Below, one piece after another: positions 1 through 36,573 of a stretch of DNA of 36,573 nucleotides. The position numbers were made by a program, and so were the translations under genes. The stretch's first letter is position 1. Every line of letters begins with the position of its first letter. Source of the DNA: an uncultured Elusimicrobium sp. (GTDB taxonomy: Bacteria; Elusimicrobiota; Elusimicrobia; Elusimicrobiales; UBA9959); NCBI GenBank assembly GCA_902783485.1, contig CACZRG010000011.1:1-36573 (forward strand). Reading direction: 5' to 3'. The notes beneath the pieces are model-generated. The model saw only the letters and a program-made list of their open reading frames with translations. It did not search any database and was not told the DNA's origin.

Positions 1-4
1 ACAT
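1..4 (-). CDS. Start of the next gene, running off the window (candidate mcrC)
   Basis: Minus strand reads GCAGGGGGGAAATAA-ATG 30 nt after the mcrB stop; identity inferred from context only. Confidence 0.3.
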
Positions 5-33
5 TTATTTCCCCCCTGCCACCGCAGCGTTTT

Positions 34-2358
34 TTATTTTACGCCTCTTGTTCCTTTTTTAAGGTTCTCAAGGGCGGCTTTGAAATCACATTCGTCCTGC
101 TCGGCAAAACCATAGCAGAAGCCGCCTTCGCCCTGAAGGCTTAATTCCTCTGTTGTATACTCTTTTATGAACGCGGAGTATTTTCCGGCGGCCCTGGCGG
201 AACTTTCGCTCTGGGCCGGGCCGAGAATTTCCTGCAGCAGATTCCAGCGGCCACGGCAGTATTCGCCTATGAGCGGCACTACGGAAGTGAACCACACATC
301 TTCAACAGAGCGGCTGCGGTTCATGAAATAGCCGTGGCCTATAAGATAATCGCCGCCCAGAAGCGCATTTATTCTCTTGTTCACAAGCACATATATATCG
401 CGTATTTCTTCCGGCACAAGGTCTTCGCGCGGGGGCAGGTTTATAAAGCTGAAGCGGCGGCGCAGCGTAAAATCCACAGGGTGGGTCTGCCTGTCCGCCA
501 CGCTCATGGTTCCTATTATGTAAAGGTTCTTCGGAATGCCGAAAAGTTCCTTTGTGTACGGCAGTTTTACCGTAAGCTCATTATCCGCGCCAAGGCGTTT
601 GTCGTCATCTATGAGCGTTGTAAGCTCACCGAAAATCTTCGCTATGTCCCCGCGGTTTATCTCATCTATTATAAGCACATAGTTTTTTACGCGGGCGGCG
701 GGCAGGCCGCCAAGCAGCTGGCCCAGATACTGCGTGTTTATGTTCTCATTGTAATCGGCAAAACCCTCTTTGCGCAGATTGCAGAAGGAATAAATTGGCT
801 GGCGTGGCAGCTTGTTTGTTATGAGCAGCTTTTCAACGGGAATGTTCCCGCCGCGGTACAGCCAGCGCACGGGGCGGAAATGGCAGTAATTAAGCACGGT
901 GCCGTCATTGAATTCATAATCGCCGGTTATCTGGGCTATGGCGCGCACATTCTCATTGCCGTTGGAAATAAGCACTATGTCGCCTTCACGCATGAGCAGC
1001 TTGAAAATCTCTATGGCCTTGCCGGTGAAGCGTTTTTCCTTGAATACGGATCCGTTTTCTATTATTTTCTGTATGTCGCCGTGGCTTACCACGCAGGCAA
1101 GGTCCACGGTCTCGCCATAACCCATGGCTATAACATCGTTCTGAATGCAGTATTCGTAAATATCGCCGTCTTCCGGGTTATTTGTATTGCGCAGAGACAG
1201 CTTGAACACCCTTGTTGTGGAAAAATCTATTTTGCCGCCGCCGGAGGTTTTGAGCTGCTCCGCCTTTGCAACATTCACCAGCATTTTGAATATGCCGTTC
1301 TCTTTGGTATATGTGAGCATATCCCGGTTTTCCGTATTGGGCTTTATTCCTTCAACAAATTCCTCGTAGGAATAATTGCTGTGGAATGTAACCATTTCAA
1401 TGCGGCCTGCGCGGCGCAGCTGGTCAAAGCGTTTTTTGAGCAGGCGGTACCGTTCCGGGGTGAGATTGCCGTATGAGCGGTCGTCAACTATTTCCATTGC
1501 GCGGATTATTGCCGAATATGTTTTGCCGGTTCCTGCGGGGCCGTAAAGTATCTGGTTCAGAGGGAAGCGCGGCCCGGCTTCCTCCATGGCCTGCAGGGCA
1601 GCCCTGGCGGCGGATTCATGACCGGCTGCCGCACTGGCAGCGGAATCACTACCGGAACCTTCCGCAGAAGCACTGCCCGGGCCGGTTATTTTGGCCATGG
1701 TTCCTTCGTTAACACCCTGCAGAAATTCCTCTGGGGTTACGCCGGGGCAGTATTCCCTGACTGCGGCCTGGAACTTAAGGAAATTTGCATAATTATCCTC
1801 GCGCTCAAAGCCTATGAAACGGCAGGTTTTCCTGTCCATGAGGAAATATTTTTCCGGAAAACATACATAAAGTATCTGGCTTGTCTTTATAACGCCGGCA
1901 TAAGTAAGCGAACATACAGCGTCAAATGATTCAGGCACTATTTCGCCACCAGAGGAAAGCTCCTTTGCGAATTTCCATATTTTCTCTATGGCTTCCGGTG
2001 CACCGTTATATGAATACGGTATGAAACGGCTTTTAAACGGGTTAAAAAACGGCAGAAGATCGAAGCGGCGCGGCACTTCGGCGTTTAATTCAAAGCGGCG
2101 GCGCACTGTTTCACAGGCATGACGGCGGTCCTCGTCACTTCCGGCATTCAGACAGGCTATGAAAGTGAAAGGGTCAACAGCGGTGAAAGGAATATCTGAA
2201 CCGGTGGCGTCCTTATCCTTCACTTCATGAAACAGCGCATTGAACAGCACGGCAAGATCAGTGGGAGTCATTTTTCCGCATATATATCTGAGTGCTTCCG
2301 CAAAAAAGGAAACCGGCGCCGTTACTTTACTGTTACAGCTGTTTTCTGTGTCTGCCAT
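34..2358 (-). CDS. mcrB: McrB-family AAA+ GTPase (type IV restriction system subunit)
   Basis: Walker A GPAGTGKT, VTFHSNYSYEEFVEGIKP, Walker B IIDEINRG, IFGELTTLI, NLYIIGTM, LRRRFSF and IGHGYF are McrB hallmarks; GGAG SD upstream of the start. Confidence 0.85.
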   Translation of the reverse strand: MADTENSCNSKVTAPVSFFAEALRYICGKMTPTDLAVLFNALFHEVKDKDATGSDIPFTAVDPFTFIACLNAGSDEDRRHACETVRRRFELNAEVPRRFDLLPFFNPFKSRFIPYSYNGAPEAIEKIWKFAKELSSGGEIVPESFDAVCSLTYAGVIKTSQILYVCFPEKYFLMDRKTCRFIGFEREDNYANFLKFQAAVREYCPGVTPEEFLQGVNEGTMAKITGPGSASAEGSGSDSAASAAAGHESAARAALQAMEEAGPRFPLNQILYGPAGTGKTYSAIIRAMEIVDDRSYGNLTPERYRLLKKRFDQLRRAGRIEMVTFHSNYSYEEFVEGIKPNTENRDMLTYTKENGIFKMLVNVAKAEQLKTSGGGKIDFSTTRVFKLSLRNTNNPEDGDIYEYCIQNDVIAMGYGETVDLACVVSHGDIQKIIENGSVFKEKRFTGKAIEIFKLLMREGDIVLISNGNENVRAIAQITGDYEFNDGTVLNYCHFRPVRWLYRGGNIPVEKLLITNKLPRQPIYSFCNLRKEGFADYNENINTQYLGQLLGGLPAARVKNYVLIIDEINRGDIAKIFGELTTLIDDDKRLGADNELTVKLPYTKELFGIPKNLYIIGTMSVADRQTHPVDFTLRRRFSFINLPPREDLVPEEIRDIYVLVNKRINALLGGDYLIGHGYFMNRSRSVEDVWFTSVVPLIGEYCRGRWNLLQEILGPAQSESSARAAGKYSAFIKEYTTEELSLQGEGGFCYGFAEQDECDFKAALENLKKGTRGVK

Positions 2359-2480
2359 AATATTCTCCCGGCAGCGGACATTAATAAAAATTCACCACAA
2401 AAGGGCAAAAGCGAAAACCCGCCGCCATATATTCAATTTTAGCACTTTACGGTGGTAAAATAATATAATTTATTTAAATT

Positions 2481-3659
2481 ATGTTTGATTTTTTTCTTTC
2501 ATTTCATGTGTGGCTTCAGTATACCCTTGTGATTCTGTTTTTCATATCGGTAATTTTTCTTTGCCGTTATCTTTCAAAGAAACTGCACGAGCTTACCGTG
2601 AAACTTGAAAGATTTGTAACAAGCCCATGGGTAGGGCTGCTGGAAAAATTTCATTTCTTCCGTTCTTTTTATTTCACGCTGATGTGTATGTTCATAGCTG
2701 CCTCCGCACCTGTAATACTGCAGGGGCTTAGGCTTATACATCCGCTGTTGAATTCCCTTATATCAAGAATTCTGTGGGCCTTCGCACTGATAACGCTGTG
2801 CATAACACTTTCAAGCACTGTAAGTGTTATTTCCGCAAGATTCGAAAGAAATATTCATCTGCCGGTAAAGGGGCTTTCACAGGCGCTGAAGATAATTATC
2901 TGGATAATAACTGGCATACTTGCGCTTTCGGCCATTCTGAACAAGGATCCGGCTTATCTCATCGGCGGTCTTACCGCCCTTTCCGCGGTAATTCTGCTTA
3001 TTTTCCAGAGTTCAATTCTTGGTCTTGTTTCGGGCTTTCAGCTTGTTTTAAATGATCTGGTACGTGTAGGCGACTGGATTGTTATGCCGGGGCAGAATGC
3101 TGACGGCGAAATAACGGACATTCTCCTTACCACCGTGCGGGTACGCAACTGGGACAATACCGTAGTGAATATTCCTGCCAACACTTTCATATCCAATTCC
3201 TTCGCGAACTGGCGGGAAATGTCGGAATCAGGCGGCAGAAGGATAAAGCGCGCCCTGAACATAGACATGAAAACAATACGTTTTCTCAATAATGAAGACA
3301 TTGAGAAAATGAAAAAAATACATCTGCTTACGGATTATCTTGACATCAAGCAGCGCGAGCTTGAAGAGGCAAACAGGAACGCTGACGAGTTCAACATAAC
3401 AAGAATAACAAACATAGGGACTTTCCGCCGTTATATTCTGGAATATCTGCGGGCAAACCCAAAGATTTCAAACAGGTTCACCTGCATGGTACGCCAGCTG
3501 GCCCCAACACCAGAAGGACTGCCGCTTGAAATATACTGTTTCTGCTCGGACACGCGCTGGGTTTACTATGAAGAGGTTCAGTCCGATATTTTTGACCATG
3601 TGCTCTCCATTATTTCGGAATTTGACCTGAAGGTTTTCCAGAGGGCAGGAAACGACTGA
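2481..3659 (+). CDS. MscS-family small-conductance mechanosensitive channel (YbdG-like)
   Basis: Multiple N-terminal TM helices; VRVGDWI, DGEITDI..TTVRVRNWDNT, NWREMSESGGRRIKR, GLPLEIYCF, YEEVQSDIFDH. Confidence 0.9.
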   Translation: MFDFFLSFHVWLQYTLVILFFISVIFLCRYLSKKLHELTVKLERFVTSPWVGLLEKFHFFRSFYFTLMCMFIAASAPVILQGLRLIHPLLNSLISRILWAFALITLCITLSSTVSVISARFERNIHLPVKGLSQALKIIIWIITGILALSAILNKDPAYLIGGLTALSAVILLIFQSSILGLVSGFQLVLNDLVRVGDWIVMPGQNADGEITDILLTTVRVRNWDNTVVNIPANTFISNSFANWREMSESGGRRIKRALNIDMKTIRFLNNEDIEKMKKIHLLTDYLDIKQRELEEANRNADEFNITRITNIGTFRRYILEYLRANPKISNRFTCMVRQLAPTPEGLPLEIYCFCSDTRWVYYEEVQSDIFDHVLSIISEFDLKVFQRAGND

Positions 3660-3702
3660 AACAATTATAGAACAGATTTCACAATTGATATAATTTAATA
3701 AA

Positions 3703-3724
3703 GGCCCTTCGGGGCCGTATTTTT
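3703..3724 (+). terminator. Probable intrinsic terminator after mscS
   Basis: GGCCC-TTCG-GGGCC hairpin followed by GTATTTTT. Confidence 0.55.
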
Positions 3725-3740
3725 CAAGAAGGTTCAAGCA

Positions 3741-4814
3741 ATGGAAATAGGAATAGTAGGCCTCCCCAATGTGGGAAAATCAACTTTGTTCAATGCCCTC
3801 ACAAAAGCCGGTGCGGCATCTTCGAATTATCCTTTCACAACAATAGACCCCAATGTGGGTGTAGTGCCGATACCGGACAAAAGGCTCGACGGACTTTTTG
3901 ACCTGTTCAAGCCACCGAAGAAAGTTCCGTCATATATCAAGTTCGTGGATATAGCGGGGCTTGTAAAAGGGGCAAGCAGGGGCGAAGGTCTGGGCAATAA
4001 ATTCCTCGCCAACATACGCGAAGTTGACGCCATTGTACAGGTTGTGCGTGTTTTCGATGACCCGGATGTTGTTCATGTGCTTGGAGAGATAGATCCGGTA
4101 CGGGACATTGAGGTAATTGAAACAGAACTAATACTTGCGGACCTTGAGTCTGTGGATAAAATGCTGGAAAGAAATTCCGGTGCAGCACGCACAGGAAACA
4201 AGGACGCCAGGGAAAAGCAGGAAAAACTGGAAGCGATAAAGAAAATACTTGATGAAGGACGTCCGGCGAGGGATGCCGGATTCACGGAAGAGGAAACACA
4301 CGATTTCAATCTGCTTACCACAAAACCGGTCTTTTACGTGGCAAACACCAATGAGCAGCCCGACATGGAAAAACTGCAGAAAATGCGCGACTTCGCAAAA
4401 AAACGGGATGCCATACTGGTTGAGATTTCCGCTAAAATAGAATCAGAAATTGCCGAACTGCCAGAAGATGAGAAAGCGATGTTCCTGAAAGATCTGGGTG
4501 AGGAATATTCCGGCCTTGACAAAATGGTTCTTGCCGGAAAAAAACTTCTGAACCTCATATCCTTCTTCACCGCAGGTTCTGAAGATGAAGTACGTTCCTG
4601 GAATCTGCAGAAAGGACTTAAAGCCCCGCAGGCGGCAGGCAAAATACACAGTGACTTTGAGCGCGGTTTCATACGTGCTGATGTGTACTCTTACGAAGAT
4701 ATAATGAAGTACAAGGACGAAAAAACACTGCGTGAGAAAGGACTCATACGCTCTGAAGGCAAAGACTATATAGTAAAAGACGGAGACATCTGCTTTTTCA
4801 AATTCAATGTGTAA
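3741..4814 (+). CDS. ychF: Redox-regulated ATPase YchF (Obg family)
   Basis: [49 protein letters not shown]-terminal [15 protein letters not shown]. Confidence 0.97.
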
Positions 4815-4869
4815 AATACAGGAAACACTTTTTTCAGTGTTTCCCTGTCCTGAATATGGCAGAATGGGG

Positions 4870-4900
4870 AAAGCCCGGCAAGACTGGGCTTTTTCTTTTT
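4870..4900 (+). terminator. Intrinsic terminator after ychF
   Basis: AAAGCCCGG-CAAGA-CTGGGCTTT stem plus T tract; a second hairpin lies at 4818-4848. Confidence 0.7.
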
Positions 4901-4919
4901 AAAAAACGGCAGGAAAATT

Positions 4920-7295
4920 ATGATTTACGAAGGTTTTACGGAAAACACGGCTATTTTAGGCAGCTTTAACCTAAACCCCAGGCAGATGGAAGCGGTGCGG
5001 TATTTCGGCGGACCGCTACTGATTCTCGCAGGGGCAGGAACAGGAAAAACAAAAACCCTCACATCAAAAATTGCCCTGCTTATAGCAAGCGGCCTGCCGG
5101 CATCAAATATTCTGGCCATTACATTTACAAACAAGGCCGCACAGGAAATGCAGAACCGCGTGGCCAATCTTGTACCTTATGACGGCAGAATGTGGATACA
5201 TACTTTCCATGCCCTCGGGGCAAGACTGCTGCGGCAGTTCGGCCATCATATCGGCATTTCAAAGGATTTCGTAATCTACGACGATGATGACCAGAAAAAA
5301 CTTCTGCAGATCTGTCTTCAGGAATTAGGCCTTGAAAGCGAAAAAAACAAGATAAATCTTTTCCTGAACATAATTTCCCGTGCGAAAGATGATCTGCTTG
5401 ATGCTGAAAGCTACGCAATACACGCTGCAGCCAAAGAAGAGGGAATGCAGAACCGCGTTGCTGAAATTTACCTTAAATACCAGCAGAAACTTAAAGAGGC
5501 CGGGGCACTGGATTTCGGCGATCTCATAGTACGCACTGCGGAGCTTATAAAAAACTGCCCCGAAGTGCGGCAGATGCTGCAGAACAAATTCAAATACATT
5601 CTTGTCGATGAATACCAGGACACAAACCATGCCCAGTATGTGCTTGTAAAAATGCTCTGTGAGAAGCACCGCAATTTATGCGTTGTCGGCGACCCGGACC
5701 AGAGCGTATACGGCTGGCGCGGAGCCGACATACGCAACATAATGGAATTCGAGAAGGATTTTAAGGACGCGAAAACCGTAATACTGGAACAGAATTACCG
5801 TTCCACCTCGCTGATTCTTAAAGCGGCAAATGCGGTAATAAAGCACAACAAAAACCGCAAGCCAAAGGATTTATGGACCAGTGCAGAGGATGGTGCGCCA
5901 CCAAAAGCCCTGGAATATCCGGATGAAAAGGAAGAGGCAAGAGGCGTTGCCGGCCTGATAAAACGATATACCGGCGGACTTGGCTTCAGCTACAATGACA
6001 TTGCAGTATTCTACCGTACCAACGCACAGAGCCGTAATTTTGAAGAAGCCTTCCGGAACGCACGCATACCGTATAAAATAATCGGCTCCGTCCGGTTCTA
6101 CGACCGGAAAGAGGTAAAGGATGCCCTCGCTTACCTTAAACTTATGGTAATGCCTTCCGACACTGTAAGCCTTTTGAGGGTGATGAACCTGCCGCCACGG
6201 GGCATAGGCAAGACTGCAGTGGAAAAACTACAGGAATACGCGAAATCAGAAGGACTTGGCCTTTATGACGCTTTGCTGCAGGCAGACAAAATAACCGGCC
6301 TGACCCCCAGTGCCAAAAGAGGCATGACGGTATTTACCTCCATTTTTGAAGAAATAAAAACAGATCTTTTTGTATCCTCACCGTCTGATATGTTTGAGCA
6401 GATTATGATGAAAAGCGGATACTGGAAAATGACAGAGGATCTGGCAGAAAAGGACCCTGCGGAGGCACAGAACCGGCTTGGCAACCTGCAGGAACTTGTT
6501 AATGCAATCAAGGATTTCGAGGAAAACTGCCGTCAGAAAGGCGAACAGCCGACACTGCCAAAATATCTGGAAGAGGTTATGCTTGCCAGCAGCATAGACC
6601 AGCTTGATCCGGATGCGGAAGCGGCTACGCTTATGACAGTACATCTGGCGAAAGGACTGGAATTTCCTATTGTCTTTCTGACGGGAATGGAGGAAAACCT
6701 TTTCCCGATAAATTCGCAGAATTCCAGTGACGCAGACATGGAAGAGGAACGCCGCCTTGCCTATGTGGGCATGACGCGGGCACGCAGAATGCTTTACCTT
6801 ACATGGGCAGACGAAAGAATGGTTTTCGGGCAGACTTACAGCAATTTTGAGTCCCGCTTTCTCGGTGAAAGCGGGATTGAATCCGTGCCACAGGGGCACG
6901 GATACGGCGGCGGTTATGCGGCGGGCGGCCACGAAGGCCGCGGTTACGCCGGAGGCAGTTACGGATACAGGGGCGGCAGCCATGGGTACGGAAGCCGTAC
7001 AGGCAGTTCCGCCGCCGGGCGCGCTTACGGGAGCGCGCCATCCGCCGGACGGTCCGGCGGTTTTAACGGCGCAGCCAGTGGCGGAACACGGCCCGCCCCG
7101 CTGCACAATGCAGCGAAGCCGCAGGCAGGCAGCCGCGCCAAGGGGCGCCGGGTCAATCACCCGGCACTGGGCACCGGTACAGTGGTTTCAACGCTGGGCA
7201 GCGGTGAATTTGCCAAGATAACAATAAAATTCGACAGCGGTGTTCAGCAGACATTCATGCTTAAATATGCGCCACTGAAAATGATAGAGGAATGA
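4920..7295 (+). CDS. pcrA: UvrD/PcrA family SF1 DNA helicase
   Basis: LAGAGTGKT, AITFTNKAAQEM, VDEYQDTN, VVGDPDQSVYGWRGA, LEQNYRS, TVHLAKGLEF, EEERRLAYVGMTRA; C-terminal Tudor-like RVNHPALGTGTV. Confidence 0.95.
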   Translation: MIYEGFTENTAILGSFNLNPRQMEAVRYFGGPLLILAGAGTGKTKTLTSKIALLIASGLPASNILAITFTNKAAQEMQNRVANLVPYDGRMWIHTFHALGARLLRQFGHHIGISKDFVIYDDDDQKKLLQICLQELGLESEKNKINLFLNIISRAKDDLLDAESYAIHAAAKEEGMQNRVAEIYLKYQQKLKEAGALDFGDLIVRTAELIKNCPEVRQMLQNKFKYILVDEYQDTNHAQYVLVKMLCEKHRNLCVVGDPDQSVYGWRGADIRNIMEFEKDFKDAKTVILEQNYRSTSLILKAANAVIKHNKNRKPKDLWTSAEDGAPPKALEYPDEKEEARGVAGLIKRYTGGLGFSYNDIAVFYRTNAQSRNFEEAFRNARIPYKIIGSVRFYDRKEVKDALAYLKLMVMPSDTVSLLRVMNLPPRGIGKTAVEKLQEYAKSEGLGLYDALLQADKITGLTPSAKRGMTVFTSIFEEIKTDLFVSSPSDMFEQIMMKSGYWKMTEDLAEKDPAEAQNRLGNLQELVNAIKDFEENCRQKGEQPTLPKYLEEVMLASSIDQLDPDAEAATLMTVHLAKGLEFPIVFLTGMEENLFPINSQNSSDADMEEERRLAYVGMTRARRMLYLTWADERMVFGQTYSNFESRFLGESGIESVPQGHGYGGGYAAGGHEGRGYAGGSYGYRGGSHGYGSRTGSSAAGRAYGSAPSAGRSGGFNGAASGGTRPAPLHNAAKPQAGSRAKGRRVNHPALGTGTVVSTLGSGEFAKITIKFDSGVQQTFMLKYAPLKMIEE

Positions 7296-7299
7296 AAAT

Positions 7300-7331
7300 A
7301 AAAAATCCCGTTCTGATACGGGATTTTTTTA
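7300..7331. terminator. Bidirectional intrinsic terminator between convergent genes
   Basis: AAAAAATCCCGT-TCTGAT-ACGGGATTTTTT with A/T tracts on both sides. Confidence 0.85.
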
Positions 7332-7332
7332 T

Positions 7333-9015
7333 TCAGGGGACCTGCTCTCCGGTTATATTATTATCCACGGAAGAAGCTGGGGCAATCCTGAACATTTTTT
7401 CCGCATGATAATTCATCCAGGGAAATAACGGCCTGAAAAAGGCATGTCCTTTGTTATTTATTTTCCTTACGGATATTTCCACCTCAAAAGGACGGAACAG
7501 CATTCCCCACATATAATACTGCGCTTTCCGGTTGTACATGGAGTAACCCTCCGCCTCGTACAAAAGTGCGCGCAGATTGTCAACGCGGCCTTTCTCAAGA
7601 GCCTCCATAATATCGCCGGAGGCGGCTTTTTTCAGCACGGCTGAAAGCCGGGACACGGCACCTTTGGCCTCATTCCTTACACGGATATATGGGCTTTCAG
7701 GAGCCATTATGCTTAAAAGACTGAAAATCATTTTGTCATACAGACAGGAAAAACCGAGACCGGACGCCTGTTTTCCAAGCTCAAAAACAGTATTATATAC
7801 GGAATATGCCATATAAAGCGCGGAGAAGGCAGCCTGGGCCTCCGAAAGGATACGTGTTATCTCCACTGAATCGTTCAATCCTCCGGCCTCAGCCAGTTTT
7901 TCATCTATTTCCTCAATCAGCTTTCTCATGGCACGGCGGAGCTCGTCATATCCTGCTGCAGTATCATCAAGAGAGCGGGACAGCTCTTCCGTATAAAGAC
8001 TCATAAGTTTTAGCGAAAGCCCTGCAAGAGCCTTGCGCAGATCAGTGCGCAGCTGTTCAAGGTTATCTGCCTCTTTACCGGTTATTACCTTGCGGCTTTT
8101 CAGGGGAGAGGAATAACCCGCGAAATTACCGTATGCCTTCCAGGCATAAGCATAATACTGTTCAGCGCCTTCAGGTCCCTTTCCATTCCCGCGCATGGCG
8201 GAAAGAAGCTGCTCCGCACGGCTGGTCTCATTATCAAGTGCAGCACGGTTTATTTTTATATTGTCATACTGTCCCGAATATTCAGCAGGCCTATAACTGC
8301 CGGAAAGGCCCCGTTTCCGCCTCTTTCCTCCGGCTGAGGCCTCAATGCCCGCGACAGCATCAAAATCCGTTTTAAGCGCACCCTGATAGGGAGAAGTTCC
8401 TTCAAACAGCCTGCGGCTGGCATCGGCAAGATTTTCCGCTGAAAGAGACCTGTCGGACGCGGCAGCTGTAAGAGCCTTTATTCTTTTGAGGAAAGTATCT
8501 GAAAGGGAATATTTATAAACAGTCCTTATTATGCTGCCGTCCCCGTTTACTACATAATCCTTTCCCCAGTAACCTTCACCAAATCCGGGACCCTGTACGC
8601 CCTGTACCGGAGAAGAACCGGATTCCCCGGATCTGCCGGAAAGCATAATGGCGTATGTGGCCGCTTTTTCCGGGTTTCCTGTTATCCAGCGTATGACAAC
8701 CTCGCGCGCTTCGGAATATGTAGGCGCGCCCGAAAGGTTAACCACGGTGCCGGCAACGCCGCTTTCAAGCATTTTATCCGCAATTTTTCCGCGGTATGAA
8801 AGGTCCGTGCGTATTTTACTGATTATTTTGTCTTTTTCCCCGGCATCAATGCCCGTTTCCTTTATTTCCGAAACAGGCACACCGTAAGCCGGCTTTCCCA
8901 CGAATGGTTCTTCCATAGGCTGGGCATAAGCGGAAAATGCACAGCATAAGGAAAAAACCGCCTGCAGCAATACCAGAGACAGGGCAGCAAGCGGTTTTCC
9001 ACAGGGTTTTTTCAT
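7333..9015 (-). CDS. Hypothetical exported, largely helical protein
   Basis: 560-aa ORF with an N-terminal signal-like sequence ending SAYA-Q; 6 nt downstream of pilO; no recognised motif. Confidence 0.7.
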   Translation of the reverse strand: MKKPCGKPLAALSLVLLQAVFSLCCAFSAYAQPMEEPFVGKPAYGVPVSEIKETGIDAGEKDKIISKIRTDLSYRGKIADKMLESGVAGTVVNLSGAPTYSEAREVVIRWITGNPEKAATYAIMLSGRSGESGSSPVQGVQGPGFGEGYWGKDYVVNGDGSIIRTVYKYSLSDTFLKRIKALTAAASDRSLSAENLADASRRLFEGTSPYQGALKTDFDAVAGIEASAGGKRRKRGLSGSYRPAEYSGQYDNIKINRAALDNETSRAEQLLSAMRGNGKGPEGAEQYYAYAWKAYGNFAGYSSPLKSRKVITGKEADNLEQLRTDLRKALAGLSLKLMSLYTEELSRSLDDTAAGYDELRRAMRKLIEEIDEKLAEAGGLNDSVEITRILSEAQAAFSALYMAYSVYNTVFELGKQASGLGFSCLYDKMIFSLLSIMAPESPYIRVRNEAKGAVSRLSAVLKKAASGDIMEALEKGRVDNLRALLYEAEGYSMYNRKAQYYMWGMLFRPFEVEISVRKINNKGHAFFRPLFPWMNYHAEKMFRIAPASSVDNNITGEQVP

Positions 9016-9021
9016 ATTACA

Positions 9022-9576
9022 TTATTTATTATAACGGTAGTATATGAAAGAAACAGAAAGCTTCATAACCGTGCCTTCCTTCTTTTCCCCGGTCACAGCC
9101 ATATCTGCACTTTTAATAAGACAGCCTTCTTCGGCAAGTGCATTAAGGAACTGTCTTATATCTTCCACTTTTCCCACAGCTGTAAGCGTACACCCGGCTT
9201 TTACAAAATGTCCCTGTTGTTCCGAACCGGAAACCTTCACAGAATCACGCAGGTTTACATTGTACTTCTGTGCGAGATTTCTCAGTGTCCTGGTAAGCGG
9301 AGGAATATTTTTCTCGCGGATAAAATAACTGTCCAGGCTCTTCTTCTGTTTTTTCAGAAGGCTGACTTTTTCTTTCAGTTCTGCGTAAACATTATCTTCC
9401 GAATCCGCCGCCTCTGAAGAAGCGGATGTTTCCACTACGGTTATATCCGGATTCGTGGCACTTTCCAGCGCTGGTCTGAAAAGATAAATATAATAAAGCG
9501 AAAATAACGATACCAGGCCAGCCAGGCTCAGGCAGAATCTTATTTTCTGTCCTTTTGAAAGCAGTGGTCTTATCAT
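9022..9576 (-). CDS. pilO: PilO-like type IV pilus alignment protein
   Basis: Single N-terminal TM, coiled coil, ferredoxin-like C-terminus (IPPLTRTLRNLAQKYNV..GKVEDIRQFLNAL); overlaps the pilM-like stop codon. Confidence 0.7.
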   Translation of the reverse strand: MIRPLLSKGQKIRFCLSLAGLVSLFSLYYIYLFRPALESATNPDITVVETSASSEAADSEDNVYAELKEKVSLLKKQKKSLDSYFIREKNIPPLTRTLRNLAQKYNVNLRDSVKVSGSEQQGHFVKAGCTLTAVGKVEDIRQFLNALAEEGCLIKSADMAVTGEKKEGTVMKLSVSFIYYRYNK

Positions 9577-11210
9577 TTCGCACCGCCTTTATACAGGAAT
9601 TTCACCGGCAGTATATAATCATTGTCCGAGTCCCCGGCTTTTGCTGCGGTTCCGGCAGAAACCTTCTCAAAACCTTCGGCCCTGACAAGAGCATCAGTCC
9701 ATTTCAAAACAATAGCTGGTGTATTGGAGGAAAGCCTGAGTTCCGCGGCAAGTCCTTCATCTTCCGGAGTGACAACAAGCGATGAAACAATAACTCCCGG
9801 AGGAAGCGAGGAAACAAGGAATTTTGTAAGTCCGGAGTAAAGCGCGCGGTTCCTCTTTATCCCCTCCGCCTGCTCCACATAGACAGAAACAGTATCAGCT
9901 TCCTTCTGCAGCATTGCATTCTGCGCCAGATTATCAGCGGTTTCCGCGGCAACAGCTGTCTCCTGCTTTTCCATGGCTTCACTTCTTGCAGCAGCTCCTT
10001 TAATATGCAGAAACAGCACAGCAAGTGCCATCACGGCAAGACATGAATAAAAAAATGTTCTGAAAATAAATCTTATCCGGCGTGCACTGCTGCCATAACC
10101 TGCCGGAAGCATATCAATTCTTGTAAGGTCGGGAAATATGGTAGAGGACAGGGATGCGGCCGAAGCCGGCATAAGAGAATAAAGACCGTCTCCAAAAATC
10201 CTGCTGCTTTTGCCTGACAGATTTTCCGGCGCAGGGAACAGATACACAGGCATTTTAAGTCTCTTCTCAAGGAAGGCTGCCGCGCCTTTATCAGCCGCCG
10301 GACCGCCGGTAAGAAATACAGAGGAAACCTTGACATCGGAAAGATAAACAAATGGGTCTATTTCCTGCAGCAGGGCCTCCATATATTCTTTCTTCGCAGA
10401 AACAGCCGCAGCTTCCTCCCTGCTGAAACGGTTAATCACGGCAAGTTTTTCCTCCTCGGAGACAGGAAGCGGATACCTTTTCTTTATCTCACCGGCTACT
10501 TCCGGCTTTACCCTGAGCAGAGCCCTTATACGTTCATCAGCTGTATCTGATCCGACAGAGACATTCCGGACTGACTCTGCACGTCCAGCCCCGAAAAGGT
10601 ACATGGACGTCTGCTTTCTTCCCATTGTAACGAGAAGATGGTTGTCCTCTATTCTGCCTTTCAGGATACGGCACATTCTCTCAAATGCGAAAACCGCAGG
10701 AATGATCATCACCGGCGCGAGACCGGCCTGCTCCGCAATATTTATTTTCTCCTGAACGGTTTCTTTCTTTGCAGCAGCAAAGACAACACGTGTTCTGGGT
10801 ACTCCGTCATCAGAGATTTCCCCAAGCACATCATAATCTATATACAGATCATCCGTGTTAAAGAACAGCCGGCCGGCCTCTTTTCTGCAGGCAGCCTCAA
10901 AATTCTCTGCCGGCATTCTGTCAATCAGGGAATATGATATTCTTATATCGGTGCCGGACAACAGTATTACAGCATTGCGGCAGCCTATGCCGGATTCCTC
11001 AATATATTCCCGCAGTCTGCCGGAAATTTTTTCAGTTCTCTCATCCTGCGGTTCGCTGCCGGACAGATTAAGCGGAAACGAGCCGCATTCTACAGCTTTT
11101 ATTCTGCCTTTGGATGGTTTTACTCTCGACAGTTTTACGGAATATGCGCCTATATCGACGCCAATTACGCCTCTGGTTTTAAAAATCGCTGATATAATCT
11201 CTGAAATCAT
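9573..11210 (-). CDS. pilM: PilM (actin-like) fused to a PilN-like TM/periplasmic domain
   Basis: IGVDIGAYSVK, YIDYDVLG, AGLAPV, VFLTGGPA (PilM); then RIDMLP (PilN INLLP motif), a TM helix, coiled coil and LPPGVIVSSL. Confidence 0.8.
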   Translation of the reverse strand: MISEIISAIFKTRGVIGVDIGAYSVKLSRVKPSKGRIKAVECGSFPLNLSGSEPQDERTEKISGRLREYIEESGIGCRNAVILLSGTDIRISYSLIDRMPAENFEAACRKEAGRLFFNTDDLYIDYDVLGEISDDGVPRTRVVFAAAKKETVQEKINIAEQAGLAPVMIIPAVFAFERMCRILKGRIEDNHLLVTMGRKQTSMYLFGAGRAESVRNVSVGSDTADERIRALLRVKPEVAGEIKKRYPLPVSEEEKLAVINRFSREEAAAVSAKKEYMEALLQEIDPFVYLSDVKVSSVFLTGGPAADKGAAAFLEKRLKMPVYLFPAPENLSGKSSRIFGDGLYSLMPASAASLSSTIFPDLTRIDMLPAGYGSSARRIRFIFRTFFYSCLAVMALAVLFLHIKGAAARSEAMEKQETAVAAETADNLAQNAMLQKEADTVSVYVEQAEGIKRNRALYSGLTKFLVSSLPPGVIVSSLVVTPEDEGLAAELRLSSNTPAIVLKWTDALVRAEGFEKVSAGTAAKAGDSDNDYILPVKFLYKGGAK

Positions 11211-11390
11211 CGCAAATCCGCTGAACTGAAAATCTTCTTAATTATTATAACATATATTTTTTCCTTTAAGGGCCGTACAATATATTGTATTTTTTATTTA
11301 TATAAATATTTGATTATTTCATTAATATTATGATAATATATTTCTACAAGCCCGGAAGCCTCGCGGCAGACGGCATATATGGAGGAAGTC

Positions 11391-11561
11391 ATGATTATTG
11401 AAAAAACCGAATACAAAGGCCAGCCAGTTCTTATTCTCAAAAGAAACGAGAATGACAAGTATCAGTTTGCCTTCGGTCTCTCCAAAGCGCGCCTCATAAT
11501 TGAGGGCTTTGAGGAAATCAAGAAATTCGTAGAAGAACACGACAAAGAAGAAAAGAAATAA
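11391..11561 (+). CDS. Small conserved-looking hypothetical protein (56 aa)
   Basis: SD GGAGGA at 11381-11386 supports ATG 11391 rather than 11379; followed by a terminator. Confidence 0.75.
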   Translation: MIIEKTEYKGQPVLILKRNENDKYQFAFGLSKARLIIEGFEEIKKFVEEHDKEEKK

Positions 11562-11632
11562 AACTGATTTTTCCGACCTCTTCCAGATACTGCCATGACA
11601 GGCCACGGTGCTCTGTCATGTTATAATTAACC

Positions 11633-11660
11633 AGACCCGGTTTTGAAAACCGGGTTTTTT
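11633..11660 (+). terminator. Intrinsic terminator after the small protein gene
   Basis: ACCCGGTTTT-G-AAAACCGGGT plus T tract. Confidence 0.75.
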
Positions 11661-11698
11661 ATGTAATGGCAAAAAGAAGAAAACAGTTGTTTATATAA

Positions 11699-11729
11699 AG
11701 ACCGCCCGGCAGGCCATGCCGGGCGGTCT
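11699..11729 (-). terminator. Intrinsic terminator for the leftward asd operon
   Basis: AGACCGCCCGGCA-GGCCA-TGCCGGGCGGTCT 13-bp stem. Confidence 0.75.
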
Positions 11730-11750
11730 GATTTAACAAAGCCGGATTTT

Positions 11751-12665
11751 TTATTTTCCGGAAAAACGATATATGGTAAACGCTATATCCCTGACAGCAT
11801 AGAAGAAATCATTTACCTGCTCCGGAGTTTCAGCATTTTTTTCATTAAACACATAAAGCCTGTTCCCGTCGCTTTCAACAGTAAGCCCGGTATGTTTCTC
11901 AAAACAGGCCAGCACCTGCGGAGTAAACACTTTATGAACCTTTACATCAGTAGATGTAAGCCGGTACTGCTCTGAAAAGAAGGGAGCCTCTTCAAAATCA
12001 ATATCGGCACCTGTCATCCTGTCAGCTATTCTTGTGGCGAGTGTTTCAGGGCAGAGCCAGAATTCCGGCATAACCAGGTTTCCGAACTTTATAATGGCCG
12101 CGGAAACACCTTTTAATATTTTCCGTCTGAACCCTTTTTCAAGGTATGTGCCGATAACAATAGTGCGGTCAAAAACCCGGAAACTTATATTTTCAGAATC
12201 AAAACCAACCACATTGGAAATGTATGCCTCCGTATTCTTCATGCTGTACTTAACAGCGAGACCGTTTACCCTGTCCATTATCTCCGTTGTATCAATATTG
12301 GATGCTACCGCACTAAGATACGAGGTCGGCATTGTCAGGCTTTCCAGTAATCCGTTATGACGGTCAGGCCAATGTTCATTTTCAGACCAGAATGGGTCAT
12401 TCTCATCAAAAATCTCAGAATAAGAAAGTCCCTCCTTCTCAGCTATTTCCTTAATGGCAGCAATACGTTTTCTGTCTGCGGATTTAATCTTCACCAGATT
12501 ACATATAACCATTGTCAGTATGGTAATCACCAGACCCGCCACCATTACCGGTCCGGGAGTGCTGGTAATTTTATGTTTGAAGCATATACCGTCCAGAACG
12601 AAGAAAAAAGCCAGGCTGGCAAAACCGGCAACTGACCATATTATCATTTTTATAATTCTTCCCAT
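11751..12665 (-). CDS. Hypothetical membrane protein (2 N-terminal TM helices)
   Basis: 304-aa ORF with two hydrophobic segments and a soluble domain containing DIDFEEAPFFSEQY. Confidence 0.7.
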   Translation of the reverse strand: MGRIIKMIIWSVAGFASLAFFFVLDGICFKHKITSTPGPVMVAGLVITILTMVICNLVKIKSADRKRIAAIKEIAEKEGLSYSEIFDENDPFWSENEHWPDRHNGLLESLTMPTSYLSAVASNIDTTEIMDRVNGLAVKYSMKNTEAYISNVVGFDSENISFRVFDRTIVIGTYLEKGFRRKILKGVSAAIIKFGNLVMPEFWLCPETLATRIADRMTGADIDFEEAPFFSEQYRLTSTDVKVHKVFTPQVLACFEKHTGLTVESDGNRLYVFNEKNAETPEQVNDFFYAVRDIAFTIYRFSGK

Positions 12666-12696
12666 GTACTCAAACCAGTCCTATTCAGTCTTTTTC

Positions 12697-13710
12697 TCAA
12701 AGCATATTGTGTTCAAGCAGATATTCGGCTATCTGCACAGAATTGAGAGCGGCTCCCTTATAAAGATTGTCAGAAACAGTCCACAGCTGAAATTCGTTTT
12801 CTGCTGTTTCCGCAGCACGCAGTCTGCCGGCATATACAATGTCCGTTCTGGTACCATATTTAAGCGGTGTGGGATAATCTTCCGGTTTCGGAAAGAACTT
12901 AAGCCCGGGAGTAGCAAGCAGAGCCTGTTTCAGTTCCTGGATTTTCCATGGTTTTTCTGTCACAGCCCATATGCCAAGTGAATGACCGCGCATTACCGGC
13001 ACGCGCACGGTAACGGAACTGACCTTCATATCAGGAGCATTCAGTATTTTTTTCAGTTCCGCTGCAACTTTTCTTTCCTCCGAGCAGAATCCTTCCTCAT
13101 CAAAACCGCCTACCTGCGGAAAAAGATTGAACAGCATTGGATGCGGGAAAACACCTTTTTCCTTAGGCATTTTCTGCGTTTTTACATATTCCTGTGTTTC
13201 ATTCTCAAGCTGCCTGAGAGCCTCGCGGCCTGCGCCGCATACTGCCTGGTATGAGGCAATCCTTATCTGCTTTATATTGAAACGCCGGTGTATTTCAGCA
13301 AGTGATACGGCCGCGCCGGTTATGGTACAGTTAGGCCCGGCTACAAGCCTGCTTTCAGCGGAAAGAACATCTCCATTAACTTCCGGAATACACAGAGGGA
13401 CATCTTCCGCAAGACGGTAATAAGAGGAATCGTCTATACAGCGCACCCCGGCTTCTGCGAGAGTTCTGGCGAACTTCGCGGAAACTTCGTCCATGGACAC
13501 AAAAAAAACCAGTCCTGCCTTTTTAAGCGCCTCAAGAGATGGCGCCTCACATTTATATATCCGGCCTCTGAAAACGGCCTGTGCCGGCTTTCTGCCGGAA
13601 CTGAAAGGGTAAAATTCACCGGCAGGGAACTTTCTTTCCTCAAGCAGGCCGAGAAGTTCCCTTCCAACCATTCCGGAGGCGCCCACAACCGCTATATCAA
13701 TTTTTTTCAT
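12697..13710 (-). CDS. asd: Aspartate-semialdehyde dehydrogenase
   Basis: IAVVGASGMVGREL, catalytic GPNCT, YQAVCGAG, VRVPVMRGHS, DNLYKGAALNSVQIAE. Confidence 0.95.
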   Translation of the reverse strand: MKKIDIAVVGASGMVGRELLGLLEERKFPAGEFYPFSSGRKPAQAVFRGRIYKCEAPSLEALKKAGLVFFVSMDEVSAKFARTLAEAGVRCIDDSSYYRLAEDVPLCIPEVNGDVLSAESRLVAGPNCTITGAAVSLAEIHRRFNIKQIRIASYQAVCGAGREALRQLENETQEYVKTQKMPKEKGVFPHPMLFNLFPQVGGFDEEGFCSEERKVAAELKKILNAPDMKVSSVTVRVPVMRGHSLGIWAVTEKPWKIQELKQALLATPGLKFFPKPEDYPTPLKYGTRTDIVYAGRLRAAETAENEFQLWTVSDNLYKGAALNSVQIAEYLLEHNML

Positions 13711-13732
13711 TGTATTTTTTCCCCGTAAGGCT

Positions 13733-14725
13733 TTATTCGCCTTTCTTCATGGCAGGAATCTTTATGGCATTGGAATAGCCTATATTTTCCAGTGAGTCAA
13801 CAGCAGCGGCACGTATATAATACATACTCGTTGACAGTTCACCTCTGCTGAAGGAACGGAAATATGGCGCACGGAAGAAATAACGTCCCACGCGCTGCCA
13901 GTCAAATTTATCGTATGATATTTCCAGCCACGCTGCGCGCACATCCTCACCTACAGCCGTAAAAAATGTATCTATCTGTTCATCGCTTACCTGGGCGTAA
14001 AAGCCCTTTATGACCACTTTAAAGTCATTCTGCGGTACAAGTTTTATGGCTATGGCGGGTTTTAATCCGGAAACAGGAGTTTCCAGCGCTGTTTCACCTG
14101 ACGGTGGCGCACCCTTTATTGAGCGGGTAAGCCACACATTTTCCATACCGTCATCACTCATTGCAGCTGCCACTATGGGCGCGGAGGACGATGTAACAAA
14201 ATCCTTGCCGGAAGACCATAAGGCTATGTAATTGTTATCGGTTTTTGAAACCTTGGATATAGGCACAGGTGTCCAGAACCACTGCGCGGAATCAACACCT
14301 TCAAGATAATCTCCGGGAAGCGGCTCAAGAGGCAGATCCTTCGCATCGGCAAGCACATACGAGTGCTCGGAGTTGAAGGAATATGTATTGTTTATGGCCA
14401 TATGTATTTTGCCCGGTATAGGAGTGCTGTCCCAGGAATTAGGCCATGATTTTATCTTTGCCCGGCCCAGCTTGGCCCCAAGATAGGCTTTTTTATATCC
14501 GGATGTATTTATGGGAGGAAGCTGTATTGTCCAGCAGTTATTGTATCCCACATACCAGTCCGCGTGAAATCCTCCGTCAGCATACAGAAAAAATTTTGAA
14601 AGATTGTTCTCGGCGGCTACATAAGCCGGTGTGGGAGAAGCGGCAAAAACTCCCTTCCCCTCCTGGGCAGAAGCTACTGAATGAAAAACAAGACCTGTCA
14701 GAAACGCCAGAATAATTTTTTTCAT
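13733..14725 (-). CDS. Hypothetical secreted beta-rich protein
   Basis: SD AAGGAG precedes ATG 14725; signal peptide MKKIILAFLTGLVFHSVASA-Q; 13 nt after the parB stop. Confidence 0.75.
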   Translation of the reverse strand: MKKIILAFLTGLVFHSVASAQEGKGVFAASPTPAYVAAENNLSKFFLYADGGFHADWYVGYNNCWTIQLPPINTSGYKKAYLGAKLGRAKIKSWPNSWDSTPIPGKIHMAINNTYSFNSEHSYVLADAKDLPLEPLPGDYLEGVDSAQWFWTPVPISKVSKTDNNYIALWSSGKDFVTSSSAPIVAAAMSDDGMENVWLTRSIKGAPPSGETALETPVSGLKPAIAIKLVPQNDFKVVIKGFYAQVSDEQIDTFFTAVGEDVRAAWLEISYDKFDWQRVGRYFFRAPYFRSFSRGELSTSMYYIRAAAVDSLENIGYSNAIKIPAMKKGE

Positions 14726-14738
14726 TTTAATTCTCCTT

Positions 14739-16031
14739 TTATTTCTGCACAATGGAAGTAATACGCTCAAAATCATCGAGCGAGTAATAACTGATGACTA
14801 TTTTCCCTTTCTTGCCGTTTGAGCCGGGACGTATCTCAACCTTCGACCCGAAATGCTGCGAAAGAACAGTCTGCATATTAATTATTTCCGGAGCCTTTCC
14901 CCGGTGCGGATTGTCCTGAACCTGCGCATTCTGCGGAAGTTCATAATGATAATTCTGTGCTATGGCCTCAACTTCGCGCACGGAAAGATTTTCTGCGACT
15001 ATGCGCTGAAAAACCTCCTGACGTCTGGCTTTGTCAGGTATGGAAAGCAGTGCCCTGGCATGACCCTCACTTATAAGTCCGGACCGCACTGCGTTTCTTA
15101 TATTTTCATCAAGTTCCATCAGCCGTAGTGTATTTGAAACAGCAGCACGCGATTTTCCAACAGTTCTTGAAATTTCCGCCTGACTTATGCCGAAATGATT
15201 TATAAGCTGCTGATATGCCATCGCGGTGTCTATGGCATTGAGATCCTCACGCTGAATATTCTCTATAAGAGCGAATTCAAGTTTTTTCTCGTCTGAAAGA
15301 TTCTCGCGGACTATGGCATCTATTTCCTTAAGCCCGGCAAGTTTTGCCGCACGTGTACGGCGTTCGCCGGCTATTATCTCGTAATAATCCCGGTCGGAAT
15401 CCTTCCATACGGTTATAGGCTGCAGCAGGCCACTTGTTTTTATGGACTCGGCCAGTTCCTGAAGTGCAGTCTCGTCAAATTTACGACGTGGCTGATACAT
15501 GTTCGGACGGATTCTGTCAAGAGGAATTTTTATAACGTTCTCCCCGTCCGCAGTCACTTTGGATTCCACAGATTCCGTATTGACATTTGCCGTAATTACA
15601 CCCACTGATTCCACGGCAGCAGACAACGGCTGCATTTTTTCTGACACATCTTTTCCTGTTTGTTTTCCCACTACAGATTTTTCTTCGGGGACAATTGTTT
15701 GGTTTTCATACTGTGTCTCCGGTTTGTTTTCATATGCAGGAATATCTGTTTCTGCCGGATAAACAACTGTTACACCTTCATTATCTTTTTTAGCTGAAAC
15801 AGGATTTTTTTCCGCCTTGTATGAAAGATCTGGAACTGTTTTTTCTGCCTTAACAGTCTGCTCTTCCGTATCAATTACAGGTTCTCTTACTGTTTCAGCA
15901 GATTTAATGCTTTTTTCTGCAGGATTCTTTTTATTATCAGCATTGTCCTTTTTTTCCGGCTGTTCTTTTACTTTCAGCTTCAAAGGAATGTAAAACGCAT
16001 CCATGCCTCGTCCTAAAACTTTTTTTGCCAT
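14739..16031 (-). CDS. parB: ParB/Spo0J chromosome partition CTPase with a long N-terminal linker
   Basis: LGRGM N-peptide, PNMYQPRRKF, GLLQPI, IIAGERRTRA, LIENIQREDL, HTH GKSRAAVSNTLRL, GHARALL. Confidence 0.95.
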   Translation of the reverse strand: MAKKVLGRGMDAFYIPLKLKVKEQPEKKDNADNKKNPAEKSIKSAETVREPVIDTEEQTVKAEKTVPDLSYKAEKNPVSAKKDNEGVTVVYPAETDIPAYENKPETQYENQTIVPEEKSVVGKQTGKDVSEKMQPLSAAVESVGVITANVNTESVESKVTADGENVIKIPLDRIRPNMYQPRRKFDETALQELAESIKTSGLLQPITVWKDSDRDYYEIIAGERRTRAAKLAGLKEIDAIVRENLSDEKKLEFALIENIQREDLNAIDTAMAYQQLINHFGISQAEISRTVGKSRAAVSNTLRLMELDENIRNAVRSGLISEGHARALLSIPDKARRQEVFQRIVAENLSVREVEAIAQNYHYELPQNAQVQDNPHRGKAPEIINMQTVLSQHFGSKVEIRPGSNGKKGKIVISYYSLDDFERITSIVQK

Positions 16032-16040
16032 GATATATCC

Positions 16041-16931
16041 TTATTTTTTCCTGTTTTTGAAAATTTTATGGATTTTAACAAAGAACTCTTTACCCCAGCT
16101 GTCTTCGCCTTTATATCCGCTGCCTGAACCAAGATTAATTACGGCCTTTTTATACGGCTTTATATCAAGTCCACGACGGGAAAGAAATTCAAGCGCAAAA
16201 TCCTTGTACGCCTTTGCGCCACGCGATGCATGGTCATACATAAAAATTGACTGTCCGAAACTTGGGGCTTCCGCAAGACTCACATTTCTTGGTATAACAG
16301 TTTTATACATTTTATCGCCGTAAAATCTGCTTATTTCCTCACGGACCTGATTTGCCAGATTTATGCGGGAATCAAACATCGTTATAAGTCCGCCGTCAAC
16401 CTTCAGATCAGGATTCATATACTCATTTATCTTCGAGACAGTATTGATAAAATAGGCCAGACCTTCCATTGAATAATACTCACACTGCACTGGTGTTATT
16501 ACAGAATCTGAAGCGTTCAGGGCATTAAGACTAAGCAGCCCCAATGACGGGGGACAGTCTATAATGATGAACCTGTACATATCTTTTATTTCTTCAATAG
16601 CCTTCTTGAGAAAGAACTCGCGTTCGTCCTGGTCCACAAGCTCTATTTCGGCCCCGGCAAGATTACGGCTCGTAGGCATTACATCAAGCCATTCAACGGA
16701 AGATCTGTAAATTGCCTCTGACGCCTTACAGTTTCCACAGAGGACATCGTAAACATTATTGCCATTCCCAGCGGTCTCAACACCGAGACCGGAAGTGGTG
16801 TTGCTCTGAGGGTCAAAATCTATAAGAAGCGTCTCAAAATTCAGCACCGCCAGTGCCACAGCAAGATTCATAGAGGTAGTGGTTTTACCCACACCGCCTT
16901 TCTGATTGGCTATTGAGATTATTTCAGCCAT
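16041..16931 (-). CDS. parA: ParA/Soj ATPase with a C-terminal extension
   Basis: NQKGGVGKTTT, IDFDPQSN, IIDCPPSLG, PVQCEYYSMEG, IPRNVSLAEAPSFG. Confidence 0.95.
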   Translation of the reverse strand: MAEIISIANQKGGVGKTTTSMNLAVALAVLNFETLLIDFDPQSNTTSGLGVETAGNGNNVYDVLCGNCKASEAIYRSSVEWLDVMPTSRNLAGAEIELVDQDEREFFLKKAIEEIKDMYRFIIIDCPPSLGLLSLNALNASDSVITPVQCEYYSMEGLAYFINTVSKINEYMNPDLKVDGGLITMFDSRINLANQVREEISRFYGDKMYKTVIPRNVSLAEAPSFGQSIFMYDHASRGAKAYKDFALEFLSRRGLDIKPYKKAVINLGSGSGYKGEDSWGKEFFVKIHKIFKNRKK

Positions 16932-16981
16932 TTAAATTCTCCGAATACTGCAAAAAATTTCAGGAAAGCCCTGACTTATTA

Positions 16982-17011
16982 ATTATATAGATATTTTAAA
17001 TATAGTGTCAA
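16982..17011 (-). promoter_or_regulatory. Sigma70-type promoter of parAB
   Basis: Minus strand TTGACA (17011-17006), 18-nt spacer, TATAAT (16987-16982), ~50 nt upstream of parA. Confidence 0.8.
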
Positions 17012-17549
17012 CGAAGGCAGGACCTGAATACACGGGACATTTCGGTATTTCTGTGTCCGTACCCGAAATTATGAACAAAAATGCCATTTAGGGCAAATAA
17101 AAAAACAGCAGGCAGGATTTCGCTGCATTTACTTTCTTGTAAACATTGTTGACATAAAGTAATGTAAAAAGTCAATAACTTTGCTCTGTTTAAACATTTC
17201 CATGCAAAAAATAATGATTGTTATTTCATTTGGTTAACATAAGTTTTATATAAATTATTTAATAATCTGTCTATGTGTAAAGGTGAAACTGAACAATATA
17301 TAAGAATTTTTGAAAAGATTATTTTTTCATAACAAAAATCTTCAAAATCAGATTTATAATTTTTTAATCTTTTACTGCATATATAGAGATTTTTTTCAAT
17401 ATTTTTTAGAAACACACTTATCTTTGCATAACATTAGCTCTTTAAGAAATATTGCTTCTTAGCAGATAATTTTACCTTAATAATTTTAACAAAATGTTTT
17501 AAATAGTTAAAAATAACACAAGGGAGACATGTTGCTTTTTTCAAATTAT

Positions 17550-17567
17550 TGTTTTCACGTGAAAACA
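17550..17567. promoter_or_regulatory. parS-like palindrome 1 (TGTTTTCACGTGAAAACA)
   Basis: Perfect 18-bp palindrome sharing the TTTCACGTGAAA core with canonical parS; near parAB. Confidence 0.8.
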
Positions 17568-17893
17568 TATACATATTTAAAAACAAGATAACCAACATTT
17601 GTTATGTAAAAAACATTGAATCCAGATTATTGTATCATACTGAAATTAATTCTCTTATCTTTATGTTTTAATTATTTTCTGAAATTATTTCAGGATGGCA
17701 AAACAAATATTGTTACCATTTATAAATATACAGTACCGATATTATATAGACAGTTTAAATTAATATTTTACTCATTTCAAACAAATTTAACAATAAGCAA
17801 AAAAAACAAATCAACCATAAATCTTTTAAATAAAACACAATCATTATTAAAGTTGATAAAATATTTTATTATAATACACTTAAACATTTTAAA

Positions 17894-17911
17894 TGTTTTC
17901 ACGTGAAAATA
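17894..17911. promoter_or_regulatory. parS-like palindrome 2 (TGTTTTCACGTGAAAATA)
   Basis: One mismatch to the 18-mer. Confidence 0.75.
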
Positions 17912-18295
17912 TAATTATTTAACAGTTCTGTCAAAGAGAAGTATTGACACAAATAAACAAAACCCACAGGTATTAAATAATCGTACTAATCATATTTCTG
18001 GATTTCATTAAGTCGTAGAGATAATGAAATAAATTCAGCATGATAAATAACATTATTTTTAATTTTTTCATAAAGAAATGTTTAATATTATAATAATTAC
18101 TTATTAATAGGATTGATACTGTATTATTTACAAAAAAACAAACACATTTGTTCTTAGAAATTAGTTCCCGGATATTATTACACATACAGATATTATAATC
18201 AATTTATGACATTACTATATCATTAAAATAATCCTTATTGTATACGTAAATTGTAAAAATATTAACAAATCACAGATACATTTTTCATTTAATAC

Positions 18296-18313
18296 TGTTT
18301 TCACGTGAAAACA
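18296..18313. promoter_or_regulatory. parS-like palindrome 3
   Basis: Perfect TGTTTTCACGTGAAAACA. Confidence 0.8.
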
Positions 18314-18653
18314 TTTCATTTTCTATATTACATTTTATATATGATACACCCGTTACAAATAAAAAACAATCCCTAATATTAATTTTATATATTTGACATG
18401 CTCTTTTAGAAATATCTATACTACATATTACATAAATGCAACAGTGTCATAACAAATTTATCTCAGAATTTCATTATGCATAGGAATGATGAAACAAACA
18501 GGGATAACGGGTGAATTCTAAAATTAACACCATTCTTTTATAGTATTAATTCGTACTCTATAAATACTTATATATGACCAAATCAAATTAATTTAATTTA
18601 TTTACAAACATTTTTTATCCTTAATTTATCTTTATAAAACAATATTTACACAA

Positions 18654-18671
18654 TGTTTTCACGTGAAAACA
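18654..18671. promoter_or_regulatory. parS-like palindrome 4
   Basis: Perfect 18-mer; the palindrome extends to 22 bp (18652-18673). Confidence 0.8.
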
Positions 18672-18922
18672 TTTAGCAACATACATAATTCATATTATAA
18701 TTAAACACTATCATAATTCTCACTTAATTAAATTTATATTCTAAAATTATTCCTATTTTGTTTCATTATTTTAAACATATTATTTTACTTAATTATTTAA
18801 CATTTCCTTCAAATAGCTGTTTATAAAATTACAATAATACAAGTTATTATTCCTTTGTCTATAGTTTGATAAAGAAATTTTGCATTAAACAATGCATTTT
18901 CTGACAATATTTAATAATTTAT

Positions 18923-18940
18923 TGTTTTCACGTGAAAACG
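18923..18940. promoter_or_regulatory. parS-like palindrome 5 (TGTTTTCACGTGAAAACG)
   Basis: One terminal mismatch. Confidence 0.75.
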
Positions 18941-18962
18941 TTTATATAACTTATCAAACCAT

Positions 18963-18994
18963 TTATTGACAAATTATAAACAAAATGTTAATAA
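18963..18994. promoter_or_regulatory. Triad of DnaA-box-like 9-mers (TTATNNACA)
   Basis: TTATTGACA-aa-TTATAAACA-aaa-TGTTAATAA; same arrangement as 29832-29863 (inverted). Confidence 0.55.
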
Positions 18995-19085
18995 TCTGCA
19001 CAACGTTAATTAATTAACGATGATAAAAAAACACAGACTTACTTATATTTACCTTATATAAATAGTGAATCTATATAATATAAAT

Positions 19086-19117
19086 AGAAAAGGCCGGATA
19101 TTAATCCGGCCTTTTCT
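19086..19117 (-). terminator. Intrinsic terminator of the SPFH gene (bidirectional form)
   Basis: AGAAAAGGCCGGAT-ATTA-ATCCGGCCTTTTCT. Confidence 0.85.
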
Positions 19118-19140
19118 TTATCAGAATAACAATTGTATTG

Positions 19141-19965
19141 TTATTTCTTTTCAAGCTGGATAAAAGGAACTGCACCACCATTATAGTAAGGCAGCTGTCC
19201 ATTCCATTTTTCAATGGCCTTTATCTGTGCTTCAACTTTACGCAGCTCAATAAGGCTTGGAGTTACAGCTTCACGCTGCATTCTCAAAGATTCAGCTTCA
19301 GCCCTAGCCTTAGCAATCTGCTGTTCGGCATCCTTCTTTGCTTTTTCAACCAGCTTTTCAGCCATCTTTGCCTGCTGTTCGGCAACCTGCTTGTCCTCAA
19401 CTGCCTTAAGGAACTGCGCTGAAAAATCAAGATCAACTATTGAAATATCAGTAACTATAATCTGTTTTTCATAAAGAACTTCTTTTACGATTTTATTAAG
19501 TTCCTCTACCAGCATTGAACGGTTCGTTATGATAGCATCCGCAGAGTATTTTGCAACTATGGATTTAAAACGCTCCTGAACCATGGGATCGACAATGCTT
19601 TTTACATAACCCTTGCCAAGATTCCTGTAAACAGATTCTACAGTATCCTGCTGTATGCGGTGATTCACTACAAGATAGGAATTAACTGTCTGAAGGTCTT
19701 TTGAGAAAGCCTGTGTTCTTATATCCGCTCTCTGTATCTGTATTGAGAACCTTACAATGTCCTCAAGCAGAGGAATTTTGAAATGTATTCCCTCACTGTA
19801 GGAACCAACTACGGCACCGAGGCGGGTTTTTACGGCCACCTCACCGGGAACAACAATAAAATAGGAAGACAGAAAGAGAAACAGAGCCGCTACGGCCAGT
19901 ACCATCCACGCCGTAACTTTCGAGGTAAAATTCCTCAGTTCTGCAAGATTATTCATATTTGACAT
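19141..19965 (-). CDS. SPFH/band-7 prohibitin-family membrane protein
   Basis: N-terminal TM; VVPGEVAV..G, EGIHFKIP, SKDLQTV, FLKAVEDKQVAEQ, AIEKWNGQLP; GGAGG SD. Confidence 0.9.
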   Translation of the reverse strand: MSNMNNLAELRNFTSKVTAWMVLAVAALFLFLSSYFIVVPGEVAVKTRLGAVVGSYSEGIHFKIPLLEDIVRFSIQIQRADIRTQAFSKDLQTVNSYLVVNHRIQQDTVESVYRNLGKGYVKSIVDPMVQERFKSIVAKYSADAIITNRSMLVEELNKIVKEVLYEKQIIVTDISIVDLDFSAQFLKAVEDKQVAEQQAKMAEKLVEKAKKDAEQQIAKARAEAESLRMQREAVTPSLIELRKVEAQIKAIEKWNGQLPYYNGGAVPFIQLEKK

Positions 19966-20060
19966 ATTTCCTCCGGAAAGAGCTTATGCTCTTTTTTAAA
20001 ATTATACTTAAATAATGATGGTATGATAAATAAAGTAAAATTATAAATTATGGAGATTTT

Positions 20061-20657
20061 ATGACAGACGAACACCTTAGAACAAAAGCATCCAAAATCA
20101 AAATGCTGCTTATGGACGTTGACGGAGTGCTTACCGACGGAAAAATGTACTTCATTCCCGGACCTGACGGTAAAATGGTGGAATTCAAAGGATTTAATTC
20201 GCTCGACGGCATAGGTTTACGGCTGCTGAATCAGTACGGGATAAAAACCGGGATAATAACAGGACGTATTTCACCAGCAACACTGCAGCGTGCCAAAGGA
20301 CTTGGAATGACACATCTTTATCAGGGTTTTGTTTCAAAACTCAGGCCATTTCAGATAATAGCCGACGAAGAAGGAATAAAAGCAGATGAGATAGCATATA
20401 TTGGTGATGACTGGACAGATATTCCGGCATTGAATGCGGCTGGACTCTCATGCGCTCCTGCTAACGCCCGCACCGAGGTAAAAAACAGCGCTGATTTCAT
20501 AACACCCGACAAGGGGGGGGAGGGAGCAGTCCGCGATGTATGCGAACTGATACTTTACAGCAAGGGATATAAAGAAGAGATAATGAAACAGGTTCAGGAA
20601 GCACGCTGGCCCGCCATAAACAGGAAAGAAATAAAAGTTGTTACGGGAGAAGACTGA
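20061..20657 (+). CDS. kdsC: KDO 8-phosphate phosphatase (HAD, YrbI family)
   Basis: MDVDGVLTDG, FNSLDGIG, IITGR, AYIGDDWTD, GGEGAVRDVCE. Confidence 0.9.
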   Translation: MTDEHLRTKASKIKMLLMDVDGVLTDGKMYFIPGPDGKMVEFKGFNSLDGIGLRLLNQYGIKTGIITGRISPATLQRAKGLGMTHLYQGFVSKLRPFQIIADEEGIKADEIAYIGDDWTDIPALNAAGLSCAPANARTEVKNSADFITPDKGGEGAVRDVCELILYSKGYKEEIMKQVQEARWPAINRKEIKVVTGED

Positions 20658-21340
20658 TGGGAGAATTATTCACATCTTTCGGCGCAGGCGTTCTTTCATT
20701 TTTCTCACCCTGCATTCTTCCCCTGCTTCCGGCCTATCTTTCAATGCTTTCCGGTTTTTCAGCCGCGGAACTCAGGGAAGGGAAGGACACTGTTCCAACG
20801 GCAAAAATATTAATAAGGGCTGCCCTGTTCTGTCTTGGATTCAGCATTATTTTCATAACACTTGGAGCAGCTGCCGCTTCCATAGGCGGAATACTTTCAG
20901 CACATAAGGAAATACTTCTTAAGTTCTTCGGAATTATTACTGTTATTTTCGGTCTGCATGTAAGCGGTATACTCAGACTGAATTTCCTGAACTATGAAAA
21001 AAGAATGAGTATAAGGAATGACAGAAGAGACTCGGCAGGTGCTTTTTTTATGGGCGTTGCTTTCGCACTTGGCTGGTCTCCCTGTATAGGCCCGGTTCTG
21101 GGGGGGATTCTTTCCATAGCACTGGTAAAAGGAACAACATTAAGCGGGGTTCTCATGCTTACATTTTATTCAGCGGGAATAGCTCTTCCCCTTATGATAA
21201 CCGCCCTGTTTACCGCAAATATTTTTTCCATGCTGAAAAAATTCAGAAAACACATGAAATATGTGGAAATGACTGCAGGAATCATTCTTGTAATACTGGG
21301 ATTCCTTCTTTTCTTTGACAGACTGATGTTCATAGACTGA
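20657..21340 (+). CDS. ccdA: CcdA/DsbD-type thiol-disulfide membrane transporter
   Basis: GVLSFFSPCILPLLPAY and WSPCIGPVLG motifs; six TM segments. Confidence 0.9.
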   Translation: MGELFTSFGAGVLSFFSPCILPLLPAYLSMLSGFSAAELREGKDTVPTAKILIRAALFCLGFSIIFITLGAAAASIGGILSAHKEILLKFFGIITVIFGLHVSGILRLNFLNYEKRMSIRNDRRDSAGAFFMGVAFALGWSPCIGPVLGGILSIALVKGTTLSGVLMLTFYSAGIALPLMITALFTANIFSMLKKFRKHMKYVEMTAGIILVILGFLLFFDRLMFID

Positions 21341-21360
21341 AAACTGTTGTGCATACAAAT

Positions 21361-21394
21361 AAAAAGGCCGCGCATTGAAACGCGGCCTTTTTTT
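21361..21394. terminator. Bidirectional terminator between ccdA and gyrA
   Basis: AAAAAGGCCGCG-CATTGAAA-CGCGGCCTTTTT. Confidence 0.85.
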
Positions 21395-21408
21395 ACTTAC
21401 AGCTGGTT

Positions 21409-23997
21409 TTATTCAGGCTGATTTCCGCCTTCCGCGGTACCTTCCGCGGGATTTTGCGGTTTCTGTGGAACCGTACCGCCCTGATTATCCGTTCCGGGCA
21501 GCAGACTGTCTTCCTGTTCGTTTTCACTGCTTTCCTCTTCAGGAACAACAGGAACAACAGACGCAACCTTATCACCCTCATCAAGGCGCAGCAGCCGCAC
21601 ACCCTGTGTATTGCGGCTTATGGTTCTCATATCATTGGTATCCATGCGGATTATCTTGCCTTTTTCGGTCATAACCATGAGTTCATCACCCTTTTCAACA
21701 AGATAAATTCCAACAACCGTTCCGTTTCTCTTGTTGGTCTTAATGGTTATAACACCCATTCCGGCACGCTTCTGCAGACGGTACTCATCAAGGCTTGTAC
21801 ACTTTCCATAACCCTCGCGGCATACAGTAAGCAGTCTCTTCTGTGTATCCGGCTGTATTATCTCCATTCCTGCGACAGTATCCCCGTCACGAAGATCAAC
21901 AGCTTTTACACCCTGTGCATCGCGGCCTACGGCGCGCACCTGGTCCTCACGGAAACGTATGGACATTCCATGTTTCGTACCTATCATGATATCATCATTG
22001 CCATCGGTGCGGGCTACTCCGGCAAGAATATCACCATCCTCAAGAGATATGGCTATTATTCCGCTCCGGCGTATATTGGCGAACCTGGAAATAAGGGTTC
22101 TCTTTATTATTCCGCCACGTGTACACATAACGATATAGGAATTACTTGTCTTTGCCTCCTCAAAGGATTCAATGCTCAGTACAGATGTAATCTTCTCGTC
22201 TTTTATCTGCAGCAGATTCACTATGGCTTTTCCACGTGATGTGCGGGCAGCTTCAGGAATTTCATATCCTTTCAGGGCATAAACCCTTCCACGGCTTGTG
22301 AACATAAGCAGCGTTGAATGTGTTGTTGTAACAAACAGCTTCTCAATGAAATCCTCTTCCTTGAGATCCGAGCCTTTTATTCCTTTTCCGCCACGGCCCT
22401 GCACGCGGTATGTCTCCGAGGGAATACGTTTCACATATCCGCTATGGGACATTGTTATAACAACCTGCTCCTCCGCAATAAGATCCTCAATATTTATATC
22501 ATTGAGATCATCTTCAATGTCGGTGCGGCGCTTGTCTCCATATTTCTGCTTCATTTCGGCAAGTTCATTCTCTATAATCTGAAGAACTTTTGCCGGATTA
22601 TCAAGTATGGAACGAAGCTCTTCAATTAGCTTCATAAGCTCGTCACGCTCTTTTCTTATGTCTCCTGCCTCAAGCTGCGTAAGCTGGTGAAGCCTCATAT
22701 CAAGAATAGCCTTGGCCTGAATCTCGGTGAGAGCGAAGCTGGACATAAGTTTTGTTCTGGCCTCGTTCACATCCTGTGATTTCTTTATAATTTCCACGAC
22801 CGCATCAATATTCTGCAGAGCTATGAGATATCCCTCAAGGATATGGGCCCTGGCAAGAGCCTTACGCAGATCGAATCTGGTACGGTTTATTACTATTTCA
22901 CGACGGTGGCGTATATACTGCTGAAGAACTTCCTTTACGCTTAACACACGCGGACGGCCATCTACAATGGCAAGCATTATCACGCCGAAAGAAACTGACA
23001 TCTGCGTATGTTTGAAAAGCTGGTTGAGTACAACCTGCCCGTTTCCATCGCGCTTTATTTCTATTACAATACGCATACCGTGACGGTCACTTTCATCACG
23101 GAGATCCGAAATATCTGTTATTTTCTTTTCCTTTACCAGATGGGCAATACTCTCTATGAGCAGTGCCTTGTTCACCTGATAGGGTATTTCATGCACAACT
23201 ATTATTTCACGGCCATTTTTAAGTTCCTGAACCTCTGCGCGGGCCTGGATTCTTATTGAACCACGGCCTGTCTCGAAATAATCCCTTATTCCCTGGCGGC
23301 CACGTATTATTCCGCCGGTAGGAAAATCCGGACCTTTCATGTACTGCATAAGTTCCATGGACGAAATATCCGGATTATGCATTACTGCTATTGTGGCATC
23401 ACATACTTCTGCAAGATTGTGTGTGGGAATATTCGTAGCCATTCCAACGGCAATACCTGAGGATCCGTTTACCAGAAGATTGGGCAGTTTGGCAGGAAGT
23501 ACCGAAGGCTCTTCAAGTGTTCCGTCATAGTTGGGTACCATCTTGACTGTTTCTTTTTCAAGATCGTCAAGCATTTCATTGGATATTGTTTCCAGCCGGG
23601 CCTCTGTATAACGCATTGCTGCTGCCGGATCACCGTCCACGGAACCGAAATTTCCCTGTCCCTCCACAAGTGTGTAACGCAGATTGAAAGGCTGGGCAAG
23701 ACGCACAAGAGTGTCATAAATGGAAGCATCCCCATGCGGGTGATATTTACCCATTACATCACCAACAATACGTGCTGATTTCTTTGTGGGCTTGTTATGC
23801 CTTATGCCCATCTCGTTCATGGTGTACAGCACACGGCGGTGTACCGGTTTCAGACCGTCGCGCACATCAGGAAGTGCGCGGCCCACGATAACACTCATCG
23901 AGTAGTCTATATACGAGGATTTCATTTCCTCGTTAATATCACGGTCTATAATATTCGCAAAAAGATCTGCCTGTGGCAGTTTTTCCCTGTTTTCCAT
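21409..23997 (-). CDS. gyrA: DNA gyrase subunit A
   Basis: [22 protein letters not shown], catalytic AAMRYTE, GyrA box QGRGGKG, beta-pinwheel repeats, acidic tail. Confidence 0.98.
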
Positions 23998-24018
23998 CTG
24001 ATTCTATGCTCCTCAGCC

Positions 24019-26487
<2,469 letters not shown>

Positions 26488-26499
26488 TTACAGCTCCTG

Positions 26500-26907
26500 T
26501 TAAAGTCCTGATTCAAGCTTTATCGCTTTTATCCAGGGTTCACTAAAATTTTTATTAAGATTACGCAGTATTTCAGCGGAACGAAGACTCAGTTCGCTTG
26601 CCGCTACCGAAGACAGAGGTTTTACTATCAGACATGGGCCTTTTTTCATGGAACGTATTCCTATCAGCCTGCAGAACCGGCCAAGGAAACCTATTTCCCG
26701 GTCCCATATCTGATCGAGCAGCATAAGATTATCAATAGGAATGCCACCCATGAAAGAACATATATCATCTGGAGCAGATTCGGAATTATCCCTGTAAAAA
26801 CCTGTTTTTCCGGTGTTGTCTATTTTTTTAACCCGGATCATTCTTTTATAAAGATGCCGGTCCTCCAGAAAATTACAGGTTCCTACAGTCTCTTTCCTAA
26901 AAGCCAT
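26500..26907 (-). CDS. dciA: DciA/DUF721-like helicase loader
   Basis: Lies between dnaN and gyrB; W..EIG, L.V..SSVAASELSL...I...LN, IKAIKL pattern of DUF721. Confidence 0.65.
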   Translation of the reverse strand: MAFRKETVGTCNFLEDRHLYKRMIRVKKIDNTGKTGFYRDNSESAPDDICSFMGGIPIDNLMLLDQIWDREIGFLGRFCRLIGIRSMKKGPCLIVKPLSSVAASELSLRSAEILRNLNKNFSEPWIKAIKLESGL

Positions 26908-26920
26908 AATCAGAACGCAG

Positions 26921-28029
26921 TCAGCGCAGAGGCATTACTATATAAAGCGGTGTTTCGTCAGCCTGTGTTTTGAACAGGGCAGGTGTTGTTGCTGTCTTGA
27001 ACTGGCATACAACCTGTCCCGCAGGAATATTCCTGAGAATATCCATTATGAATGCAGGATTGAAACTTACCTGAAAATCCTCTCCCTCATAGGTAACCGG
27101 AATTTCATCTTCAAAATCCATATTCTGGGATGATGAATTAACAACTGCCACACCTTTGCGGAAAGTATACTGCACCTTGCCCCTGTCACTGGTACAGACC
27201 GAAGCGCTTTTTGTAACGGAAAGAAGTGCACCGGAATCAACCAGTACCTCAACCTCATGAGACTGCGGTATTATCTGTTCATAAGCCGGGTAGGAACCTT
27301 CAGTAAGTCTTGAGAGGAAAGATGTTCTTCCCAGAACGAAACCTATCTGATTGCTGGAAATACTCACCTGCATTACAGCATCTTCCTTAATTTCGGCGCT
27401 CTTTATATATTTGTTTATTTCATTAAGAATTTTTGGAGGAACAATAACGCTGAATTCCTGCCCGCTTTTCACTGATGCTGTTGATTTGACCGCAAGTCTG
27501 CGGCCATCAGTGGCAACCATTGAAAAAATGCCTTCCTTGTATTTCCAGAGCAGGCCGTTAAGGAATTGTCTGCTGTCCTCTGATTCAGTGGATGCTGAAA
27601 AAAGAGTGGCATTAATCATTTCGGAAACCTTCAATGCCGGAACAGGGAAAGAATGTGCCGAATCAATTTCGGGAATGGCCGGATATTCATCTTTTCCTGT
27701 TCCACCTATCTTGACACGTGATTTTCCACTCTGTATGGTTACACGGAAAGCCTCATCTGATGATATTGTAACTTCATCAGACCTGAGATTTGTCATTATC
27801 TCCATGAATTTCTTTATTGGTACTGTAACGCTTCCTGGTTCCACAACTGTCAGAGGTATAAAATGTCTTACAGCCATCTCAAGATCCGTAAAAACTATTC
27901 TTACTCCGTCACTTTCTGTTTCAATCAGAAGATTCTGCAGTATCGGAAGAGTTCCGTTCTTTACATTCATGCCTGACTGAATGGTCTGAATCTCTTTGAC
28001 AAACTTTCCTTAGAAGTAGTAATTTTCAT
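26921..28029 (-). CDS. dnaN: DNA polymerase III beta clamp; 1-nt frame break near the 5' end (intact frame 26921-27970)
   Basis: TLPILQNLL, TDLE, YPAIP, VATDGRRLA, SRLTEGSYPAYEQIIP, FNPAF, VMPLR; natural MKITTSKE start with GAGG SD at 28029 is out of frame with the body. Confidence 0.9.
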
Positions 28030-28144
28030 ATTCATCTTCCTCATTTAATGCATTGTTAAAAACGTTCATATTGTCAATGCAAGAGTAGTAAAATTTTAGA
28101 CAGGTTATTGAATATTGTCAACAAAAATGACAAATTCATGTTTT

Positions 28145-29734
28145 TCAGTTCAGATCCTCCGGGTTATTGACATCTTTTATCTTCTGGATAATCTTGTTCA
28201 GATAGTCCCTGACATAGATGTTTTTTTCCTCATTTTCCATTTTTTCCTTGGCGTGAAGTACAGTAGCATGTGACTTTCTGCCGAAAGCCTCGGATATTTT
28301 CTCAAGAGTCATATTGGTAAGCTTTATCGAAAGATACATTGCAACATGCCGCGGGAGTACAAGAGTATTATCCCTTCTTGAACTTAAAATATCCTTTTCA
28401 TCAACCTTATAATAGTCCGAAACAACCTTTATGATTGTTTTTATGCTTATTGGCTGATCACTTGCCGGAGAGCTGAAGAAAGGCCTCAGAAGTTCCTGTA
28501 CACTGTCTATGGTAGCCCTTGCCCCGGTCTGCATACAGAAATTGTGCACTGTACGTATACATCCTTCAAGTTCACGGCCACCCTTATGAACCTTCTCCGC
28601 TATAAAATTCACAATATCTATTGGAATATCAAATTTTCCCTGCTCAATTTTCTGGTTTAATATTGCTACTCTTGTTTCATAATCTGGCAGTCTTATATCT
28701 GCGACAATACCGGACATAAAGCGTGATGTGAGCCTGTCCCATAGATTAAGTTCCTGTGGGTGCCGGTCTGAAGTTATGACAATTCTTTTTTTTGAATTAA
28801 AGAGGGAATTGAATGTGTAGAAGAATTCCTCTACGCTTTTTTCTTTTGCCAAAAGGAACTGAACATCATCAAGCAGAAGACAGTCAAGCATTCTGTATTT
28901 TTCACGGAAAGCCTCTGCCTTTCTGTTTCCAACATCCCTGATGTATTCATTTACAAAAGTTTCAGCAGAGGAAAGAAGAACTTTTACTTTCGGATTTAAA
29001 CGGTAAAGCCCATGAGCTATGGCATTAAGCAGATGGGTTTTTCCCAGACCTGGCGCGCTGTATATGAAAAGAGGAGACTGATTGTTCGTAACAAGCGCCT
29101 GTGCCGCAGAATAGGCAAATCTGTTAGATGTTCCTGTTATGAAGTTCTCAAATGTATAAGCGGGATCGAACATTGGGTGGAACAGATTTGTGTCAGGAAC
29201 AGCCGGGGCTGCTTTTGCAGCTGCTGATTCCTCAGCCCTTAATCTGTCGATAGAGGGCTGCCATGATGCCGTAAGAATATTTTCCTGCCGGTTTGTCTGC
29301 TGCTGTAAATGCTGTGCCGCCTGCGGCTGCTGTATATTATTGTTATCTGTTCCGGAAAATGTGGCTGAAGACCTGTCTGATATGTTTGCCGGGTCTGCAG
29401 GTATTGATTGTTTTACAGGCTGAACATCATTTGATGAGGTAACTGTGTTTTCCGCTCCGTTTTCATCTTCCGCAATTATGTAAACAGCCGAAATTTCCTC
29501 TTTAATACAGAGTATGTTTTTTAGGAAATCTATGATTTTCCTTTCAAACTTTGTCTGAATTGTATGTCTTATCATGCTGTTTGGAATCCTGAGCGTGAAG
29601 ACATTGTTTTCAAATGAGACAGGTACTACCTGCCTGAGCCAGAGGTTCACTTTTACAGCGCCTACTTCCGGATCCTGCTGCAGAAATTCCAGCATTTCCT
29701 GCCATATATCTTTGAAATCTAAAGAGTTTTCCAC
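28145..29734 (-). CDS. dnaA: Chromosomal replication initiator DnaA (GTG start)
   Basis: Domain I WLRQV, YTFENFITGTSNRFA, PLFIYSAPGLGKTHLL, LLDDVQFL, RLTSRF..G, RELEG, domain IV RHVAMYL..FGRKSHATVLHA. Confidence 0.97.
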   Translation of the reverse strand: MENSLDFKDIWQEMLEFLQQDPEVGAVKVNLWLRQVVPVSFENNVFTLRIPNSMIRHTIQTKFERKIIDFLKNILCIKEEISAVYIIAEDENGAENTVTSSNDVQPVKQSIPADPANISDRSSATFSGTDNNNIQQPQAAQHLQQQTNRQENILTASWQPSIDRLRAEESAAAKAAPAVPDTNLFHPMFDPAYTFENFITGTSNRFAYSAAQALVTNNQSPLFIYSAPGLGKTHLLNAIAHGLYRLNPKVKVLLSSAETFVNEYIRDVGNRKAEAFREKYRMLDCLLLDDVQFLLAKEKSVEEFFYTFNSLFNSKKRIVITSDRHPQELNLWDRLTSRFMSGIVADIRLPDYETRVAILNQKIEQGKFDIPIDIVNFIAEKVHKGGRELEGCIRTVHNFCMQTGARATIDSVQELLRPFFSSPASDQPISIKTIIKVVSDYYKVDEKDILSSRRDNTLVLPRHVAMYLSIKLTNMTLEKISEAFGRKSHATVLHAKEKMENEEKNIYVRDYLNKIIQKIKDVNNPEDLN

Positions 29735-29942
29735 AATGTGTTAATAAAATGTTGATAAAAAAATCTGAAAAAACCAATATTTTTTTATCTGTACCAAAAA
29801 ATCAGTTTCTTTTTGCCGTCTGTTATGAAAATTATTAACTGAATGTTTATAAATTGTCAATAACTTTCTTCGTAAATCAGTAAACATATTACACAGTCAG
29901 CCTTTATATGAATAATATAAATTATAACCTTAATTAGTCAAT
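29727..29942. promoter_or_regulatory. Probable oriC / dnaA promoter region with DnaA-box-like sites
   Basis: TTTTCCACA 29727-35, TGTTAATAA 29739-47, TGTTGATAA 29750-58, TTATTAACT 29832-40, TGTTTATAA 29844-52, TGTCAATAA 29855-63; AT-rich; gene orientation and by-eye G/C bias switch near here. Confidence 0.65.
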
Positions 29943-29971
29943 AAAAAAGACACCTCAACAGTGTCTTTTTT
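29943..29971 (-). terminator. Intrinsic terminator insulating the dnaA promoter from the DUF2064 gene
   Basis: AAAAAAGACAC-CTCAACA-GTGTCTTTTTT. Confidence 0.75.
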
Positions 29972-30010
29972 ATGGCTTTAAACGGCCGTAATAATACCAA
30001 TAAGGGCTGT

Positions 30011-30703
30011 TTACTGCTTTTTTTGAGTATTTTCATTACCGGGGTCAGCAGAGGCCTTTATTTCCGTATTCTTTTTTGAAACAGGTATTTTTTTCCCGGA
30101 GTTCCATTTTTTCAGTGATTCATTATCTTTTACCTGGAAACAGGTTCCTGTTTCAAAAACTGCAAGTTTGGCTTTTTTTAATCTGTCCCGCAGTATTTCA
30201 CCGCTTTTTGAAAAAGTGAAGCCTGGAGCATCAAGAACCTTCAGGTTTGACTGTGTCAGGCCTAAAAGATAAAATGAACCGTCATCATTGAGTCCCAGTG
30301 CGGCTGTTCTGTCGTTAATGGCACTGAAGGCTTCGTCAAAGAAAGAAGTCTTTACATCAGGTGTCATTGGATCTATAAGAATGGCTTTTTTTGCGCCTGT
30401 GAAGAAAGCAAGGCGGAAAGTGTTGCGTATGCGATCCTCAAGACTTTTTCCTGTGTATTCCACAAAACCAGGATCATCGGCGTCCAGCCAGGTAAGGTCT
30501 GGTTTTTTTGATGTTTTGTCGTATGATATTATGGGTATGGCGTTGAAATAATGCTTTACCTTTCTGTATGCAAGGGAAATAAGGTCCCTGTAAAGGTTTT
30601 TGGCTTCCTCAAGTCCGAAATTTTCTTTAAGATCCTTTCTTATTTTTGAGTCTTCAACAGGTTCAATAAAAAGGAGAATGCAGTTATCTCTGTTTTTTTC
30701 CAT
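30011..30703 (-). CDS. DUF2064 / GT-A-like transferase homologue (degenerate motifs)
   Basis: L...G.EEAKNLYRDL, TGKSLEDRIRNTF, AILIDPMTP, LGLNDDGSFYLLG resemble DUF2064; the usual DVD motif appears as QVK. Confidence 0.65.
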   Translation of the reverse strand: MEKNRDNCILLFIEPVEDSKIRKDLKENFGLEEAKNLYRDLISLAYRKVKHYFNAIPIISYDKTSKKPDLTWLDADDPGFVEYTGKSLEDRIRNTFRLAFFTGAKKAILIDPMTPDVKTSFFDEAFSAINDRTAALGLNDDGSFYLLGLTQSNLKVLDAPGFTFSKSGEILRDRLKKAKLAVFETGTCFQVKDNESLKKWNSGKKIPVSKKNTEIKASADPGNENTQKKQ

Positions 30704-30763
30704 ACATTAAAATTATATCATTTAAGTTAGAAGCGTTTTTATATTCTGGAACACGGTGAAAAA

Positions 30764-31918
30764 ATGTCTAATGAAAAAGAACCGGTTATAATTTACGGAG
30801 GAAGTTTCAACCCTCCCCATTCAGGCCATATATCGCTTGCGAAGGCTGCCTACAGGCAGATAAAGCCAAAAGCCTTCTATTTTGTCCCAAATTTTCATTC
30901 ACCTTTCAAGGAGATGCAGCCTGCCTCTTTCAATGACAGACGGAATATGCTGCAGATAGCAGCCGGTGAGAACTTTATGAATCTGCCCGGCGTTCAGATA
31001 AGTTCGTGGGAGGAGGATCAGAAGAAGATAGTATATACCTGGAAGACCATAGCCCATTTCAGAAGGATTCATCCGAATGCAAAAATATATTTTCTTATGG
31101 GTTCGGACTGCCTGAAATCATTCAATGACTGGCAGCGCAGCAGGAGCATACTAAGAAATGCCTCTCTTCTTGTAGGAATAAGACCAGGTTTCAATATAGT
31201 TGGCGGGGAGGCTCCTTTTGTTCCTCTGAAGGGACTTTTTCCTGCCGCGGCATCATCAGGCATAAGAATAAACATAATTCTTAAACATAAGACACCGGGA
31301 ATAAGCCAGGCTGTAATGGATTACATAAAAAACCGTGGACTGTATTTTTCACAGGAAGTAAATATGCTGCGGAAGGAATTAAGTGCCAGGCGTTACAGGC
31401 ACTGTGTGAATGTTGCCCGCTGTGCCGTGGAACTTGCTCATATATGTGCCGTGCCGGAATACAAGGCTGCAATAGCCGGGCTTCTCCATGACTGCGCAAG
31501 GGAACTTGATGTAGAGGTTCTTAAGGCAATGAGAATACAGGGACCGGTTCTGGGCAGATACAGAAGAGATACCGTAAGGTTTGCCCCCAAACTGCTGCAC
31601 GCTCCGGCCGGAGCAATGATAGCCAGGGAGAGGTATGGTGTAAAGGATAAGGATATTCTTCAGGCAATACAGCTTCATGCAACCGGTATGCCTGATATGC
31701 CACTGCTTTGCAAAATAATCTATATGAGCGATTATCTTTCGGAGGAGAGAAAATTCGCAGGTCTTGACGGTCTGAGGAAACTTGCCGTAACGGATTTTGA
31801 CGCGGCTTTCGCTGCTGTGGCAGCCGCCAAGGCCAGATACCGCGAGGAAAAAAAGTGCTGGGCACATCCCCTGAGTATTCAGTTATGGAAACAGATAAAA
31901 GAAGCAGCGGAAAAATAA
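30764..31918 (+). CDS. nadD: NadD nicotinate-nucleotide adenylyltransferase fused to a YqeK-like HD domain
   Basis: YGGSFNPPHSGH, YFLMGSD, W; then RYRHCVNVA, AGLLHDCAR, LLHAPAG, HATG, IIYMSDYL. Confidence 0.88.
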   Translation: MSNEKEPVIIYGGSFNPPHSGHISLAKAAYRQIKPKAFYFVPNFHSPFKEMQPASFNDRRNMLQIAAGENFMNLPGVQISSWEEDQKKIVYTWKTIAHFRRIHPNAKIYFLMGSDCLKSFNDWQRSRSILRNASLLVGIRPGFNIVGGEAPFVPLKGLFPAAASSGIRINIILKHKTPGISQAVMDYIKNRGLYFSQEVNMLRKELSARRYRHCVNVARCAVELAHICAVPEYKAAIAGLLHDCARELDVEVLKAMRIQGPVLGRYRRDTVRFAPKLLHAPAGAMIARERYGVKDKDILQAIQLHATGMPDMPLLCKIIYMSDYLSEERKFAGLDGLRKLAVTDFDAAFAAVAAAKARYREEKKCWAHPLSIQLWKQIKEAAEK

Positions 31919-32799
31919 AAAAAACAATCCTGCTTGTTTCAGCCGCAGCATTGCTGCTGTGGATTTCATATATTCAGCAGAAATCTCCGCTTTGCCGCGT
32001 TCTGGCGGGACAGCCGGTTATCAATGGTGAGAATCCGGTTGTGGCTGTTGATGATAATTACATTCTGAAAATAGTTTCCGGCGGTATTGAACTTGAAGTT
32101 ATCAGTAAAAAAAGAAATTGTGTAAATTGTGCGCCGGCAAAAAATGAAGAAATAAAATTTATAAAAACAGGCGCAGTAACAGCAGACCCGGAGAAGGCTG
32201 CTGCTGAATTCCTGTCTTTTTCGGAAAAATGGAGATGTCACCCTGTTTTTTTTGTCTCCGCAATAAAAAAAACATTTGGTACTGAATCACATGCCGGTAC
32301 AAATCTTTCCTTCATTGAAAAATTATCACTGCTGCATATCATGCTTAATCAGAAAAAAGAGGATTTCACTCCCGGAACACACAAACTTCTTAATGAAAAC
32401 TGCGGAATAGAGATAATAAACGCCTGTGGAAAAAAGGAAATGACTGCAATAGCATCCGAATGGCTGAAATCACACGGTTTTACACCTTTTGCTGTTTCAG
32501 GAATGATGGCGGTGCAGAAAAAAACAGAAATAATTTCCTACGGCGGGAAAACCGCTGCCGGACTAAGAAAATTTATGTGTTCTGAATCCGGAAAAGAAGA
32601 ATGCTGCCTGCTGAAGAATATGCCTGGCGGATCAGGTTCATATGCTGAAAAGATTTATGTTACCCTTGTTCTGGGTGAAGATGCTGAAAAATTTTTTAAA
32701 TCAGGTAATGTGAAAACAGTAAGGAAAGAAGGAAATAAAACTGTAAAAAAGGCAGCGGTAAAAAAACAGGCTGCGCGAAAATCCACCAGGAAGAGATAA
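31885..32799 (+). CDS. Membrane-anchored protein with a LytR C-terminal-like domain and a Lys/Ala-rich tail
   Basis: N-terminal TM; IEIINACGKKEMTAIASEWLKSHGF..TEII..VTLVLGED resembles LytR_C; fits the usual nadD-yqeK-LCP order. Confidence 0.6.
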   Translation: METDKRSSGKIKKTILLVSAAALLLWISYIQQKSPLCRVLAGQPVINGENPVVAVDDNYILKIVSGGIELEVISKKRNCVNCAPAKNEEIKFIKTGAVTADPEKAAAEFLSFSEKWRCHPVFFVSAIKKTFGTESHAGTNLSFIEKLSLLHIMLNQKKEDFTPGTHKLLNENCGIEIINACGKKEMTAIASEWLKSHGFTPFAVSGMMAVQKKTEIISYGGKTAAGLRKFMCSESGKEECCLLKNMPGGSGSYAEKIYVTLVLGEDAEKFFKSGNVKTVRKEGNKTVKKAAVKKQAARKSTRKR

Positions 32800-32894
32800 C
32801 CCCGTATAACCGCTGCCCGGGAAAAATGTACGGTGGTATGGAAATAAAGCAGAAAAAACATATAGAATAAATATACTAAGGAGAATATAAAATT

Positions 32895-33962
32895 ATGGAC
32901 ATGGTAACCATTCTTAAAACCGCTGTTCAGCTTGGGTCCAGCGATATTCATATATGTGTCAACAAGCCGCCAATGATGAGACTTAACGGCGACATGGTTC
33001 CTATTATGGCCAACCTTCCGCCCCTTAAGGCGGAGCAGACCAAGGCGCTTATTTATTCAACACTTAATTCGGAACAGCGTCAGAAATTCGAGCAGACATG
33101 GGAACTGGACTCTTCTTTTTCGCTTAACGGCGTATCCAGGTTCCGTCTGAATGTTCTTACCACACGTTATGGCGTGGAGGCTGTAATGAGGGTTATTCCT
33201 TCAGTAATACCTTCACCGGAACAGCTTGAGCTTTCACCAAGTATCGTGAATTTTTCCAGACTTCCCAAAGGTCTTGTTCTTGTCACTGGTCCAACAGGTT
33301 CAGGAAAATCAACTACTCTTGCATCTCTTATAAATCAGATAAACGCCAATATGCGCAAGCATATACTTACCATAGAGGACCCCATAGAATTTACATACGA
33401 GCCCAAGTCAAGTATCATAAGGCAGCGCGAGGTGGGCCAGCACACAAAGAGTTTTTCTGCGGCACTGCGCTCTGCGCTGCGAGAAGACCCAAATGTGATA
33501 CTTGTGGGCGAAATGCGCGATCTTGAGACCATTCAGCTTACCATAACTGCTGCGGAAACCGGACATCTTACATTCGCCACGCTGCATACGCAGGATGCTC
33601 CCTCAACAATAGACCGCATTGTTGACGTTTTCCCTACACATCAGCAGGAGCAGATAAGGGTTCAGCTGGCATCATGTCTGCAGGGTGTTGTTTCCCAGAT
33701 TCTGCTGCCCCGCGCGGACGGCAGAGGCCGCATAGCTGCACGCGAGATAATGATAATGACCCCGGCCATAGCCAATCTTGTGCGCGAGGGAAAGACCCAC
33801 ATGATATACAGTGCTGTTGAAACCGGCGCCAAATTCGGCATGATTCCAATGGACAGGGCTTTGGCCAACCTGGTAATACAGAACAAAATAACCTATGAGA
33901 CAGCTCTCTCAAAAGCGCATGACAAGGAAGTCATCATGAAACTTTGCGGAAAAGCTATGTAA
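32895..33962 (+). CDS. pilT: Type IV pilus retraction ATPase PilT
   Basis: SDIHI, GLVLVTGPTGSGKSTTLA, TIEDPIE, QREVG, ALREDPNVILVGEMRD, AETGHL..TLH, AIANLVREGK. Confidence 0.93.
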   Translation: MDMVTILKTAVQLGSSDIHICVNKPPMMRLNGDMVPIMANLPPLKAEQTKALIYSTLNSEQRQKFEQTWELDSSFSLNGVSRFRLNVLTTRYGVEAVMRVIPSVIPSPEQLELSPSIVNFSRLPKGLVLVTGPTGSGKSTTLASLINQINANMRKHILTIEDPIEFTYEPKSSIIRQREVGQHTKSFSAALRSALREDPNVILVGEMRDLETIQLTITAAETGHLTFATLHTQDAPSTIDRIVDVFPTHQQEQIRVQLASCLQGVVSQILLPRADGRGRIAAREIMIMTPAIANLVREGKTHMIYSAVETGAKFGMIPMDRALANLVIQNKITYETALSKAHDKEVIMKLCGKAM

Positions 33963-33971
33963 GGAGGCAAA

Positions 33972-34856
33972 ATGGCGGATCTGGAAAAATTAAAAAAAGT
34001 ATCACTGTTTTACGGTCTTTCCGATCAGACACTGACGGATTTCAAGGATCATTTCAAACTGCTTGATTTTGATTCAGACCATATAATATTCAAGGAAGAC
34101 TCCGAAGGCGACACAATGTACATAATTGTGGACGGCGAGGTTTTCATAGAAAAAAGGCTTGATGCTGAAGAAGTTGAGCATAAGGTTCTGGCAGTTCTTA
34201 CTGACGGCGAATTCTTCGGTGAGATGGCAGTTCTTGAAAATCAGAAGCGTTTTGCCCGCGCCAGGGTAGGGCGGCCGTCTACCATATACGAGATACGCCG
34301 CAGTGATCTTTACGAATTCATAAAAAAATACCCGGAAAGCGGCATTCATTTTTATAACGGCATTATGAGAACACTGCTTAAACGCCTGCGCCATACTTCA
34401 AATGAGCTTACCATGCTCTTTGACCTGTGCCGCCAGCTTATGGTGCAGCATAAAACACCGGCGGACTTTCTTGCCATATCCATTGACGAGATAAGGCCGT
34501 ATCTTGCCGGAAAATGGAATTTCAATGCGTTCATATACAATATGTTCAACGAGGAATATGATCAGTGTTATGAGTTCACCACTTATGATCAGCCTGCGGA
34601 GGAACGCGTTATTCCCGCCAGGCCGGTAAACGGCTGGGCGGATAACCGCACATATTTCATGGTTCTGGAAAGGGACGGCAGAAAACTTGGCTGCGTGCGT
34701 TTCTGCAAGGAAGTTCCTGTGGACAAGGCGGAAAAGAACAATCTGGAAACCATACTCAACACCATTTCGTATATAATCAATGCGAATATTGTTGACGTGG
34801 AGCACCAGGCAGAGCTTGCCCTGCTGGCAAAACTTAAAAAGGCGAAATCGTACTAA
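33972..34856 (+). CDS. Cyclic-nucleotide-binding domain protein with a non-HTH C-terminal domain
   Basis: IFKEDSEGDTMYIIVDGEV, GEFFGEMAVL, RFARARV (cNMP cassette); GGAGG SD. Confidence 0.85.
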   Translation: MADLEKLKKVSLFYGLSDQTLTDFKDHFKLLDFDSDHIIFKEDSEGDTMYIIVDGEVFIEKRLDAEEVEHKVLAVLTDGEFFGEMAVLENQKRFARARVGRPSTIYEIRRSDLYEFIKKYPESGIHFYNGIMRTLLKRLRHTSNELTMLFDLCRQLMVQHKTPADFLAISIDEIRPYLAGKWNFNAFIYNMFNEEYDQCYEFTTYDQPAEERVIPARPVNGWADNRTYFMVLERDGRKLGCVRFCKEVPVDKAEKNNLETILNTISYIINANIVDVEHQAELALLAKLKKAKSY

Positions 34857-34884
34857 TCAGCCCTGGTAAACAGAAAAACGGAAA

Positions 34885-34916
34885 GCGCCGGGAAAACATT
34901 ATTTCCCGGCGTTTTT
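34885..34916 (+). terminator. Intrinsic terminator
   Basis: GCGCCGGGAAA-ACATTA-TTTCCCGGCGT plus T tract. Confidence 0.8.
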
Positions 34917-35119
34917 ATATTGTCCGGAAACACACGGCCAGGCCGGCGGATATTTATTTACCGTCCTTCCCTGTATTATATGAAGAATGTTTTTTCGTTA
35001 ACCTGCGTGTTTCATGTTTTGATGAAGCATTGTTGTATCTTTTTTCCTATTATGTATAATAAGTGAAAAGACCAGGGCAGCTGGTGTTCCTGAATGTAAA
35101 AACAAAAAGGAGAAATGTC

Positions 35120-35719
35120 ATGAAAAAAATATTAGCCATAGCCGCAATAGCTTTAATGATTCCTGCCGCAGCATATTCTCAGCAGTATTCTGAACTGGAC
35201 ATAGGTGTGGGTTTGGCCATACCGGTAAATGATACAGGCCTTCAGGGTCTGACAAATGACAATGTTTCATGGGGTAATGCCGGTTTTGGCCTAAACGCGG
35301 AACTGCTTACGCAGATTAATGATAATCTGTCCCTGGGGCTTGGTCTTGATTACACTTTCTACGGCGGCGAGGAAGAAAACCTGTTTACAGCCATGGGAGC
35401 GCAGAAACTTGAGGTAAGCCCGGAAAGCTATGGCATAACAGCTGCGGCAAGAATAAAACCTGGCGACAGCAGATTCTATTTTCCTGTAGGCATCGGATAT
35501 TCAGTCGTGAAAGCAAATGTGAAATCCAGCGGGCTTACTAATGGTGACAAGGATTATTCCGACGGCGGTATTTCCTATTATGCCGGCCTGGGTTATTCTG
35601 TGACTTCATGGAATTTTGAAGTAAGATATTCTTCACTGCCAAAGGTTAAGGTGGAAAATAACAAAAGCAATAATCTGAATGCCGTGAATATTCTTGTAAA
35701 ATACAGGTTTGCGCTGTAA
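35120..35719 (+). CDS. Outer-membrane beta-barrel protein (OmpA/OmpW-like, small)
   Basis: AAGGAG SD before ATG 35120; signal peptide; alternating beta-strand pattern; C-terminal VKYRF. Confidence 0.8.
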   Translation: MKKILAIAAIALMIPAAAYSQQYSELDIGVGLAIPVNDTGLQGLTNDNVSWGNAGFGLNAELLTQINDNLSLGLGLDYTFYGGEEENLFTAMGAQKLEVSPESYGITAAARIKPGDSRFYFPVGIGYSVVKANVKSSGLTNGDKDYSDGGISYYAGLGYSVTSWNFEVRYSSLPKVKVENNKSNNLNAVNILVKYRFAL

Positions 35720-35734
35720 TAATATTATGCCGGT

Positions 35735-35764
35735 AAAAAAAGCGGGAATTTTCCCGCTTTTTTT
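35735..35764 (+). terminator. Intrinsic terminator
   Basis: AAAAAAAGCGGGAA-TT-TTCCCGCTTTTTTT. Confidence 0.85.
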
Positions 35765-35888
35765 ATGCCCTGATTATGTTTTGCCTGTTAAGACTATATT
35801 TTATTCTCATAAGTTTATACCCCTATAGATATTATATCAGAAAACATTGCCTGGCAATGAGCGCAGAAATTGTGTTATAAAAACTCAG

Positions 35889-35943
35889 TACTACTGCGAA
35901 TTTTGACATGTTTTGTAAAAATTCGCAGTAGTATTGCGAATTT
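35889..35943. repeat. Nested inverted repeats (candidate operator) upstream of the ATPase gene
   Basis: TACTACTGCGAATTTT (35889-904) / AAAATTCGCAGTAGTA (35918-33) is a perfect 16-bp IR; it overlaps the palindrome AAATTCGCA-N7-TGCGAATTT. Confidence 0.7.
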
Positions 35944-35969
35944 ATGCAGATATTGTTATAATTCTCAAT

Positions 35970-36573
35970 ATGATAAAGCGTGAAAAATACATCAGGGAAA
36001 TACGCGGCTTTTATGACAGCGACCTTATAAAGATAATAACAGGCGTAAGGCGTTGCGGGAAATCCGTCATTCTGGAACAGATTCATAATGAGATAAAAAA
36101 GAAAACTGACAATATTGTAAGCCTGGATTTTGACGACAGGGCCGTCACAGACATTATAACCACCTGGAAAGACATCTGCACTTATGTTTCAAAACATAAA
36201 AAAAAGGGGCTTTGCTATGTTTTTCTTGACGAGGTACAGGAAATAGAAGGCTGGGAAACCGCCTGTCGTTCACTGCGTAGGGAAAATTGCTCTGTTTTCA
36301 TAAGCGGCTCAAATTCAAAACTGCTTTCGCGTGAATTTACAAAGGAACTTTCCGGAAGATACGTGGCTTTCAGAATACGCCCTTTTGTGTACAGGGAATT
36401 ACAGGAATATGCCACACAGTTAGGCAAAAACATAAGCATATCCGACTATCTTGTATGGGGAGGCTTCCCTAAACGCATTGAATTTAATTCGGAGGCAGAG
36501 CAGAGAAGATACCTTAATGACCTTGACGACACAATAGTTGCCAATGACGTGATAAACAGGTATAAGATAAGAA
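35970..36573 (+). CDS. AAA_14 / COG1373 (DUF4143-type) ATPase, truncated by the window end
   Basis: Hand translation: MIKREKYIREI..IITGVRRCGKS..YVFLDEVQ..W..ISGSNSKLL..LSGRY..WGGFP; absent from the ORF track because it has no stop in the window. Confidence 0.85.
   Translation, partial: MIKREKYIREIRGFYDSDLIKIITGVRRCGKSVILEQIHNEIKKKTDNIVSLDFDDRAVTDIITTWKDICTYVSKHKKKGLCYVFLDEVQEIEGWETACRSLRRENCSVFISGSNSKLLSREFTKELSGRYVAFRIRPFVYRELQEYATQLGKNISISDYLVWGGFPKRIEFNSEAEQRRYLNDLDDTIVANDVINRYKIR

What the first reader, a model, noticed from the sequence alone, without database searches (positions are those of the whole stretch)
17550..18940. Array of five non-canonical 18-bp parS-like palindromes in a 2.2-kb AT-rich non-coding tract
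Seen: TGTTTTCACGTGAAAACA at 17550, 18296 and 18654 (perfect) and at 17894 and 18923 (one mismatch), with start-to-start gaps of 344, 402, 358 and 269 bp, directly upstream of parAB. Known: canonical chromosomal parS is the 16-mer TGTTTCACGTGAAACA. Every copy here has one extra T/A per arm, which moves the outer G outward by 1 bp, so a strict parS search would miss them. I saw no canonical site in the window. Inference: a lineage-specific centromere with altered ParB specificity, arranged as a dedicated, quasi-periodic loading platform.
Basis: partly seen in the sequence, partly recalled or inferred. Interest (0 to 1): 0.8.

Follow-up and report, generated by a model that had tools for sequence, protein, structure and literature searches.

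The report
Clade-specific stretched parS centromere array
The five palindromes are most likely this bacterium's chromosome centromere (parS) sites in a stretched form that a whole branch of Elusimicrobiota uses in place of the textbook sequence, together with a ParB protein altered at its DNA-reading positions.

Summary
Five copies of TGTTTTCACGTGAAAACA lie at the stated coordinates (0.01 expected by chance). They are the only copies in the 1.95-Mb genome, which has no canonical parS. They sit in a 2,209-bp, 22% GC gene-free gap upstream of parA-parB, about 11.5 kb from dnaA.

The conserved core is the 16-mer GTTTYCACGTGRAAAC. In 301 genomes of the phylum it occurs in families f1, f2, f6, f7 and f8, and elsewhere only in one mixed bin. 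Canonical TGTTNCACGTGNAACA occupies the other families. Both types lie at the same place beside parAB.

ParB co-varies with site type at the residue that reads guanine 1 and at neighbouring residues. Two genera that carry canonical sites inside the variant clade also carry canonical-type ParB residues.

The centromere reading is therefore well supported. Changed ParB specificity is supported by comparison only, with no binding data. Sites with one long and one normal arm in some relatives suggest relaxed reading.

"Quasi-periodic platform" is not supported: spacing is unphased and not conserved.

I found no paper that describes this variant. Earlier notes of this scan mention a similar variant elsewhere.

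The parts
17550..17567 (.). parS-like palindrome 1, TGTTTTCACGTGAAAACA (perfect)
17894..17911 (.). parS-like palindrome 2, one mismatch in the right arm (..GAAAATA); the 14-bp inner core is intact
18296..18313 (.). parS-like palindrome 3 (perfect)
18654..18671 (.). parS-like palindrome 4 (perfect)
18923..18940 (.). parS-like palindrome 5, mismatch only at the outermost base; the 16-bp core is intact
16932..19140 (.). Gene-free AT-rich tract (2,209 bp, 22.4% GC) that holds the five sites. Apart from the palindromes it does not align with the sister genome's tract.
16982..17011 (-). Consensus sigma-70-like promoter (TTGACA, 18 nt, TATAAT; 12 of 12 matches), 51 bp upstream of the parA start. Likely the parAB promoter; a consensus match only.
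16041..16931 (-). parA (296 aa, ParA/MinD-type P-loop ATPase)
14739..16031 (-). parB (430 aa). It has an N-terminal LGRG peptide, a low-complexity linker of about 145 aa, the ParB_N domain with the GERR box, the HTH (S283, Q284, A285, GKSR 292-295, S299, N300) and a C-terminal dimerisation domain.
19086..19117 (-). G+C-rich hairpin followed by a T run: terminator of the SPFH gene, bounding the tract
28145..29734 (-). dnaA. It marks the origin region (dnaA, dnaN, DciA-like, gyrB, gyrA), about 11.5 kb from the array.

Best explanation
The five palindromes are the chromosomal centromere (parS) sites of this Elusimicrobiales bacterium, in a clade-specific form. Each half-site is GTTTYCAC instead of GTTNCAC, so the outer guanine lies one base pair further from the dyad.

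Inferred mechanism, by analogy with characterised ParABS systems:
- ParB dimers dock on each palindrome through the helix-turn-helix.
- They bind CTP through the GERR box, close into clamps and slide onto the flanking gene-free DNA.
- Five loading sites within 1.4 kb build one dense partition complex about 11.5 kb from dnaA.
- ParA acts on that complex through ParB's N-terminal LGRG peptide.

The variant site goes with a re-tooled ParB recognition surface. Serine replaces alanine at window residue 299 (Caulobacter 177, next to contact N178). The acidic residue next to contact Q162 is lost. In most of the clade, lysine replaces the arginine that reads guanine 1; this genus keeps the arginine.

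Shown here: the sites, their uniqueness in the genome, their position, the clade distribution, the positional homology with canonical sites, and the residue co-variation. Inferred: binding, the CTP clamp cycle, and the direction and degree of the specificity change.
For: (1) The sites are unique and clustered. They are the only 5 matches in the genome, with 0.01 expected by chance.

(2) Context. They lie 619 bp or more upstream of parA-parB, in the origin region with dnaA, dnaN, gyrB and gyrA. The cumulative GC-skew minimum is at about 28-29.5 kb.

(3) No canonical parS exists in the genome to serve instead.

(4) Phylum survey of the same 301 genomes.
- Variant core GTTTYCACGTGRAAAC: 98 of 301 genomes. 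By family: f1 16/22, f2 68/88 (genus g17 62/62), f6 2/4, f7 1/1, f8 9/26. It was in 0 genomes of every other family except one f15 bin.
- Canonical TGTTNCACGTGNAACA: 89 of 301. By family: f15 39/89, f18 10/11, f9 3/4, f10 2/2 and so on. Within the variant families it is in f1 3/22 (all genus g12), f2 1/88 and f8 2/26 (genus g46).
- The reversed-pattern controls were near zero.

(5) Positional homology. An exact variant site lies within 1.5 kb of parB in 20 of 25 variant loci. An exact canonical site lies there in 17 of 34 canonical loci. This includes g12 and g46, at the same place as their variant-type sister genera.

(6) Only the palindromes are conserved. Between this genome and its sister genome the tract does not align except at the sites, while parA is 78.7% identical. 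Within the window only the palindrome columns are invariant among the five 120-bp contexts.

(7) ParB co-variation (60 ParBs).
- Residue 299: S in 26/26 variant ParBs; A 26, S 6, T 2 in 34 canonical ParBs.
- Residue 295 (Caulobacter R173): R in 34/34 canonical; K 20, R 6 in 26 variant.
- Residue 285: E/D in 29/34 canonical; T/S/A/N in the variant group.

(8) Natural contrasts. g12 and g46 fall inside the variant ParB clade (31 rows, support 100) and have T283, R295 and A299 together with canonical sites. A tree that holds all variant rows together is 44.5 log-likelihood units worse, p-AU 0.026.

(9) Bin G245 holds two parB loci. The f15-type ParB sits by a canonical site. The other groups with f2 (support 95) and sits by three variant sites.
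Against: There are no binding, ChIP or localisation data for any member of this clade.

The co-variation rests on few independent events: 3 changes on the best tree, and only 1 if well-supported branches alone are trusted. The sign test cannot reach significance. The AU group was named after the tree had been seen.

S299 is not sufficient, because canonical-site families f15 and f9 have S or T there. K295 is not necessary, because this genome, g4, g18 and g21 keep R295.

Hybrid sites with one long and one canonical arm lie near parB in G004 (2 sites), G031, G125, G241 and two f6 genomes. At least some of these ParBs therefore tolerate both arm lengths, which weakens the idea of a strict switch.

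The genome is 86% complete, so a canonical site on unassembled DNA cannot be excluded. The function of the long AT-rich tract itself remains unexplained.
Confidence: 0.82

Rival explanations
1. The sites are the centromere, but ParB specificity has not really switched. ParB in this clade is relaxed about where the outer guanine lies and binds long-arm and canonical-arm sites alike. On this view the long-arm form is drift fixed in the lineage, and the protein changes are permissive or neutral.
For: Hybrid sites GTTTTCACGTGAAAC lie next to parB in G004 (2 sites), G031, G125, G241, L113 and L116. The window's own ParB keeps R295. S299 also occurs in canonical-site families f15 and f9. Passages of PMC7383237 describe promiscuous intermediates on specificity-switching paths.
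Against: The two site types are almost mutually exclusive among genomes. The two returns to canonical sites (g12, g46) come with returns to A299, R295 and T283, which is not expected if the residues were neutral. S299 is invariant in 26 of 26 variant ParBs, and in the further variant-clade ParBs whose HTH could be read.
Confidence: 0.3
2. The palindromes are operators for a different DNA-binding protein, such as a regulator of parAB or of the neighbouring SPFH gene, or a Noc-like ParB paralogue. They are not centromere sites.
For: The centre CACGTG is a common palindrome (202 copies in the genome). The sites lie between two transcription units, with many promoter-like matches (36 against 22.3 expected).
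Against: The sites occupy the same place as canonical parS in sister lineages. Site type tracks the ParB sequence, even within a bin holding two loci. There are no copies elsewhere in the genome, unlike Noc sites. This ParB has R295 and G323, not the Noc-type Q and R described in PMC7383237. The nearest site is 539 bp from the likely parAB promoter.
Confidence: 0.05
3. The AT-rich tract is the replication origin or its unwinding element, and the palindromes serve replication rather than segregation.
For: The tract is a 2.2-kb, 22% GC, gene-free stretch in the origin-proximal region.
Against: No DnaA box (TTATCCACA at up to 1 mismatch; the motif is recalled) lies between 16932 and 19140, out of 16 hits in the window. 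dnaA is 9-11 kb away. The GC-skew minimum (about 28-29.5 kb) and the divergence of gene strands (about 30.7 kb) lie at dnaA, where two box-like 9-mers flank the dnaA start. Relatives in genus g4 have the sites without any AT-rich tract.
Confidence: 0.05

Closest known systems
Canonical chromosomal parS / ParB (Spo0J), e.g. Bacillus subtilis and Caulobacter crescentus (ParB DNA-binding domain with parS co-crystal described in PMC7383237; consensus TGTTNCACGTGAAACA listed in Table 1 of review PMC7022226)
   Same: Both are palindromes with an identical inner 12 bp (TTYCACGTGRAA), present in a few copies clustered beside parAB near the origin. ParB has the ParB_N (GERR), HTH and C-terminal dimerisation domains. 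It matches solved Spo0J/ParB structures at E = 1e-39 to 1e-49. Contact residues Q162, G170, K171, S172, N178, G201 and R204 (Caulobacter numbering) are all present.
   Different: The outer guanine is one base pair further from the dyad in both arms. Aligned on the centre, 4 of 16 positions differ, so a search at up to 3 mismatches finds nothing. ParB has S for A at Caulobacter 177, has lost the acidic residue at 163, and in most of the clade has K at 173, a position reported as invariant R.
Noc-NBS of Firmicutes (a ParB paralogue with switched site specificity; PMC7383237, passages read)
   Same: It is a precedent that a ParB-fold HTH can change its preferred palindrome at the outer position (guanine 1 to adenine 1) through changes at residue 173 together with permissive neighbours.
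   Different: Noc sites are base substitutions at positions 1 and 6 with unchanged arm length, and they are scattered over the chromosome. Here the arm is one base pair longer and the sites occur only beside parAB. This ParB has R295 and G323, not the Noc-type Q and R. It is the only ParB found at E <= 1e-20 in most of the genomes searched, so it is the segregation ParB and not a paralogue.
Replicon-specific ParB/parS pairs such as Burkholderia cenocepacia chromosome II (gTTTATGCGCATAAAc, Table 1 of PMC7022226)
   Same: ParB and its palindrome have diverged together, giving a pair distinct from the canonical one.
   Different: Those pairs serve secondary replicons beside a canonical pair on the main chromosome. 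Here the variant replaces the canonical pair on the main, dnaA-bearing chromosome across whole families.
Multi-site parS clusters, e.g. Myxococcus xanthus with 22 sites in the origin domain (Table 1 of PMC7022226)
   Same: Several loading sites are concentrated in one origin-proximal region.
   Different: Here there are five sites in a dedicated gene-free tract at 22% GC. Whether known clusters lie in such tracts was not checked.

Membership tests
Chromosomal ParABS centromere (parS) | Match to the consensus TGTTNCACGTGAAACA | tested here: not met
   There are 0 hits at up to 3 mismatches in the window, and no hit at 0-1 mismatch in the genome. Aligned on the centre, 12 of 16 positions agree, and the outer G is displaced by 1 bp.
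Chromosomal ParABS centromere (parS) | Inverted repeat around a CACGTG centre with T-rich / A-rich arms ending in G / C | tested here: met
   GTTTTCAC|GTGAAAAC: four sites have a perfect 16-bp core and one has a single arm mismatch.
Chromosomal ParABS centromere (parS) | Few copies, clustered near parAB and the replication origin, not scattered | tested here: met
   All 5 genomic copies lie within 1.4 kb, 619 bp or more from parA and about 11.5 kb from dnaA.
Chromosomal ParABS centromere (parS) | A cognate ParB with the CTP-binding N-domain (GERR box), HTH and dimerisation domain, together with a ParA partner | tested here: met
   Pfam finds ParB_N, HTH_ParB and ParB_C in ParB, and ParA/AAA_31 in the neighbouring gene. 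The GERR box and the N-terminal LGRG peptide are visible in the sequence.
Chromosomal ParABS centromere (parS) | Same genomic position as accepted parS sites in related organisms | tested here: met
   Canonical sites of g12, g46 and other families lie in the same parA-proximal position as the variant sites.
Chromosomal ParABS centromere (parS) | Specific binding by ParB and site-dependent clamp loading or spreading | not testable with these tools
   This needs EMSA or BLI with CTP, or ChIP-seq. The tools offer no protein-DNA modelling.
Noc-NBS nucleoid occlusion sites | Many sites dispersed over the chromosome; protein with Q173, K179/K184 and R201 (Caulobacter numbering) | tested here: not met
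   The sites occur only beside parAB. The protein has R295, T301, E306 and G323.
oriC (DnaA-box cluster with an unwinding element) | Cluster of DnaA boxes | tested here: not met
   No TTATCCACA-like 9-mer at up to 1 mismatch lies between 16932 and 19140. The box consensus is recalled, and the box actually used by this phylum is unknown to me.

The most novel reading that the evidence does not exclude
A whole branch of Elusimicrobiota (the window's order plus three further families of its class) has moved the guanine that ParB reads one base pair outward in each parS half-site. It did so by re-tooling the recognition helix: A177S, loss of E163 and, in most lineages, R173K at a position reported as invariant. 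Hybrid long/short sites are surviving intermediates, and two lineages reverted in both site and protein. If so, this is a natural, stepwise change of half-site length in a centromere-binding protein, and it would give a ParB/parS pair orthogonal to the canonical one.
Probability: 0.45. Interest if true: 0.72.

Novelty: new variant of a known kind. Interest (0 to 1): 0.6.

Why it matters
Chromosomal parS is treated as almost invariant across bacteria. In the passages I read, both the review table and the ParB/Noc study describe one consensus and an 'absolutely conserved' arginine that reads guanine 1.

Here a large clade replaces that site on its main chromosome with one whose arms are one base pair longer, and the guanine-reading position is lysine in most members.

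- It means that strict parS scans miss the centromere in these genomes.
- It offers a natural series (canonical, hybrid, long-arm, and two apparent reversions) for studying how a DNA-binding protein and its site change together.
- It could supply a ParB/parS pair orthogonal to the canonical one, for DNA-labelling tools of the kind built on ParB/parS and Noc/NBS (titles and abstracts in the listing).

The gene-free 22% GC tract that carries the sites in this genus is an unexplained extra.

Tried and rejected
- **DnaA boxes in the tract:** none found, so the origin reading was rejected.
- **Rfam on 16500-19500:** only sub-threshold hits, all on the terminator hairpin at about 19.04-19.2 kb. No RNA family.
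- **Tandem-repeat search and alignment of the five site contexts:** no duplicated unit, so the array did not arise by recent tandem duplication.
- **Pfam on the two longest ORFs in the tract:** no hits. The 96-codon frame is low-complexity.
- **Viral contigs:** 10 contigs with a single copy each of the 16-mer. By my rough estimate of the collection's size this is about chance level. Not followed up.
- **Independent-pairs sign test** for site type against ParB residues: too few independent contrasts to be significant (3 on the best tree, 1 on well-supported branches).
- **Link between the base outside the G and residue 295:** T in 24 of 28 half-sites with R295; A 66 and T 37 of 118 half-sites with K295. 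This is suggestive but rests on very few lineages, so I make no claim.
- **Earlier notes by place:** nothing for this genome or for look-alike stretches.

Full report
**1. The observation**

The 18-mer TGTTTTCACGTGAAAACA is at 17550, 18296 and 18654 (perfect) and at 17894 and 18923 (one mismatch each). That is 5 matches at up to 2 mismatches against 0.01 expected, and 0 of 100 shuffles reached 5.

No canonical TGTTTCACGTGAAACA occurs in the window at up to 3 mismatches.

The window is contig C11 of a 1,946,186-base, 256-contig, 86%-complete assembly. In that whole assembly:
- The 18-mer at up to 2 mismatches occurs only at these five places.
- The canonical 16-mer has no hit at 0-1 mismatch and four at 2 mismatches.
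- The inner 14-mer TTTTCACGTGAAAA occurs five times, all here.

**2. Surroundings**

- parA is 16041-16931 (minus strand) and parB is 14739-16031 (minus strand). ParB has ParB_N, HTH_ParB and ParB_C (Pfam).
- The next gene on the other side is an SPFH/Band-7 gene (19141-19965, minus strand).
- The gap between them is 2,209 bp at 22.4% GC, against 43.4% for the window.
- The longest stop-free run in the gap is 98 codons. Its two longest ORFs match no Pfam family and look low-complexity.
- Rfam gives only sub-threshold hits on the SPFH terminator hairpin at 19086-19117.
- A full-consensus promoter (TTGACA, 18 nt, TATAAT) lies at 17011 to 16982 on the minus strand, just upstream of parA.
- Further along lie gyrA, gyrB, a weak DciA-like ORF, dnaN and dnaA (28145-29734, minus strand).
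- The cumulative GC skew of the window reaches its minimum at about 28-29.5 kb, and gene strands diverge at about 30.7 kb.

The array is therefore origin-proximal, about 11.5 kb from the dnaA start. It is probably not the origin itself, because no DnaA-box-like 9-mer lies in the tract (the box consensus is recalled).

**3. Only the palindromes are conserved**

There is no tandem unit. In an alignment of the five 120-bp contexts, essentially only the palindrome columns are invariant.

The sister genome of the same genus (G001) has the same kind of tract upstream of parA, at 19-24% GC and running to its contig end. It has three sites spaced 528 and 642 bp apart. parA aligns at 78.7% identity, but beyond it only the palindromes and a few weak AT-rich stretches align.

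Genus g4 genomes (about 55-60% GC) have four perfect 18-mers within 540 bp (spacings 191, 140, 189) or three (110, 502), with only a mild dip in GC.

Multiple sites upstream of parA are therefore a family-level feature. Among the four regions I examined, the 2.2-kb AT-rich tract is confined to this genus.

The spacings in the window (344, 402, 358, 269) share no helical phase. I see no support for "quasi-periodic".

**4. Who has this site**

Record titles of the nearest ParB loci name Elusimicrobiales / Elusimicrobia MAGs. In relatives the outermost T/A of the 18-mer varies (AGTTTT.., GGTTTT..), and the conserved core is GTTTYCACGTGRAAAC.

Both patterns were searched in the same 301 genomes of the phylum.

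| Pattern | Genomes with a match | Where |
|---|---|---|
| Variant core | 98 of 301 | f1 16/22, f2 68/88 (genus g17 62/62), f6 2/4, f7 1/1, f8 9/26. 0 in f4, f5, f9-f13 of the same class. In other classes only one genome (G245, f15 1/89). |
| Canonical TGTTNCACGTGNAACA | 89 of 301 | f15 39/89, f18 10/11, f9 3/4, f10 2/2, f11 2/3, f4 2/5, f5 2/3 and others. Within the variant families: f1 3/22 (all three genomes of genus g12), f2 1/88 (G047) and f8 2/26 (genus g46). |

The reversed-pattern controls were near zero in both searches.

Variant-clade genomes without an exact match mostly carry near-variants beside parB:
- GTTTTCATGTGAAAAC in g14, g18, g19, g22 and g9.
- GTTTTCACGAGTAAAC in g37.
- Hybrids with one long and one canonical arm, GTTTTCACGTGAAAC, in G004 (2 sites), G031, G125, G241 and two f6 genomes.

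**5. Positional homology**

I fetched ParB loci from 59 genomes.
- An exact variant site lies within the 1.5-kb flanks in 20 of 25 variant loci.
- An exact canonical site lies there in 17 of 34 canonical loci.

In g12 and g46 the canonical sites occupy the same parA-proximal place as the variant sites of their sister genera.

G047's two canonical sites are on a different contig from its parB.

Bin G245 has two parB loci. One lies next to a canonical site, the other next to three variant sites.

**6. ParB co-variation**

I aligned 60 ParBs: 26 labelled variant and 34 labelled canonical. Labels came from the genome counts and the local hits. I left out the partial ParB of G256 and all weaker paralogues.

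Window residue number equals Caulobacter number plus 122. On this mapping GKSR is 292-295, N300 is N178, G323 is G201, R326 is R204 and Q284 is Q162.

The passages I read in PMC7383237 list the parS contacts as Q162, G170, K171, S172, R173, N178, G201 and R204. [quoted passage not shown]

| Window residue (Caulobacter) | Variant ParBs (26) | Canonical ParBs (34) |
|---|---|---|
| 295 (R173) | K 20, R 6 | R 34 |
| 299 (177) | S 26 | A 26, S 6, T 2 |
| 285 (163) | T 11, S 7, A 5, other 3 | E 25, D 4, G 3, A 2 |
| 283 (161) | S 17, T 4, N 4, A 1 | T 32, other 2 |

(Counts.)

The window's own ParB reads S283, A285, R295, S299. g12 reads T, G, R, A and g46 reads T, A, R, A.

The changed positions all flank or coincide with known DNA contacts. 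The base whose position has shifted is the one read by residue 173.

**7. Phylogeny and its limits**

In the ParB tree, families f1, f2, f6, f7 and f8 form one clade of 31 rows (SH-aLRT 100). It contains all 26 variant rows and the 5 canonical rows of g12 and g46.
- g12 nests within f1 (supports 85 and 93).
- g46 is sister to the other f8/f7 rows (support 93).

The fewest changes of site type is 3, although well-supported branches alone force only 1.

Holding all variant rows together costs 44.5 log-likelihood units, p-AU 0.026. That group was defined after the tree had been seen.

There are only 3 independent contrasts (1 on starred branches), so no sign test can be significant.

G245's second ParB groups with f2 genus g14 (support 95), so that bin is mixed or carries a transferred locus. 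In either case site type follows ParB type.

**8. Reading**

The centromere assignment is strong. The sites are unique in the genome, lie beside parAB near the origin, are positionally homologous to canonical parS, are the only conserved elements in a fast-evolving tract, and track ParB type.

"Altered specificity" is supported by comparison but not shown. Three points count against a strict switch:
- Hybrid sites exist.
- S or T at residue 299 occurs in two canonical-site families (f15, f9).
- R295 is retained in this genus.

Together these fit a graded picture in which ParB of this clade accepts, and mostly prefers, a guanine one step further out.

The mechanism beyond site recognition is inferred from the conserved domains and from established knowledge of ParABS. 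This covers the CTP clamp, sliding, and ParA stimulation through the N-terminal MAKKVLGRG peptide.

Why this genus places the sites in 2.2 kb of gene-free, 22% GC DNA is unexplained. A transcription-free sliding platform is only a guess.

**9. Novelty**

- No searchable paper contains the 16-mer.
- Searches combining parS/ParB with Elusimicrobia or Elusimicrobium and with non-canonical spacing terms gave nothing relevant.
- In the fragments of Table 1 of review PMC7022226 that I saw, main-chromosome sites are all of the GTTNCACGTGNAAC type.
- This scan's own earlier notes include a "variant centromere" with twin sites in uncultured gut bacteria (e1-747468) and orphan ParB sites in Elusimicrobiota-like bacteria (e1-1232171). 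These are unchecked AI notes on other DNA. They suggest the scan has met this or a related variant before.

I rate this a new variant of a known kind, of moderate to good interest for the ParB field.

Noticed in passing
window 14739-16031 (-), ParB residues about 14-160: ParB is 430 aa because a low-complexity K/E/T/V-rich linker of about 145 residues sits between the N-terminal LGRG (ParA-contact) peptide and the ParB_N domain. Only the same-genus genome G001 shares it (aligned over 1-430). Other relatives match only from about residue 117-168 onward, mostly in open frames of about 285-335 aa.
   Followed up: partly
window 13733-14776 (-): A 347-aa ORF directly downstream of parB, overlapping its end by 38 bp. 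It has a signal-peptide-like N-terminus and no Pfam family.
   Followed up: no
window 26500-30763: Origin-region gene order dnaA, dnaN, a weak DciA-like ORF (E = 1.3e-4, below the Pfam cut-off), gyrB, gyrA. The GC-skew minimum lies at about 28-29.5 kb, gene strands diverge at about 30.7 kb, and two DnaA-box-like 9-mers (29727, 29750) flank the dnaA start. This is the likely oriC.
   Followed up: partly
G004:C98:30532-30614; G031:C17:4673; G125:C2:110397; G241:C99:10776; L113; L116: Hybrid sites with one long arm and one canonical arm (GTTTTCACGTGAAAC) lie next to parB. They may be evolutionary intermediates or a sign of relaxed ParB reading.
   Followed up: partly
G245: L066 (C38) and L093 (C196): One f15 bin carries two parB loci. 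One has an f15-type ParB and a canonical site. The other has an f2-type ParB and three variant sites. The bin is either mixed or carries a transferred partition locus.
   Followed up: partly
G047:C14:5625 and 14882: Two perfect canonical parS sites 9 kb apart, on a contig other than the one carrying the variant-type parB, in a g17 genome that also has two variant sites. This may be a plasmid or an integrated element with its own partition system.
   Followed up: no
G053, G057, G163, G173, G314 (genus g17): These genomes hold 7-11 exact variant cores. In G173 they are spread over several contigs, against 2-4 cores in most g17 genomes. The reason is unknown.
   Followed up: no
L111, L112, L115 (genus g37, family f8): A further asymmetric derivative, GTTTTCACGAGTAAAC, lies beside parB in genomes that have neither the exact variant nor the canonical site. 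Their ParB HTH reads N283, T285, K295, S299.
   Followed up: no
variant-clade ParB loci: The base just outside the G is T in 24 of 28 half-sites where ParB has R295. Where ParB has K295 it is A in 66 and T in 37 of 118 half-sites. This may be a second layer of co-variation, but it rests on very few lineages.
   Followed up: partly
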